Assembly: GCA_038817485.1 (NCBI GenBank)
Contig: JAWAZL010000002.1
Coordinates: 70,346-134,345, forward strand
Direction: 5' to 3'
Length of the DNA stretch: 64,000 nucleotides
Origin: Nitrososphaerota archaeon
GTDB taxonomy: Archaea > Thermoproteota > Nitrososphaeria_A > Caldarchaeales > JAVZCJ01
In this document: one piece after another, positions 1 to 64,000 of the stretch
How positions within the stretch are numbered: position 1 is the first letter of the stretch
How the letters are laid out: each line of letters begins with the position of its first letter
Position numbers and translations under genes: made by a program
The notes under the pieces: generated by a model
The model's input: the letters and a program-made list of their open reading frames with translations, nothing else
Databases searched by the model: none
What the model was told of the DNA's origin: nothing

Positions 1-1003
1 ATCTTTTTAAACCTGCTAATTCTCCACTTTTCTCTCTTCTAAAACTATATTTAGTTAATTCATACAACTTAAGTGGAAGATGTTTATATGAAAGTTGCAA
101 ATCATGTGCAAGGAGGAATTGACCAAAACAAGCACTAAATCTTAAGAAATATTCTTTCTCTCCAGATAATAATATATATTGTCTAGCTGGAAATCTATTT
201 AAATAATTTTCTAAACTTGGATGGTCAAAGGTATACATTATTGGAGTTTCAACTTCTATTCCTCCATACTCTATTACTTTTTGTGTTACATATTGTTCAA
301 TAAGAGATTTTATTAATCTTCCTTTTGGTAACCAACGCATATTTCCAATATCGCTAGCTGGTTCATAATCAACTAATTCAAGTTTTTTCATTAATGAAAC
401 ATGTGGCGGTGGTTGTGTTATTATTCGAGATTTAGCAACTTCATATTTTGCAAATTTTTCTAAATTCTTATAGTTCGAAAAATCAAATTTTTCTAAGGGA
501 ACGAGATTACCATCTGGAGTTAAAATATACCATAAAGATTTTATTTCTTCCTCTGCTTTTAATGCTTTTGATTCATATAATTCCTTACTTTTTTCTTTTT
601 CTATAATCTTTGATTGTTCAGCTAAAGGATGTCCTTTTATTGAGATACTAAATTTTTTACACCATCCAAATGGTGCTCTATAAACTTCTATTCCTAATTT
701 TTTAGCATAGTTTTCCATTTCTTTAATTATCTCTAATGCTTTTGATGGAGTTGCTAGATTATTACTAAGATGAGCATAAGGATATATTAGGATCCTATTT
801 ACTTTAATTACTTCTAAACTTGATTTTACTTCTTCTATAGCTTTTCTTGCTATTTCTACATTATCATTTTTTTCAATAGATGTAAAAAGAACAACGATTT
901 CTTCAAAACGCTTTACTTTTTCCTCAAAAGGTTCAGCTAATTCTACCTCTTTTTCTATTAATTCATATTCAATAAAATTCGAATGAAGCTGAAGTATTCG
1001 CAT
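1..1003 (-). CDS. thrS: Threonyl-tRNA synthetase, N-terminal part (3' end runs off the window)
   Basis: Absent from the ORF track because it is truncated. Reverse translation from ATG 1003-1001 gives MRILQLHSNFIEYELIEKEV...HVSLMKKLELVDYEPASDIGNMRWLPKGRLI...RFSACFGQFLLAH. This is an archaeal ThrRS editing domain followed by the start of the class II core. Confidence 0.8.
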   Translation of the reverse strand, partial: MRILQLHSNFIEYELIEKEVELAEPFEEKVKRFEEIVVLFTSIEKNDNVEIARKAIEEVKSSLEVIKVNRILIYPYAHLSNNLATPSKALEIIKEMENYAKKLGIEVYRAPFGWCKKFSISIKGHPLAEQSKIIEKEKSKELYESKALKAEEEIKSLWYILTPDGNLVPLEKFDFSNYKNLEKFAKYEVAKSRIITQPPPHVSLMKKLELVDYEPASDIGNMRWLPKGRLIKSLIEQYVTQKVIEYGGIEVETPIMYTFDHPSLENYLNRFPARQYILLSGEKEYFLRFSACFGQFLLAHDLQLSYKHLPLKLYELTKYSFRREKSGELAGLKR

Positions 1004-1083
1004 TTCTCTCGCCTTTTTAGATTTAAAAATATTCTTGTAAACCTTTATTTAACTACTTTTTTATATAAATTTTATAATTAGGT

Positions 1084-1293
1084 TTATGGTTTATACCTCC
1101 ATTTTTCTATTTTCTCCTTATTTTTAATTTTTTTCTTATATTCTTTATAGTGCTTCTCACAAAGATATACTCTTCTATGATTTGATGAAATTTGGAAACC
1201 TCCTGAAACAACTTTAGATGTTGATAAAGATTTTATAGCTCTTTCAGTGCACCCCAATACAGAACAATTAATTCCTTTTGATATTTTACCCAT
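1084..1293 (-). CDS. Small Cys/His-containing basic protein, function unknown
   Basis: 69 aa ORF with CSVLGC...CEKH spacing and a Lys-rich tail. No family recognised. Confidence 0.35.
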   Translation of the reverse strand: MGKISKGINCSVLGCTERAIKSLSTSKVVSGGFQISSNHRRVYLCEKHYKEYKKKIKNKEKIEKWRYKP

Positions 1294-1361
1294 CGTTCTT
1301 CATGAGAAATCTTATTTTCTTCCTTTTATATATTCTTTTTGTTATAAAAGTTGATGAAAAA

Positions 1362-1952
1362 ATGATAACTCGTATTCGTTTTCTTTTTGAAAAAATTTTT
1401 AATAAAATAATTAAAGAAATAAGTTCAAGAAATATTTCTCCTATGTTTTTTAGCTTTTTAGGATTATTCTTCTCTTTCTTTTCTGCCTTTTTTTATATTA
1501 TTGCTTTAAATGGAATTTTTTATCTTTTTTTAGCTACATTTTTTTTATTATTGTCTGGTTTTTTTGATGCTATTGATGGAGCTGTAGCTAGAACTTCTGG
1601 AAAAGTAACTTTATTTGGTGCGTATATAGATTCTGTATTGGATCGCTATGTAGACATTATTATAGGTATTAGTTTCATTATAGGAAAGCTTTGCAGCTTT
1701 TTTTGGGGCTTTCTTTATATAATTGGAGCATTAATGGTTTCCTACACAAGAGCTAGAGCTGAAAGTATAGGTATAAATCTTAGTGGAATAGGCTTTGCTG
1801 AAAGGGGTGAAAGAATAATCTTTTTAATACTTCTTTCTTTAATAACAGCTATAGATTATGGTCTTTTTGAATATGGTATTATTCTTCTATCCTTTTTATG
1901 TCATTTTACAGCGATTCAACGTACGATACATGTTTTTCTAAAAACCAAATAA
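1362..1952 (+). CDS. CDP-alcohol phosphatidyltransferase (archaetidylinositol-phosphate or archaetidylserine synthase-like)
   Basis: Signature DAIDGAVARTSGKVTLFGAYIDSVLDRYVD (DGx2ARx8Gx3Dx3D) plus several TM segments. I use the internal ATG at 1362, which avoids overlap with the upstream minus-strand ORF. Confidence 0.75.
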   Translation: MITRIRFLFEKIFNKIIKEISSRNISPMFFSFLGLFFSFFSAFFYIIALNGIFYLFLATFFLLLSGFFDAIDGAVARTSGKVTLFGAYIDSVLDRYVDIIIGISFIIGKLCSFFWGFLYIIGALMVSYTRARAESIGINLSGIGFAERGERIIFLILLSLITAIDYGLFEYGIILLSFLCHFTAIQRTIHVFLKTK

Positions 1953-2072
1953 TATAAAAAATTATAAAATTATTAAAACATTTATTTTTTAAAAAAAAGG
2001 AGCAAGAGTAGCAAGAATTTTCATCAAAACCTTAAAAATAAGCAAAAATACGTTTTGATAGAGAGGAAGGGT

Positions 2073-2357
2073 ATGCCTGTAAAAAGGAAAAGTAGAGGAA
2101 GGTCAAAAGGAGGCAAAGGAAGGAGTGAAGTAATTCATTGCGATAACTGTAAAGCATTGGTACCTAGAGATAAAGCAATTAAAGTAACCAGACCCTACTC
2201 AATAGTTAGTGGTGACTTAGCTAGAGAACTTAAGCAAAAAGGTGCTTATATCGCTCAAACAATGGTAACTAGATATCTTTGCGTATCATGTGCAATTCAT
2301 TTTGGTATCGTTAAAGTAAGAGCGAAAGAGGAAAGAAAACCAAAATTAGTTTTATAA
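2073..2357 (+). CDS. rps26e: Ribosomal protein eS26
   Basis: MPVKRKSRGRSKGGKGRSEVIHCDNCKALVPRDKAIK...YLCVSCAIH matches the eS26 zinc-binding pattern. GAGGAAGG lies upstream of ATG 2073. Confidence 0.85.
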   Translation: MPVKRKSRGRSKGGKGRSEVIHCDNCKALVPRDKAIKVTRPYSIVSGDLARELKQKGAYIAQTMVTRYLCVSCAIHFGIVKVRAKEERKPKLVL

Positions 2358-2419
2358 AAGAATTAAAAATTATTAATGAAGTAATTTTTCAAAAAATTAT
2401 ATAAGAGAAGGAAGGTTAA

Positions 2420-3853
2420 ATGAGTATCTCTTCTGAAAAAAAAGTTTTAAATTTTACAGAGTGGTTTGATAAAATATTAGAAGAAGCAAAGATAGTTGAT
2501 AATAGATACCCTGTAAAAGGTTTTTTAGTATATAGAGAGTATGGTTATAAAATTATTGAGAATATAAGATTATTGCTTGAAAGGAAGCTTGAAGAAACTA
2601 ATCATAAGGCTATGCTCTTTCCAATAGTTATTTCAGAAGATTCCTTCTCTAAAGAAGCTGAACATATTGCTCATTTTAAAGAAGAAGTTTTTTGGATTGA
2701 AAAAGCAGGCAATAAAAAGCTTGATAGAATGCTTATCTTAAGACCAACATCTGAAACTGCAATATATCCAATGCTTCAATTATGGATACGTTCTCATGTA
2801 GATCTTCCATTTAAAATGCATCAAAGTGTAACGGTATATCGTTATGAAACAAAAGCTACTAGGTCTCTTTTTAGAGTAAGAGAAATACTATGGAATGAAG
2901 CACATACTGCACATGCAACACCAGAGGATGCTGAAAAACAAGTAGAAGAAGCTATAAAAATATATTCAGAAGTTTTTAATGAATTAGGAATAGCTTATCT
3001 CCTTTTAAAAAGACCAGAATTTGATAAATTTGCAGGAGCTGTTTACTCTATAGCATTTGATGCTTGGAATCCGGATGGAAAAGTTAATCAAGTAGGTACA
3101 GTTCATAATCTTGGAACAAATTTTTCGAAAGTATTCGATGTAAAATATGAGAAAAAAGATGGTACTTGGGATTATGTTTATACAACTTGTTATGGCTTTG
3201 GTTTCTCTAGAACTCTTGCAGCAGTGATTGCACAACATGGAGATGATCATGGATGTGTTTTTCCATCGAAAATTGCTCCAATTCAATTAGTAATAATTCC
3301 AATTCCATATAAAGGATTTGAAAATGATATTGAGAATTATTGTATAGAAATATTTAATAAATTAAAAGATGATTATAGAGTAACAATTGATAATAGAAAA
3401 GATGTTAGACCTGGTGAAAAATTTTATTATTGGGAACTTTTAGGCGTTCCCATTAGAATTGAAATAGGCCCCTCAGAAGTTAAAGAAAAAACTGTAACTC
3501 TTGTTAGGAGAGATAATTTAAATAGGAAAAATGTATCGATAGAAAATTTACAATATGAAATAAACTCTTTACTTAATGATTTAGATAACAATCTAAGGTC
3601 AAAAAGTAAAAAAATCCTTGAAAATTTAATAGAAAATTGTTTTAATGTAAAAGATGTAAAAAAAGCTCTTTCTCAAAAGAAAATAGCTAGAGTTGAATGG
3701 TGTGGTAGTGGAAAATGTGCTGAAATTTTAAAAAATGAAGCAGGTGGTGAAATTCGAGGAACGAGAGTAGACATAATAGAAAAAGCTAACGGAAGATGCT
3801 TAGTTTGTGGTAAAGAATCAAAAGAAATCGTTTATGTTGCAAGAGCATATTGA
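2420..3853 (+). CDS. proS: Prolyl-tRNA synthetase, archaeal/eukaryal type
   Basis: 477 aa with class IIa motifs (LRPTSET, YRYE, FRVREILWNEAHT) and a C-terminal zinc-binding tail ending ARAY. Confidence 0.9.
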   Translation: MSISSEKKVLNFTEWFDKILEEAKIVDNRYPVKGFLVYREYGYKIIENIRLLLERKLEETNHKAMLFPIVISEDSFSKEAEHIAHFKEEVFWIEKAGNKKLDRMLILRPTSETAIYPMLQLWIRSHVDLPFKMHQSVTVYRYETKATRSLFRVREILWNEAHTAHATPEDAEKQVEEAIKIYSEVFNELGIAYLLLKRPEFDKFAGAVYSIAFDAWNPDGKVNQVGTVHNLGTNFSKVFDVKYEKKDGTWDYVYTTCYGFGFSRTLAAVIAQHGDDHGCVFPSKIAPIQLVIIPIPYKGFENDIENYCIEIFNKLKDDYRVTIDNRKDVRPGEKFYYWELLGVPIRIEIGPSEVKEKTVTLVRRDNLNRKNVSIENLQYEINSLLNDLDNNLRSKSKKILENLIENCFNVKDVKKALSQKKIARVEWCGSGKCAEILKNEAGGEIRGTRVDIIEKANGRCLVCGKESKEIVYVARAY

Positions 3854-3869
3854 ATAATAAAAATTAAAT

Positions 3870-4112
3870 TTAAAATTCAACATATTTACAATGAACTATT
3901 CCCTTAATTCTTCTTACGAAATATTTACATAAATAGCATTCAATAAAGCTTTTTTGCTTATTATCTTTTATACATATAATCGCTTCTTTACGCATGTTAT
4001 TTATCATTTTTTTACTAAGACCGATTTTTGCTTCCTCAATTAAATCTTTTGAAATTTTTAATGGTTTTTCAAGTTTTATTACTTTTACTTCTTTTACTCC
4101 ATCAAAATTCAT
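3870..4112 (-). CDS. Hypothetical small protein
   Basis: 80 aa ORF with no recognisable motif. The Cys cluster near the C-terminus is weak evidence only. Confidence 0.3.
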   Translation of the reverse strand: MNFDGVKEVKVIKLEKPLKISKDLIEEAKIGLSKKMINNMRKEAIICIKDNKQKSFIECYLCKYFVRRIKGIVHCKYVEF

Positions 4113-4178
4113 TATCTATAAAACAGTAAAAAATACTATATATTATTTTCCATGCGTAATAAAATTTATTTATAGATT

Positions 4179-5441
4179 TTAAAAATCTTCCAATGTTTTT
4201 TGTTCGCTCTTTATTTTATATTCTTCATTTTCTTTTTCATAAAAAATTGGCTGACCATAACATCCATCGTACCCTGGAATATATTTAATTTTTCTCTCTC
4301 TAACTTTAATTATCGCATTAGCAATTTTTTCATCTGTAACTTTCAATAACTCTTCCTTCGGTACATTAAGTAAAATATTCAACTCATTTCCAAATTTTCC
4401 TATTAATTTATCATGTTCTTGCATAACTTTTCTTGAATAAAGTTCTCCAGTTCCCCATGAAAAAGAAATTATTTCATATAATGGTAATAGAGTTTTAAAT
4501 GGTATAGCGGTTTCTGGAATAAAACCCTCCGGCCTATCAGCTAATTCTTCAACTCTATGCAATACGCCTATTGTTAATTTCCTTCCACATTTTGGACATA
4601 TATTGCCATTTTTAATAGCTTCTTTGGGATGTAACCTTACTCCACAATTGCGATGCCCATCATAATGATATTTTCCATAATTTGGGTCAACTTCTATCGT
4701 ATATAAGAATTTTTCTTTATCTTTATTTTTAATTACTTCAAAAATTTCCCAATATGTTATCTTTTTTAAATCAAACACATTTGCTTCTCTTCCTAAGCGC
4801 CATGGATGGGGAGAGTGGCTATCGCTATTTGAAATAAGAGTAAATTTATCAAGTGAGGATACTCTCCAATTCATATCTGGTGAACTACTAAGCCCGGTTT
4901 CTAAAGCAAAAACATGTTTTATTTGATCTTGATAACATTCTTCTACAGAATTAAAGCCTGATTTACTTCCCAAGCAAGACATCCAAGGCGTCCATGCATG
5001 TGCAGGATAAATTAAAATATCATCGCTTATATTAATAAGAATTTCTACAAGCTCTGGTGCACTTAGATTAAGTATGGGTCTTCCATCAACTTCTAAATCT
5101 CCATATTTTGATAATTCATCATTTATTTGTTCAACAATATCAAAAGATGGTGCATGGATAACGTGATGTACTCTTTTAATTTTATTTTCAAATTTAAAAT
5201 AAGTTGCTACTTCTGTAGTTAAAGTAAATAAAACATTATTATACTTAAATAGTCCTGTGCCTTCAATAGGTTCTAATTTTTTCTTTAATTCATTTAACCA
5301 TTTACTATAAGTAAAATCTGAAGTACCTACAAGATTTAATCCTTTTATTTTTACTCCTTGCGTTATCCCCTCTAAATTCATTTGTTTACTTGTAGCACGA
5401 CTATAAAAGGAATGTAAATGAAAATCGCAAATTAATTTCAT
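4179..5441 (-). CDS. PHP-domain nuclease resembling endonuclease Q
   Basis: N-terminal DFHLHSFYS PHP metal motif, about 420 aa, and an internal CPKCGRKLTIGVLHRVEELAD zinc-finger segment as in EndoQ. Assigned from memory of the family, not from a search. Confidence 0.6.
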   Translation of the reverse strand: MKLICDFHLHSFYSRATSKQMNLEGITQGVKIKGLNLVGTSDFTYSKWLNELKKKLEPIEGTGLFKYNNVLFTLTTEVATYFKFENKIKRVHHVIHAPSFDIVEQINDELSKYGDLEVDGRPILNLSAPELVEILINISDDILIYPAHAWTPWMSCLGSKSGFNSVEECYQDQIKHVFALETGLSSSPDMNWRVSSLDKFTLISNSDSHSPHPWRLGREANVFDLKKITYWEIFEVIKNKDKEKFLYTIEVDPNYGKYHYDGHRNCGVRLHPKEAIKNGNICPKCGRKLTIGVLHRVEELADRPEGFIPETAIPFKTLLPLYEIISFSWGTGELYSRKVMQEHDKLIGKFGNELNILLNVPKEELLKVTDEKIANAIIKVRERKIKYIPGYDGCYGQPIFYEKENEEYKIKSEQKTLEDF

Positions 5442-5552
5442 TTTTTTCTCCTATATATACCAATATCTTCTAAATATACTTTTATTTATAATGTTATTTT
5501 TAATTCGAAAGTTATTAAAGTAAAGAACTGAAATATTTAAGAAGAGTTAACA

Positions 5553-7355
5553 TCATTCCTCTTTTATGGTATATTCCTCCGGCGTAACATAATAATATTC
5601 TCCTATGGATTTTTGATATTTATCTATTTGAGAATTAAGTTTATTAGCTCTTGGTCTTAAGGTTGAAGGATCTCTACGAAAAGTTACTCCTATTTCTTTT
5701 AAAAAATTATTCATACCATCTCTTAATGATGTTGGGGGATTTGCTATTCCATATACTCCAGGCTCTCCAGAAAATACTATTAATCTTGTTGATACAAAAT
5801 CTATAACCATCAAATCATGATCTACAACAAAGCTATAAGAATTTCTTATACTTGTAATCCTTTTTATAAGCTTTGTTACTGCATACCTTTCTTCTACATC
5901 AAGATATGCGCTAGGTTCATCAAGCAAATATACATCAGCTTTTCTCGAAAGACAAATTGCTATGGAAACTTTTTGAAGCTCTCCTCCACTAAGCTCATTA
6001 ATTTTTTTATCCATTAGCTTTTCTAAATTAAGTTTATCTATTATTTCTGATTGTACTAGAGGAGAATTATATTCTTCTTTTGCAGCTTCTTTTATTGCAT
6101 CACTAACAATAGAATCTATTGCTATTGGATATTGTGGTTTATAACTTATATTTTTTATTGGTAAAGAAATATTTTCATCAGTTTTCTCAATTCCAGCTAA
6201 AATTTTTATTAAAGTTGTTTTTCCAATACCATTTGGCCCTATTAGACCTATTACTTCTCCTCTATAAACTTCTCCGCTTTTAATATTAAGTGAAAAACCT
6301 GGATAAGTTTTCTTCATTTCAGGCCATGCTAATTTCTCCTCTCCTTTAGAGATTGGGAGTGTCGGGGGTTTTATATCAAATGTTATTTTCTCTTTTCTAA
6401 AACGTAGATTCTCGGTTGGTATGTACCCCTCTATAAATATATTTATTCCCTCCCTCACTCCATATGGTCCAGATACAACACCATAAACAGAACCCTCTCC
6501 GTAAAATATAAATACTATATCTGACAAATAGTCCATTACTGCTAAATCATGATCACATACTAATGTTTTCTTATCTAAAGTAAATTCTCTAATAACTTTA
6601 GCAGCATTAAAACGTTGTTTAATATCTAGAAAACTTGAAGGTTCATCTAAAAAGTAAATATTAGCATCTTTAAGTAAACAAGCAGCTATCGCAACTCTTT
6701 GTAACTCTCCTCCGCTTAACATAGAAATTTCTCTATCTAAAATATTTTTTAATTCAAGAGCGTTTATTATAAAACTCATTTTTTCTTCATTATTACTTAT
6801 CTTTTTTAAAATCTCAAAAACTTTTCCTTTTATAATTCGAGGTATATTGCTTATGTATTGCGGTTTATAGGAAACTTTTAATGAATTATTAAACAATTCA
6901 TTAAAATGTTGTTGTATAAGAGTACCTCTAAAAAAATTTGTAATATCTTTTAACTCAATTTTTTTATTGAATTCTCCAAAATTTGGAATGAGTTGTCCAG
7001 CAAGAATATTTATTGCCGTAGATTTTCCAAGAGCATTTTTACCTATACATCCAATTACTTTCCCTTTAACTAAATAAGGAAGTCTATATAACCTAAATGC
7101 ATTTATTCCGTATTGATGTACAAGATCTTTAGTTAATTTATCTGGTAAATTAACAATAGTAATAGCTTTAAACGGACATTTTTTTACGCAAAGTCCACAT
7201 CCAACGCAAAATATTTCTATTATATTTGGATAGGTATTTTCATCAATTTTTATAGTTTCAATTCCAGTTCTATTTTTTGGACAAAATTTTTTACAAGTAT
7301 ATCCACACTTTTTTGGTTGGCATAAATCTTTATCGATAACTGCTATTCGTGGCAA
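5553..7355 (-). CDS. ABCE1: ABCE1 / RNase L inhibitor-type ribosome recycling ATPase
   Basis: N-terminal double 4Fe-4S cluster (CxxCxxC...CP twice), then two ABC cassettes with Walker A (GKNALGKST, GPNGIGKTT) and LSGGELQ signatures. Confidence 0.92.
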   Translation of the reverse strand: MPRIAVIDKDLCQPKKCGYTCKKFCPKNRTGIETIKIDENTYPNIIEIFCVGCGLCVKKCPFKAITIVNLPDKLTKDLVHQYGINAFRLYRLPYLVKGKVIGCIGKNALGKSTAINILAGQLIPNFGEFNKKIELKDITNFFRGTLIQQHFNELFNNSLKVSYKPQYISNIPRIIKGKVFEILKKISNNEEKMSFIINALELKNILDREISMLSGGELQRVAIAACLLKDANIYFLDEPSSFLDIKQRFNAAKVIREFTLDKKTLVCDHDLAVMDYLSDIVFIFYGEGSVYGVVSGPYGVREGINIFIEGYIPTENLRFRKEKITFDIKPPTLPISKGEEKLAWPEMKKTYPGFSLNIKSGEVYRGEVIGLIGPNGIGKTTLIKILAGIEKTDENISLPIKNISYKPQYPIAIDSIVSDAIKEAAKEEYNSPLVQSEIIDKLNLEKLMDKKINELSGGELQKVSIAICLSRKADVYLLDEPSAYLDVEERYAVTKLIKRITSIRNSYSFVVDHDLMVIDFVSTRLIVFSGEPGVYGIANPPTSLRDGMNNFLKEIGVTFRRDPSTLRPRANKLNSQIDKYQKSIGEYYYVTPEEYTIKEE

Positions 7356-7374
7356 ATCAAAATCACCTAAATTT

Positions 7375-7935
7375 TTATCTATATAAATCTGAGGTAGCTA
7401 TTTTTTCTAATATTAAATATTCTTCAGGTTTTAATATTTTGTCTTGAGATATACTATTAATTTCATCCTCCTTTATCTCATATTTTTTTAAAATATCCTT
7501 TATATTATTTTTAGGTACATCATACCATTCAATTAATTTTCCATCTATTTTTTCTAAGATTTTTTCAATGTCTTCTTTCATTTCTTTTAATGAAGGTCCT
7601 ATTAAATACAGTCCTAGATATTCTAAACCGTCTCTTATTCCTATCTTTTTTATAGCATTAGAAATTTGTATTTCAGCAGCTAATTTTAATAATATTTCTA
7701 AAGCCAAATTTTTAGCTATACTTTTTCCAGCTTCAATAGATAAAAGTGCATTTAGGAATGCAACTTCTACTTGAATAGGATTAATTAAAGCTTTAGCATC
7801 AAAAATTTGAAATTGGAAAGAAGTAATTTTCTTAATTTCTTCTAATATTTTCTCAAATTCTTTAATTTTTTTTGTTTTTATAAAAAAAAGTATTAAATAG
7901 TGCTTTCCATATTTCATTATGTGGAAGTAATTCAA
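7375..7935 (-). CDS. cgi121: KEOPS subunit Cgi121-like
   Basis: The size and the central segment ...AFLNALLSIEAGKSIAKNLALEILLKLAAEIQISNAIKKIGIRDG... resemble the CGI-121 family. Confidence 0.5.
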   Translation of the reverse strand: MNYFHIMKYGKHYLILFFIKTKKIKEFEKILEEIKKITSFQFQIFDAKALINPIQVEVAFLNALLSIEAGKSIAKNLALEILLKLAAEIQISNAIKKIGIRDGLEYLGLYLIGPSLKEMKEDIEKILEKIDGKLIEWYDVPKNNIKDILKKYEIKEDEINSISQDKILKPEEYLILEKIATSDLYR

Positions 7936-7941
7936 TTAATT

Positions 7942-8205
7942 TTAACCTCCATGAGATATTGGAATTATTGTTAAAGTATCTTCATCATTTAAAATTAATT
8001 CACTCTCATTTATAATATCAATTGATACTCCATTTTTTAAAAAAATGAATAAAGGCGATAATTTCTTTGTTTCTGTGAAAATTAATTTAGATAATTGAGG
8101 GGCATTATCTAAGATTTCGGTTAACTTCATTGGTTTATTAAGCTTTACTTCAATATACTCTTTATTAAGCTCTTTTTTTAAAAATCCAACAAGAATGATT
8201 TTCAT
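7942..8205 (-). CDS. MoaD/ThiS/SAMP-type ubiquitin-like beta-grasp protein
   Basis: 87 aa ending in ...IIPISHGG, the C-terminal Gly-Gly typical of this fold. Confidence 0.65.
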   Translation of the reverse strand: MKIILVGFLKKELNKEYIEVKLNKPMKLTEILDNAPQLSKLIFTETKKLSPLFIFLKNGVSIDIINESELILNDEDTLTIIPISHGG

Positions 8206-8619
8206 AATATTATCAACTTTTTCAGTAAAGGTGCATGTTCTTCATCGACTATTCTCAGTACAGGTCATATTCATCATTCTACTCAATAATTTTTTATTAT
8301 CTTGTATTTAAGTTTTAAGTTTATTTAATTTTTAAAAAAATTATTAAATTGGAATACTTACCATTAAACTTAATGTTTTGTAGAAAGTTTCTTATATTTC
8401 TATATTAATAATGCTAAAAATTTAACGAATTAATAAATGAATAGCATACTCAATAAATAAGTGCAATGATATGATAATTTTAAGAATAGTAAGTAGGAGG
8501 GAACAAGAAAGATAAAATTAATGCATTGAAAAAGAAAAATGGTTTAAAATAGACTCTTACTTATATTTTTAAGATTTTCATTTTTTTAAAATACTTCAAC
8601 TTATTTTTTATTTTTTTAT

Positions 8620-8874
8620 TTATAAATTCGATATAGAGATGGTTGAAACATTACCCTTTTGTTTCTCAATTTTGCTTTTTTGTTTAGCTAAGGTAGTTAA
8701 ATATCCAGCAACTAAATTTATTATTTTTTTCGGTACTTTTCCCTCTAACACTTTTCTTACTAAAGTCTTATTTTTTTCAAAGTTTTCATTTATTTCTTTA
8801 TCATATTTCTCAAATATTTCCTTAGCTAATCTTTTTACTTTTCCAGTTTTTACTTTTCCCAACCTAAACACCAT
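8620..8874 (-). CDS. rps17e: Ribosomal protein eS17
   Basis: From the internal ATG at 8874: MVFRLGKVKTGKVKRLAKEIFEKYDKEINENFEKNKTLV...KIINLVAGYLTTL matches the eS17 pattern. The longer tracked ORF adds an implausible hydrophobic extension. Confidence 0.8.
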   Translation of the reverse strand: MVFRLGKVKTGKVKRLAKEIFEKYDKEINENFEKNKTLVRKVLEGKVPKKIINLVAGYLTTLAKQKSKIEKQKGNVSTISISNL

Positions 8875-9183
8875 TTTATTCTTAAAAATGGAAAAGTTTA
8901 TTCTTAAATATTTTAAAAATACTTTTGAAACATAGAGTTTATTTACTAAGAAAAGTAATATTTTCATTTTATACAATTAAATTCATAATATTTTTAATCC
9001 TTTCATAATTCTATAAAAAATAAATAAATTTGTTTGAAAATTTAATAAAAGACCTTTAGAAAGCATTTTCTATTTTTTAAAATGAATTTAAAATAAAAAA
9101 GCTTATAAATAAGGAATATAAATTAAGAAAAAGGCATAAATATTATCTTTAAACCATTCTTTATTGTTAAAAGTGGTGTTATT

Positions 9184-9414
9184 ATGTCTGAAAGCGAATT
9201 ATCTTCAGCTCCAATTCATAGAATAATTAAGAAAGCAGGAGCTCCTCGTGTTAGTGAAGATGCTACAGAGGAACTTAAGCGTATATTAGAGGAAGTAGGT
9301 CTTGCACTTGCAAAAGAAGCTTTAGGGCTAGCTCAATATGCAGGTAGAAGAACAGTTAAAAGGGAAGATATCGAAAGAGCTGCAAAAACTCTTTTAAAAG
9401 GAGTTGTAAGCTAA
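9184..9414 (+). CDS. Archaeal histone (HMf-type histone fold)
   Basis: PIHRIIKKAGAPRVSEDATEELKRILEEVGLALAKEALGLAQYAGRRTVKREDIERA is a close match to the HMfB pattern. Confidence 0.9.
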   Translation: MSESELSSAPIHRIIKKAGAPRVSEDATEELKRILEEVGLALAKEALGLAQYAGRRTVKREDIERAAKTLLKGVVS

Positions 9415-9625
9415 AATCCTTTGAATTTTTATTAACCTTAATTCTCTCTAGGCTCTTATATACTAAACCTAAACTATAGCTATATTTATTATGAATCTTT
9501 TAAAATAAGATATTTTTTATAAATTTCAAGAAAATTAAATTATTTAACTTAAGAAAATAGGGAAGATAATTAAAAACTTATATTAGAGTATTCATTCATT
9601 CTACTCTAGAAAATTTGAGTTTGAG

Positions 9626-11266
9626 GTGATTTTTTTGGAAGCTTCAGGTCAACCACCTATTTTAATATTAAAAGAAGGGACTACTAGAACTAGGGGTAGG
9701 CCAGCTCAAAGAAACAATATTGCTGCTGCTAGGATAATTAGTGAAATAATTAAAACTACATTAGGTCCTAAAGGAATGGATAAAATGCTCGTAGATTCTC
9801 TTGGAGATGTAATAGTAACAAATGATGGTGCAACGATTCTTGATAAAATGGACGTGGAACATCCTGCTGCAAAAATGCTTATTGAAGTAGCTAAAACACA
9901 AGATCATATGGTTGGTGATGGAACAACTACTGTTGTTGTAATTACTGGAGAACTTTTAAGAAAAGCTGAAGAATTAATTGAACAAAAGGTTCATCCAACA
10001 ACTATTATTTCCGGCTATAAAAAAGCTTTAGATTTAGCATTAGAATTATTGAACAAATATGCTATTACTATCGATCTTAAAGATAGAGAAATGATTAAAA
10101 AAGTAGTTCTTACATCGATGGCAAGCAAATCTCTTGGTTTTGCAAGAGAACATTTAGCTGATATTGCAATAGATGCTGTCCTTAGTGTTGTAAGAGAGGT
10201 TAATGGAAAATTAAAAGCTGATAAAGATGATATACAAATAATTAAGAAAGAAGGTAAAAGTCTTTTAGAATCGGAATTAGTTAAAGGGATTATTGTTGAT
10301 AAAGAAGTAGTCCATTCTGCTATGCCAAAAAGAATAGAAAATGCAAGAATAGCATTAATAGATGCACCTTTTGAAATAGAAAAAACAGAATTTAGTGCTG
10401 AAATAAGAATAAGAGATCCATCAAAGATTAAGGAATTCCTTGATGAAGAAACAGCTATTCTTAAAAAAATGGTCGATAAGGTAATTTCAACAAAAGCTAA
10501 TGTTGTTTTTTGCCAAAAAGGAATAGATGATGTAGCACAATTCTTTATGGCTAAAGCTGGCATAATGGCTGTTAGACGTGTAAAACAATCTGATATGGAA
10601 AAACTTTCTAAAGCTACGGGTGCAAAAATAGTTACAAATATCGAAGACTTAACAGAAAATGACTTAGGTTATGCTGGAGTAGTTGAGGAATTAAAAATTG
10701 GAGAAGATAGAATGGTATTTGTTAGAGAATGTAAAAATCCAAAGGCAGTATCAATATTAATACGTGCTGGTTTAGAAAGACAAATGGATGAAGCTGAAAG
10801 AGCATTAAATGATGCGATCTTCAACGTAATAAATTTAATTGAAAATAATAAAATAGTTCCTGGTGGAGGAGCTATAGAAACTGCTTTAGCAATGGAAATT
10901 AATGCTAATGCTGGAAAATTGAGTGGACGTGAACAATTAGCTTTTCTTGCATATGCTGAAGCATTAGAAATAGTTCCTAAAACACTAGCTGAGAATGCTG
11001 GCCTTGATCCAATCGAAATTATGACAAACTTAAGGAGTAAACATAAAGGAGATGGTATTAACTATGGTATAGACGTTTTAACAGGTAAAGTTGAAGATAT
11101 GGTTAAAAAAGGAATAGTAGAATCTTTACGCGTAAAAGAACAAACACTAAAATCTTCTTTTGAAGCTGCCGCGATGCTTTTAAGGATAGATGATGTTGTA
11201 GCTGCTTCTAGAAGAAAAGAAGAGAAAGAAAAAGCTAAAACACCATCTGAAACCACACCTGAGTAG
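9626..11266 (+). CDS. ths: Thermosome subunit (group II chaperonin)
   Basis: 546 aa with [24 protein letters not shown] and VPGGGAIE motifs. Confidence 0.93.
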
Positions 11267-11348
11267 TAAAATCCTAAATCCTAATTTTTTAGAACATTAT
11301 TTAATAAAATAATAAATTTTAATTTTCTTTTTATAAAATTTATTTTAT

Positions 11349-11440
11349 GCTCCGGTAGTATAGTCCGGTCAAGTATCTCGGCCTTTCGTGTATAAAACAA
11401 AGATAGCCGAGGATCCCGGGTTCAAATCCCGGCCGGAGCA
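11349..11440 (+). tRNA. tRNA-Glu(UUC) with a 16 nt intron at the canonical 37/38 position
   Basis: Acceptor GCTCCGG/CCGGAGC, T arm CCGGG-TTCAAAT-CCCGG, and anticodon stem TCGGC/GCCGA with loop C-T-TTC-G. The insert is TGTATAAAACAAAGAT. CCA is not encoded. Confidence 0.85.
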
Positions 11441-11449
11441 AATTAATTT

Positions 11450-12016
11450 TTATTGATCAAATTTTATGAATTTTTTAAAAGACTTTCCTATTTCTAATCC
11501 TTTCATTAAAGCTTTTAAATTCACTTCCTCAATTTTTCTTGGTAAGTTATTTTTAATAGCTTTTATAGTAGAGTTTAGAGAAATTATTTCAGTAAAACCA
11601 ACAAATACCCCTATCATTATGATATTAGCAGTTCTAGGATATTTTAATTCATAAGAAGCTAATTTTGTAGCTGCTATTCTTAATATATTTGCTTTTTCTT
11701 TATTTTTAAAATCTTCTCTTACCAAATCTTCGTCTACTATTATAATACCATCTTCTTTTACATTTTTAATATAATGATTAAAAGCTTGTTGTGACATTGC
11801 TATTAAAAAATCAGCTTTAATTACTAAAGGATAATCTATTTCTTCATTTGAAATTATAACGTCCGATCTTGTAACTCCACCTCTTGCCTCAGCTCCATAT
11901 AAACGAGTTTGAACTACATTATTCCCATCGTACATTGCTGCCTCAGCTAATATTTTTCCAGCTAATAAAATTCCTTGACCTCCAAAACCTCCTATTATTA
12001 TTTCTATTCTACTCAT
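11450..12016 (-). CDS. 2-oxoacid:ferredoxin oxidoreductase gamma subunit
   Basis: GFGGQGILLAGKILAEAA motif. It is the last gene of a delta-alpha-beta-gamma operon, an order more typical of 2-oxoglutarate (kor) enzymes. Substrate is not determinable here. Confidence 0.85.
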   Translation of the reverse strand: MSRIEIIIGGFGGQGILLAGKILAEAAMYDGNNVVQTRLYGAEARGGVTRSDVIISNEEIDYPLVIKADFLIAMSQQAFNHYIKNVKEDGIIIVDEDLVREDFKNKEKANILRIAATKLASYELKYPRTANIIMIGVFVGFTEIISLNSTIKAIKNNLPRKIEEVNLKALMKGLEIGKSFKKFIKFDQ

Positions 12017-12839
12017 TTTTTTCCCTCGCTTTAATTATTAATTGCTTATATGCTTTAGAAAAACCAATTACTTCTTTATCAACAAATTCTCCAATTATAA
12101 TTTTTTCTTTTAATTCTTTTTCATTCATTGATTTTGCTTTATCTTTATTAATTGAAAGGTCCTTTAACATTAGTAATAGCTTTGCAGGTTCCTGCACATC
12201 AATATACTTTCCATATTGTATAGGACATTGAGAAATAACTTCTATGAAAGAAAACCCCTCTTTTAAAAGTCCTTTTTTTATAGAAGAAATTAATTGTTTT
12301 ATATGAAAAGTTGTCCATCTCGCTACGTATGCTGCTCCAGCAGCTTCAACAAGTTTACATAAATCAAATGGCTGCTCTATGTTTCCATAAGGTGTAGTTG
12401 TGGTTCTCATACCATGTGGGGTTGTAGGTGCAACTTGACCCCCAGTCATTCCATATATTCGGTTATTGACTAAAATTGTTAATATTTCGATATTTCTTCT
12501 TGCTGCATGAATAAGATGATTTCCACCTATCGCTGCCCCATCCCCATCACCAGTAAGAACTATTACTTTTAACTCTGGATTACCCAATTTAACTCCAGTT
12601 GCGAAGGCTATTGGCCTTCCATGTGTTGTATGTAATGTATCGGCATTAATAAGTGTTGAAATCCAACCACTACAACCTATACCTGATACAAAAACTACTT
12701 TCTTTATATCTATTTTTAATTCGTCAATAGCTCTTAATATGCATTGTGCTATTATACCATTTCCGCATCCTGAGCAAAAAGGTTGACGTATTCCTTTTCT
12801 CAAATATCTTGCTAATGGATGTTCATACATTTTACTCAT
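12009..12839 (-). CDS. 2-oxoacid:ferredoxin oxidoreductase beta subunit (TPP-binding)
   Basis: CSGCGNG, GIGCSGW and GDGDGAAIGGNH TPP-binding motifs. Confidence 0.9.
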   Translation of the reverse strand: MSKMYEHPLARYLRKGIRQPFCSGCGNGIIAQCILRAIDELKIDIKKVVFVSGIGCSGWISTLINADTLHTTHGRPIAFATGVKLGNPELKVIVLTGDGDGAAIGGNHLIHAARRNIEILTILVNNRIYGMTGGQVAPTTPHGMRTTTTPYGNIEQPFDLCKLVEAAGAAYVARWTTFHIKQLISSIKKGLLKEGFSFIEVISQCPIQYGKYIDVQEPAKLLLMLKDLSINKDKAKSMNEKELKEKIIIGEFVDKEVIGFSKAYKQLIIKAREKNE

Positions 12840-12840
12840 C

Positions 12841-13995
12841 TCACATTCTTTTTAAATTTTCAATAATATATATTGGATCATGGATAGTACCTAAGATTTC
12901 AGGAGGTAAAAATTTTATCTCTATATCTTTACAAAATATTCTTTTTACTTCATTAATTATTTGACCCATATTATTTTCTAAAACAATAATTTTCTTTATT
13001 TTCCCATTACTAATTATGTTAGATAATATTTCTTCAGGAAAAGGCCATAGTGTTATTAATCTAACATATCCAACTTTTAATCCCATTTTCCTAGCTAACT
13101 TAACAGCATGAATTGCAGATCTAGCTACGCTACCATACGATAAAAGTAATACTTCAGAATCATCTAAGTACTTCACTTCAATTTTGACTATATCATCAAT
13201 ATGTCTATGTATTTTTGCATAAATTTTATGTATTAAATTATTAACATATATTGGATCATAAACATTTCTAATCCCTTTTTCATCATGTGTTGAACCTGTT
13301 ATATGAAGCATATAACCTGATCCTAAAGTTGGCATAGGGGCAATATCTTCGCTAAGGAAAAATTGCTTCTCATTAATTTTTGAAGGTCTTTTTCTATTAA
13401 AAATTTTTATTGAAGATAAATCAGGTATTTCTATATTTTCTATCATATGTCCAATTAAAGCATCTGACAGTATTATAACTGGTACCCGATATTTTTCTGA
13501 TAAATTAAAAGCCTCTATTGTAAGTAAGAATGTGTCTTTAACAGAAGATGGTGCTAAAGCAATTATTTCATATTCTCCATGACTTCCACGTCTAGCTTGA
13601 TATACATCACCTTGCATAGGTAATGCTGGAGTTCCAGTACTTGGACCACACCTTTGAACATCAACTATTACACATGGAGTTTCAGTCATTATAGCATGTC
13701 CTATATTTTCTTGCATTAAAGTAAAACCCGGACCTGATGTTGCTGTCATAGCTTTTAATCCAGCCCATGAAGCTCCTATAACCGAGGCAATGGAGCTTAT
13801 TTCATCTTCCATTTGTATGTAAATGCCCCCAACTTTTGGAAGATAAATAGACATGTATTCAGCTATCTCGTTTGCAGGAGTTATTGGATAAAATGCAAAA
13901 AATCTACATCCAGCAATAATTGCTCCTAATGCACAAGCTTCATTACCCATCATTAAATATTTACCAGGTTTAATAATATCATTTATTTCATTCAT
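12841..13995 (-). CDS. 2-oxoacid:ferredoxin oxidoreductase alpha subunit
   Basis: MGNEACALGAI...YPITPANEI...TSGPGFTLM motifs. I use the ATG at 13995, which overlaps the delta stop codon. Confidence 0.9.
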   Translation of the reverse strand: MNEINDIIKPGKYLMMGNEACALGAIIAGCRFFAFYPITPANEIAEYMSIYLPKVGGIYIQMEDEISSIASVIGASWAGLKAMTATSGPGFTLMQENIGHAIMTETPCVIVDVQRCGPSTGTPALPMQGDVYQARRGSHGEYEIIALAPSSVKDTFLLTIEAFNLSEKYRVPVIILSDALIGHMIENIEIPDLSSIKIFNRKRPSKINEKQFFLSEDIAPMPTLGSGYMLHITGSTHDEKGIRNVYDPIYVNNLIHKIYAKIHRHIDDIVKIEVKYLDDSEVLLLSYGSVARSAIHAVKLARKMGLKVGYVRLITLWPFPEEILSNIISNGKIKKIIVLENNMGQIINEVKRIFCKDIEIKFLPPEILGTIHDPIYIIENLKRM

Positions 13996-14227
13996 TTTTA
14001 TTCCCAATAATATATATTGCAAAATCTGGACAATAATATTCACATATTTTGCAACCGCTACATTTATCTTTATTTATTGGGAAAGGTAAATTAAAACCTT
14101 GCGAAGAAAGTTTATCACTTTTAATTAGAACTTTTAATGGACATAAGGCTATACATATGCCGCAACCTTTACATTTTTTTTCATCTACTACGATCTCTAT
14201 AAATTTACTTTTTATTATAAATACCAC
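13988..14227 (-). CDS. 2-oxoacid:ferredoxin oxidoreductase delta subunit (2x[4Fe-4S] ferredoxin)
   Basis: CKGCGICIALCP and CSGCKICEYYCP cluster motifs. Confidence 0.85.
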   Translation of the reverse strand: MVFIIKSKFIEIVVDEKKCKGCGICIALCPLKVLIKSDKLSSQGFNLPFPINKDKCSGCKICEYYCPDFAIYIIGNKNE

Positions 14228-14236
14228 CTTGTTAAT

Positions 14237-15250
14237 TTATGACTTTTTTATAAAATTCTTGCTTATAGGTGCTGATAATTCAGCTAAATCCAATATATTG
14301 TTAATAATTCCCTCAAATTTTGATATTATTTTTAAAATACTTTCTTTTACGATACTACTTTCTTCTATAGACATAACTTTCTTACCAAACTCATAAATTC
14401 TTTTTAATAATAATTCCTGCTCATGTAGTATTTTAATAACTTCTTCATGATTTTCAGTAATAAAAGCTTCTAAAGATTTATTAAGTAATTCCGTAATTTT
14501 TAAGCTTATATCCTTTAATTCATTAAATTTTTCTCCATTTATTTTTTCTTCTAAAATTTTTATTATTTCTTTTGCGATCTCAACTATCTTATCTCCTGTA
14601 TCTTCAAAAATTTTTGCAACTAATCTTAAATCCATCATTTTTAATGGTGTTAGATTTAATTTTTTTAATGCTTCAGGATCACTAATAGTTGATCTAATAA
14701 CTCTAACTAATATGAAATATTGTCTATTAACTTCTTCATCTCTCTCAATAATTGAATGTATTAAATTTTTATTAGAACTCATAAGAGCCAATGCACAATC
14801 TAATATCATGCTATTTACAAGAACTACTTCTCTCCTTAATACTTTTTCAGGAGCAACTGCTTCTGAATTGAGTAAAATTTGCACCTCAATTTTATTAGAA
14901 CTTTCTTCTGTTATTTCTGCACCTGCCAAACTTCTTACAATTTTTCTAATATCTATAATATTCTCTCTACTGAACATTGTTGAAGATTGAAGTATTATAG
15001 TATCAAAACCTAATAAATAACTACCAATAATATCTCTTCCAGGAGACATACTATCAAAAATAATTATTTCATTTTTTTTCTTATATTCTTCAGGTTTTTC
15101 AATACTTATTGTAAGCGTTCCATTTTCATTTAATTTAATTAGTAAGGGTGTTTTTTTCGAAATTCCTTGCTTTTCAATCCAGCTTTTAGGTAATGTAATA
15201 ATATATGATCCTCCTCCAGTTTTCTGTACACTTCTTCTCCAAAATCTCAT
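14237..15250 (-). CDS. AbrB/SpoVT-domain plus PhoU-domain regulator
   Basis: N-terminal VQKTGGGSYIITLPKSWIEKQG swapped-hairpin motif, followed by two PhoU-like helical repeats. The gap to the oxidoreductase operon is 9 nt. Confidence 0.7.
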   Translation of the reverse strand: MRFWRRSVQKTGGGSYIITLPKSWIEKQGISKKTPLLIKLNENGTLTISIEKPEEYKKKNEIIIFDSMSPGRDIIGSYLLGFDTIILQSSTMFSRENIIDIRKIVRSLAGAEITEESSNKIEVQILLNSEAVAPEKVLRREVVLVNSMILDCALALMSSNKNLIHSIIERDEEVNRQYFILVRVIRSTISDPEALKKLNLTPLKMMDLRLVAKIFEDTGDKIVEIAKEIIKILEEKINGEKFNELKDISLKITELLNKSLEAFITENHEEVIKILHEQELLLKRIYEFGKKVMSIEESSIVKESILKIISKFEGIINNILDLAELSAPISKNFIKKS

Positions 15251-15364
15251 TTTAATACCTAAAATTCCATATACTAAAATAAATATATTTATTAAATCCT
15301 CTATAATCCTATAAATAATTGAAGTAAAAATTAATAAGTAAGTAAAAAAACAAAAACTCTAGAT

Positions 15365-17803
15365 ATGATGAATAAGAAAGAAAAATTAATCTTATGGTTT
15401 GAGGAAGTAAGAAAAGAAGACGTACCATTAGTAGGGGGAAAAAATGCAAATTTAGGAGAAATGATTAATGCAGGGATACCGGTACCGCCAGGTTTTGCAA
15501 TAACTGCTTATGCTTATAAAAAATTCATAACAGAAACAGGGATTGCAGAAAAAATATATGAAATAATAAAAGAAAAAGTAGTAGATCCAAATAATCCAGA
15601 ACAATATGAGCAAGCATCAAAAGAAATAAGAAAATTGATAGAAGCAACTCCAATGCCAAAAGAAATAGAAAATGAAATTAGAAAAGCTTATAAACAATTA
15701 TCAAAAAAAGTAGGAGCTGTAGAAGTATCGGTAGCAGTAAGAAGTAGTGCTACAGCAGAAGATTTACCAGATGCAAGTTTTGCAGGTCAACAAGAAACCT
15801 ATTTAAATGTAAATGGTGAATCTGAAGTATTAGAAAAAGTTCAAAAATGCTGGAGCAGCTTATTTACTCCAAGAGCTATTTTTTATAGAACTCAAAAAGG
15901 TTTTCCTCATGAGAAAGTTCTTATTAGTGTTGCAGTTCAAAAAATGGTTAATTCCCGTTCTGCTGGTGTAATGTTTACGATTAATCCAGTTACTGGAGAT
16001 CGTAATCAAATTGTTATCGAAGGTAATTGGGGTTTAGGGGAAAGTGTTGTTTCAGGTGCTGTTAGCCCAGATGATTTTATTGTTGATAAAAATAATTTTA
16101 ATATAATAGAAAAACGTATTTCAACAAAAACTGTTGAATATATTAGAGATCCAAAAACTGGTAAAACTATTCATGCTACTATTCCTCCTGAAAGACAGAA
16201 TGCTCCTTGTTTAAGTGATGAAGAGATCATTTATCTTGCTAAACTTGCAAAGCGAATAGAAGAACATTATGGAAGGCCACAAGATATTGAATGGGCTATA
16301 GATAAAGATGGAAAATTCCCTGATAATATTTTCATAGTGCAATCTCGACCTGAAACTGTTTGGAGCTTAAAAGAAGAAAAACCTAAAGTTGAAGTAACTA
16401 AAGTTGCTACTCCTACTATTGCTGAAAAAGTAATTGTTGTAAAGGGATTGCCTGCTAGCCCTGGATTATATGCTGGTAAAGCTAAAGTGGTTCTGACAAC
16501 TGAAGATGCTGCTAAACTTATTCAAAAAGGTGATATTCTCGTTACTAAGATGACTAATCCTGATTGGGTTCCATACATGAGAGTAGCTGGTGCGATCGTT
16601 ACTGATGAAGGAGGTATGACTTGTCATGCTGCTATTGTTAGCAGAGAACTCGGTATTCCATGTATTGTAGGCACCGGAAATGCTACTAAAGCTCTTATAA
16701 CAAATAAAGAATATACTGTAGACGCAAAAAGTGGTATTGTTTATGAAGGAATTTTAGAAGAAGTTGTTGCTAAACCTATCATGCCATCTGCTGTAGGTAT
16801 TGAAGCCCCTCTTGCTTTTGCTGAACCTGTACCAATTACTGCTACCAAAATTTATATGAACTTAGGAGTTCCTGAAAAAATTGAAGATTATAAAAATTTG
16901 CCATTTGATGGTATTGGTTTAATGAGAGTTGAATTTATAATGGCAAGCTATATTGGTGAGCATCCAAATTACTTACTCGAAAGCGGTCAAGCTGAAAAAT
17001 TTATTAATAAAATGGCTGAAGGTATTGCTCAAGTTGCTAGGGCTATACAACCACGTCCTGTTGTTGTTAGATTTAGTGATTTTAAAACAAATGAATATAG
17101 ACAATTAAAAGGCGGGGAAAAATACGAGCCTACTGAAGATAATCCTATGCTTGGCTGGAGAGGAGTATCTCGTTATATTAGTCCGCAATATGAAAAAGCA
17201 TTTAGACTTGAATGTAAAGCTATTAAAAAAGTTAGGGATGAATGGGGCTTGAAAAATGTTTGGGTTATGCTTCCTTTTGTTAGATGTACATGGGAAGTTG
17301 AGGAATGCTTAAGAATCATGAAAGAAGAAGGCTTAGAGAGAAGTAGAGATTTCAAGATTTGGTTAATGGCAGAAGTACCATCGATAATATTCATGGCTGA
17401 TGAATTTTCTGAGCTTTGTGATGGCTTTTCTATTGGTAGTAATGATCTGACACAATTAATTTTAGGTACTGATAGAGACTCTGCTATTTTACCAGCGATA
17501 GATTCCCGTTACTTTGATGAACGAGATCCGGCTGTTAAACGTGCTATCGCCCACCTGATCGAAACTGCTCATAAAAAAGGTGTTACTGTGAGCATCTGTG
17601 GTCAAGCTCCAAGTGTGTATCCAGAATTTACTGAATTTTTAATTCGTTGCGGAATCGATAGTGTGAGTGTTAACCCTGATGTTGTTATTCAAACTAGAAA
17701 ACTTGTTGCTAGTATTGAACAAAAAATATTGCTCGAACGTCTTGCTGAGCTTAGAGATAAAGCAGGTATAAAATCTAAAGAAAAATATGAATTTAGCTTT
17801 TAA
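15365..17803 (+). CDS. ppsA: Phosphoenolpyruvate synthase (pyruvate, water dikinase)
   Basis: 812 aa with VAVRSSATAEDLPDASFAGQQETYLNV, the phosphohistidine motif GGMTCHAAIVSRELGIPCIVG, and C-terminal GSNDLTQL and ICGQAP. Confidence 0.93.
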   Translation: MMNKKEKLILWFEEVRKEDVPLVGGKNANLGEMINAGIPVPPGFAITAYAYKKFITETGIAEKIYEIIKEKVVDPNNPEQYEQASKEIRKLIEATPMPKEIENEIRKAYKQLSKKVGAVEVSVAVRSSATAEDLPDASFAGQQETYLNVNGESEVLEKVQKCWSSLFTPRAIFYRTQKGFPHEKVLISVAVQKMVNSRSAGVMFTINPVTGDRNQIVIEGNWGLGESVVSGAVSPDDFIVDKNNFNIIEKRISTKTVEYIRDPKTGKTIHATIPPERQNAPCLSDEEIIYLAKLAKRIEEHYGRPQDIEWAIDKDGKFPDNIFIVQSRPETVWSLKEEKPKVEVTKVATPTIAEKVIVVKGLPASPGLYAGKAKVVLTTEDAAKLIQKGDILVTKMTNPDWVPYMRVAGAIVTDEGGMTCHAAIVSRELGIPCIVGTGNATKALITNKEYTVDAKSGIVYEGILEEVVAKPIMPSAVGIEAPLAFAEPVPITATKIYMNLGVPEKIEDYKNLPFDGIGLMRVEFIMASYIGEHPNYLLESGQAEKFINKMAEGIAQVARAIQPRPVVVRFSDFKTNEYRQLKGGEKYEPTEDNPMLGWRGVSRYISPQYEKAFRLECKAIKKVRDEWGLKNVWVMLPFVRCTWEVEECLRIMKEEGLERSRDFKIWLMAEVPSIIFMADEFSELCDGFSIGSNDLTQLILGTDRDSAILPAIDSRYFDERDPAVKRAIAHLIETAHKKGVTVSICGQAPSVYPEFTEFLIRCGIDSVSVNPDVVIQTRKLVASIEQKILLERLAELRDKAGIKSKEKYEFSF

Positions 17804-18399
17804 CTTTAATGTATCTCGCTCTTATTTTTGTGTATTCTTTTAAAAATATACTATGTTATTTTAGATAGAATTTATCTTAATATTCACATCATCCACAATA
17901 TCTTTTTTTAATATTCTTAAGCAAACCAGTGCAAGAAAACACTTTCATTCTGGTTACCTAAAACTAATACTAATAATTATTAATATTATTTAAATTTTTT
18001 AATTAAATAAGAGAACTAAAATGTTTTTATGAAAAGATAATGATAGCCATACGCTTGCTTTTAATCAACTTTTCTCTATAAGCTGAGACTCTACTATTCC
18101 AGAATTGAGTTTGGAACTTTTACTCTACAATCATTTTTAATCATGATTATTAACAACTCACTAGAACAGAGTGATGACTTAGCTTTTGCTTAATCTTCTA
18201 CTTAAAATGCAATTGTGATTTTAAGATTAAAACTTAAATTGACCTTAAATCTAGATAAAATTAGTTGATATTAACTCTAAGTACGATAAAGGAACAATAG
18301 TAATAGAAGGTTGATCTTATTATCTTAAACTACTCCTTAATATTATAGATTTGCAAATTAATAAACAAGGAAACTTAAGTTTAAAGTGTTTGTTTAAAA

Positions 18400-18942
18400 G
18401 TGATTAGAATGGAAAGAGTAATCTATACGATTGGGCATTCGAACAGAGATTTGAACACATTCATATTTATACTAAAAAAGTTCAATATCAATGTTTTAAT
18501 CGATGTTAGAAGGTTTCCAAGTTCTAAATTAGCTTGGTTTAAGAGAGATTACTTAAAGAGTGAATTAAAAAGTTTTGAAATTAATTACATTTCTATCCCT
18601 GAATTAGGTGCACTTGGTGTATCGAAGTATGTCACACCCCTCCAAAATATAAATTGTATAAGTTCTTCAACATTCAAATCCTACATTACTTATTTATTAT
18701 CAAATTCAATAGCTAAATCTAAAATTCATGAAATAGTTGATATGTTGAATAGAGGTTTAAAATTATGTTTAATGTGTCGTGAAAGATTTCCCTGGAAATG
18801 TCACAGATACTATTTGAGTGATTATTTAAAAGCCATGAAAATTGATGTTTTACATTTAATTGATCAAGATAGAATATATGTTCATAAAGGTTCTAGATGC
18901 TATGGATACATTTCAAGTAAGATAATGCAAAGAAATTGTTAG
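18400..18942 (+). CDS. DUF488-family protein
   Basis: IYTIGHSNRDLNTF...NVLIDVRRFPSS is the characteristic DUF488 N-terminus. Confidence 0.7.
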   Translation: MIRMERVIYTIGHSNRDLNTFIFILKKFNINVLIDVRRFPSSKLAWFKRDYLKSELKSFEINYISIPELGALGVSKYVTPLQNINCISSSTFKSYITYLLSNSIAKSKIHEIVDMLNRGLKLCLMCRERFPWKCHRYYLSDYLKAMKIDVLHLIDQDRIYVHKGSRCYGYISSKIMQRNC

Positions 18943-19709
18943 AGATTTACCCATCCTTTATCTATTTTGAATTCCTCAATTATATTACTCCTTAACCTGA
19001 GTTTATTATAAATTACAATCCTTATTTCAAAAGCTACATTTTCAAACTATTTAAGTTATTTCAAAAGAACTTTTTCTAGAATTCTAATACAAATACTCCA
19101 TTAATAATTGTCTTTTTTATCTTTTCTATTTTCAAGGAATTTTTTAATTTTTCAATATCTTTAATTAAGAAGAATTTAAAATATTACAATATCATAAACT
19201 AAATTTATTTTACTTCATTTTTAAAATTATATATTATGAATTAATAAAAAGATCTTTTAGAAACTCTTCATAACTATCTTTCATTTAAACATCTCTGAAA
19301 GTCTTCTTTTAAAACTATATTTTTCAAGGGGAAACTTAAGTAGCTTCTTAAGTTTTTCATCTACTATGACAACAATGTTCTCCCTCTCTAAGTTTCTTTT
19401 CTCACCTTACCTTTATTGATGAGTACCTAAACCCTTCTTATTAACTGTGCCCAAAAACCTTAAACCTTTTTTAGTCTTTTTCGCTAAATGAAACCTGTAA
19501 CCATCTAAAGTTATAATATCATATTATACCTTATCCAAAGTTTATTTTAACATGCCTCAAATGCCATTTATACAAATACTCTGGCAACCCTTTCTCTCTT
19601 ACAATTATTTGAATATTGATTTTCCTTGATTTAAAAAATTATAATTAGTTTTTCCTCTTATGAAAAAAGTATTTATATAAAAAACATTCAAATTTTATAA
19701 AATTCAGTT

Positions 19710-20996
19710 TTAAATTACATCATATTTTTTTAAAAACTCCTCACTTGCTTCTATTATTTTTTCTATATTTGATTTTTCATGTGGTAAAGATATATAAAAA
19801 TGCACTTCATTAGGAGTCATTGCTATTATCCCTTTAGAAATTAAATAATGAAAATATTTCTTCTCAATTTCTTTATTCTTTGCTTTGTTTGTAGTTCTTA
19901 TATCTTTTACTTTTTCTTTTGTAAAATGCAATTTAATCATTGAACCAAAACCAGTAACACAGCCTTTACCTATTTCCTCAACTATTTCTTCTAACCCTTT
20001 CTTAAGTTTATTCCCTAAATTATTTATATGCTCATATAAACTTCTTTTCTCATATTCTTTTGTAGCATAATATCCTGCACGCATAACTAATGGATTTCCA
20101 CTGTAAGTCCCTCCTTGCATTACAAATTCTTTTTTATTAGGATGTTTTAAATGATCCATAAGATCCATTATTTCTCTTTTCCCTCCAAATGCTCCTACTG
20201 GAAATTCTCCCCCACCAACAGCTTTTCCAAATGTAGTTAAATCAGGAATAACTCCAAATACTTCTTGTGCTCCACCTGGAGCAATTCTAAAACCTGTTAT
20301 TACTTCATCAAAAATCAATAAAGTTCCAGTTTCATTACAAACTTCTCTTAATTCTTTTAGAAATTCTATATCTGCTGGTATCGATTCTCCACCCATAATT
20401 GGCTCAATGATTACACAAGCTAATTCCTCCTTTTTTATTATTTTTATAGCTTCTGAATTATTAAAAGGTAAGATTATGGTATTTTCTATAGATAAAGGAT
20501 CAATTCCTGCAGATTCAATTTCTTTACTTGGGCCTTCCATTCCTACGTATAATGGTTCATAAATACCATGAAAATTCCCCTCAAATTTCCCAATTTTTAA
20601 TCTTTTTGTATATGCTCTTGCAAGTCTTATTGCATGCATATTTGCTTCTGTTCCACTATTAGTAAATCTAACCATTTCAACACTTGGAACAAGCTTTACT
20701 ATTTGTTCTGCTAATTTTACTTCCCATTCATTACATAAACCAAAATGAAAACCATATTCAATTTGATCTTTTACTGCATTTATTATTGCTGAATGCATAT
20801 GTCCAAGTACTAAAGCTCCATGACCCATCCAAAAATCAATATATTCTCTATTTTCAAAATCAATAACTTTATTTCCATATGCTTTTTTTACATAAAATGG
20901 ATATGGTTCAAAAAATCTAAAAGGGCGTGTTACTCCTGCTGGTATTACTTTTTTTGCTCTTTCATACATAATCCTAGAATTTTCTTCATATTCCAT
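19710..20996 (-). CDS. hemL: Class III PLP aminotransferase, glutamate-1-semialdehyde 2,1-aminomutase-like
   Basis: 428 aa with FTNSGTEANMHAIRLAR, LIFDEVITGFR and TFGKAVGGG (PLP lysine) motifs. Confidence 0.75.
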   Translation of the reverse strand: MEYEENSRIMYERAKKVIPAGVTRPFRFFEPYPFYVKKAYGNKVIDFENREYIDFWMGHGALVLGHMHSAIINAVKDQIEYGFHFGLCNEWEVKLAEQIVKLVPSVEMVRFTNSGTEANMHAIRLARAYTKRLKIGKFEGNFHGIYEPLYVGMEGPSKEIESAGIDPLSIENTIILPFNNSEAIKIIKKEELACVIIEPIMGGESIPADIEFLKELREVCNETGTLLIFDEVITGFRIAPGGAQEVFGVIPDLTTFGKAVGGGEFPVGAFGGKREIMDLMDHLKHPNKKEFVMQGGTYSGNPLVMRAGYYATKEYEKRSLYEHINNLGNKLKKGLEEIVEEIGKGCVTGFGSMIKLHFTKEKVKDIRTTNKAKNKEIEKKYFHYLISKGIIAMTPNEVHFYISLPHEKSNIEKIIEASEEFLKKYDVI

Positions 20997-21449
20997 TTTT
21001 TACACCATTATTCTTTATTGTTATAAATTTACTTTGCATATAAAGTTTAAATATATAAAGATTAAAAAATTTTGTTACTTTAATAAATCCCTAAACTATA
21101 GTAAGTAGAAGAAACGTCTAGAAATCTTTTTAAATTGTTTTTCATTAATTTAAATCCAATATTTTTAAGTACTTTCACCCCCTATCAGAAAAGAATTTTC
21201 TATTATTTAAGAAAGAAAAAATCAATAGTATCTTTAAATTCATCTTTATTTTAGAAAATAACAAGCATATATCAAAAATCTCCTAAATTTTTCAAAAGAA
21301 ATAATCTTATTTATTTTAAATTTCTTTTGTAAATATTTGAAATCATTTTGTAATAACATATTTTTAAAATATTCAATCCATGTTTTTCTAATAATTCATC
21401 AAATTTAAGAAAGCTCATGTATTTGCTCTTTTGATATTCATTATATTTT

Positions 21450-22127
21450 TCAATAAAATGTACTTTCATTCCATATTTTTTGAAATTCTTTTTCATAAAG
21501 TTCAGCAATTTCATTATCTATTATAATTAATAGATTTTCATTATTCTTATCTTCAGCTTGTGAACTCCAATTAAAGCTACCTGTTAATACTACTTTACTA
21601 TCTATAATCATAACTTTATTATGCATTAATGCGGGATTACTATCATATCTTACAATTATTCCAGCATTTTTCAATTTAATATCCTCAGAATACTTTGATA
21701 TTTGCTCTTTTTCAAATATTATCAAAACTTCTATGCCTTTTTTATAAGCTGAAATTAATGCGTCACTAATACTATCTAGTGTAAAACTATATATCATTAT
21801 ATGTATAGATTTATTTGCTCTATTTATCCATTCTAAGATAGCTTTTTCGCATCCCCCTTTTGGAGAAAAATAAGCAGTTATATATGGCTTATAGGTTGTT
21901 GAAATAGTGATTGTTTCTGTAATTATTGTAGATGGTATCCGATAAGTAGTTATTAATGTAAATGTTGTTGTAATAAAAAGTTTTTCTGTATATACATTAG
22001 TATATGTTGTAGGAATATAAGAAGTTATTGTAGTTATTTTAGATGGTTTTTCTATAGAATATATTAATCCAATCAATAATAAAGCAATAATTAGAATAAT
22101 TATAAGCGTAGAAAATAGCCTTCTCAT
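21450..22127 (-). CDS. Membrane-anchored phospholipase D/Nuc-family nuclease
   Basis: N-terminal TM segment, then a roughly 60 aa Thr/Ile-rich low-complexity stalk, then an HKD motif (LMHNKVMIIDSKVVLTGSFNWS). Confidence 0.7.
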   Translation of the reverse strand: MRRLFSTLIIILIIALLLIGLIYSIEKPSKITTITSYIPTTYTNVYTEKLFITTTFTLITTYRIPSTIITETITISTTYKPYITAYFSPKGGCEKAILEWINRANKSIHIMIYSFTLDSISDALISAYKKGIEVLIIFEKEQISKYSEDIKLKNAGIIVRYDSNPALMHNKVMIIDSKVVLTGSFNWSSQAEDKNNENLLIIIDNEIAELYEKEFQKIWNESTFY

Positions 22128-22279
22128 ATATCTTAATTAAATTTTTATGACAAATATATCTTTTTTTAAAATCATTTTTCTAATAAGATCCAAATAAAAA
22201 TAAGCATTTTTAGGTTTAAAAAATAAATAATCTAAAATTCTTCTTTTTAAAAAAAGTTTAAAAAAGGCTAAACTTAGAA

Positions 22280-22963
22280 TTATCTATTACTTGTTATTAA
22301 CGTTCCTACTTCTTCTCCTTTTAAAGCTTTTTTAATATTCTCTATTTTTTCCCCATTTAATACTATGCAATCTATTTTTGATCTTTTAATAATTATAAGC
22401 GATAATTTATCAAATAATTTATATTCTCCAGCTATTTGAGATTCTTTTTCAATTATATTGCTTAATTCTTCAGGCGTCATCTTTTTTATTAATTTTGCAT
22501 CAGAATATTTTTTTGGATCTTTTGTATATACTCCATCTACGTTTGTAGCAATAATTAATTTTTCCGCTTTTAAAGCTTCAGCAATAATTGCTGCAACAGC
22601 TGTTGTTGATTGTCCAGGTTGGAATCCTCCAGTAATAACTATATTTTTTTGTGTAAGATATTGTCTTACTTGCTGTAAATTTTCTGCTATAGCTGGATAT
22701 GCGATTTCACCAATTGTTTGAGTTAAGAAATATGCATTCATTCTTGAAACATGTATTCCAATTTCATCACAAATTGCTTCATTTAAACCTATTTCACGTG
22801 CAGCTGAAATATATTTCCTAGAAATCCCCCCTCCTCCAATAACTATAACGATTTTTTCTTTTTTAGCTAATTCATGAAAAACTTTATTATATGCTTTTAT
22901 AAGAGAAATTTTAATATTTTCATTGAAAAAAAGATGTCCACCAAGTTTAATAACGATAGTCAA
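22280..22963 (-). CDS. pyrH: Uridylate (UMP) kinase, archaeal type
   Basis: Amino-acid-kinase fold with KLGGHLF, VIGGGGISR, ITGGFQPGQSTTAVAA and ATNVDGVYTKDP. Confidence 0.85.
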   Translation of the reverse strand: MTIVIKLGGHLFFNENIKISLIKAYNKVFHELAKKEKIVIVIGGGGISRKYISAAREIGLNEAICDEIGIHVSRMNAYFLTQTIGEIAYPAIAENLQQVRQYLTQKNIVITGGFQPGQSTTAVAAIIAEALKAEKLIIATNVDGVYTKDPKKYSDAKLIKKMTPEELSNIIEKESQIAGEYKLFDKLSLIIIKRSKIDCIVLNGEKIENIKKALKGEEVGTLITSNR

Positions 22964-23051
22964 AACAATTTCACCAAAAGTATTATTTTATGAGTAATAC
23001 TTATAGTTATCTTTTTCTTTTTAAGAACGAAGAATTAAGGGTTAATGAAAA

Positions 23052-24308
23052 ATGAGCTTAGGAAAAGATTCTGTTTCACTCTATAAATTTAAAACATTTT
23101 TAAATGAAATTAAAGAAAAAGAAGGTAGAGGAACGCAACTCGTTTCTCTTTATATTCCTCCTGAAAGACAAATCTCTGATGTAATAAATTATCTTCGTCA
23201 AGAATATGCTACAGCAGCTAATATTAAATCTAAAACTACTAGAAAGAATGTTCAAGATGCTATTGAAAAAACAATTCAAAAACTTAAACTTTTTGATAAA
23301 ATTCCAGAAAATGGTTTAATAATTTTTAGTGGAGCAATTCCACAAAATGGTCCTGGAACAGAGAAAATAGAAGTTTATACTATTATCCCTCCTGAAAAAA
23401 TAACTACTTTTATCTATAGATGCGATAGTAAATTTAATATCGAGCCACTTAAAGAAATGTTAAAAGAGAAAGATGTTTTTGGAATAATAGCTATTGATAA
23501 TGAGGAAGCCGCTATAGCTATAGCTAAAGGTAGAAAAATACTTGTTATGAAATCCTTCACTTCAGGAGTACCTGGAAAACATAGAGCTGGTGGTCAATCT
23601 GCTAGAAGGTTTGAAAGACTTAGAGAAGCTAGTTTGCATGAATATTATAAGAGAGTTGGAGCGCATGCAAATGAAATACTTTTAAGCGAACCTGATTTAA
23701 AAGGAGTAATAATCGCAGGTCCTGGGCCTACAAAAGAAGATTTCTTTAAAGGAAACTACTTACATTATACTCTTAGGGATAAAGTTAAACTTGTAGATAC
23801 TTCTTATTCTGGTGCAAGTGGTGTAAGAGAAGCGCTTAGTAAAGCAGAAGATTTCTTGAAAGAATTAAGATATATTAAAGAGAAAAAATTAATTGAAAAA
23901 TTTTTAAAGGAAGTTTCTTCTGAAAAAGGCCTTGTAGCTTATGGAGAAGAAGAAGTTATGAACGCTATTAAAAATGGTTTAGTAGATACCTTATTAATTA
24001 GTGAAGGACTTGAAAAAATTTTAATTAAAATTGAATGTACAAATTGTGGCTATAATAGGGAAGAAAAAGTAGAACCAAAAGATTTTGTTTTAAGAAGTCA
24101 AGAAATATTAGCTGAAAAATGTCCTAAATGCCTTAATCAAACATTAAAGATTTCTTCTACACAAAAATATTTGGATTTTCTAATAGATCTTGCTGAGAGT
24201 CTTCATATAAATATTGAATTAATATCTTCTGAAACAGAAGAGGGTGAAATATTAAAAAATGCTTTTGGAGGAGTAGTTGCATTTTTAAAAACAGCTCTTT
24301 ATTATTAA
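23052..24308 (+). CDS. prf1: Peptide chain release factor aRF1
   Basis: NIKS motif (AANIKSKTTRKNV) and GGQS motif (HRAGGQSARRFERL). Confidence 0.92.
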   Translation: MSLGKDSVSLYKFKTFLNEIKEKEGRGTQLVSLYIPPERQISDVINYLRQEYATAANIKSKTTRKNVQDAIEKTIQKLKLFDKIPENGLIIFSGAIPQNGPGTEKIEVYTIIPPEKITTFIYRCDSKFNIEPLKEMLKEKDVFGIIAIDNEEAAIAIAKGRKILVMKSFTSGVPGKHRAGGQSARRFERLREASLHEYYKRVGAHANEILLSEPDLKGVIIAGPGPTKEDFFKGNYLHYTLRDKVKLVDTSYSGASGVREALSKAEDFLKELRYIKEKKLIEKFLKEVSSEKGLVAYGEEEVMNAIKNGLVDTLLISEGLEKILIKIECTNCGYNREEKVEPKDFVLRSQEILAEKCPKCLNQTLKISSTQKYLDFLIDLAESLHINIELISSETEEGEILKNAFGGVVAFLKTALYY

Positions 24309-24620
24309 AGATTTTTGAATCAGATTTTTCTAATGAAGAGTCTTAAAAATATTATTAAGTTATTTTATAAGATTTGCATTAAATTAATAATTTTTTATAC
24401 TTTTTATTTAATTTTAGTTACTATTAGAGTTAGTTCGCTAAAAGAATAAAGAATTTTAAAGAATTTAGATTATCTTAAAGTAGTATATTAATAAAAGTAA
24501 ATTCAAAATACTGAAGTTTTTTATCTTATTTTTTAGGTATATTTAATATAAACAACGCAAAATTTATATATCTTTTTCTTAAATAAATAGTCTCACATAA
24601 GAGGTGAAACTTAATAATGG

Positions 24621-26147
24621 GTGAGTATTTTATCGTTAAGAAACGCTAAACTTCCATCTAAAGTTCTTTTTCTAGATACAACATTAAGAGATGGAGAACA
24701 AACTCCGGGCGTGTCTTTAACACCTGAAAATAAGCTTAAAATTGCTTCAAAACTTGAAGAAATTGGAATCGATTTTATAGAGGCAGGTTTTGCAGCAGCT
24801 TCTAAAGGTGAATTTAAAGCTTTAAAATTAATATCTGAACAGAGATTTAAAGCTGAGATTTATAGCTTTAGCAGATGCGTTAAATCTGATATAGATTCAG
24901 CTGCAGATTCTGGTGTGGATGGAATAACATTAACAATGCCTACATCCGATTTACATATTAATTATAAACTTGAAAAAGATAAACAATTTATAATAGAAAA
25001 TATTGAGAATTGTGTGGATTATGCTAAAGAAAGAGGTTTAATAGTAGAATTTTTAGCAGAAGATGGATCTAGAAGTAATTTAAATTTTTTGAAGAATGCT
25101 TTTATAAAAGCTATGGAATGTAAAGCCGATAGAGTATGTTTATGTGATACTGTAGGTGTATTAACACCTGAAAGAACTGCTGAACTTATTAATGAATTAA
25201 CTAAATACTTACAAGTTCCATTAGCAATTCATTGCCATAATGATTTTGGATTAGCTGTTGCGAATTCTCTCATTGCTCTTAAGCATGGTGCTCAAGAAGT
25301 TCATGTAACTGTAAATGGCTTAGGTGAAAGAGCTGGAAATGCAGCATTAGAAGAAGTTGTAACAAGCTTAGAGCTTTTATATGGATATAAAACAAATATA
25401 AAAACAAATTTAATATATGAAACTTCTAAGCTTGTTTCTCAATTAACTGGAATATATGTTCAACCAAATAAAGCAATTGTAGGAGAAAATGCATTTGCAC
25501 ATGAATCTGGAATACATACTCATGGAGTAATAAAGAATCCATTAACTTATGAACCTATTCCTCCTGAATTTGTGGGGGCTTCGAGAAGGATAATCGTAGG
25601 TAAACATGCTGGAAAACATGGTTTAAAAGAAAGTTTAAAAAATATAGGTTTTGATGTATCTGATGAGCAACTTTCTGAAATTCTTAAAAGAGTTAAGGAT
25701 TTAGGAGATAAAGGTAAAAAAGTTACTGATGCTGACCTTCAAGTTATAGCTGAAACTGTTTTAGGAATGCCTAAAATAAGGCCAATAAAATTAAAAGAAG
25801 TTTTAGTTGTAACTGGTAATAGTATTACATCAACAGCTTTCGTTAAATTAAAATTTTATGGAAAAACTATAAGTGGAGCTGCTACTGGTGTAGGACCAGT
25901 AGATGCTGCTATAAATGCTATTAAAAAATTAGTATTAGATGCAGAATTTGTACAACTTGAAGAATATCATGTTAACTCTGTAACGGGTGGTACTGATGCT
26001 ATTGTTGAAGTTATTGTAAAACTTAGGAAAAATGGTAAAGTTGTTACATCTAGAGGTGCTAGTGAAAATATAGTTATTGCAAGTGTTGAAGCAATATTAA
26101 GTGGTATAAATCTTTTATTAGTAAATTGTAAAAATTCAGGTTGGTAA
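24621..26147 (+). CDS. leuA: 2-isopropylmalate synthase or (R)-citramalate synthase
   Basis: LDTTLRDGEQTPGV, HCHNDFGLAVANS and a C-terminal LeuA-dimer regulatory domain. GTG start. LeuA and CimA cannot be separated by eye. Confidence 0.85.
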   Translation: MSILSLRNAKLPSKVLFLDTTLRDGEQTPGVSLTPENKLKIASKLEEIGIDFIEAGFAAASKGEFKALKLISEQRFKAEIYSFSRCVKSDIDSAADSGVDGITLTMPTSDLHINYKLEKDKQFIIENIENCVDYAKERGLIVEFLAEDGSRSNLNFLKNAFIKAMECKADRVCLCDTVGVLTPERTAELINELTKYLQVPLAIHCHNDFGLAVANSLIALKHGAQEVHVTVNGLGERAGNAALEEVVTSLELLYGYKTNIKTNLIYETSKLVSQLTGIYVQPNKAIVGENAFAHESGIHTHGVIKNPLTYEPIPPEFVGASRRIIVGKHAGKHGLKESLKNIGFDVSDEQLSEILKRVKDLGDKGKKVTDADLQVIAETVLGMPKIRPIKLKEVLVVTGNSITSTAFVKLKFYGKTISGAATGVGPVDAAINAIKKLVLDAEFVQLEEYHVNSVTGGTDAIVEVIVKLRKNGKVVTSRGASENIVIASVEAILSGINLLLVNCKNSGW

Positions 26148-26150
26148 AAA

Positions 26151-27830
26151 TTGAAAATAAGTGGAAGTTTGGCATTGATAGAGGCATTAAAAAAACAAGG
26201 TGTTAAAACAATATTTGGGATACCTGGAGGAGCAATACTTCCAATTTATGATGCTCTTTATGATGAAAAAAATATAAGACATATTCTTATGCGTCACGAA
26301 CAATGTGCAGCTCATGCTGCTGATGGATATGCTCGAGTTAAAGGGGAACCTGGAGTTTGTATGGCTACTTCTGGCCCTGGTGCTACAAATCTTGTTACAG
26401 GTATTGCAACAGCTTATATGGATTCTAGTCCTTTAATAGCTATAACAGGACAAGTTCCAACTAGCTTTATAGGTAAAGATGCTTTTCAAGAAGTTGATAT
26501 AATTGGTATAACCACACCAATAACAAAATATAACTATCAAATTAGGAATGTTAAGGATATCCCTAGAATCATTAAAGAAGCTTTTTATATAGCTTCAACT
26601 GGTAGACCAGGACCTGTATTAATAGATGTCCCTAAAGATATCCAAACTGATATAGATGAGGTGTATTTTGAATCTGAAATTAAAATTAGAGGTTATAAAC
26701 CTAATGTAGATCCGCATCCACTTCAAATTAAGAAAGCTGTTGATTTACTTATAAATGCTGAACGTCCTATAATACTAGCTGGTGGCGGTATCCATTGGTC
26801 TAGAGCATATGATGAACTTCTTAAATTAGCTGAATTACTTATGGCTCCAGTTGCTACTACTTTCATGGGTAAAGGGACTATTCCTGAAAATCACCCATTA
26901 TGCTTAGGATGCATTGGTATGCATGGTAGAATTGAAGCTAATGAATCTATAATGATGGCTGATGTTGTGGTTGCGATAGGTGTTAGATTTTCAGATAGAA
27001 CTACATGCAAAGCTAGTGATTTTTGTGTGAATGCTAAAATAATTCATATAGATATCGATGCTTCTGAAATTAAAAAGAATATTTCAATTCATTTACCAAT
27101 AGTTGCAGATGCTAAAAAGGCTTTAAAATCAATAATTGATGAAATAATTCATAGAGGTTTAAAGAAAGAAAATTCTGAATGGCTTAAAAGAATTGAAATA
27201 CTTAAAAAAGAAAATACAGATACTGAACCAAAAGGAGAACTTACAGGAATGAATGCTGTAAAAATTCTACGTAAAGTTTTACCAGAAAATGCTATAGTAA
27301 CAACTGAAGTAGGACAAAACCAAATGTGGGCTTCATTATATTTTAAAGTTATAAAACCAAGAACATTTATTTCATCAGGTGGTTTAGGAACAATGGGTTT
27401 TGGCTTTCCAGCAGCTTTAGGAGCTAAAGTTGCTAAGCCTGAGGTACCTGTTGTTGATATTGCTGGGGATGGAAGTTTTCTTATGACTGAACAAGATTTA
27501 GCTACAAGTATAGTTGAAGATATACCTGTTATAGTTATGATATTAAATAACTCAAGTTTAGGTATGGTAGTCCAATGGCAAAGATTATTCTATAATAGAA
27601 GATATTCAAACACATTATTAAAAAATACTCCCGACTTTGTTAAATTAGCTGAAGCTTATGGAGCTAATGGTGCTAGAGTAAATTCTTTAAATGAGCTTGA
27701 ACAAGTTTTAAAAGAAGCTATTAAATCTGATGTAACATATGTTATAGATGTCCCTATATCGAGTGAGGAAGATGTTTTGCCATTTGTACCTCCTGGTAAA
27801 AATTTAAGAGAATTTATTTTTAAGAGATGA
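26151..27830 (+). CDS. ilvB: Acetolactate synthase large subunit
   Basis: 559 aa TPP enzyme with GIPGGAILPIYDAL and GDGSFLMTEQDLAT motifs. Confidence 0.92.
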   Translation: MKISGSLALIEALKKQGVKTIFGIPGGAILPIYDALYDEKNIRHILMRHEQCAAHAADGYARVKGEPGVCMATSGPGATNLVTGIATAYMDSSPLIAITGQVPTSFIGKDAFQEVDIIGITTPITKYNYQIRNVKDIPRIIKEAFYIASTGRPGPVLIDVPKDIQTDIDEVYFESEIKIRGYKPNVDPHPLQIKKAVDLLINAERPIILAGGGIHWSRAYDELLKLAELLMAPVATTFMGKGTIPENHPLCLGCIGMHGRIEANESIMMADVVVAIGVRFSDRTTCKASDFCVNAKIIHIDIDASEIKKNISIHLPIVADAKKALKSIIDEIIHRGLKKENSEWLKRIEILKKENTDTEPKGELTGMNAVKILRKVLPENAIVTTEVGQNQMWASLYFKVIKPRTFISSGGLGTMGFGFPAALGAKVAKPEVPVVDIAGDGSFLMTEQDLATSIVEDIPVIVMILNNSSLGMVVQWQRLFYNRRYSNTLLKNTPDFVKLAEAYGANGARVNSLNELEQVLKEAIKSDVTYVIDVPISSEEDVLPFVPPGKNLREFIFKR

Positions 27831-27835
27831 TTTAA

Positions 27836-28336
27836 TTGAATGAATATATTTTAGTAGCTATAGTTGAAAATAAACCTGGTGTTCTTTATAGAATTTCAAA
27901 CATGTTTAGAAGAAGGAACTTTAATATAGAAAGTATAGTTGTTGGTGCTAGTGAAATTAAAGATTTAGCTAGAATGACTATTACAGTTAAAGGTGATGAA
28001 TATACTGTTGAACAAATTGTAAAACAATTACAAAAATTAATAGATGTTATAAAAGTTACTAAACTTGATCCAAATAAAAGTGTTATAAGAGAACTTGCAT
28101 TAATAAAAGTTCATACTCCTGATTCTAAAGCTAAAAGTGATGTTATAAATTATGTAACTATATTTAGAGGCAGAATTGTTGATGTTTCTGAAGATTCTAT
28201 GACTATTGAAATAACTGGAACTTCTGATAAAATAAATGCCTTCATTGAACTTATGAGAATTTATGGTATTAAGGAACTTGCTAGAACTGGTGCAGTAGCC
28301 ATGTTAAGAAACTTTAAATCTTTTAAAATTGAATAA
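27836..28336 (+). CDS. ilvN: Acetolactate synthase small (regulatory) subunit
   Basis: ACT domain start (VENKPGVLYRISNMFRRRNFNIESI) and operon position. Confidence 0.88.
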   Translation: MNEYILVAIVENKPGVLYRISNMFRRRNFNIESIVVGASEIKDLARMTITVKGDEYTVEQIVKQLQKLIDVIKVTKLDPNKSVIRELALIKVHTPDSKAKSDVINYVTIFRGRIVDVSEDSMTIEITGTSDKINAFIELMRIYGIKELARTGAVAMLRNFKSFKIE

Positions 28337-28350
28337 AAAAGTGATAAATT

Positions 28351-29337
28351 ATGGTGAAAGTTTTCTACGATAAAGATATATCTTTAGATTTTTTAAAAGA
28401 TAAAACTATAGCAATTATAGGTTATGGAAATCAAGGGAGAAATCAAGCTTTAAATCTTAGAGATTCTGGCATAGAAGTTATCATAGGTGTTAGACAAGGT
28501 AAATCTTGGGAATTAGCTTTAAAAGAAAATTTTAAAGTTTATAATATTGATGAAGCTTCTAAAATTGGAGATATAATACACATACTAGTACCTGATACAG
28601 TTCAACCTGAAATATATAATAAATACATAGCTTCAAATTTATCAGAAAATAAAGCACTTTGTTTTAGTCATGGTTTTAATATACATTTTAAACAAATAGT
28701 TCCTCCATCAAACATAGATGTTATTATGGTAGCTCCTAAAAGTCCAGGTTATTTATTAAGACAAATGTATCTTAAAGGATTTGGAGTTCCAGCACTTATA
28801 GCTGTTTATCAAAACTATACTGGTAAGGCTAAAAATATTGCATTAGCTATGGCTAAAGCTTTAGGATGCACTAAAGCAGGTGTTATAGAAACTACTTTTA
28901 AAGATGAAACTGAAAGTGATTTAATAGGTGAACAATGTGTTCTAGTAGGAGGATTAATAGAACTCATTAAAAATGGATTTGAAGTTTTGGTCGAGCTTGG
29001 CTATCCCCCTGAACTTGCATATTTTGAAGCATGTAATGAAGCTAAGTTAATAATGGATTTAATATATGAAAAAGGTATAACAGGAATGCTTCAAGCAGTT
29101 TCAGATACTGCTAAACATGGAGGTTTAACTAGAGGGCCTAGAGTTATAGATAAAAAAGTTAAAGAAAATATGCGTAAAATTGCAAAGGAAGTTATAAATG
29201 GAAAATATGCTAAAGAATGGATTAAAGAAGATAGAAGTGGTAGAAAAAATCTTAAACGTCTTCTTAATGAAATTGAGAAACATCCACTTGAAAGAGTAGG
29301 TAAGAAAATACGTAAAATGGCTGGTATAGAAAAATAA
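28351..29337 (+). CDS. ilvC: Ketol-acid reductoisomerase
   Basis: [19 protein letters not shown] Rossmann motif, class I length of 328 aa. Confidence 0.92.
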
Positions 29338-29347
29338 TTAAGTATAA

Positions 29348-29449
29348 TGGGCCTGCTGGGATTTGAACCCAGGACCTTTCCCGCGATTGTTTCGGTTATC
29401 AGCCTCGTCCTTTTTAGTCGAACGCTCCACCATGCTGAGCTACAGGCCC
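29348..29449 (-). tRNA. tRNA-Ile(GAU) with two short insertions at non-canonical positions
   Basis: Reverse strand: acceptor GGGCCTG/CAGGCCC, D arm GCTC-AGCATGGTG-GAGC, T arm CTGGG-TTCAAAT-CCCAG. An anticodon arm TTCGG-CTGATAA-CCGAA forms only if about 15 nt (near 29/30-30/31) and about 13 nt (near 43/44-45/46) are removed. Confidence 0.7.
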
Positions 29450-29689
29450 ATTTAATCACTTAAACTACCAAAAAATAAAGTAAAACTTATTTATATTTTT
29501 ATAATTTATGAAAAGATTAGGAATTATTTTTTAAATTTTTTAAGTTTTTATAAAAATAGGAAAATTTACTTTAAATACAATGATAAATATTAAATTTATG
29601 AATTATTTTTTAATATTTTATTCATAATTCACCCGTAAAATCCTTTAATAGTTTTAATATTGCTTATTTTCATTTTTAAAAGAAAAAAG

Positions 29690-29716
29690 TTTATAAATAA
29701 GATTATAAATATAAAC
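29690..29716 (+). promoter_or_regulatory. Candidate rRNA operon promoter (TATA box TTTATAAATA, second ATTATAAATA)
   Basis: TATA-like elements lie 20-30 nt upstream of the abrupt switch from AT-rich to GC-rich sequence at about 29719. TATA-like strings are common in this genome, so the evidence is positional only. Confidence 0.45.
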
Positions 29717-29842
29717 TATGCTTAGCTACAGTCGACGGCGGTTCGTCTCGATAGGGGAGTTTAGCTCCCCAAAATGAAAAGACGTCCTCCTACTGTAGCT
29801 AAATAATGAGGATTTGAGCGAATAGGATGCTCAAATCTGATG

Positions 29843-29881
29843 TGGGTAAGCTTCTGATTCTCATAAAAAAGCTTCAGCTTT
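29843..29881 (+). promoter_or_regulatory. 16S processing stem, 5' arm
   Basis: A perfect 39 nt reverse complement of 31391-31429 brackets the 16S rRNA. Confidence 0.85.
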
Positions 29882-29895
29882 GCGGCCAATAAAGG

Positions 29896-31383
<1,488 letters not shown>

Positions 31384-31390
31384 ATCGGAA

Positions 31391-31429
31391 AAAGCTGAAG
31401 CTTTTTTATGAGAATCAGAAGCTTACCCA
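31391..31429 (+). promoter_or_regulatory. 16S processing stem, 3' arm
   Basis: Perfect complement of 29843-29881. It is followed by a T6 run and a perfect 24 nt palindrome (31441-31464) in the spacer. No tRNA is present in the spacer. Confidence 0.85.
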
Positions 31430-31496
31430 TTTTTTATGAAAGCTTAGATGTTAACATCTAAGCTGGATGCAGGAGTAAGGTACATCCTTACAGTGA

Positions 31497-31541
31497 CTGC
31501 TTGCATAACTGGAAACCACTAACTAGAATTGTGTTTAGTGA
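31497..31541 (+). promoter_or_regulatory. 23S processing stem, 5' arm
   Basis: Pairs with 34584-34628 as 20 bp, a 6x6 internal loop, then 19 bp. Confidence 0.8.
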
Positions 31542-31544
31542 GGG

Positions 31545-34580
<3,036 letters not shown>

Positions 34581-34583
34581 GAG

Positions 34584-34628
34584 TCACTAAACACAATTCT
34601 AGGTGAAAGTTTCCAGTTATGCAAGCAG
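34584..34628 (+). promoter_or_regulatory. 23S processing stem, 3' arm
   Basis: Complement of 31497-31541 (see the 5' arm entry). Confidence 0.8.
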
Positions 34629-34631
34629 CAC

Positions 34632-34939
34632 ATGAAGACGAGTAGGCAGGTGGGTTACGAGATTTTCTTGGGGAAGGTCCTCCCCTCATGGAAGAACATG
34701 ACACCGTGAGGTGTAAGGGGAAACCCTTGGCAACGCCACAGAAACGAGACCCCTCTATTCTAATGAGAATGATACTGCACTAAAAAAGCAGTTGAAGAAG
34801 AATAGAGAATGGTTGAAACGGGCGTCCCATGTGAGGAAAGGCTAAATTAAGCCAATGATTGCTTCCATGAGGCTTGAGTTAGCCGATTAGAAAAATCCCA
34901 CCTAAAACAGAAGGAGGACTATTGCCTACTCGTCTTCAT
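34632..34939 (+). ncRNA. rnpB: RNase P RNA (archaeal type A-like)
   Basis: P1 is 17 bp (34632-34648 with 34923-34939) and P2 is GGTGGG/CCCACC (34649-34654 with 34897-34902). CR-I-like GGAAGGTCCTCC (34672-34683) can pair with the 3' ACAGAAGGAGGAC (34907-34919) to form the P4 pseudoknot. Also present: an 11 bp helix 34684-34694/34862-34872, GGGGAAACCC, and GCCACAGAAAC (ACAGAAA at 34738-34744). Confidence 0.8.
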
Positions 34940-34948
34940 TTTTTATTT
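34939..34948 (+). terminator. Oligo-T tract after RNase P RNA
   Basis: TTTTTTATTT directly follows the P1 3' strand. Confidence 0.4.
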
Positions 34949-34995
34949 AAAAAGTTTAAAGTTTTTAGTATAGTGTTAATTCTATTTAATTAAAA

Positions 34996-36312
34996 ATGAT
35001 ACTTCATATAGGCTTAGATGATACTGATTCAAAAAATGGAATGTGTACAACTTACATAGGAGCAATAATATTTTATGAATTATTAAAAATAGGAGCTATT
35101 CCAATAGATTTTCCTAGATTAATAAGACTTAATCCAAATTGGGTTTGGAAAACTAGAGGAAATGCAGCTATAGCATTAAGTTTTAAAATTGAAGATTGGA
35201 TTTTTGATAAAGTAAAAAGAAAAACTATAGAAATAGTAGAAAAAATGGCTGAGAAAGAAAATGAAGATACACACCCAGGTATAGTTTTTTATAAAGGAGA
35301 GAAAATACCTGATGAATTAAAAAATTTTTCAAAAAAAGTTATTAAATATATTGTAACATTGGAAGAAGCTGAAGAAATTGCTAAAAAAATAGGGGCAGAA
35401 ATTTATAAAATTAAACTTGGTAGAGGAATAATTGGAGCATTAGCAGCAATAGGAGAAGAACTTAAAGAAGATTATACTTATGAATTAATTGCTTATAGAA
35501 AACCTGAAAATTGGGGTACAAAAAGAAGAATAGATAAAGAATCTGTTATAGAAATGGATAAAAAAACTTATCCATATACTTTTGATAATATAGATTATTC
35601 TACAAATGATATAAGAATTACTCCACATACTCCATGTCCAGTATTATATGGAATTAGGTCTAATATTATAGAAGCAGCTTTTGAAGCAAAAAATATATTA
35701 AAAATAAATGAAGAAATAGAAAGAATTTTATTATTTAAAACAAATCAAGCAACAGATGCTCATATAAATAAAGTAGAAATTAATGATGTTAAGCCATTTT
35801 TGTCGGTATCTCTAAAAGGAAAAATTATATCTAATCCATTTATTATTCAAGGTGGACATGTATTTTTCTGGGTGGGAAATGGAAATAATAAAATTAGATG
35901 TGCAGCATATGAGCCTACAAAAAAATTTAGAAATGTAATATTATCACTTAGAGAAGGAGATGTTGTTGAAGTATATGGAGGAATAAAACCTAGAGAAAAT
36001 GAGCCATTAACAATCAATTTAGAAAAAATTAAAGTAATAGAGATTTCTAAAGAAGAAAAAATTAATCCATTATGTCCAAAATGTAATAAAAGAATGAAAT
36101 CAGCTGGAAAAAATAAAGGGTTTATATGTAAAAAATGTGGTTTTAAAAGTATTGATATGAAACCATTAATTGTACCTATTAAAAGATATATAAAAACAGG
36201 ATTTTATGAAGTACCACCAAGAGCAAGAAGGCATTTGTCTAAACCAATTTGTAGAATGCTTTTTAGGAAAGAAATAGATTTAAATGAAATAGGAGAATTG
36301 ATAAAAATTTAA
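34996..36312 (+). CDS. tiaS: tRNA(Ile2) 2-agmatinylcytidine synthetase
   Basis: N-terminus MILHIGLDDTDSKNGMCTTY and C-terminal zinc ribbon CPKCNKRMKSAGKNKGFICKKCG are typical of TiaS. Confidence 0.85.
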   Translation: MILHIGLDDTDSKNGMCTTYIGAIIFYELLKIGAIPIDFPRLIRLNPNWVWKTRGNAAIALSFKIEDWIFDKVKRKTIEIVEKMAEKENEDTHPGIVFYKGEKIPDELKNFSKKVIKYIVTLEEAEEIAKKIGAEIYKIKLGRGIIGALAAIGEELKEDYTYELIAYRKPENWGTKRRIDKESVIEMDKKTYPYTFDNIDYSTNDIRITPHTPCPVLYGIRSNIIEAAFEAKNILKINEEIERILLFKTNQATDAHINKVEINDVKPFLSVSLKGKIISNPFIIQGGHVFFWVGNGNNKIRCAAYEPTKKFRNVILSLREGDVVEVYGGIKPRENEPLTINLEKIKVIEISKEEKINPLCPKCNKRMKSAGKNKGFICKKCGFKSIDMKPLIVPIKRYIKTGFYEVPPRARRHLSKPICRMLFRKEIDLNEIGELIKI

Positions 36313-36339
36313 AATTTATTTATTTTCTATTCCTATTCT

Positions 36340-36582
36340 TTACGATTCTATTACTAGCATAGTAAGGGTTGATCTTACTTTATCTAATCTTCTTATTTTC
36401 CATGAAACTATTTCTTTAAGTTTTTCCATACTCTCTGCTTGAATTCTAGCAATTATATCATAAACTCCATAAACCATATATGCTTCTTTCACTTCACTTA
36501 CTTTTTTCAATTCTGCTAAAACTTCTTCTTCAGCACCTATTTCAGTATTTATTAATACAAATGCTATAGGCAAACTCTGCAC
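36340..36582 (-). CDS. Stand-alone Lrp/AsnC ligand-binding (RAM) domain protein
   Basis: 80 aa. AFVLINTEIGAEEEVLAELKKVSEVKEAYMVYGVYDIIARI fits the RAM-domain pattern. Confidence 0.7.
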   Translation of the reverse strand: MQSLPIAFVLINTEIGAEEEVLAELKKVSEVKEAYMVYGVYDIIARIQAESMEKLKEIVSWKIRRLDKVRSTLTMLVIES

Positions 36583-36685
36583 CTCACTATATTATAAGAA
36601 TAATAAGCTTAATAAACATTTTCCTTAAAAATTTATTTTATAGAGAGAAAAATATAATAACCCCTTAAAATATATTCAAATATAA

Positions 36686-36806
36686 GCCGAGGTAGCTCAG
36701 CCAGACAAAACCAGGTATATCCTGGAATAGGGTAAAGTGGAGCAGTGGGCTGTTAAACTTTACTGAAACCCATTGGTCGCCGGTTCAAATCCGGCCCTCG
36801 GCGCCA
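36686..36806 (+). tRNA. tRNA-Asn(GUU) with a D-loop insertion and a short 37/38 intron; CCA encoded
   Basis: Acceptor GCCGAGG/CCTCGGC, T arm GCCGG-TTCAAAT-CCGGC, and anticodon stem GTGGG/CCCAT with loop CTGTTA. There are 41 nt between the D-stem strands GCTC and GAGC, including the hairpin CCAGG-TATAT-CCTGG. About 12 nt are inserted after position 37. Confidence 0.8.
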
Positions 36807-36836
36807 TTTTTTAACTAAATATTTCTTTAATGTACT

Positions 36837-38741
36837 TTATCTTTCTCTAAGTAATAACTCCTGCTCAATAGAGTAAATGTATTCTTTAATATGCCTTAAT
36901 ATTTCAGGTTTTACGATAAATGCATTAACTCCTTTATTTAAAAGATATTTAATAAACTCTAAATCAAATCTATCTTTATCACTTAAGTAAAATATTTGAC
37001 TTTCATTTAAATTAATATTTGAAAATATTTGGTTTATCATATTTATGAATGAATTATTTAGACTTTCTGTGCACGAAAGGCCTTCAAATGTTTCTTTAAT
37101 AAGCGAATCTCCATTTATCAAAAATCCATTAAAGAATTTTTCTATTTCATTAATTGAAAAAATTGATGCTAATGAATTTATTTCTAAAAACAATTTAGTA
37201 TTTATTCCTTTATTTAGGAATTTATCTTTTATAGAATTTATTTTGTTAATATTTAATTTATTTACTTCTTTATCTAGGAAAAGTAAATTAATATTTTTCA
37301 ATCTATTTTCTTCAATAATTTTATAAATGATATTTAATTGAAGATCAAGAGTGTTTACTTCTTTATTTTCATTTGAAGATAAACGAATTAAAATAATATT
37401 TTGCTTAAAAAGATTTTTTTCCATAATAGTTTTATATTTTTCTATTAATTTTGTTACATAACTTTCTTTTTCTTCAATATTCAATAATTCTTCCAAATCT
37501 TCTAATAATCCTTTTATTAAAAATCCATCAAAAAATGATTCTAATAAAAATTCTGAATAATTCTTAGCATCCAATATCACAAAAACTTTTGTAGCTGTTG
37601 CTAAAAATGGCTTTTCAATAATTTCAATTTTTGGCATTGGTAATTCTATTTTCTTTTCTTCAGTAACTTCTACTTCTTTTTCAATAACTTCTTCCTTTTC
37701 TTTTTCTATAATTACTTCTGGGATTATTTCTGGAGGTTTAGCTTCAATAATAAGTTTAGGCTTCCAAATATCGATAATAGTTAAACCATACATTATAGGC
37801 AAATCTTTATCTAAGCTCCATAATATCAATCTTTCTGATGGAAATATTTCTTCTGCTTTTAAAGCTAAATCAATTATTAAAAGAATTTCTTCATTAGAAA
37901 GGCTTGGAGCATCTTGACGAATTGATGGAACAAAAATTTTATGTATTAATCCACCTCCGAGAGGATCAAAGATATACTCGATAGTTTTTTTAGAAATTAT
38001 TTTGCTAACTATTTCTTTTTTATATTTATCAATAATGAAAGTATCTGGTTTAAATTCTTTAAAAATTAAAGGATCAATTAATCCCCATATGCTTTCAATT
38101 AAAATTTTTGATCTATCTAAATCTTCTGGATTGAATGGAGTAATTATTCCACTTGATTTTGCATGTATGGATTTTTGAATAAATAATGTAATAGAAATTT
38201 TTTCTAAATCTTTTTCTTCTTCCATTTTTAAAAAGAGTTTAGTTAAAGCTAAACTCCAAATTTTTTTTATACATGAAAGTAAATCTCTTTCTCCACGTAT
38301 ATTTTGAAATTTTCTTTCAATCTCAATTATTTCCTCTTTTTCAAAAAATTCCTCCTCATATGATGGAAAAATTATTTTTATAGATACAGGAGCATCTACT
38401 ATTCTTAATTTTTCAGATAATTCTTTATAAGATTCGATTATTTCTTTTTCAATTTGAAAAGGATAAGGTATTTCATTAAAAATTTTTTCTATTTTAGATT
38501 CTAATTCTTTTTCTTCAATATTTGGAAAATTTTGTAAAACATTTTCTATTTTAAATTTAATATCATTACTTTGTTCTAAAAAAGATTTAAATGCATTAGA
38601 TGTAATAACAAATCCTTTAGGAATATTAAAGCCTGCATCCATTATTTTTTTTAATTCAAACACTCTTCTACCAATTAATTTTTCATCACATTCTAAAGTT
38701 ATTTCCTCAGGTTTTATTATATATACTTCTTTTTTAGACAT
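36837..38741 (-). CDS. Degenerate PEP synthase paralog lacking the phosphohistidine domain
   Basis: The N-terminus aligns by eye with PpsA (GFNIPKGFVITSNAFKSFLEQ; SIRQDAPSLSNEEILLIIDLA). The C-terminus aligns with the PEP-utilizer barrel (ATKVFVIL...FFDGF; NGDSLIKE in place of GSNDLTQL). No TCHAAI-type His segment is present. Confidence 0.65.
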   Translation of the reverse strand: MSKKEVYIIKPEEITLECDEKLIGRRVFELKKIMDAGFNIPKGFVITSNAFKSFLEQSNDIKFKIENVLQNFPNIEEKELESKIEKIFNEIPYPFQIEKEIIESYKELSEKLRIVDAPVSIKIIFPSYEEEFFEKEEIIEIERKFQNIRGERDLLSCIKKIWSLALTKLFLKMEEEKDLEKISITLFIQKSIHAKSSGIITPFNPEDLDRSKILIESIWGLIDPLIFKEFKPDTFIIDKYKKEIVSKIISKKTIEYIFDPLGGGLIHKIFVPSIRQDAPSLSNEEILLIIDLALKAEEIFPSERLILWSLDKDLPIMYGLTIIDIWKPKLIIEAKPPEIIPEVIIEKEKEEVIEKEVEVTEEKKIELPMPKIEIIEKPFLATATKVFVILDAKNYSEFLLESFFDGFLIKGLLEDLEELLNIEEKESYVTKLIEKYKTIMEKNLFKQNIILIRLSSNENKEVNTLDLQLNIIYKIIEENRLKNINLLFLDKEVNKLNINKINSIKDKFLNKGINTKLFLEINSLASIFSINEIEKFFNGFLINGDSLIKETFEGLSCTESLNNSFINMINQIFSNINLNESQIFYLSDKDRFDLEFIKYLLNKGVNAFIVKPEILRHIKEYIYSIEQELLLRER

Positions 38742-38857
38742 TTTTTAACTTCTCATTATTATTTAATTAAAATAAATTGTTTCTTTTGAATATAAATATT
38801 TTTTCATATATGAAAAAATATCTTTTAATAAAAAATTTTTTAATTTTTTAAAATTTA

Positions 38858-39385
38858 TTATTGATTCTGGGCTTCTGTAGTTGTTGCTTCAATAGGAGTA
38901 ATCTTAGTTATTTTTATTGCATAATCTTTAGGTAATTTTTTACTACCTAATTTAAGAGCTTCTTTAGCAATTTCTAAACCTGAACTATATACTCTCAAAT
39001 TAAATACTGGTTCCCCCTTTTTAACTCTTGCAGCAATTCCTATTGGTTTTCCAAAGGCACGTCTCATACCTTCTTGTAATCTATCAGCATGAGCACCAAA
39101 AATCATTTTATTTTCTCTAAGAACATGATGAGGATGAGCTTTAAGTTCTAAAAAATAATTTTCACCAAGTTTTTCACTCAGAATTTTTCCCATAGTAACT
39201 CTAGCAGATTCTAAAGCTACATCTCTTATTTGTAAATCACTTTTTGAAATAAGTTCTAATAAATATTCGTAATCATTTTTATAAGTTCCCATTGTATATT
39301 TAGATATTCTTGGTTGAGGAGCACCATGAATAAATTCTTTTCTAGTATATGGCCTTTCCATATTTCTATAATTCTTAGCTTTCAT
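38858..39385 (-). CDS. rpl10e: Ribosomal protein uL16 (L10e)
   Basis: RPYTRKEFIHGAPQPRISKYTMG...AHPHHVLRENKM...GADRLQEGMRRAFGKP. Confidence 0.9.
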   Translation of the reverse strand: MKAKNYRNMERPYTRKEFIHGAPQPRISKYTMGTYKNDYEYLLELISKSDLQIRDVALESARVTMGKILSEKLGENYFLELKAHPHHVLRENKMIFGAHADRLQEGMRRAFGKPIGIAARVKKGEPVFNLRVYSSGLEIAKEALKLGSKKLPKDYAIKITKITPIEATTTEAQNQ

Positions 39386-39480
39386 AAACTTTAACTCCCC
39401 TTTTTTTGAAAGATTTTAAACATTTTACATTCTAGCTAAATTTCTCCACATTATTATATTTTGGTATATTATAAACATTG

Positions 39481-39738
39481 CCAGAATAGCTTCCTACCAT
39501 AGTCTAGCCTCTCTTTCTGGAACCCGCCTATACTCAGGTTGAAAGAGTATAGGTGGCACTCCTCCCATTGGGAGGCGACCGCAGGATAGCTAAAAGCTAT
39601 CCAACCCTTTTCATTGCTAATTTGTTGAATTAGCTCGGGCTTCTGCTTCAGGGGAAGTCTTCCCTTCCTTAGCAGAATGCGGTTCTCCTATGGGTAGGAA
39701 GCTTGGTTCTGGCTACCTTCTCCCTACTCCCTTTTTTT
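39481..39738. ncRNA. Unassigned GC-rich structured RNA candidate (omega-RNA-like scaffold or independent sRNA)
   Basis: Closing helix 39481-39500 with 39690-39712. Perfect hairpins at 39527-39553, 39561-39575, 39584-39602, 39616-39634 and 39641-39677. Internal helix 39578-39583 with 39678-39683. A T7 run sits at 39732-39738. No ORF on either strand. Strand is unresolved. Confidence 0.5.
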
Positions 39739-39763
39739 AAAGGGACTCAGGAAGAGGTTTGAT

Positions 39764-40639
39764 TTATATTTTTCTAAGAATTTCAATAGTTCTTTTTGCA
39801 ATATTCTTAGAAGCATTTATATGTTTATTGTTTATCAATCCGCATTTGCTACAAAAGAATTCTTTTCCTTTTATTTTTCCATAGCTTCCACATCTACTGC
39901 ATATTCTTGAAGTTTTATAAGAATCTACTAATATTTGCTTAATACTTCTTTGATTTTTATTGTATGTTGGCAAATATGTTAATACTTTCATAGAATAATT
40001 CCACAGACTCTTTTCAAATGTTCTTTTTATTATTTTTCTAAGCCATTCTGCACTCTTTTTATTTGTTTTCTTGCTATTATTTCCAGCTTCATAGTTTTTT
40101 AAATCTTCAAATGAAATTATTGCTATATCGCAATTATATTTCTCAATGCTTTCTAATGCAATATCAATAAGCTTCTTAGAAATTTTCTCAATCCAATCTT
40201 TATTTTGTCTTTGAATTCTTTTGTTTATTCTTTGGAATAATTCATTGTATTTTACTGAAATTCCATGATTTTCTTGCAATTGCCATTTTTTAATTTCTTG
40301 AAATTGATGAGATTTCATCTTTGGCAAAAATCTTGCTCTTATTGGTTTCATTTAATTATTGCTTTTATCCCATATCCATAAAAGAATAGCAACTCCATAT
40401 TTGCTATTTAAATCAACACCTATTACTGCAATTCTTTGTAGTTTCTTAAATTCTTCTTTAGTTAATAGTTTAATGTTTTTCTTTAAAGTTATATGTAGTC
40501 TCCAATATCCATTTTTGATTATTTCTCTTCTTTTATGATGCCCTTTCTTATAACTTGGTGGTAAAGCTCTAAGCATTGTTGCTTTAGCTCCATTATTAAT
40601 TTCTTTTTCTATTTCATTTTTAGAAACTTCATATTTCAT
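39764..40639 (-). pseudogene. tnpB: TnpB / IS605-OrfB-like gene, short and interrupted by an in-frame TAA
   Basis: ORFs 40639-40352 and 40351-39764 are contiguous in one frame with TAA at 40354-40352. Motifs present are AVIGVDLN (RuvC-I), IAIISFEDL (RuvC-II) and CSRCG...CSKCG (zinc ribbon). The expected RuvC-III Asp position reads NKHINASKNI. No tnpA is nearby. Confidence 0.7.
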
Positions 40640-40818
40640 CTATTAATATTCTTAACAGAAGAGTATTTGAATAAGTAGGTAAAAAAATCCTTCTTATACA
40701 ACTAAATCTATATAATTGAAGGAAATTTAAATAAGAATATAATTCATCCATTTATTTCTTTTTATTTATAATTCATATAGAATATTAAACAAAGAAAAAA
40801 TATTTGAAGGATTTGAAA

Positions 40819-41168
40819 ATGAAAAAATATATAGAAAAATATTTGCATTATTTATTGGATATAAAACTAAAAATATAAAAAAAAGATTTGCAACTTCAAT
40901 TGAGAAGAAAATTAATAATAAAAAGAAATTTGTTTTTTCTTTATTAGAAAATGAAATAGAATTTATTGAAGATAAAGATATATGGGTTACTCCAAGTATT
41001 CCATTAATTGTTTTTCTTTTATTTGGATATATTATTAGTATTATTTATGGAGATATTTTAAAGATATTTATTCTAAACATAAAAAATCTTTTTTTAAAAA
41101 ATAGAAATATTTGTTTTAGGAGAATTATTTTTTCTTTTAATTTTTTGAATATACTCATTTTCATTTAA
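40819..41168 (+). pseudogene. Membrane-protein ORF with an apparent 1 nt deficit in a poly-A run after its ATG
   Basis: A 141-codon stop-free frame (40743-41168) contains no Met, so it is absent from the ORF track. ATG 40819 is one base out of frame, and a seventh A in the A6 run 40822-40827 would join them (MKKIYRKIFALFIGYK...). Confidence 0.4.
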
Positions 41169-41304
41169 TAAACTAAATAATATTATCTAAGGGTTTTCAG
41201 ATGAGTCCAGTAGTATTAAAAGTTAAAGATTATAATATTATTGAGAATTTCTTTAATGAATTAATTAAAAAAATAAATAAAGAAATTTTAAGAAGGAGGG
41301 AAAA

Positions 41305-41397
41305 CATTGAAAGAGAATTCCTTTAAGATTATTCATACAGTTGATTTGCATTTAGGAGCAACTACAACATTAAAAAGTAAAAAAGGAGGAAAAAGCT
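41305..41397 (+). pseudogene. N-terminal stub of an Mre11/SbcD-type metallophosphoesterase
   Basis: AGGAGGG lies 7 nt upstream of TTG 41305. The ORF reads KENSFKIIHTVDLHLGA (D-x-H motif I) and stops after 30 codons. Confidence 0.3.
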
Positions 41398-41486
41398 GAA
41401 AAGTAAATACAAATTTTTATTAATGTTTTTCATTTTGAATTTTGATTTTTAAATTTATATTTAAGGTTTATTAAAAAATAGAAAGA

Positions 41487-42101
41487 ATGAAACCTTATAT
41501 TATCAAAATTAAAAAGATTAAGATATATTTTCTAAATATCATATTTTTCATTTTTTTAATAATTAGTACTTTATTACCATGGGGATACTTAAGTCCATTT
41601 AGGCCAAATATTAGTTTATCTTTATATGAAGTATTAAAGGATAATATAAATAATACTAGTACTCTATTTAATACTTTAATTATTCCTCCAATTCAAGGAA
41701 CAGTTGCTATTATTGCTTCCTTCTCTTTTTTATTAATAGTTACTGGAGGATTATTATCGATTTTCTTTAAAGGAGGAATTATTTTAATATTGAGTGGAAT
41801 AATTATGGGATTTTTTTCTTTAATTTTATCACCTTTTCCATTAGAAGGTAGTAAAATATTTGATGTTGGATTTTATATAGGATTTTTCTCTTTAATAATA
41901 TTAGTATTTTTTAATTTTATAGTTTTTAGAGAAGAAAAAGAGGAAGTTTTACCTTTGCCATTAATGGAAATACCAACAATCCCATCTTTATCTTTATCAT
42001 TATTAATCGGTCCTGCATGTCCAAAATGTAATAGGGCAACAATATATGTAAGCGAATATCAAAAATATTATTGTCAATACTGTAAAGAGTATATTTCTTA
42101 A
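41487..42101 (+). CDS. Polytopic membrane protein with a C-terminal zinc ribbon
   Basis: Several TM segments and a CPKCNRATIYVSEYQKYYCQYCKEY tail. Confidence 0.5.
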   Translation: MKPYIIKIKKIKIYFLNIIFFIFLIISTLLPWGYLSPFRPNISLSLYEVLKDNINNTSTLFNTLIIPPIQGTVAIIASFSFLLIVTGGLLSIFFKGGIILILSGIIMGFFSLILSPFPLEGSKIFDVGFYIGFFSLIILVFFNFIVFREEKEEVLPLPLMEIPTIPSLSLSLLIGPACPKCNRATIYVSEYQKYYCQYCKEYIS

Positions 42102-42479
42102 AACAAAGAATAGATTGTTATAAATAATCCCTCAAAAAATGAGGTACCTTAATGCTATTATGTAACAACTTTAATAGATCATAGGTTATTAATAATTAAC
42201 TACCTAATCTTTTTTTATGCGTCATAAACCTGCATTTTTAGATTTAATTTTTAGGAATTTAAGAAAAATTAGTTATTATATAAAGGATTAATAATACAAT
42301 ACTATAAAATTAACTAAGCTATATTCTCTTTAAGTTTAATTATTCCCCTAAATGATGCTTAACTTTTTATAATGTTTATTATCACTAATATCACTTTAAT
42401 TAGAAGTTATAGCTAGTATTTATTATAAGTAAACTTCAAATTCTTATAAAAATATAATTAAAAATTATTTTTACTTTAG

Positions 42480-42564
42480 CGGGCCCGGCGGGATTTGAAC
42501 CCGCGACTTGCGGCTTTCTTCAATTTAGGAGGCCGCTGCCCTATCCATTCTAGGCCACGGGCCC
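42480..42564 (-). tRNA. tRNA-Arg(CCU) with a roughly 10 nt insertion next to the anticodon loop
   Basis: Reverse strand: acceptor GGGCCCG/CGGGCCC, T arm GCGGG-TTCAAAT-CCCGC, and anticodon stem GCGGC/GCCGC with loop CTCCTA followed by AATTGAAGAA. Confidence 0.8.
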
Positions 42565-42676
42565 AAAAAATTATATTTTATTCTATAGTTTAAATTTTTA
42601 GAGAAAAACTTATTTTTAATTTATTAATTTCTACATTTTAATATAAGATATTTTCCTTTTTTTTAAAAAAAGAGAG

Positions 42677-43411
42677 ATGGCTATAATGTCTGGAAAAAAA
42701 TTAGAATTTATTGTTTCACATGGAGAAGAATCATTAATTATGGATATTCTTAAAATTCTTAAAGAAAAATATGATTATAAAACTCTTTCAAAAATTACAG
42801 GGCTTCCAATATCCACATTAAATCGATATTGTACAGGAAAAAGTACTCCTAAAGGTAAAAGAATAATGAATTTGATTAATAAGATTATTCCCACGTTGGA
42901 TATAGAAAAAATTATTAAAGAAAATATAATTATTGATGAAAATGGTCATATAGATTATTCAGCTTTATTTTTAAATGCAAATATATTAAAAATTTTATCT
43001 TTATATGCATTAGATTTTTTTGCAGGAAGAAAAATTACATGTATTATTGCATTTGATGAATTAAGTATAAGTCTTGCAACCTCTATTGCTTTAATTTCAA
43101 ATAGAAAACTTTTATTCCTTAGCAATTCTCCTCTTTGCGAAATAAAAGATAATTTCTTATATTTTATATATTCAAGTTTTGGAGAAAATAATGTCTATTG
43201 GTTACCAAAAAAATATATTAAAATGAATGAAAGTGTGTTAATAATTATGAGTAATGCTTTTAATAGTAATAAAATTAATTCTTTTTTTGAATTTCTAAAA
43301 AGAATAAATGTTTTTGTTTCTGGTACTTTTAGTGTGATTGGTAAAAAAGATGAATGGGATAAAATAAATTTTCCATTGGGAAGCAAAAATACATGTTTGA
43401 TATTATTCTAA
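42677..43411 (+). CDS. HTH protein with a degenerate phosphoribosyltransferase-like C-terminal domain (putative regulator)
   Basis: The N-terminal segment YKTLSKITGLPISTLNRYCTG looks like an HTH. The C-terminal SVLIIMSNAFNS sits where PRTases have VLIVDDVxTTG. Assignment is weak. Confidence 0.35.
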   Translation: MAIMSGKKLEFIVSHGEESLIMDILKILKEKYDYKTLSKITGLPISTLNRYCTGKSTPKGKRIMNLINKIIPTLDIEKIIKENIIIDENGHIDYSALFLNANILKILSLYALDFFAGRKITCIIAFDELSISLATSIALISNRKLLFLSNSPLCEIKDNFLYFIYSSFGENNVYWLPKKYIKMNESVLIIMSNAFNSNKINSFFEFLKRINVFVSGTFSVIGKKDEWDKINFPLGSKNTCLILF

Positions 43412-43412
43412 A

Positions 43413-43736
43413 TTACCCATATTCTCTCCATGTATGATTACATTTAACACATCTAAAGAATTGAGTTGTAGGTTCATCTGCACTTCTTGTTTGTACTGTC
43501 CACCAATATGCTTCATTATGTCCACATACTGGGCATTTAACATCACTAGTTATAGGAAGAGGTGTAGTTTCTTCTTTAATAGTTTCCATAATTACCTCTT
43601 TACTAGAAATTTTTCTTGTTGATACCAGTACTTCTTTTATTCCTTCTTCATAGCCACATTTTTTACAAAATAATACGTTTTCATTATTTTTCTTTTTTAT
43701 TGAAAGCTTTTTACCACATTTTGGGCAAAATTTCAT
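43413..43736 (-). CDS. tfs: Transcription factor S / RNA polymerase subunit M
   Basis: N-terminal zinc ribbon MKFCPKCG...CKKCG and C-terminal CPVCGHNEAYWWTVQTRSADEPTTQFFRCVKCNHTW. Confidence 0.9.
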   Translation of the reverse strand: MKFCPKCGKKLSIKKKNNENVLFCKKCGYEEGIKEVLVSTRKISSKEVIMETIKEETTPLPITSDVKCPVCGHNEAYWWTVQTRSADEPTTQFFRCVKCNHTWREYG

Positions 43737-43766
43737 TTTAATCTACCTCATTTTCTTTTGAAATTT

Positions 43767-44054
43767 CTATTGCCTTTTTTCTAATTCTTCACTTAATGAA
43801 GAAATTTCATTAAGTATTTCTTTCATTTTTTTAATAGATTCTTCTAATATATTTCTTGCTGTTAAATTTTTCCCTTTTGTTTTTATTATAAATCTTATAT
43901 CACTTTTTAATGGATGTTCTATTCTATAACCTGCATATTCTACTTCTTCATTTTTTTGAGTTACTTCACTTAAAGCTGCTATTAATGAAACGCCAACATC
44001 TCTAACTATTAATTCTAAGTAATCATTTCTTTCTTTTACTATAGCTATTTCCAT
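43767..44054 (-). CDS. rpoL: RNA polymerase subunit Rpo11 (RpoL)
   Basis: 95 aa. VEYAGYRIEHPLKSDIRFIIKTKG fits the Rpo11 pattern, and the gene sits in the conserved Csl4-RpoL context. Confidence 0.8.
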   Translation of the reverse strand: MEIAIVKERNDYLELIVRDVGVSLIAALSEVTQKNEEVEYAGYRIEHPLKSDIRFIIKTKGKNLTARNILEESIKKMKEILNEISSLSEELEKRQ

Positions 44055-44056
44055 TT

Positions 44057-44644
44057 TTATTTCAACCTAAACCATTCTAAAATTTGTTTAAAGTTATTAT
44101 AATATTTTTTCATTATTTTTCTATCCTGTTTTATTTTACATTTTTTACAATAGAGGTTCTTATTAAGTTTAAGTGGAGAAGCACAAAATTCGCAAAAACA
44201 TAATAAAGCTCCACACTCTTTATCTTTTATTGAAAGAGTTATAATTCCATAAGAATTATCTATAACTTTTGCAATTGCTATATCTCCAATACTTAATAAT
44301 GATTTTTTCTCCTCTTTCTTTCCTTTTTTTATTTTAAGTGGTAAAATTATTCCTGTCATAGGATGTTTTAAAGGTCTTTTATTAACTGAAAGTATATCTA
44401 CAAATATTAAACTATTTTGCACTTCTTTTACTTCACATAAAACATAAGAACTTTTCTCTATAGTTTCTATTTTATTTAAAGGTTCTACTTTTACTATTTT
44501 TGATTTATAATCTACATTTAATAATCCTAAATTGTTTGAAATTATTTCATATTCATTAATATATGTTCCATTTTTTCCTATAAATTCTTCGATTACACCT
44601 ATTTTCTCTCCTGGAACTACGATTCTTTTTTCTATTTTCTTCAT
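44057..44644 (-). CDS. csl4: Exosome RNA-binding subunit Csl4
   Basis: N-terminal VVPGEKIGVIEEF, a central S1-like domain, and a C-terminal Cys ribbon (CFCEFC...CKKC). Confidence 0.8.
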   Translation of the reverse strand: MKKIEKRIVVPGEKIGVIEEFIGKNGTYINEYEIISNNLGLLNVDYKSKIVKVEPLNKIETIEKSSYVLCEVKEVQNSLIFVDILSVNKRPLKHPMTGIILPLKIKKGKKEEKKSLLSIGDIAIAKVIDNSYGIITLSIKDKECGALLCFCEFCASPLKLNKNLYCKKCKIKQDRKIMKKYYNNFKQILEWFRLK

Positions 44645-45672
44645 TTTTCTTCACTTTTAAATGGATGCAAATAATTCAATGAATATATTGTTTTTTCCCA
44701 TTCTAAATAATTTAATGCAATAAGTAATTCACTAGGTAATAATAATGGTTTCTTAAACATAGATTGATCATCTATACTTACTCTTGGACAACAAGTATTT
44801 ATATATGCATCAAAATTCATTTCTTCTAAACGAGTATTTTCAATTTCATTTATTGTAATTAAACTTGATTCTTTATTATTTTTTTTAATAATTTCTTTTA
44901 ATTTTTCAGCCATTTTTATATTTTTTTGTCCGGGTTTTAAGCATATTAATATTCCAATTTTTTTAGCTTTTTTAAATTCCTGAATTTTCATATATCTTTG
45001 TGTAAGTACTTTTTTTGCTAAATCTCCCATATCTAAAGTTTTTCCAATGAATGGTTCTATTGCAATTACATTTTTTTCTGTAATAAGCTTTAATCCTAAA
45101 GCATGGAAAATACTTCCTATAACAATATAAGAATCAATATTTTTCTCAATAATTTTTGCAGTAGAATAATCGCATCCAATTATTTGACCATTGTATTGCG
45201 CTAGTCCACATTTTTTTCCAATAATACCATTTATTCCATATTCTTTTAAAAAATTAATAGTTTTTTTAAGCATTTCAATCCATTGAATTGTAACCGCTAT
45301 TCCTATGTTTCTTCCATTTATTAATGGAATAGCTTTTCTTAAAGTATTTTCTAAAGGTTTAAAATCTTTATAATGATATTCATAATATAAAGTACGTACT
45401 TCATGTTTTGATAAAAATTTTGAATGTCCTATATGAAGAATAAGGTTTGCATTAATATTTTTTGCCTCATTAAATGCTACATCACATCCTCCATAGCACG
45501 GGTTAGCAGAAATAATTGTAGGAATTCCTATATTATTTAATTCATCGCTTACTTTTATAGCAAAATTTTTTAATCCTGCTGGAGATTGTATGAGAATTTT
45601 TGAAGGATTAATTTCTCTAATTTTTTCTATTATTTTTCTTATCCTATTTTCTTCATTTATAACATAATTCAT
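44641..45672 (-). CDS. dph2: Diphthamide synthesis radical-SAM enzyme Dph2
   Basis: 343 aa. The three-domain pattern with conserved Cys (ANPCYGGCD, GCDY, NTCCPR) is typical of archaeal Dph2. The start overlaps the Csl4 stop. Confidence 0.85.
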   Translation of the reverse strand: MNYVINEENRIRKIIEKIREINPSKILIQSPAGLKNFAIKVSDELNNIGIPTIISANPCYGGCDVAFNEAKNINANLILHIGHSKFLSKHEVRTLYYEYHYKDFKPLENTLRKAIPLINGRNIGIAVTIQWIEMLKKTINFLKEYGINGIIGKKCGLAQYNGQIIGCDYSTAKIIEKNIDSYIVIGSIFHALGLKLITEKNVIAIEPFIGKTLDMGDLAKKVLTQRYMKIQEFKKAKKIGILICLKPGQKNIKMAEKLKEIIKKNNKESSLITINEIENTRLEEMNFDAYINTCCPRVSIDDQSMFKKPLLLPSELLIALNYLEWEKTIYSLNYLHPFKSEEK

Positions 45673-45739
45673 ATAATTTCAAACTCCTAGAAAATATAAA
45701 AAATAGAATATTAAATTTAATGAAAGCTTCTAATAATAT

Positions 45740-46174
45740 TTATTTTAGTTTATTTAAAAAATCTATTATTTCCTTTCTTATCTCTTTTAAGTATTCTTCA
45801 TTCCTATTATCCCTATATATTTCCATATATTCTCTAAGTTTTTCTCCAAGATCTATAAAGTAAGAAAATTTAGGGATAGAAAGCATACCTAAATAGCTTA
45901 ATAAAAGAATGGTATAAAAAGATTCTTTAATATTTTTGTATGCTTGTTTTAATGTTCTTAAATATGCCCCTTTTGTAACTTTTTTCTTTCTTAATTTTGC
46001 TTTTTCTTCCAATTTTAATTTTTCATCTAGATTTGATGTAATATATTCAATTAATAAGCTTTCCATTTGTGCTTTTGATAATGAACAATTTTCACATAAA
46101 AGCTTAAATATTAAATCTTTTTTCAAATTTTTTCTAAAATTTTCAATTTCTATACGTAAAGAAGTTTCGCTCAT
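45740..46174 (-). CDS. Hypothetical protein
   Basis: 144 aa ORF with no motif recognised. Confidence 0.3.
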   Translation of the reverse strand: MSETSLRIEIENFRKNLKKDLIFKLLCENCSLSKAQMESLLIEYITSNLDEKLKLEEKAKLRKKKVTKGAYLRTLKQAYKNIKESFYTILLLSYLGMLSIPKFSYFIDLGEKLREYMEIYRDNRNEEYLKEIRKEIIDFLNKLK

Positions 46175-46766
46175 TTATTTCCTCCTATGGAATACAAAAA
46201 TGTAAACCATCCTATCTTAAATATTTTTCTTTTAATAATTTTTACCTCTCATGAAAATAATAAGTAGGAATGTTTTTTGTATATAATTAGAAATTATTTT
46301 TAAACTTTTTTTTAAACTTATAGAATGAAATATATTCTGGGGAAAGTTAAATTATTTTAAAGAATCACTCTAATTTATTAGTGTTTTTAATTAAACATTT
46401 TTGTTCTTCTTCCCTCTATTAAATACATCAAAACTATAAAAATTTAGAAATAAACAATATGTAATCATTTTGGCAATAAACTGATTATTGATTTTCTATT
46501 ACTTCTTATTTTCAAATACTTTGGTAGCAACAATTTTTAACTCATTAATCATTTCTTGATTATATCATACACATTTTATACTCTAGAGAAGTTTTCTTAG
46601 ATAAGTTTTTCTAACACTTTTTTATTCTTTCAAAAATCAATAGTAACATTTATGCATTTTTATCGAAAAGGGAATGTGTGTTTTTTAAAGATTTTTATTA
46701 GGAAGGAAAGCTTTTAAATGTCTAAAGAAAATTCTAATATGTTAATTTTTTATTTGATTCTATTTC

Positions 46767-46916
46767 TTAACCATTTAGGCCTCTTTCTTCTTCTATTCTA
46801 TGAATATTTTGTGAGCCACATTTCGGGCATCTTAAAGGTTTTGGTTGACTATATGGAATTTTTATAATTTCTCTACATTCGTAACATTTAAAATGCTTTA
46901 TCTTTGTAAATCTCAC
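46767..46916 (-). CDS. Small zinc-ribbon protein (49 aa, GTG start)
   Basis: Below the ORF-track size cutoff. Reads (M)RFTKIKHFKCYECREIIKIPYSQPKPLRCPKCGSQNIHRIEEERGLNG. It starts 5 nt after the upstream stop. Confidence 0.45.
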   Translation of the reverse strand: MRFTKIKHFKCYECREIIKIPYSQPKPLRCPKCGSQNIHRIEEERGLNG

Positions 46917-46920
46917 CTAA

Positions 46921-47253
46921 TTATTTTATTAAAGCTTTTTCTTTTAATACATCTATAACTTTTTGACCAGGTTTAACTATTACTTTTTCTATTTTAAGTT
47001 GATCAAGTATTATTGAAGCACCTGGACCTATTTCTCCTGAAATTACCATGTTTACTTTCATATTTGCTAAATATTTAGCTACTATCGACCCTCTATCATG
47101 ATTTAGATTTTTAGCAGGATTTTGTATTACTCCAATATTCTTAATATTATTGCCTTCAATTTCTATAATTATAAAAGTTTTAGAATGTCCAAATTCATAT
47201 GAAACATTATTTTCAAGTCCTTTATTATTAATAGTTGCAATAGCAATTTTAAT
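46921..47253 (-). CDS. NifX/NifB-C-terminal-like (dinitrogenase FeMo-cofactor-binding fold) protein with no canonical start codon
   Basis: The stop-free frame 47268-46921 reads KVYKS-IKIAIATINNKGLENNVSYEFGHSKTFIIIEIEG...MVISGEIGPGA. The position where homologs start (MKIAIA...) is ATT at 47253-47251. No ATG, GTG or TTG occurs before residue 75 or so. Confidence 0.6.
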   Translation of the reverse strand: MKIAIATINNKGLENNVSYEFGHSKTFIIIEIEGNNIKNIGVIQNPAKNLNHDRGSIVAKYLANMKVNMVISGEIGPGASIILDQLKIEKVIVKPGQKVIDVLKEKALIK

Positions 47254-47268
47254 AGACTTATATACCTT

Positions 47269-47460
47269 TTATTTCTTTTCTTGAATTGCTCTTTTTATTT
47301 CTTCAATACGTTTGTTTATTTCAGATATTTGCATTTCTAGATCTTTCCTTAAATCTTCTAAAGCTTTTAATTCTTCTCTTGGGTCTATTGAATATGGATA
47401 TGGCAAATAATAATATCTTGCCCATGCAGGAGGCCATGGATGTCTTGGACACCACACCAT
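47269..47460 (-). CDS. DUF5320-like small coiled-coil protein
   Basis: A Pro/Trp/Tyr-rich N-terminus followed by EELKALEDLRKDLEMQISEINKRIEEIK. This family commonly neighbours NifX-like and DUF134 genes. Confidence 0.5.
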   Translation of the reverse strand: MVWCPRHPWPPAWARYYYLPYPYSIDPREELKALEDLRKDLEMQISEINKRIEEIKRAIQEKK

Positions 47461-47559
47461 CCTCTAGGCCAATACCACCCTCTCATTTAACCACCCATTT
47501 CGTGATATTTCACATAATTACATAGTAATATTTAAATTTTTATGATATATCTCATAATT

Positions 47560-47877
47560 ATGTTTCATAGGCGTTGGTGTAAAAGATATAGACATGGAAA
47601 AGTTGGAAGAGCGCCAAAACCTATTATAATAGCTTCTATTCCTAGTATTGAAAAGATTAAACCGATTCCAGAAAAGAATTTAGAAGCTATTTATATAGAA
47701 TTAGCTGAAATCGAAGCTTTAAGGCTTATAGATTTGGAAAAATTATCTCTTGAAGAAGCTGGCTTAAAAATGGGGATTTCAAGAAATACTGTTTGGAGAC
47801 TTGTTGAAAATGCAAGAGAAAAATTGATAAAAGCAATAATTGAAGGTAGAGAGATTATAATAAAAAAAGAGGAATAA
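47560..47877 (+). CDS. DUF134 (UPF0251) predicted DNA-binding protein
   Basis: IELAEIEALRLIDLEKLSLEEAGLKMGISRNTVWRLVENAREKLIKAIIEG fits the DUF134 sigma-70-region-4-like pattern. Confidence 0.7.
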   Translation: MFHRRWCKRYRHGKVGRAPKPIIIASIPSIEKIKPIPEKNLEAIYIELAEIEALRLIDLEKLSLEEAGLKMGISRNTVWRLVENAREKLIKAIIEGREIIIKKEE

Positions 47878-48038
47878 TCTTTTTCTTTATTTAATAATAA
47901 ATCTTATAGTTTTGAAATTTTCATTAATTAATTAATTACTTAATATAACATTGTTATTATAGGTATTCCATTATAAATCAATATTTTAAGATATTTATAA
48001 AAAGTTTATAAATTATAATTGAAATATTATTTAAGAAA

Positions 48039-49219
48039 ATGAATTGGAGAAATATTGTTGAATTAATAAAAATGTATATTGGGTTGGAGTTAGAGATTGG
48101 AATAGAAGAATTTTTGATGCATTGATTACTCTTCCAAAAGGTACTACTTATAATGCTTATTTAATAATAGGTAAAGATAAAAAAGCATTAATAGATACTG
48201 TAAATCCAGGATTTGAAATAGAGCTTGAAGAGAAAATTAAGCAAATAATAGACCCTAAAGATTTAGATTATGTGATAATGAATCATGCTGAACCTGATCA
48301 TGCAGGCTCTATTCCTCATATTATGAATTTGAGTAATAAAGCTAAACTTATTGTAACTAAAAGAGGTGCAAAAATGGCACAAATATTCTATAAAGTTCCT
48401 GAAGAAAGAATTGTGATTGTTACAGATGGAAATACTATTGATTTAGGTGATAAAACATTAAAATTTATTGAAGCGCCAATGCTTCATTGGCCTGAAACAA
48501 TGTTTACTTATCTTCAAGAAAATGGGATACTTTTTCCATGCGATTTTTTTGGCTCTCACATAGCTGGTGGTCTTTATGATGAAGAAGTAGAAGATGTGCT
48601 ATCTTTAGCACAAAAATATTTTGGAGAAATAATGATGCCATTTAGAATTATGGTTAAAAATGGTTTAGAGAAGATAAAAAATTTAAAAATAAATATCATA
48701 GCTCCAAGCCATGGTCCAATATACAAAAATCCAGAGAGAATTATAAATGCTTATTATAAATGGGCAAATGGAGAAACAAAAAATAAGGCTGTGATAATCT
48801 ATGTAACAATGTGGGGAAGTACAGAATCTATTGTTAAATTGATAGTTGAAACTTTAGCATCTGAGGGTATAGAAGTAGCTTTGCATAATCTTTTAATAGC
48901 AGATATTGGAGAAATAGCTAAAGATTTAGTAGATTCTAGAGCAATAATTTTAGGGGCTCCTGCAGTATTAGGTGGTGCACATCCTTTAGCAATATATGCT
49001 GCTTATTTGATTAGAGTTTTGCAACCATCTGCAAAATTTTGTGCTATTTTTAGCTCATATGGTTGGGGTGGAGGTGCAATAAGAAATCTTAAAGAAATAA
49101 TCAGCCCTTTAAAAATTGAAATAATCGATACCTTGGAAATAAATGGACCGCTATCAAAAAATGATGAAATGAAAATTATTGAATTAAGCAAGAAAATTGC
49201 TGAAAAAATAAAAATGTAA
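48039..49219 (+). CDS. fprA: Flavodiiron protein (metallo-beta-lactamase plus flavodoxin domains) with an apparent frameshift near the 5' end
   Basis: GTTYNAYLI, MNHAEPDHAGS and a C-terminal flavodoxin-like domain. The conserved N-terminal NVYWVGVRDWNRRIFD is encoded upstream of the tracked TTG start, one base out of frame with ATG 48039. Confidence 0.8.
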
Positions 49220-49289
49220 AAATGAAAAATTAAATCTAACTCTTCATTTTAAGCGGATTATTTAATAAAAATTATAATATTTTTTAAAA

Positions 49290-49385
49290 TGCAGGGGGTG
49301 GGATTTGAACCCACGATGGCTTGCGCCAATGTCTACGCCACCGGGTCCTAAGCCCGGCCCCATACCAAGCTAGGGAAACCCCTGC
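49290..49385 (-). tRNA. tRNA-Leu(UAG), class II, with a roughly 12 nt insertion in the variable arm
   Basis: Reverse strand: acceptor GCAGGGG/CCCCTGC, anticodon arm CCGGG-CTTAGGA-CCCGG, T arm GTGGG-TTCAAAT-CCCAC. The variable region is 26 nt (TGGCGTAGACATTGGCGCAAGCCATC), against about 14 nt expected. Confidence 0.8.
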
Positions 49386-49576
49386 TCTTCTTAATTAAAG
49401 AGATAGATTCTATTATTTATTTTTTAAATTAAAAATAAAGGAGAAAGGTTTATTATTTAAGAATTTCAAAATATATTTCTTATTCTTTTTTAATAAAAAA
49501 TCTAAGATATTCTTAAAACCTATTATGATTAAATAAATACTTTTAATGCTTAAAAAATTTTATAAAATTAAAAAAC

Positions 49577-49924
49577 TTGATAAAGATGAAAAAGTTGAAT
49601 ATTATGAAAATTTTAAAATGGTTAATAAAATTAGATAGAATTTTACGTTGGATTTTAGTTATTATTCTTTTAATAGAAATACTAAGTGGATATTGTCTTA
49701 TTAAACCATATATTATAGAAAGAGTGACTTTTAATTTAATTAATAGATACAATTCATATTTTCTTCATACTTTACTTGATTTTCCAATTTTTATTCTTGC
49801 AAGTTTTCATGCATGTTTATATATTCATCAATATTATAAAATTAAATACAAAGAAATTTCTTATGCAATTATTATTTTATTCATAATTATTAATTTAATT
49901 CTTATAATTATTGAATTTGGTTAA
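49577..49924 (+). CDS. Hypothetical membrane protein
   Basis: 115 aa, very hydrophobic and AT-rich. Could be spurious. Confidence 0.3.
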   Translation: MIKMKKLNIMKILKWLIKLDRILRWILVIILLIEILSGYCLIKPYIIERVTFNLINRYNSYFLHTLLDFPIFILASFHACLYIHQYYKIKYKEISYAIIILFIIINLILIIIEFG

Positions 49925-50016
49925 TAAAAATTAATCTCTAATCCAAAATAATGACATCTTCACTTGAGGTTTTTCAGTAATATCTTCATAATCACGAATA
50001 TAAGTTATAATTAGTT

Positions 50017-50469
50017 TTATAGTAAATATTCTTTAAGCATTTCTAATATTTCCCTTTCTATAGAAGAAATATAATTGAAAGCATCTTCTGCAGTTGATCT
50101 TCTGCTTTTATATTCAACGAATAATCTTCTATACCAATAAATTGCATCATTTATTTTAATTCTTAAAAAGCCTAAATGTTTAAGCTTATCTGGAAAATTT
50201 CTTAAATTTGGAAGCATAAGTATAAAATCAACAAATACAAACCTTTCAGAATTAGCATAATCATTTCCTGTTTCTAAATCGAAAGAAATGCAAAGTAGCT
50301 TATCAGGGGATAAAAATGAAATTCTTTCTTTACTTGGGAATTTTATTCTTTCATAGCCTAACCTTTTTAAAATTGGCAAAAAATATTCTTTAACAAAGCC
50401 TTTTCTAATTAATCTAGTAGTTTTTGCTTCACTACTACCTCTTTTTACCCATTTGTCTATTTTCTCCAC
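50017..50469 (-). CDS. Hypothetical protein
   Basis: 150 aa ORF with no motif recognised. Confidence 0.35.
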   Translation of the reverse strand: MEKIDKWVKRGSSEAKTTRLIRKGFVKEYFLPILKRLGYERIKFPSKERISFLSPDKLLCISFDLETGNDYANSERFVFVDFILMLPNLRNFPDKLKHLGFLRIKINDAIYWYRRLFVEYKSRRSTAEDAFNYISSIEREILEMLKEYLL

Positions 50470-50802
50470 AGTTAGAGAAAAATATGAAAAATATTTATGT
50501 CTTTCTCTTTTTTAGAAGAGATTAACAAATTGTTTGATTTTTTAAGTATTAGAAATTTATGAAAAAGTGATAAATCATAAATTCAATTTTAGAAAATTAA
50601 AAATAGAAATAAGTGAAAAATAGAGTGTTACATAAAGAGTTTTGAAAAAGAATTTTTATATTTTATAGATTTTCATTCAAACTTTTAATTTTATTTCACT
50701 TGAATCTTAAATTATGAAATTTTTTATTTCAATAAAAGATATCTAAAAAATCTAGATAACCTTTATATACTGCCTTTCTTTACTACATTTTAGGTGGTTA
50801 TA

Positions 50803-51033
50803 ATGAGTAAGTATATTACGGTTTCCACAAAGGTAAGAAAAGAACTTAAGGAAGAAGCTGAAAAACTTGGTATAAAAATTTCTGAAGTTCTTAGACGTGC
50901 GCTTGAAGAAGAAGTTAAAAAAGAAAAGCTTAAGAGATTAGAGAAAAAGCTTAGCGATATTAGTAATGTGCTTGATAAAATTAACATGGATAATATTGTG
51001 AGAGGCATTAGAGAAGATAGGGAGAATAGATGA
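50803..51033 (+). CDS. vapB: VapB-type antitoxin (ribbon-helix-helix-like)
   Basis: MSKYITVSTKVRKELKEEAEKLGIKISEVLRRALEEE. AGGTGG lies 6 nt upstream of ATG 50803, and the stop overlaps the vapC start (ATGA). Confidence 0.65.
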   Translation: MSKYITVSTKVRKELKEEAEKLGIKISEVLRRALEEEVKKEKLKRLEKKLSDISNVLDKINMDNIVRGIREDRENR

Positions 51034-51428
51034 AAAACCTACTTTTTGATGCTTCTTCATTAATATATTCATTGAAAAAAAGAAATTTAAAACAGCTTTA
51101 TAATAATTATATTCAATTTTTAACAATTTATGAAGTAATAAATGCTATATGGAGAGAAAGTTACTTAAATAAAGCAATAACTATTGAAGAAGCAAGAGAG
51201 CTTATGAGTATATTTAATGAAGTTATAGAACTTATGAAGATGATTGATCCTCATGAGTGTGAGAAAGAAATACTAGAAATCGCATGGAAATTAGGAATAA
51301 CTGCTTATGATGCATCATATATAGTGCTTGCAAAAAAGCATAACTTAATATTGGTAAGCGAAGATGAAAAATTAAAAAGAAAAGTTGGTAAAATTATAAA
51401 AATTGTTAGCTTAAAAGAATTATCTTAG
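51030..51428 (+). CDS. vapC: PIN-domain toxin VapC
   Basis: Acidic residues are in PIN spacing: LLFDASSLIY, TIYEVINAIWRE, ITAYDASYI, LVSEDEKL. Confidence 0.75.
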   Translation: MKNLLFDASSLIYSLKKRNLKQLYNNYIQFLTIYEVINAIWRESYLNKAITIEEARELMSIFNEVIELMKMIDPHECEKEILEIAWKLGITAYDASYIVLAKKHNLILVSEDEKLKRKVGKIIKIVSLKELS

Positions 51429-51678
51429 TTCATGATCATTATTTGTTTTTTAATATTTAAAGAAATTAGGTTTGGAATTATAATAGCCTAGTCCATTGGT
51501 TTATTTCATATTTTCTTTTTCAACAATTTTTAATGTTATTTCATTTAAAACTTTAATTATAAAATTTCTAAATTCTTCTTTATTCAAAATAATAAAAGGT
51601 GGACTAGATTTTATTCTAAGCATATCAAGTATATTACGAAGCATATCACACTTTCTTATTATTCTTTTCTCTATTAAA

Positions 51679-52599
51679 TTATCTAAAAAGCTTAATGAAT
51701 TTTTCTTCAGGTATGTTAAAATTATTTAAAATTCTTTTTGCTTCTCTTTTGCTAAAATCTTTATATCTAAAACTTTTTATTAATATTGAAAGTAATCCAA
51801 ACATTTCTATTTCTTCATCGATTTTAACATCATGTACTTTTTCCATAAGTAGATATGTAGTTTCAGGTGGAGCTTTGTATTCTTCTCCTAAAAAAGATAA
51901 TCCTCTAGTATGAGTTTTTAATACCGCTAAACCTAAATCACAAAGTATGTTAAAGAATTTTTTTATATGAGTTGCACATTCTTTATATTGACTTATTGAT
52001 TTAGCAAATATGATGTGAGTTCTATTTATTTTATCAATTAAATCATATTCTTGAAGATACTCTGCTGGTTTTCTTAGCTTTTTCCATTTTCTTGCTATTT
52101 CTAACATTATCTCAAAACTTTCTATGAGAATTACATCAGGTATTAGCCCATCAATTGTTAAAGGCTTAAGCTCATAGCGTAAATAATTACCTTTTTCTAT
52201 TGATGAAAGGATTGTTACATAAATAAGTTTCTTTGGAAATTTTTTAATTTGATTTTCAATTTCAATCGCATTTTCTTTAATATGCTTTAAGAATGCTTGA
52301 GAGCCAAGTCTTCTTCCTAAATCTGTAATTGATTTATAATATACCAAAGGGGTTTTAGATTTCTCCGAGTTCCAAGGTTCTCCTTCTTTAATTAATTCAT
52401 AATTTTCAAGCATTTTAAGCGTTTCTTCATTTAATGGAGGAGTAAAAGATCCTTTCATTATTTCAGGTTTATAAGGAATTAAATTAGCTGTATAAACACA
52501 TTTTAAAATTTTTAAAAAATTTTCAATATCTATGCCTTGAGATTTAATTTTTAAAAGAAAAGATTCCAAATCTTCATAATCTTTAGAATTATTAAACAT
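51679..52599 (-). CDS. Hypothetical protein
   Basis: 306 aa ORF with no catalytic motif recognised. Confidence 0.35.
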   Translation of the reverse strand: MFNNSKDYEDLESFLLKIKSQGIDIENFLKILKCVYTANLIPYKPEIMKGSFTPPLNEETLKMLENYELIKEGEPWNSEKSKTPLVYYKSITDLGRRLGSQAFLKHIKENAIEIENQIKKFPKKLIYVTILSSIEKGNYLRYELKPLTIDGLIPDVILIESFEIMLEIARKWKKLRKPAEYLQEYDLIDKINRTHIIFAKSISQYKECATHIKKFFNILCDLGLAVLKTHTRGLSFLGEEYKAPPETTYLLMEKVHDVKIDEEIEMFGLLSILIKSFRYKDFSKREAKRILNNFNIPEEKFIKLFR

Positions 52600-52811
52600 A
52601 AAAATCGCTTTTCTATATTTTAAAGATAAATAGGAATTTATTAATTTTTTGAATATCTATATATTTCTTATAGGCTTAAAGAATCTTGATAAGAAATACT
52701 TTTAGATATGTTTAATTACTATTTCTGTTTAATATAATGTTATTTCTTTTAATAACAATTCCATTATATTTTGTCATAATATTATCTTTTGTTTTTTTTA
52801 TTTTTTTAATT

Positions 52812-53963
52812 TCATATTTTTCTTTTCTTAAAAAGAGTATAATATAATAAGAGAGCAATTATAATTACAATAATAAATAAAAATATTGGAATAATATATT
52901 GTTCAATTTCAAATTTTTCTTTAGGCACTTCTTTAGATGTTTGAATTGTTTTTGTTATTTCCGTTTCTTCGATTATCGAAGTTGTTTCAAAAATTGAAGT
53001 TGTAGCTTCGATTGTTTCAGTTACACTTGATATATATTCAGTTTTCTTTGAAAAATTCATCGTAGGACTAATTAATGGATAATTATCTTTATTATTTTCA
53101 TCAATAATATATGGTACATCTCCTATTCCATCATTATTTAAATCTCTTCCTTTATAATCACTCCAATAATTTCCTATAGAACCATTATCCCATTTATTTA
53201 TCGAATTAAAAAGGTAAATTTGCCTAAATTTATTATAATAAATTAAGTTGTTTGAAGAAGATTCAAGATAAATATCTATTTCTTTATTTTCTAATATTTC
53301 ATTTTTAGATACAATATTATTGAAAGAGAAATAAAAATTGATACCAAAATTATTTTTTAATATTTTATTTTTATATACTATACTGTTTGAAGAAAATCCG
53401 AGACGGATACCTATTTCCTTATTTCCTAATATTTCATTTTCAAATATAATGTTATTGGAAGAATCAAGAAGATGAATGCCCACTTCCTTATTTTCTGAAA
53501 TTTCATTTCCAAATATAACATTTTTTGAGGATACATCAAGCCAAATACTATATTTATTTTTTAATATTTTATTTTCGGATATTATATTATTTGAAGAATT
53601 ATAAAGAAGAATGCCCCAAGTAAAGTTTTTAATTTTAATATTTTTTATTGTTATATTTTTTTTATTCTTTAGAAGTATTCCAGTGTAACTACCATTTCCT
53701 TCTAATGTATATCCATTCCCATCTAATATGATATTATCTCTTTCTATAATGAGTCCATTAGCTTTTGTTTTAATATTATCTGTTAATACGTATGTTATAT
53801 TATCTTCTGTTTTTATTGGTGCATTTGATGGCTCTATCGATCCATCTTCTTTGATATAAATTGGTTCATAAATTTCTATTGATTTAGCTATTTTTATATT
53901 GAATAATAGAATTGAGAAGATAATCATTAATATTAAGAATGTTGAATGTATTTTTATTTTCAT
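52812..53963 (-). CDS. Cell-surface right-handed beta-helix (PbH1/NosD-like) repeat protein
   Basis: N-terminal signal/TM segment, about ten 22 aa repeats (NNIIxxNxIxxNxxxGIxL), a DLNNDGIGDVPY motif, a Thr/Glu-rich linker and a C-terminal TM anchor. Confidence 0.65.
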   Translation of the reverse strand: MKIKIHSTFLILMIIFSILLFNIKIAKSIEIYEPIYIKEDGSIEPSNAPIKTEDNITYVLTDNIKTKANGLIIERDNIILDGNGYTLEGNGSYTGILLKNKKNITIKNIKIKNFTWGILLYNSSNNIISENKILKNKYSIWLDVSSKNVIFGNEISENKEVGIHLLDSSNNIIFENEILGNKEIGIRLGFSSNSIVYKNKILKNNFGINFYFSFNNIVSKNEILENKEIDIYLESSSNNLIYYNKFRQIYLFNSINKWDNGSIGNYWSDYKGRDLNNDGIGDVPYIIDENNKDNYPLISPTMNFSKKTEYISSVTETIEATTSIFETTSIIEETEITKTIQTSKEVPKEKFEIEQYIIPIFLFIIVIIIALLLYYTLFKKRKI

Positions 53964-54464
53964 TTTTTTCTTTAATTTCCTTTTTCTTTAATATATTAAA
54001 AAATAAAAAAAGCATATATAAATTTTTAGGATTTTAAAAAAGCTTTTTGTTAAGTTTAGTAATGCAATAATATATTTTTCTTTTTATCTTTTTTATTTTA
54101 CTAATAATATTCCTTGCTTAAATTTTTTAAGAATTTTTATAAGCTATTTAGGCTTTTTTTTCTTGTTTTTATTTTTTCATTTTTAATTGTTTTTGAATTT
54201 ATAAAATATTCTTTTATTAAAAGTTAAATTCGATTTTAGATTTTTGATTTATTATATAATTTTCCAATATTTTCACAGCTTAGCTTTATTTTTTTCTTTC
54301 TTTAAGAGAGTATAAACGCCCCCTAAAATCTAAGAATTTAGAAGCGGATTTAAGCTAATTAAAAGGGTTTAAAAGTTAAAGATTTTCATATTTTTCTAGA
54401 AAGCTTTTTATATTAAAAATCGAAATTAAAATTTAAATTTAAGTTTGAATATATTTTTTAGCGT

Positions 54465-54634
54465 CCCCGCGTAACTCAGCTTGGTAGAGTATCCGGCTGT
54501 AGTAGGCGTAGGCAAGATGTGTATATGATACACACAATGAGCCTACGTCAGCCACCAAGCAGTAACCGGAATGTCCCCGGTTCAAAAGAATTCGTACGAA
54601 TTCTGTACGAATTCTGAGAGTCCGGGCGCGGGGA
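54465..54634 (+). tRNA. tRNA-Tyr(GUA) with two introns (about 60 nt at 37/38 and about 34 nt in the T-loop)
   Basis: Acceptor CCCCGCG/CGCGGGG (C1-G72), D arm ACTC-AGCTTGGTA-GAGT, and anticodon stem TCCGG/CCGGA with loop CTGTAG. T stem CCCGG/CCGGG is separated by TTCAAA plus an insert plus T. Confidence 0.8.
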
Positions 54635-55088
54635 TTCGCAAAATTTTTTTATTAAATTAAATATGATATCACTCATAAATAAATTACAAATACATTTAAT
54701 ATAATTGTGCTATCACATATCACCAAAGATGTTACTAATTAGATAATAAAAATTTTATAATTTTTTTCGATTTCATTTTGTCGATTGCTTTTTAAAAGAT
54801 AAAAATTATTGCTAAAGAATTCTTTATAAACTTTATATTAAGAATAAAATAAAATTTGAATAAAATTCAAATGGATATATTACTATTTGGATTGGAGATT
54901 AAATTTATATTTCAATTACTTCTTTACTTGATTTAATTCTTTCTTTTATTTTTGATCAACATCATCAATTGATTTTAAAAGACATCCCAGATTTATAATA
55001 TGATCATCATTTATTTTTAATTCTTCAATCTTCTCCTTAATTAAATTATTGTACCAATCTCTTGGATTTTTTATATTGCTAAAAAAAT

Positions 55089-55571
55089 TTAAAGCAATAA
55101 TGATTCAATTCCTTCTTTAAATCCAATTATACGATGCACTAAGAATATATTTAAACTAAGCCCTTCTAAAATATTATCTGCGGCTTTAAGCAATTTTTTA
55201 AAAGCTTCTTGCGAAAGATTTCTTTTAAAATTATAATGTAATGAATTAAATATTGAAATTTTAAAATCTAATTCTGCACCTGAAAGTCCTACTTTTTCAA
55301 AATCACTCATCTTAATATTATTAATTCCATCTAGAACTTTATCAAATATTTCTTCAATTTCTCTCCATGAATTTTCTATTGAAACACGAAGATCTAAAGG
55401 TAACATTCTCATTTCAATTATTCCTGGTATGATTACTTTTACACCATAATTAAGATCTTCTTCAATTTTATTAAGGAAATCTTTCAATTTTTCATATTCC
55501 TCTTCTTTTGACATGAATTTAATAGTAAAAAATCTACTTATATAATTTGTGTTTTTAAAATAAATTTTCAA
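55089..55571 (-). CDS. Hypothetical protein
   Basis: 160 aa ORF, probably starting at the internal MSKEEEYEKL. No motif recognised. Confidence 0.3.
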   Translation of the reverse strand: MKIYFKNTNYISRFFTIKFMSKEEEYEKLKDFLNKIEEDLNYGVKVIIPGIIEMRMLPLDLRVSIENSWREIEEIFDKVLDGINNIKMSDFEKVGLSGAELDFKISIFNSLHYNFKRNLSQEAFKKLLKAADNILEGLSLNIFLVHRIIGFKEGIESLLL

Positions 55572-55574
55572 ATT

Positions 55575-56162
55575 TTATTTTCCTTTTTTAGAAACAAATT
55601 TATTTCCTTTAATAAAAAATCTAAGTTCTCTCTTTAAATCTTTACTTACACCAATTCTATGAGAAGAACAAATTTCAATTTCTTCTTTCCTTCCTTCTAT
55701 AATTGTAATTGGGCTTTCAATACTTGTAACAAAAATTCCATTTAATTCTTTAGTTATTTTTAAAGCTTTTGTTAATTTTCCTGGTCCATTAGTTAATTCA
55801 AAAATATTTTTTACTTTTCTATTCTTAATCATTTCTTCTATTCCATCAATTGGCTCTATTGCTCTTATTAAAATAGCTCCTGCTTTTCCTTTTTCATGTG
55901 CAACAATATTAAAAAGCCAATTTGCATGAACATTATAAATTAATGCTTTTCCTGGCTCATCATAAAGTAATTTTACAACATATTTTGGCTTTCCAAGATA
56001 TGCTCTAGATGCAGGGTCTTCTTTACCATAATATGCTTCCACTTCAACAATTTTACCAGAAAGTATTTTAGAATTAATTTTTCTAATTAAAATTTTTCCA
56101 AGTAAATCTTTTGCAACTTTTTCTGCCTTTCTTTCATAAAAATCTTTTGAAAGAATTCTCAT
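55575..56162 (-). CDS. 3-methyladenine DNA glycosylase (AAG/MPG family)
   Basis: FYERKAEKVAKDLLGKIL...GKIVEVEAYYGKEDPASRAY...GKALIYNVHANWLFNIV matches the MPG family pattern. Confidence 0.8.
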   Translation of the reverse strand: MRILSKDFYERKAEKVAKDLLGKILIRKINSKILSGKIVEVEAYYGKEDPASRAYLGKPKYVVKLLYDEPGKALIYNVHANWLFNIVAHEKGKAGAILIRAIEPIDGIEEMIKNRKVKNIFELTNGPGKLTKALKITKELNGIFVTSIESPITIIEGRKEEIEICSSHRIGVSKDLKRELRFFIKGNKFVSKKGK

Positions 56163-56243
56163 ATCTTATAAAATTTATATAAAATAAAATTACTTAATAT
56201 TTTTCTTAAAATATTTATTAAGAAGAGATAAATAGGGGAAAGT

Positions 56244-57353
56244 ATGTCTTCGGAAATAAGCAAGAAAAGTATAAAGTATACTTCTCAAAAAATCGAACTT
56301 CAAATATTAAAAAAACTAGAAAACTTAGGAATGGATATTTGTAATGAAATAGATAATAAACATTTTCCTTTAATAGAAATTCCAAGTAGGTCAACATCAA
56401 ATATTGTTTATGATCCAAAAATAAGACAATATGTTTTAGGTGATAAAAAAATACAAAGATCTGCACGTAATATAAGACATTTAAGACCATTTGCTCAATT
56501 TCTTTGGTTAGCTACTTTTGCAAAAGATTTAATTTTAACGGATAAAACATCAACTCTTAGAGATGCATTCTATAATGCTTTAGGCTTTGGAATAGATTTT
56601 AAGGATCAAGCTGAAAGTGATGATACAATAATGGATTTAGAAGCCTTTCTGAATACTCCACGTGAAAATTTTCATATTTTCCCAGAGGAAAGATCATCTG
56701 TTTTTGGGCCATTAGTAGTTGAATTTACTACTAGAGGTTACGAAGGGAGGAGGCTTGATCTAACTTCAATTCCAGATGGTGCAATGATAGGTCCAAGTAT
56801 GGCAAAAGCAGAATTTGTAAAATGTAATGCTAAAATGGTTTTAGTTGTAGAAAAAGGTGCAGTTTATCAGAGATTCTTAGAAGAAAAAGCACATGAAAAA
56901 TTTAAAGCAATATTGGTACATACTGCTGGTCAAGCTCCTAGAGCTACGAGACATTTTATAAGAAGATTAAATCACGAACTTAATCTTCCAATATATATAT
57001 TCACCGATGCAGATGTTTTTGGAATGCACATAGCTTCAGTTCTCATATATGGCTCTGCATTATCAGCACATATAACAGAATTAAATATTCCAGACGCTGT
57101 TTGGGCCGGAGTATATGCAAGTGACATTGAAAGATATAAATTACCTGCAATGAAATTAACAAATATAGATGTTAAACGTTTAAAAGAACTTGAAAGAGAT
57201 CCACGTTATCAAAAAGATCCATGGAAAAAAGAAATAAATGTTTTTTGGAAAATTCAAAAAAAGGCGGAGCTTGAAGCTTTCTCTAGGTATGGATTACCAT
57301 TTATTGTTAATGAATTTTTACCAGAAAGATTAGCTGAAATACAAAAGAAATAA
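56244..57353 (+). CDS. top6A: DNA topoisomerase VI subunit A (Spo11 homolog)
   Basis: Winged-helix 5Y-CAP region plus Toprim (VLVVEKGAVYQRF; YIFTDADVFGMHIA). Confidence 0.9.
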   Translation: MSSEISKKSIKYTSQKIELQILKKLENLGMDICNEIDNKHFPLIEIPSRSTSNIVYDPKIRQYVLGDKKIQRSARNIRHLRPFAQFLWLATFAKDLILTDKTSTLRDAFYNALGFGIDFKDQAESDDTIMDLEAFLNTPRENFHIFPEERSSVFGPLVVEFTTRGYEGRRLDLTSIPDGAMIGPSMAKAEFVKCNAKMVLVVEKGAVYQRFLEEKAHEKFKAILVHTAGQAPRATRHFIRRLNHELNLPIYIFTDADVFGMHIASVLIYGSALSAHITELNIPDAVWAGVYASDIERYKLPAMKLTNIDVKRLKELERDPRYQKDPWKKEINVFWKIQKKAELEAFSRYGLPFIVNEFLPERLAEIQKK

Positions 57354-57401
57354 ATTTCATTTTAAAAATATTTATAATAGTAGTATTTTATTAAAACATT
57401 A

Positions 57402-58601
57402 ATGCAAAACTTAGAAAAATTTTTTAAGGATATTGAAAATTCAATAAAAAAAATTAAAGATTTTAAAGGGAAAGAAGCTTTTATAATACATCATGATGAA
57501 GCAGATGGAATATGCTCCGCAGCAATAGTGAAGAAAACACTTGAAGAGTATGGTTTTTCTATTAAAACTCTATGTTTAGAAAAATTGTTTCCTGAAGTAA
57601 TTGAGAAATTACACTCTAGAAATAACTTTCTATATATTTACACAGATATAGGTTCTGCACATGTAGAAAAAATTTCTAAAATAAATGAAGAAAAAAATTT
57701 AACGATTATTTTAGATCATCATGATACAACATATTGTGATAATCCATCAATCCATAATATAAATCCAGAACTTTATGGATTAAGTGGAGAAAAAGATGCT
57801 TCAGCTTCAACTATTGCTTATTTTTTCTCAAAAAAATTTAATGAAAAAAATAAAAAATTATCATATTTAGCAATAATAGGTTCAGCTGAAATTCCTATGA
57901 TCACTGGCTTAAATAAAGAAGTTATTAAAGATGCTTTAAATGAAAAAATCATAGAAATTTTAAAAACTAAAAAAGAAGAAGATATTAAAATTCTATCATT
58001 AGGTAAACCCTTATCTTATAAAAGATTATCTACGCTTTTATCAATAATAGGTTCAGTTGGATATTATAGAGGAGGACCAGAAAAAGGAATTAAAATATGT
58101 TTAGAGGGAATGGATGAGAAAACAGAAAATGAAATTAAAAAACTTGAAGAAGAAAGAAAGGAAGCTAATAAAAGAATGTTATTAGAATTGTATAAAAAAG
58201 GTTTAGAAAAATTATCTTATATACAATGGTTTCATGCAAAAGATAATTTTAAAGGAATGGGAACAAAAGTTATTGGAAGCTTTTGTTCTTATTTAAGTTT
58301 TCAAAAGAGAATAGTTGATCAAGATAAATACTTAATAGGAATAATGAATATGTCTTCAATAATACCAAATTTTGGAAATCTTGAAAAAAATTATGTAAAA
58401 GTTTCTGCACGTGCACCAAAACAATTATCAATTTTAATAGAAGAAGGAAAAGCTTTACCATTATCAAAAATTCTTCCAGAAGCATGCAGTCTCTATCAAG
58501 GTTTTGGAGATGGGCATAGTGTAGCAGCTTCAGGGGTAATATTAAATGGGAAAGAAAAAGAATTCATAGAAACTTTAAATGAATTAGCTAAAGGAAAATA
58601 A
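57402..58601 (+). CDS. DHH-family phosphoesterase, archaeal RecJ/Cdc45 (GAN)-like
   Basis: DHH motifs are intact: IIHHDEADGICSA, YTDIGS, ILDHHD. Size is 399 aa. Confidence 0.65.
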   Translation: MQNLEKFFKDIENSIKKIKDFKGKEAFIIHHDEADGICSAAIVKKTLEEYGFSIKTLCLEKLFPEVIEKLHSRNNFLYIYTDIGSAHVEKISKINEEKNLTIILDHHDTTYCDNPSIHNINPELYGLSGEKDASASTIAYFFSKKFNEKNKKLSYLAIIGSAEIPMITGLNKEVIKDALNEKIIEILKTKKEEDIKILSLGKPLSYKRLSTLLSIIGSVGYYRGGPEKGIKICLEGMDEKTENEIKKLEEERKEANKRMLLELYKKGLEKLSYIQWFHAKDNFKGMGTKVIGSFCSYLSFQKRIVDQDKYLIGIMNMSSIIPNFGNLEKNYVKVSARAPKQLSILIEEGKALPLSKILPEACSLYQGFGDGHSVAASGVILNGKEKEFIETLNELAKGK

Positions 58602-58704
58602 ATAGTGATTATAGCAATTTTACTTTTTTATAATTTTAAGTAATGATATATATAAAAAAGTTTCATTTTTAAAATTTTTATAATAATGAATAATAAATAA
58701 ATAT

Positions 58705-60990
58705 GTGTTAAGAGGTATATTTTATTTTTGCGATTTTGATGAAAAGAGAAATAAATTAAGAATATTTTTAAAAAATGGAGAAAAAACAATCATTGCTTAT
58801 TCAAAAAATTATAAACCATATTTCTATATATTAAATAAAAAAGCCTCAATAGAAAATATCGAAAAAATATTAAATGAGAAAAAATATAAAGTAATTTCCT
58901 ATTTTGAAAAAGATTATAAAATAATTAATGGAGAAAAAGTTGAAGTATTAAAAATTTTTACAGATAGAATTGAAGATAGAAGAAAAATAGCTAAAGAAAT
59001 AGGTTTTGAAACAACTTATGATAAAATACCTGCTTGGCAACAATTCATTTTAGATAATAATATAACACCATTATCAATCGTTGAAATCGATTCAAATGAA
59101 TTTTCAAACATAAAAGAAGTTGAAATACCACAAGAAATTAATCTTAAAAAATTATACTTTACAACAATAATTTATTCTGAACATGGTTATCCAAAAATAG
59201 GCGAGGATCAAATACTAGTAATTGCATGTTTAACAGATTCTGGAGAAAAAATATTCATAAATCAAAAAAATGATAAAGAAATAATAGAAGATTTTTTCAA
59301 TTTTATTAAAGAATACGATCCAGATATAATAATTGGTTATGGACAAGATATAATTGATTGGCCATATATTATAGCAAGAGCAAAGAAAAATGGAATAAAA
59401 ATAGATATTTCAAAAGACGGTTCAGAAATAATTGAAACAGGGAAATATTTTAGAGGAATGATATTAAAAGAAACATACATTGCAGGAAGAATAAATTTTG
59501 ATTTATTTGCAATTGCTTGGAGAGATTTTCCATATTTACCAACAAAATCATTATTTGAAATTGCTGAAGAATTAGGTATAAAGGATTTAGAAGAAATACC
59601 TGAATATGAAATTGGAAAACTTTGGAAGAGTGAAAATGGAAAAAATAAAATTATAGAATATGCTATAAAAAAAGTTAAATTAATAAAAAAAGTTTCAGAT
59701 GAGTTACTACCATTTCAATTTGAATTAGCAAAATTGGTAAAAGTAATGCCAAACAATGTTATAAGAATGACTATGGGTGAAATAGTTGATAGTTTAATTT
59801 TAGAAAAAGCATGGAAAAAGAACATTCTTTTACCTGAAAGACCTGAGAAAACTATGAAAATAGAAGCAGAAGAGTACATTGGGGGTTATGTTTGGCTAAA
59901 ATCTCCTGGTATATATGAAAATGTAGTATATATCGACGTAGCTTCAATGTATCCTTCTATAATTCACGAATATAATATTAGTTTTGAAACAATTAATTGT
60001 AAATGTTGCGATCCAAATGAAAGTTTATTAAAACTTAATGATATAAAAGCAAATATTTGTAAAAATAAAAAAGGATTAATTTCAGAAACAGTACTTGAAT
60101 TAATTAATGAAAGAAAGAAAATAAAAGAAGAAATGAGTAAATATGAAAAAGACTCTTCTCAATATAAAAGCTTGTATGCAAAACAATTTGTATTAAAAAA
60201 ATGTGCTAATAGTATTTATGGTTACTTAGGATGGATTGGAAGTAGAGTATATAATAAAGAAGCAGCAGAATTAATTACTAAAATTGGAAGATATTTTATT
60301 AATGAAATAAAGGAAATAATAGAGAAAGAAGGTTTTAAAGTAATTTATATAGATACTGATGGTATTCAATTTACTAATGGTAAAATTGAAAAATGCTATG
60401 AATTGATTGAAAAAATTAACAAAAAACTTCCAATAACAATCGAATTGCAATATATAGCTAATAAAGCAGTATTTTTAGCAAAGAAAAAATATGCACATCT
60501 TATAAATGGAAAAATAGAATCTAAAGGGCTTGAATATATTAGAAAAGATTATCCAAAAATAATTAGAGATGCACAAAAAGAATTAATAGAAATCATTTTA
60601 AAAACAAAAAATTTTAATAAAGCTTTAGAGAATGTTAAAAAATATAGGAATAAATTAACTTCTAAAAATATTACAAAAGAAGATTTAGTAATAATAGAAC
60701 AATTAACTAAGAAAATTGAAGAATATGAAAGAGTAACAAAAGGAGTTTCAGCAGCAAAATTCCTTAAAGAAAAAGAAGGGATAGAAATACATAGAGGACA
60801 AAATATAAAAATATTAATAATAAAAGGGAAAGAAGCAATAAATTATAGAGCTAGACCTGTTGAATTTTTTGAATTGGAAGATTGTGATATTGAATATTAT
60901 TTAAACCTTTTTGATCAAACAATAGAAAGAACCTTTGAAAGCTTAGGCAAGAAAATTTCATTAAAACAATCAACTTTACCATTTTCTTAA
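58705..60990 (+). CDS. polB: Family B DNA polymerase
   Basis: Motif A DVASMYPSII, motif B KKCANSIYGYLG, motif C VIYIDTDG. The exonuclease motif positions look degenerate (see findings). Confidence 0.88.
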   Translation: MLRGIFYFCDFDEKRNKLRIFLKNGEKTIIAYSKNYKPYFYILNKKASIENIEKILNEKKYKVISYFEKDYKIINGEKVEVLKIFTDRIEDRRKIAKEIGFETTYDKIPAWQQFILDNNITPLSIVEIDSNEFSNIKEVEIPQEINLKKLYFTTIIYSEHGYPKIGEDQILVIACLTDSGEKIFINQKNDKEIIEDFFNFIKEYDPDIIIGYGQDIIDWPYIIARAKKNGIKIDISKDGSEIIETGKYFRGMILKETYIAGRINFDLFAIAWRDFPYLPTKSLFEIAEELGIKDLEEIPEYEIGKLWKSENGKNKIIEYAIKKVKLIKKVSDELLPFQFELAKLVKVMPNNVIRMTMGEIVDSLILEKAWKKNILLPERPEKTMKIEAEEYIGGYVWLKSPGIYENVVYIDVASMYPSIIHEYNISFETINCKCCDPNESLLKLNDIKANICKNKKGLISETVLELINERKKIKEEMSKYEKDSSQYKSLYAKQFVLKKCANSIYGYLGWIGSRVYNKEAAELITKIGRYFINEIKEIIEKEGFKVIYIDTDGIQFTNGKIEKCYELIEKINKKLPITIELQYIANKAVFLAKKKYAHLINGKIESKGLEYIRKDYPKIIRDAQKELIEIILKTKNFNKALENVKKYRNKLTSKNITKEDLVIIEQLTKKIEEYERVTKGVSAAKFLKEKEGIEIHRGQNIKILIIKGKEAINYRARPVEFFELEDCDIEYYLNLFDQTIERTFESLGKKISLKQSTLPFS

Positions 60991-61427
60991 ATTTCATAAG
61001 AATTTCTAAAAAGTTCCTTTCTTATTAATTAAATCTAAATACCCATATAATATTCTCAAGCCTAAATCTATAGGAAATAAGTTTTTAAACTTCAATTTTT
61101 AATTTACTAAACATCTTTATAGCTTTATCGAATGGAGCATGTATTGTACTTATCATTTTTCAAAACTTTTTTCAATATAATTTTATTTATGCTATTATAA
61201 TTTTTAGTAATTCTTCAATACTACTTAAAAATTCATGATTTAATAATTGATGATTTAGGAGTAATTAAAATGAGTTTAATAATTGCTTTATTTACTCAAT
61301 ATTTTAAACTTTATAATCCTTTATTAAAATTTCATGTATTACAACTTTCATATTAAAAACATTCTTTCTTATTTTTTTAAATAAACTTTTAAATTCTTAA
61401 TACTTTATTTCTATTTGCTTAATTAGG

Positions 61428-62474
61428 GTGCTGCTAGAATTGAGAATCATCCTTATAGGATATGGAAATGTTGGAAAAAATTTTACAAAAATACTTTCAA
61501 TAAAACAAATGGAAATATTTAAAGAACATGGATTAAAACCAAAAATAATAGCAATTGTAGATAAAAGTGGAGCTGCTATAAATTTAGAAGGACTAGATTT
61601 AGAAAGAATGCTAAAAGTTAAAGAAAATTATGGTTCGATAGCATATGATCCAAAATATGGATATAAAGAAAAAACAGCATTGGATGTAATAGAATCTTAT
61701 GAAGCTGAAATAGTTATTGAAACAACTCCTACGAATATTAAAAATGGAGAACCAGGATTAACACATATAAAATCTGCTTTTAAAAATAAGAAACATGTAA
61801 TAACTACAAATAAAGGACCTTTAGCTTTAGCATTACCAGCTTTAATAGAATTAGCTGAATATAATAATGTTTGTTTTAAATTTAGTGGAACTGTTGGAGG
61901 TGGAACACCTATCCTTGAATTGGCTAAAAAATGCTTAAAAGGAGAAAAAGTTATTTCTATTAAAGGGATATTAAATGGTACAACAAATTATATATTAACG
62001 CAAATGCTTGAAGAAAATATTCCTTTTGAAAAAGCATTAGAGACTGCTCAAAAATTGGGTTATGCTGAAGCTGACCCATCGATGGATATAGATGGGATAG
62101 ATGCTGCATGTAAACTTGTTATTATAGCAAATTATATTATGAATAAAAAAATTACTTTAAAAGATGTAAATATTAAAGGTATAAGAGATATCTCTTTAAA
62201 AGAATTATTAGAAGCAAAAAATGAAGGATATAAAATAAAACTTATAGGAAGAATAGATAAAGATTTAAAAGTTTCGCCAATTAAAGTATCTGTAAAAGAT
62301 CCGGTATGCGTAGATGGAACATTGAATGCTGTTACTTTTACAACAGAACATTCAGGAGATATAACAATTATTGGACGTGGTGCAGGTGGCATTGAAACTG
62401 CAAATTCAATAATAAGAGATTTAATAGATATAAAAGAAACTTTATTAATTAAGAGCTCATCTAAAAACCCTTAA
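61428..62474 (+). CDS. hom: Homoserine dehydrogenase
   Basis: LIGYGNVGKNF Rossmann motif, GTVGGGTPIL, ILNGTTNYILT and GYAEADPSMDIDGIDAA. Confidence 0.88.
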   Translation: MLLELRIILIGYGNVGKNFTKILSIKQMEIFKEHGLKPKIIAIVDKSGAAINLEGLDLERMLKVKENYGSIAYDPKYGYKEKTALDVIESYEAEIVIETTPTNIKNGEPGLTHIKSAFKNKKHVITTNKGPLALALPALIELAEYNNVCFKFSGTVGGGTPILELAKKCLKGEKVISIKGILNGTTNYILTQMLEENIPFEKALETAQKLGYAEADPSMDIDGIDAACKLVIIANYIMNKKITLKDVNIKGIRDISLKELLEAKNEGYKIKLIGRIDKDLKVSPIKVSVKDPVCVDGTLNAVTFTTEHSGDITIIGRGAGGIETANSIIRDLIDIKETLLIKSSSKNP

Positions 62475-62845
62475 TAGTATTATTATGGATAATATTATTT
62501 AGTTTATTAATAAAAGTTAAATGTTTTTTAAATATAAAAAATAAAATGAAAATGAGTATATTCAAAAAAATTAAAAGAAAAAATAACTCCTCCTAAAGCA
62601 AATATTTCTATATCTCTTTTTCTTATATCTTCATAAGAACATATTAATAGCATTATTAAAGATAATACTTTTCTTAAATAAAGAAACATAATCATTTTCC
62701 ATATTCTTTGTTTAAAATTAACCAAATTTTATAAGCATTTTTAGAAGGAATATTTGCAATTAAGCTTAATGCTTCTTCACAAGCATTCACTATATTCTTT
62801 ATAGTTTTTAAATTTTTTAAAAGTCTTTCAGCATATTTTTTTAAT

Positions 62846-63334
62846 CTATTTTGGATAAACCTTAAATTTTTTCATCTTTCTCAAGAAAATGGAATATGCT
62901 TTCTCTACTTTTTTTCCTGTTATTCCATAAGAATAACATAAACGGAAAAAATAATCTATAAGTTCTATTTTAGATACTTTTCCTCTTCTTCTTAAAATAA
63001 ATTTATATGCTTCTATTTCTATTGGATTAAGATTTTTCATTATTATTTTCTCTCTTTCTTTTCTATATTCTTCCATTATTTCATACAGCATATAACTTAC
63101 TTTTTTTATTTTAATTTCTTCCATTTCATATGAATTCAATTTATCTATTATTTGATTTATTCTTTCTTCAAAAAATTTTCTAAATCTTCTATCTATAGTA
63201 ATAAATTTAATAAATAATTTTAAATATTCTTTTAAATCATCAACTGTCACTTCAATATAACGTAAAATTTGTCTTTTTAAACAATCTATAAGCAATTCTC
63301 TTTCTTTTTCTGAAATTCTAAATCTATACTCCAT
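62846..63334 (-). CDS. Hypothetical protein
   Basis: 162 aa, highly charged, with a possible winged-helix at the C-terminus. No family recognised. Confidence 0.35.
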   Translation of the reverse strand: MEYRFRISEKERELLIDCLKRQILRYIEVTVDDLKEYLKLFIKFITIDRRFRKFFEERINQIIDKLNSYEMEEIKIKKVSYMLYEIMEEYRKEREKIIMKNLNPIEIEAYKFILRRRGKVSKIELIDYFFRLCYSYGITGKKVEKAYSIFLRKMKKFKVYPK

Positions 63335-63454
63335 TTCCTAAATATAAATACTAATATTTAAGTATTTATAGGTTATGGTACCAATTATGTATTATTCATG
63401 GCACCATATATGGAATATATTTATAATTTAGTTTTTATAATATATAAAAGGAGA

Positions 63455-63702
63455 ACTATAGCAGCTTTTTGCTATAGGGATAGAGGAAATCTTTTAAGGA
63501 TTAATGACTCCAATAGAAATTGGGTTTAGACCAATAGTGGAGAAGCCGTGAGTAAGGGCTTTGGGCTTACTCATGGGGAAAGGTGAAGTGGTAGGGCAGT
63601 TGGCTCTACCCTACCACAAGCCTAACTAAGTAATGACGATAGTGGAGTAGCCAACCCTACTCCACACATTTATACTCCCCCCTTAACTCCCGTCTTTTTT
63701 TT
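63455..63702 (+). ncRNA. Unassigned GC-rich hairpin-dense RNA candidate
   Basis: The TATA-like TTTTTATAATATATAAAA (63433-63449) lies upstream. Perfect or G-U-containing hairpins sit at 63456-63477, 63546-63576, 63588-63617 and 63642-63665. A T8 run is at 63695-63702. There is no ORF. One G-U pair in the 63546-63576 stem favours the plus strand. Confidence 0.4.
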
Positions 63703-64000
63703 CTCTTCATATAGGAATGAATTTCCTATATGAAAAAGAGCTAAGGGAGCTCTAAGGGCGAGTTATACTTTTTTCCTCAATATTCCTCAATGAATAGTGC
63801 AATGAAGTGAGGATAAGCATCTTGCGATGCCTCACAGAGAGGCTCTCACTAAGAGAGTAGAAGAGGACTATTATACATCTATACATTTATACTGCTGTAC
63901 CAAACTCTAGCTTCTCCTTTAATGCTAATGGTTTATCACATGGTTCGTTATCGAAGCTTCATTCATCTTGGAGCCTTAGGGAGCACTTCACTTCCTTTTT
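63703..64000. other. Further hairpin-dense, relatively GC-rich non-coding sequence running off the window
   Basis: Hairpins at about 63706-63732 (TTCATATAGGA...TCCTATATGAA) and about 63807-63835 (GTGAGG-ATAA-GCATC-TTGC-GATGC-CCTCAC). T6 at about 63769-63774 and T5 at 63996-64000. No ORF of 60 aa or more. Confidence 0.25.

Follow-up and report, generated by a model that had tools for sequence, protein, structure and literature searches.

Transcription and end formation of archaeal RNase P RNA are poorly known. In the archaeal DNA presented above (hereafter the window, i.e., the whole stretch of 64,000 nucleotides that was analyzed), a candidate gene for this RNA (rnpB) lies immediately behind the 23S rRNA gene. 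This raises the question of whether rnpB is merely a neighbor of the rRNA genes or the last member of their operon, and, in the latter case, how the RNase P RNA would be released from the rRNA precursor.

A scan of the whole window with Rfam models placed a match to the archaeal RNase P RNA family RF00373 (RNaseP_arch) on the + strand at 34638-34933, with a score of 214.5 bits (E 1.3e-62), well over the gathering score of 84, and with the full model covered (model positions 1-288). The preliminary description of this locus had pointed to RNase P RNA hallmarks (P2, a CR-I/P4 pairing and other motifs) and had proposed a check with the Rfam archaeal RNase P models; the check returned this full-length match, and the hallmarks were found in place. 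Its 17-bp P1 helix, starting at 34632 and enclosing about 308 nt, was also recovered. We found P1 to consist of 16-17 bp, formed by ATGAAGACGAGTAGGC(A) at 34632-34647(48) with (T)GCCTACTCGTCTTCAT at 34923(24)-34939, to enclose 308 nt and to be 6-8 bp longer than in the Rfam model. CR-I reads GGAAGGTCCTCC (34672-34683; the element is listed from 34670) and the CR-V/P4 3' strand reads ACAGAAGGAGGAC (34907-34919), so that the P4 pseudoknot comprises 7 bp between GUCCUCC (34677-34683) and GGAGGAC (34913-34919). The middle pair of P4 covaries among the lineages described below, being U:A in the window, A:U in loci L012 and L044, and G:C in L026. In the model alignment, all helices of a type A RNA (P1-P3, P8, P9, P10/11-P12 and P15-16) were aligned with high posterior probability, and the set of P8, P9, P10/11-P12 and P15-16 separates this RNA from types M and T and makes it type A. 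Positions 34632-34939 are a full archaeal RNase P RNA gene, lying on the same strand as the 23S rRNA and immediately 3' to its processing stem (Table 1). With regard to CR-I, three of the four lineages with 23S-linked rnpB have GGAAGGUCC (34672-34680 in the window; also L012/L040 and L026) and not the archaeal consensus GGAAAGUCC; CR-I of L044/L050 retains the consensus A.

Table 1. Features of the rRNA-rnpB locus in the window, and loci of the lineages in which rnpB follows the 23S rRNA gene.
Feature or lineage	Position or loci	Strand	Basis or remark
Candidate BRE/TATA promoter of rRNA operon	29682-29699	+	gaaaaaag TTTATAAATA; 8/8 TATA-like octamer; putative
5' leader	29720-29895	+	sequence and cofold
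16S rRNA	29896-31383	+	RF01959, 1541 bits
Internal 16S-23S spacer	31384-31531	+	cofolds
23S rRNA	31532-34593	+	RF02540, 2917 bits
23S-rnpB spacer (3' strand of 23S processing stem)	34594-34631 (38 nt)	+	cofold, -73.4 kcal/mol
rnpB (archaeal type A RNase P RNA)	34632-34939, including extended P1	+	RF00373, P1 extension
Oligo-T tracts, presumed termination signals	T6 34939-34944, T5 34962-34966	+	T-run listing; putative function
tiaS (tRNA-Ile2 agmatidine synthetase)	34996-36312	+	starts 56 nt past P1
Window lineage	L023, L041, L043, L039	same strand	stem strand makes up the spacer, with P1 abutting or overlapping it
Ca. Methanodesulfokora washburnensis and near-identical contigs (Korarchaeia)	L012, L047, L035, L040, L031, L032, L037	same strand	clean 3-4-3 bulge-helix-bulge
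Ca. Pacearchaeota genome (DPANN)	L026	same strand	16S-(tRNA)-23S-rnpB, 29-nt spacer
AT-rich lineage	L044, L050	same strand	16S-tRNA-23S-rnpB

Upstream of the 16S rRNA gene, a TATA-like octamer comparable to those located 5' of the tRNA genes of the same genome was observed, and transcription of the rRNA operon is predicted to start near 29720. Within the leader, a 12-bp closing helix (29722-29733/29793-29804) is followed by a hairpin (29810-29838) and then by the 16S stem's 5' arm (29842-29881). An Rfam E-value scan of the leader found no known RNA family, its sole match being a meaningless miRNA; the hairpin is flanked by AAUGAGGA and CUGAUG and resembles a C/D-box or k-turn element. The internal spacer carries the 3' arm of the 16S stem (31391-31430) and two hairpins; it also contains the 23S stem's 5' arm (31493-31531, continuing into 23S rRNA to 31540). 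Neither Rfam nor ARAGORN called a tRNA in this spacer, and the Rfam scan found no 5S rRNA in the whole 64-kb window. In the cofold, the 16S processing stem (29842-29881/31391-31430) is a perfect 40-bp helix that lacks a bulge-helix-bulge, and it stays perfect in the related locus L041 through three double compensatory changes. The lack of this motif suggests that processing of the operon based on the tRNA-splicing endonuclease, EndA, is non-uniform. The 23S rRNA has, in its 3' domain, a 40-nt palindromic hairpin insertion (34449-34488) relative to the Rfam archaeal consensus, which is common to close relatives.

The 3' strand of the processing stem of 23S rRNA takes up the whole spacer between 23S rRNA and rnpB. 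The cofold of the 23S flanks yielded an inner helix of 18 bp (31523-31540/34585-34602), a 6x6 internal loop, and an outer helix of 20 bp (31497-31516/34609-34628) followed, after a bulged A, by 3 additional bp (31493-31495/34629-34631). The 3' arm ends at 34628, as had been described, or at 34631 when the last 3 bp are included, and no unpaired nucleotide is left between the stem strand and P1, which begins at the very next base. As read by eye from the cofold, the 6x6 loop is compatible with a canonical 3-4-3 bulge-helix-bulge. CACU (31517-31520) and GGUG (34602-34605) form its central helix, in which one of the pairs is G.U; the 5' bulge is at 31521-31523 and the 3' bulge is AAA at 34606-34608; the flanking helices have 17-18 bp and 20+3 bp. 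We also folded the spliced chimera, in which 23S rRNA is excised and the spacers are joined. In this fold, all bases of 34609-34631 pair with 31493-31516 and all bases of 34632-34647 pair with 34924-34939, giving a 23-bp hairpin that is flush with P1.

Signals for independent expression of rnpB were sought around this junction. Octamer scoring found no TATA/BRE between 23S rRNA and P1. The best TATA-like octamer 5' of P1 scores 4/8 and the region from -40 to -18 relative to P1 is 64% AT, versus 6-8/8 and 82-95% AT in the same region when the four tRNA genes of this genome and its rRNA leader are scored. In addition, no run of five or more T is present on the operon strand between 33407 and 34939, and the first such run after 33407 is the T6 that begins at the final base of P1. 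These results agree with two earlier statements, namely that an AT-rich, promoter-like spacer is missing between 23S rRNA and P1 and that an oligo-T tract directly follows P1. They bear on the possibility that rnpB is merely adjacent to the rRNA genes and is served by a weak or atypical promoter of its own, hidden in the 3' end of 23S rRNA or in the stem strand, with the rRNA ending or being processed before P1. There is a precedent for independent expression in Haloferax volcanii, where transcription of the RNase P RNA begins at a mapped start of its own (PMC4983044), and a faint BRE/TATA look-alike, GAAAGTTTCC at 34606-34615, lies approximately 20-26 nt before P1 in the window. The low TATA-like score and low AT content at P1, together with the lack of a terminator-like T-run parting 23S rRNA from P1, argue against such a promoter, and the comparison of lineages (below) is also relevant to it.

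The 3' end of the unit is less sharply defined. Two T6 runs are located within the 16S-23S spacer, at 31402 and 31430, and must be read through for 23S rRNA to be made. Therefore, an oligo-T tract is no guaranteed stop, and the end of the operon at the tracts behind P1 is a presumed one. If these tracts were read through as well, transcription would continue into tiaS, which is on the same strand, and the resulting 16S-23S-rnpB-tiaS unit would join two tRNA-maturation functions to rRNA. The order of rnpB and tiaS is kept in relatives whose TiaS protein is 93% identical. However, the interval between P1 and the tiaS ATG contains both the T6 and the T5 runs and an AT-rich BRE/TATA-like sequence, AAAAAGTTTAAAGTTTTTAG; the rnpB-tiaS spacer is unconserved (135 nt in L041 versus 56 nt in the window); and rnpB is not followed by tiaS in the other lineages. 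This longer operon is thus very unlikely. It was also observed that two tRNA-maturation functions, rnpB and TiaS, are neighbors, in an order kept among the species-level relatives.

We then compared the locus with other sequences. Five independent NCBI assemblies and a Logan contig present in five samples carry the identical sequence, and JGI metagenome contigs contain near-identical versions. Identity across independent assemblies argues strongly against an assembly artefact. Species-level relatives (L023, L041, L043 and L039), with 23S rRNA approximately 98% identical, retain the gene order IlvC-tRNA-16S-23S-rnpB-TiaS. Beyond these relatives, synteny of the flanking genes is not conserved across phyla. 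The comparison of related genomes that had been proposed as a check showed the 23S-rnpB junction itself to be kept, both in the close relatives and in three further groups. L041 and the window share 97% identity in the RNase P RNA, where P2 shows a compensatory exchange of A-U to G-C. Their stem strands differ by a single change, C34629 to U, which is still paired as G.U. Conservation drops immediately after the 3' strand of P1 (34939), and this drop marks where the functional RNA ends. An extension of 8 bp (ACATGAAG/CTTCATGT) is present in P1 of L041 and L043 and overlaps the final two bases of the 23S stem, so that in these loci the two helices abut or compete.

These data also address the idea that this copy of rnpB is a non-functional relic or that its adjacency to 23S rRNA is an assembly chimera. 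The inspected part of the genome is 64 kb, and a second rnpB elsewhere in the genome is possible. Nevertheless, the copy in the window matches the model over its full length, with all type-A helices present and P4 intact, and shows compensatory substitutions and sharp conservation boundaries, and the occurrence of the same sequence in the five assemblies, the Logan contig and the JGI contigs speaks against a chimera. We regard either case as extremely improbable. A separate difference between assemblies was observed 3' of the ribosomal protein L16 gene, where TnpB-like ORFs with a Cas12f1-like_TNB domain vary in length (14769-15356 in L001, L003 and L004; 14769-15914 in L002; at about 39.8 kb in the window), which points to a strain-variable mobile element.

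To find other 23S-linked rnpB genes, a genome collection was scanned for a pattern consisting of a motif of the 23S 3' end followed by CR-I at a set distance, and metagenomes were scanned with a wider version of this pattern. Because the 40-nt insertion follows the universal CTGAAAGCATCTAAG motif, the scan used GAAGA-N5-TTGATRG, close to the 23S 3' end, as its anchor. Every match was checked with Rfam for RNase P RNA beside 23S rRNA. Four lineages were identified (Table 1), a lower bound because the patterns used exact motifs and a limited range of gaps. For 19 bacterial loci from the genome scan, two archaeal loci (L008, Archaeoglobales, and L028, Thermoplasmatota) and nine metagenome loci, Rfam found no RNase P RNA beside 23S rRNA, and these were considered chance matches.

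The four groups are deeply divergent: 23S rRNA is 66-73% identical between them and RNase P RNA is 44-55% identical. The sequence of P1 differs in each group, and P1 is always extended past the Rfam model or flush with it. In Korarchaeia, the junction is a 25-nt spacer made of the stem strand only, whose final 3 pairs overlap the extended P1 (GTGGAG...CTCCAC). In the Pacearchaeota genome, no obvious bulge-helix-bulge was found in the 23S stem, and a T6 run is located 2 nt past P1, followed by a separate tRNA. The best TATA-like scores 5' of P1 are 3/8 in Korarchaeia and 4/8 in Pacearchaeota, and AT content in this region, with the window included, is 41-64%, below the range of the promoters of the window's genome. 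In two phyla, the spacer of 25-38 nt is wholly given over to stem pairing. These features make a separate rnpB promoter at such junctions unlikely. The AT-rich lineage is different. Its 35-nt spacer (8024-8058 in L044) is AT-rich and mostly unpaired and has a 6/8 TATA-like box, TTTATT, at a suitable distance, approximately 27 nt 5' of P1. In L044/L050, rnpB may have its own promoter, and hence adjacency to 23S rRNA need not mean dependence on the rRNA promoter.

Several additional observations concern individual members of these lineages. On the reverse strand of L012, where the RNase P RNA is located at 3986-4262 and 23S rRNA at 4291-7336, the RNase P RNA has 33 extra nt that are flanked by a direct repeat, AATCCGCCCAA, and form a 14-bp hairpin, and the 23S rRNA has 41 extra nt at a conserved site (CUCUU|AAGGUAGCC). 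Both inserts are missing from the near-identical contigs L040, L031 and L032. The insert in the RNase P RNA was examined as a bulge-helix-bulge mini-intron, but it folds as a plain hairpin; mini-introns, mobile insertions and assembly artefacts are candidate explanations for the two inserts. Another member of the korarchaeal group, L037, has a 23S rRNA that spans 3552 nt (3746-7297) versus 3005 nt in L040, which suggests an intron or insertion of approximately 550 nt. In L026 (reverse strand), the 16S-23S spacer (5529-5747) contains a tRNA-like sequence, GGGCCCGTAGCTCAG..., which seems to bear an intron and was not called by Rfam at the gathering threshold.

On the basis of the observed identity and anatomy of the gene, the missing promoter and terminator signals and the cross-lineage conservation, we consider it likely that a predicted functional type-A rnpB is the last cistron of a 16S-23S-rnpB unit, with a promoter at approximately 29690 and an end at the oligo-T tract from 34939. 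Co-transcription with 16S and 23S rRNA, as had been proposed in the preliminary description, is well supported by sequence signals: the stem fills the spacer, neither a TATA/BRE nor a T-run precedes P1, a T-run follows it, and four highly divergent lineages share the junction. From these signals we infer that rnpB is transcribed from the rRNA promoter. It had further been suggested that the machinery acting on the stem would also release rnpB. This agrees with the locus in one respect, since a cut at the bulge-helix-bulge would part pre-23S rRNA from the downstream RNA. It falls short in another, as a cut in the 3' bulge (34606-34608) would leave approximately 23-25 nt of the stem strand 5' of P1, and a further trimming or cleavage step would be needed.

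A possible order of maturation can be outlined. RNA polymerase would run from 23S rRNA and the 3' strand of the stem straight into P1 and stop at the T-tracts. EndA would then cut both 3-nt bulges (at about 31520-31523 and at 34606-34608) and free pre-23S rRNA to circularize. The leftover 3' fragment would be composed of 23-25 nt of the stem strand and the RNase P RNA. In Pyrococcus, spacers are reciprocally ligated after bulge-helix-bulge cleavage, and a leader/trailer "RNA chimera" was seen (bioRxiv 10.1101/2019.12.18.880849). By analogy, the leftover fragment would probably be ligated to the upstream spacer, placing the 23-bp hairpin flush with P1. An endonuclease or a 5'-3' exonuclease might trim this intermediate as far as the base of the long P1; this helix would act as a roadblock setting both mature ends. 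With such an operon layout, synthesis of RNase P RNA would be tied to that of rRNA. Circular RNase P RNA has been reported in Thermococcales (bioRxiv 10.64898/2026.03.23.713588), and we speculate that the flush ends of P1 would suit circularization of the RNase P RNA.

A bolder reading combines two proposals: that a splicing-like reaction yields the RNase P RNA as its 3' "exon", and that the layout reflects an ancestral archaeal linkage rather than convergence. Under this joint reading, EndA would excise pre-16S rRNA as well as pre-23S rRNA, a ligase would join the spacers, and the RNase P RNA would mature from the chimera or circularize via P1. We regard it as tentative and, taken as a whole, doubtful. 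If it is true, biogenesis of the ribozyme that processes tRNA 5' ends would depend on the tRNA-splicing machinery and would be dosed by rRNA transcription, and the ancestral linkage would cover Korarchaeia, a Nitrososphaeria-labelled thermophile, DPANN and, with 5S rRNA, Methanococcales.

Apart from this bolder reading, the locus offers a testable model, in which EndA cuts at the 23S bulge-helix-bulge and trimming to the long P1 follows. Transcription of RNase P RNA in step with rRNA, which the layout implies, raises the question of how the level of this RNA would be set. The arrangement connects the machineries of tRNA processing and ribosome biogenesis in one more way. It also provides a rule for annotation of uncultured archaea: rnpB should be sought 3' of 23S rRNA.

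The preliminary description had named no earlier report of a 16S-23S-rnpB operon. The novelty so implied was overstated, since one of the three rRNA operons of M. maripaludis, rrnC, has been experimentally described as 16S-tRNAAla-23S-5S-rnpB, transcribed as one polycistronic precursor (PMC10515664). In this organism, EndA cuts bulge-helix-bulge stems flanking 16S and 23S rRNA, an endonuclease acting at an A/U-rich motif of 10 nt, located 3-6 nt past 5S rRNA, splits 5S rRNA from RNase P RNA, and the terminal stem of the RNase P RNA, which is of type M and has a 6-bp terminal stem, was proposed to serve as a ruler or roadblock (PMC10515664). Similar to rrnC, rnpB of the window is the distal gene of the rRNA cluster, on the same strand, with no intervening promoter or terminator signal, and a bulge-helix-bulge is found in the 23S stem; the 16S stem of the window lacks one. 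In contrast to rrnC, the window has neither 5S rRNA nor tRNA in the cluster, P1 has 16-17 bp, the linker to the 23S stem is 0 nt, and the bulge-helix-bulge provides the only obvious site for a separating cut. The A/U-rich 10-nt motif (M. maripaludis/M. psychrophilus) has one match in the spacer, at 34614, against a background of 15 matches per 100 nt in AT-rich DNA of this genome; this motif is too degenerate in a genome with approximately 26% GC outside its rRNA genes, and the match is uninformative. Because 5S rRNA is missing between 23S rRNA and rnpB, the window is a variant of the rrnC type and not the same architecture. Searchable full-text literature contained no description of a direct 23S-rnpB junction without 5S rRNA or of rRNA-rnpB linkage outside Methanococcales. 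What appears to be new is the direct fusion of rnpB to the 23S stem without 5S rRNA, together with the range of archaea in which it occurs. The linkage had been reported once, in Methanococcus; it is far broader and can be tighter.

Compared with stand-alone archaeal RNase P RNA genes (RF00373), such as that of Haloferax volcanii, the window rnpB has the same core (P4 formed by CR-I/CR-V, P8, P9, P10/11, P12 and P15-16) but lacks a detectable promoter of its own, has a longer P1 and carries GGAAGGUCC instead of GGAAAGUCC in CR-I. Other small stable RNAs travel with rRNA. In Methanothermus fervidus, 7S RNA is reportedly linked to an rRNA operon (Haas et al. 1990). In T. kodakarensis, a snoRNA is located in the rRNA leader (PMC4247193). 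Similar to these passengers, the RNase P RNA of the window would be a small stable RNA placed on a strong rRNA promoter and cut from the precursor. Unlike them, it is the catalytic RNA of RNase P, and it would lie in the 3' "exon" left after excision of 23S rRNA rather than in the leader or behind processing signals of its own, at the position where other archaeal rRNA operons have a distal 5S rRNA or tRNA.

Follow-up and report, generated by a model that had tools for sequence, protein, structure and literature searches.

Organization of the locus

The 64-kb stretch of archaeal DNA analyzed here (the window) carries on its minus strand an interrupted gene followed by a structured RNA (Table 1). 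The gene is seen as two open reading frames, 40639-40352 (95 aa) and 40351-39764 (195 aa), which share one frame and are separated solely by the TAA at 40354-40352; a TAG lies directly 5' of the first ATG. Between them the frames contain AVIGVDLN (RuvC-I), IAIISFEDL (RuvC-II), a CxxC...CxxC zinc ribbon and NKHINASKNI. This arrangement, stops and motifs included, is as described in an initial annotation made from the sequence alone.

Table 1. Features of the tnpB-related locus, in window coordinates.
Feature	Position	Strand	Content or basis
Left-end / 5' leader region	40725..41077	-	AT-rich, non-coding; blastn 84-89% to ORF-upstream regions of L004 and L034
Deletion scar	40640..40724	-	Alignment with L034 and L004
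tnpB pseudogene, 5' fragment	40355..40639	-	95 aa; RuvC-I (GVDLN)
In-frame stop TAA	40352..40354	-	Ser or Leu there in homologues
tnpB pseudogene, 3' fragment	39764..40351	-	195 aa; RuvC-II (FEDL), zinc ribbon CxxC...CxxC, RuvC-III motif NKHINASKNI
Predicted omega-RNA (reRNA) scaffold, ~275 nt	39481..39755	-	Profile match, covariation, fold
5' hairpin of scaffold	39755-39719	-	
Closing helix of scaffold	5' strand 39713-39688, 3' strand 39503-39481	-	22 bp
Five internal hairpins of scaffold	between closing-helix strands	-	Perfect, 6-9 bp
Putative guide AATGTTTATAATATACCAAA	39461..39480	-	Variable sequence directly 3' of scaffold

The ATG of the 5' fragment is fortuitous; its alignment with full-length family members begins near residue 95 of the latter. 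Relative to intact elements (alignment with L034 and L004), about 230 nt are gone, including the ribosome-binding site, the start codon, and the first ~65-95 codons, and tblastn found no N-terminal remnant upstream of the window ORF. The leader of the window copy is present, the deletion being internal to the element. The initial annotation had noted the short segment before RuvC-I; full-length members have ~163 aa there, and the shortness reflects a deletion in the window copy and does not characterize the family. It had also reasoned that the locus would be an ordinary IS element if the TAA were an assembly error and a longer N-terminus existed. Three other, independent assemblies (L037, L038, and L040) share the split ORF with the same TAA, which excludes an assembly error as its source; a longer N-terminus is indeed present in the family and, by that reasoning, marks an IS-type element.

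With its start codon and N-terminus lost and its frame interrupted by TAA, the window copy is, as judged from its reading frame, a pseudogene whose protein cannot be made, and the two window ORFs are to be annotated as one pseudogene. The 3' fragment is 85% identical to the intact protein P0003. One conspecific MAG, GCA_038843975.1, holds both an intact paralogue (L028) and an identical degenerate copy (L040). L028 is the locus of P0003, whose own scaffold spans L028:6155-6435. Another truncated copy, P0107, is apparently present on the same contig as the window.

The structured RNA and its putative guide

The GC enrichment that had been reported for 39481-39738 is real (~50% in the island versus ~22-25% in the flanks), although the conserved RNA runs from 39755 to 39481 rather than from 39738. 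The fold has the closing helix, earlier put at about 20 bp, together with all five of the hairpins described, and every consensus helix is formed in the single-sequence fold of the window copy. The island folds far better than shuffled sequences (plus strand, z = -8.7; minus strand, z = -6.4), and none of 200 shuffles did as well. GC-rich islands had been said to mark otherwise only tRNA, rRNA, and RNase P RNA in this DNA; this does not hold, as several others in the window are also without an Rfam match.

Two of the checks proposed in the initial annotation, a search of Rfam and a comparison with relatives for further copies and compensatory base changes, were run. In Rfam, the region 39400-39800 gave nothing on either strand at the gathering threshold or at E <= 10 except two chance matches to miRNA models. 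SRP RNA and other known families were rejected on this ground. An nhmmer profile from an alignment of 16 loci (A2) matched 39755-39480 on the minus strand (E = 1.6e-67), and neither blastn nor this profile detected a further scaffold copy in the 64-kb window. Outside the window, the scaffold lies directly 3' of a homologous gene in ~27 related loci; the two are linked in every locus with enough DNA, and the RNA was never apart from the family gene in the loci found. The window scaffold is 91% identical to that of the intact paralogue.

The alignment supports both the structure and its strand. RNAalifold returned 67 base pairs, 23 of them with compensatory changes, and 94.8% of paired cells were able to pair, compared with 40-51% when the partners were slid; this value was reached by 0 of 500 shuffles. 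On the gene strand, 130 cells are G-U and 13 are A-C; 996 of the 1051 cells can pair on this strand versus 879 on the opposite one. The T7 run at 39732-39738, which would be the terminator of the plus-strand sRNA considered earlier, corresponds to the A-rich loop and stem of the conserved, covarying minus-strand 5' hairpin, and the T-run is absent from the homologues at this position.

Across the 16 aligned loci, conservation stops exactly at 39481, beyond which the flanks diverge. On the strength of this boundary, comparative sequence evidence identifies the island as a minus-strand omega-RNA scaffold with a variable guide after it. The putative guide of the window scaffold reads AATGTTTATAATATACC and lies ~95 nt upstream of the L10e start codon. 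Within the 64-kb window, the only second match to it has 3 mismatches, no better than in shuffled sequence.

A compact TnpB family with an Asp-Glu-His site

The window protein matches NCBIfam guided_TnpB (E = 2.8e-15, profile positions 154-389 of 389, under the curated cut-off) and Pfam Cas12f1-like_TNB (E = 6e-11). Family members likewise match guided_TnpB, with E from 1e-13 to 1e-15, and their scores against Cas12f1-like_TNB exceed the cut-off of that model. At 48-56 bits versus an NCBIfam TnpB cut-off of 100, the family sequence is too divergent to be called by that model, which sets it apart from other tnpB-only OMEGA systems. The TnpB architecture is nevertheless complete in the family (RuvC-I/II/III, zinc ribbon TNB, and a WED/REC N-terminus), whereas the window copy is without the N-terminal ~95 aa. 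A profile search of solved structures matched Cas12f and TnpB chains. An AlphaFold model of intact P0003 (pLDDT 75, pTM 0.71) best matches AsCas12f, OsCas12f, ISFba1 TnpB, and Fanzor2 over its full length, with TM ~0.5 for the Cas12f structures, the best of these.

The 206 homologues are ~390 aa long and 56-86% identical, and the clade is narrow, with 12 representatives at E <= 1e-30 after 50% clustering. It is restricted to AT-rich hot-spring archaea; one locus only was found among GTDB species representatives and no relatives among viral contigs.

Instead of the canonical Asp-Glu-Asp triad, the family has Asp-Glu-His. In the profile alignment against solved Cas12f and TnpB chains, the His, residue 363 in P0003, sits opposite the Asp of NADYNAARNI, in agreement with the earlier suspicion that the RuvC-III Asp had been replaced. 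The further step of calling the nuclease RuvC-III-dead is not borne out: the His is found in 113 of 114 members, intact ones included, the RuvC-I Asp and RuvC-II Glu are retained, and a conserved D-to-H "RuvC-III rearrangement" of TnpB was described in 2023 by authors who infer activity (PMC10691335). The family His is therefore a trait already described and does not point to a "dead" repressor. Given that none of the three residues varies, the Asp-Glu-His site is most likely functional, possibly with an altered metal or substrate preference. Two relatives, P0125 and P0143, have all three catalytic residues mutated.

In the RIIIr branches of Altae-Tran et al. 2023 (PMC10691335), some of which are largely archaeal, the RuvC-III Asp is likewise His. 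The present family resembles RIIIr TnpBs in its clade-wide D-to-H change and its long 3' non-coding region, but it differs in having no RHH/MazE partner gene upstream. In the RIIIr-4 clade, this change is accompanied by loss of the C4 zinc finger (PMC10691335); here, the His is present but the four zinc-ribbon Cys are invariant, which places the family outside RIIIr-4.

Element architecture and ends

Intact elements consist of an AT-rich leader, a gene for a ~390 aa TnpB, and a ~275 nt structured scaffold that begins at the ORF 3' end and ends exactly at the right boundary of the element. The left flank of L037 differs from that of the window copy, and identity between the two starts at ~41072. 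Contigs, that of L037 among them, end or change flanks within the element. Several copies occur per genome, including three cases of two paralogues on one contig (71-83% identical). The genomic contexts of the loci all differ, with no conserved gene neighbour, and no transposase (Y1/HUH TnpA or serine recombinase) was found within or adjoining ~25 loci; one could be supplied in trans.

Some copies are bounded by exact direct repeats: 14 nt in L001, 12 in L029, 11 in L034, 10 in L033, and 9 in L008. Repeats of at least 10 nt occurred in 4 of 15 same-locus pairs versus 1 of 154 cross-locus controls, and none was convincing in L046, L049, or L051. At the left end of the element, upstream of its own gene, 4-5 related loci repeat the opening 9-14 nt of the guide, and a T-rich motif stands 5' of the guide-matching left copies in 5/5 loci. 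Terminal inverted repeats of 10/11 bp, GGCGTGTC[CT]AA / TT[AG]GACACGCC, are present in L033, L034, and L035, and at the left end of L013. Element ends of the GGCGTGTCCAA type were confined to 3-4 loci, and the terminal inverted repeat was rejected as a general feature; no enrichment of the GGCGTGTCYAA motif was seen in the window. Other loci have neither direct repeats nor terminal inverted repeats. A common left terminus was also rejected, as the left termini beside the repeats could not be aligned among L001, L029, and L008, and so was the pair L046/L047 as filled and empty sites, the difference between them being an unrelated TnpB gene.

Interpretation of the locus

Taken jointly, these features are best explained, with good confidence, by a degenerate tnpB-only insertion element of at least ~1.6 kb (~41077-39481, minus strand) that belongs to a clade of AT-rich hot-spring archaea. 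The element is of an ordinary kind. Of the first of two alternatives in the initial annotation, the omega-RNA scaffold, the closing duplex beside the guide, and the decay of the gene all stand, while a nuclease-dead, domesticated, TldR-like function does not. By analogy with how TnpB systems work, the RNA would be transcribed on the gene strand and bound by TnpB, and the first ~16-20 nt of host DNA past the boundary would serve as the guide. The complex would then recognize, and probably cut, an element-free copy of the site adjoining a T-rich TAM; cutting element-free sites would help the element to persist. The window RNA is structurally intact and, more speculatively, could be loaded in trans by the conspecific paralogue.

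Other tnpB-only IS200/IS605 (IS1341 group) OMEGA systems share the TnpB/Cas12f fold with RuvC-I, RuvC-II, zinc ribbon, and RuvC-III, an RNA that extends from the ORF 3' end to the right end of the element and is followed by a variable guide, the lack of an internal transposase gene, and the presence of several copies per genome. Archaeal tnpB-only examples have 3'-overlapping ncRNAs (PMC4615843). The family differs from these systems by its long scaffold (~275 nt) and, in some copies, by the 9-14-bp direct repeats and 10/11-bp terminal inverted repeats. With Cas12f (type V-F), it has in common an NAxxNA-type RuvC-III context and a miniature size; however, it has no CRISPR array or cas genes and carries instead a single fused scaffold and guide at the element end.

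A 275-nt structured RNA unmatched in Rfam can now be labelled as the putative omega-RNA of a lineage-specific TnpB clade. For the field, the gain is modest: a compact thermophile Asp-Glu-His TnpB whose scaffold/guide boundary is defined and whose RNA structure is supported by covariation among 16 sequences, so that activity of the His variant can be put directly to the test.

Among the alternatives, a fully dead relic fares best and is plausible, although not the account we favor. Here, gene and RNA would both be non-functional, the intact look of the RNA reflecting only the short time elapsed. The gene is plainly dead, the other truncated copy noted above is in keeping with such decay, and the locus is nearly identical in all conspecific assemblies, which thus give no measure of selection on the RNA. 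Against this stand the formation of every consensus helix in the window fold and the intact paralogue with its closely similar scaffold in a conspecific MAG, neither of which is proof of function.

It is improbable that the locus encodes a nuclease-dead, domesticated TnpB acting as an archaeal TldR-like repressor, with the RNA guiding cleavage-free binding to a host or element promoter. As in TldRs, the protein derives from TnpB, its RuvC site is altered (the RuvC-III Asp being replaced), and a guide RNA lies downstream; in some related loci, the guide matches of 9-14 nt beside a T-rich motif, upstream of the element's own gene, fall within the 9-16 nt of TldR guides (PMC10705468). Copies that share a contig are old yet intact, and truly triple-mutated relatives exist. 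TldRs are, however, defined by the loss of at least two catalytic residues, since single changes are often spurious (PMC10705468). Such proteins have lost at least two of these residues or the entire C-terminus, do not move, and accompany particular host genes. The present family shows neither loss; it changes one of three residues, to an invariant His of a class inferred to be active (PMC10691335), and its copies are scattered, several per genome, through many contexts with no fixed host gene. The window guide has no target beyond chance in 64 kb, and the window gene is in any event a pseudogene.

The second alternative of the initial annotation, a separate plus-strand sRNA ending at the T7 run, is hardly credible, and so is a housekeeping RNA that happens to abut the pseudogene: the plus strand does have a slightly better single-sequence fold (-119.7 versus -113.4 kcal/mol) and the T7 run after the island, but on it the 130 G-U cells would become A-C and fewer cells pair, the T-run is unconserved, Rfam offers no match, and the RNA always lies 3' of a family ORF, in unrelated contexts.

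Mobility of the Asp-Glu-His clade

The classic IS200/IS605 mechanism gives no target-site duplication and no terminal inverted repeats, and some copies of the family depart from this pattern. A wider reading, which we regard as doubtful, is that IS200/IS605 peel-and-paste may not move the Asp-Glu-His clade. Insertion would instead duplicate 9-14 bp of target adjoining a T-rich TAM; the right copy of the duplication would become the 5' part of the omega-RNA guide, and the left copy would stay as a TAM-flanked partial self-target at the left junction of the element. The RNP could in that case occupy the left end of its own element and leave it uncut, for autoregulation or protection, while cleaving empty sites that match in full. 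The same clade would also have given rise to truly nuclease-dead proteins, P0125 and P0143, with a structured 3' RNA of their own; if so, these two would be the first archaeal TldR-like candidates. The direct repeats and inverted ends likewise hint at a non-Y1 mover for some tnpB-only elements.

The window gene as a decayed member of an archaeal TnpB clade

The locus lies in AT-rich DNA (29% GC across the window, ~22% around the locus), and Rfam models recovered an archaeal rRNA operon, RNase P RNA, and tRNAs in the window. The initial annotation described two minus-strand ORFs sharing a frame next to a GC-rich folded island; ORF, HMM, folding, and Rfam checks showed this description to be accurate. 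The joined product matched the NCBIfam guided_TnpB model at E = 2.8e-15 over profile positions 154-389 of 389, under the curated cut-off, matched the Cas12f2 and IS200/IS607 TnpB models more weakly, and exceeded the cut-off for Pfam Cas12f1-like_TNB (E = 6e-11). Among 5.8 billion proteins searched, 206 relatives were found, mostly 380-430 aa long and 56-86% identical, originating from hot-spring metagenomes and from MAGs labelled Nitrososphaerota or Aenigmatarchaeota archaeon by their sources. The clade is narrow: a profile scan of 1.84 billion cluster representatives returned 12 at E <= 1e-30, followed by a steep drop to generic TnpBs near 1e-8. An intact paralogue is established for a conspecific genome, namely the 381-aa protein P0003 at a separate locus (L028) of GCA_038843975.1, a MAG that also carries the split copy; L028 is 87.9% identical to the window in ORF DNA and 91.4% in the RNA scaffold. 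Membership in the TnpB fold is likewise established: the AlphaFold2 model of P0003 (mean pLDDT 75, pTM 0.71) found its best structural matches in AsCas12f and OsCas12f, and then in ISFba1 TnpB and Fanzor2.

A 20-sequence alignment shows that the window product is missing the ~95 N-terminal residues common to all full-length members, and tblastn with full-length members detected no N-terminal remnant in the window. The AT-rich leader of intact elements is kept at ~41077-40725 (84-89% identical to loci L004 and L034), and alignment across the junction revealed an internal deletion of ~230 nt that removed the RBS and the 5' end of the gene (start codon and roughly 65-95 codons). Because of this deletion together with the in-frame TAA, the window gene is a pseudogene that cannot yield a functional protein. 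An assembly error as the origin of the TAA can be ruled out, since three independent assemblies (L037, L038, and L040) show the same 95 + 195 aa split beside the same L10e gene and are 99-100% identical to the window over the shared parts. Another truncated, frameshifted family member outside the window (P0107, 226 aa, 77-81% identical) suggests two or more decayed copies in the source genome.

The RuvC-III histidine

No variation is seen in the 20-sequence alignment at the Asp of RuvC-I (GVDLN), the Glu of RuvC-II (FE[DN]L), the zinc-ribbon Cys quartet, or the His and Asn of an N-x-H-x-N-[AS] motif. When the family profile was compared with solved Cas12f/TnpB chains, this His aligned to the catalytic Asp of "NADYNAARNI", and it was present in 113 of the 114 members with a recognisable motif (120 members retrieved). 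As for the nearest outgroups, P0121 retains Asp-Glu-His and P0141 has the canonical Asp; P0185, a member of another clade, likewise carries His at this position. Because Asp, Glu, and His are strictly invariant, the sequences point to a site under constraint, not to drift. In nucleases of the RNase-H fold, His can stand in for a catalytic Asp, as in the DEDH site of Argonaute PIWI domains and the equivalent motif of some RuvC resolvases. The Asp-Glu-His site of this family is probably catalytic. Altered RuvC-III motifs have been reported for six large TnpB branches, the largest of which shows exactly the Asp-to-His change; several are nearly exclusive to archaea, and all were argued, from conservation, to stay active (Altae-Tran et al., 2023; PMC10691335). 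Moreover, the definition of TldRs was limited to proteins missing at least two catalytic residues, single changes often being spurious (Wiegand et al., PMC10705468). The proposal that the gene is RuvC-III-dead therefore finds no support in the invariant triad or the literature; what the data show is a non-canonical Asp-Glu-His TnpB of an already described class.

In two further relatives, P0125 and P0143, none of the three catalytic residues is kept: Tyr stands in place of the Asp in each, Ile or Leu in place of the Glu, and Tyr or Asn in place of the His. They are candidate nuclease-dead archaeal derivatives, encoded on contigs of at most 2.6 kb. The P0125 gene (L043:225-1226) is followed by a GC-rich, RNA-like region (1230-1540) that is strongly structured (z = -7.1) and unlike the family RNA, and also by a LAGLIDADG-like ORF.

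A covarying gene-strand RNA with a sharp guide boundary

The island (39481-39755, ~50% GC) folds far better than shuffled controls on both strands (z = -8.7 plus, -6.4 minus) and has no Rfam match even at E <= 10. Some 30 homologous loci were fetched, and blastn and an nhmmer profile located an island homologue directly 3' of the ORF in every locus with enough downstream DNA; the profile identified a single copy in the window (39755-39480, minus strand, E = 1.6e-67). The RNAalifold consensus of a 16-sequence alignment in gene orientation (A2) comprises 67 pairs, 23 of them with compensatory double changes. Standard pairs occupy 94.8% of cells, compared with 40-51% when partners are slid by 1-3 columns, and none of 500 column shuffles reached the observed covariation. 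Since G-U or U-G cells number 130 and A-C or C-A cells only 13, pairing is possible in 996 of 1051 cells on the gene strand versus 879 on the opposite strand. The closing helix's 3' strand (window 39481) marks the exact end of conservation; past it, the sequence differs at each locus. Both a gene-strand, covarying RNA at the 3' end of the gene and a sharp scaffold/guide boundary are thereby established.

An independent plus-strand sRNA, which the initial annotation had considered partly on account of a T7 run at 39732-39738, is rejected by this strand asymmetry, by the 3' linkage to the gene, and by the run itself, which is the A-rich part (loop and stem) of a covarying hairpin at the RNA 5' end (minus 39755-39719) that in homologues overlaps the C-terminal tail codons and contains no T-run. 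Linkage, covariation, strand asymmetry, and boundary instead bear out the other proposal, a minus-strand omega-RNA-type scaffold. The anatomy matches that of TnpB omega-RNA (reRNA), with a scaffold overlapping or abutting the ORF 3' end, a duplex beside the guide, and flanking DNA as the guide.

The outer part of the closing helix occurs in two covarying flavours, GCCAGAA/TTCTGGC and GGCGTG/CACGCC. At locus L012 the two flavours are mixed (GCCAGAA on the 5' strand, CACGCC on the 3' strand), which breaks the outer helix, and L003 carries a partial second copy of the scaffold 3' end just past the right end (4132-4175). A different leader, GC-rich and hairpin-rich, lies upstream of the ORF at L028:4700-5000 and in its relatives L003, L009, and L010; it includes a partial copy of the closing-helix sequence (TAGGAAGCTTGG).

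Copies, mobility, and element ends

Each homologous locus has a different neighbourhood of ordinary housekeeping genes, with no transposase beside the gene. Three long contigs each carry two paralogues, 71-83% identical, and five assemblies (L030, L037, L039, L041, and L042) break or swap flanks inside the element, as is typical of repeated DNA. A scattered, multi-copy distribution is thus established, and because of the differing neighbourhoods, paralogue pairs, and flank swaps, a multi-copy tnpB-only element fits better than a domesticated single-copy gene. Conspecific MAG assemblies show the same element with different left flanks (L030 versus L029; the L037 breakpoint corresponds to window ~41072). 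L039 follows the intact copy, as at L028, through the left context and the 5' part, and then switches within the ORF (locus ~5390) to the window copy, whose 3' part and right flank it shares. These arrangements reflect either recombination between copies or chimeric assembly at repeats.

In L001, L029/L031, L034, L033, and L008, the would-be guide begins with 14, 12, 11, 10, and 9 nt, respectively, of which an exact second copy stands at the element's far left; no flanking direct repeats were present in the other loci checked. Repeats of at least 10 nt occurred in 4 of 15 same-locus pairs versus 1 of 154 control pairs, which set the right flank of one locus against the upstream region of another. 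Each left copy is preceded by a T-rich 5-nt stretch (TTTTA, TTTTA, TTTTT, ACTTT, and TTTTT in the five loci). Terminal inverted repeats of 10/11 bp (GGCGTGTC[CT]AA versus TT[AG]GACACGCC; GGCGTGTCYAA ... TTRGACACGCC) directly adjoin the left copy in L033, L034, and L035, and L013 has the same left end. The GGCGTG word of this repeat is also the 5' strand of the RNA closing helix; GCCAGAA-type elements have no such inverted repeat, and L001, L029, and L008 have left termini that cannot be aligned to one another.

Coordinates of the ORF pieces, flanking repeats, and element ends
Feature	Location	Strand	Remark
ORF, 95 aa	40639-40352	minus	TAG directly before first ATG
ORF, 195 aa	39764-40351	minus	same frame as 95-aa ORF
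TAA stop	40354-40352	minus	sole separation of the two ORFs
14-nt repeat	L001:3068-3081 and 5166-5179		
12-nt repeat	L029:4072-4083 and 6426-6437		
11-nt repeat	L034:3441-3451 and 5460-5470		
10-nt repeat	L033:3714-3723 and 5447-5456		
9-nt repeat	L008:119-127 and 2190-2198		
Terminal inverted repeat	L033:3724-3734 / 5435-5445		
Terminal inverted repeat	L035:3726-3735 / 5433-5443		
Terminal inverted repeat	L034:3454-3463 / 5448-5458		
Terminal inverted repeat	L013:2479-2489		left end

The flanking repeats look like variable-length target-site duplications or TAM-flanked partial self-targets, neither of which is expected of IS200/IS605 elements. Assignment to IS200/IS605 is accordingly less secure on account of these repeats and the inverted ends. 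Published cases include TnpBs carried by DDE-type transposons whose ends are inverted and solo TnpBs that are mobilised in trans (PMC10691335); therefore, a non-Y1 mobilising partner is a reasonable guess for this clade, and none was found at the loci.

Proposed mode of action

The locus is a degenerate tnpB-only element together with its omega-RNA; the clade to which it belongs has the already described RuvC-III Asp-to-His rearrangement. New here are an RNA family absent from Rfam, a defined scaffold/guide boundary, and hints of duplication-generating insertion. By established TnpB biology, the RNA would be transcribed with or after the gene and bind TnpB, presenting the flanking 16-20 nt as guide, and would direct the protein to a matching empty site beside a T-rich TAM. 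The window copy pairs a dead gene with an intact RNA, and this orphan scaffold may be loaded by a paralogous protein; that it is simply a relic is a sizeable minority chance. We consider it possible but unlikely that insertion duplicates a target beside a TAM, so that the left junction keeps a partial self-target, and that P0125 and P0143 are archaeal TldR-like systems.

Other features of the window and related loci

L046 also encodes an unrelated TnpB-type protein of 379 aa with the canonical DRD motif (L046:6950-8089), 2 kb downstream of the family gene; in the near-identical contig L047 this second gene has a 339-nt deletion (L047:7093). Further GC-enriched islands in the window (0.52-0.55 in 80-nt windows) lie at 26271-26432, 36669-36828, 47373-47526, 54434-54655, and 63496-63995; none overlaps a window-wide Rfam gathering-score match, and the four beyond 35000 have no match at E <= 0.1. 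The four tRNA genes, 85-102 nt long (11349-11440, 29348-29449, 42480-42564, and 49291-49384), probably have introns; ARAGORN does not detect the one at 29348-29449 and assigns an odd 4-nt anticodon to that at 42479-42564. Only 44 nt separate the RNase P RNA (34638-34933, 214 bits) from the 23S rRNA upstream of it; both lie on one strand, as if the RNase P RNA belonged to the rRNA operon.
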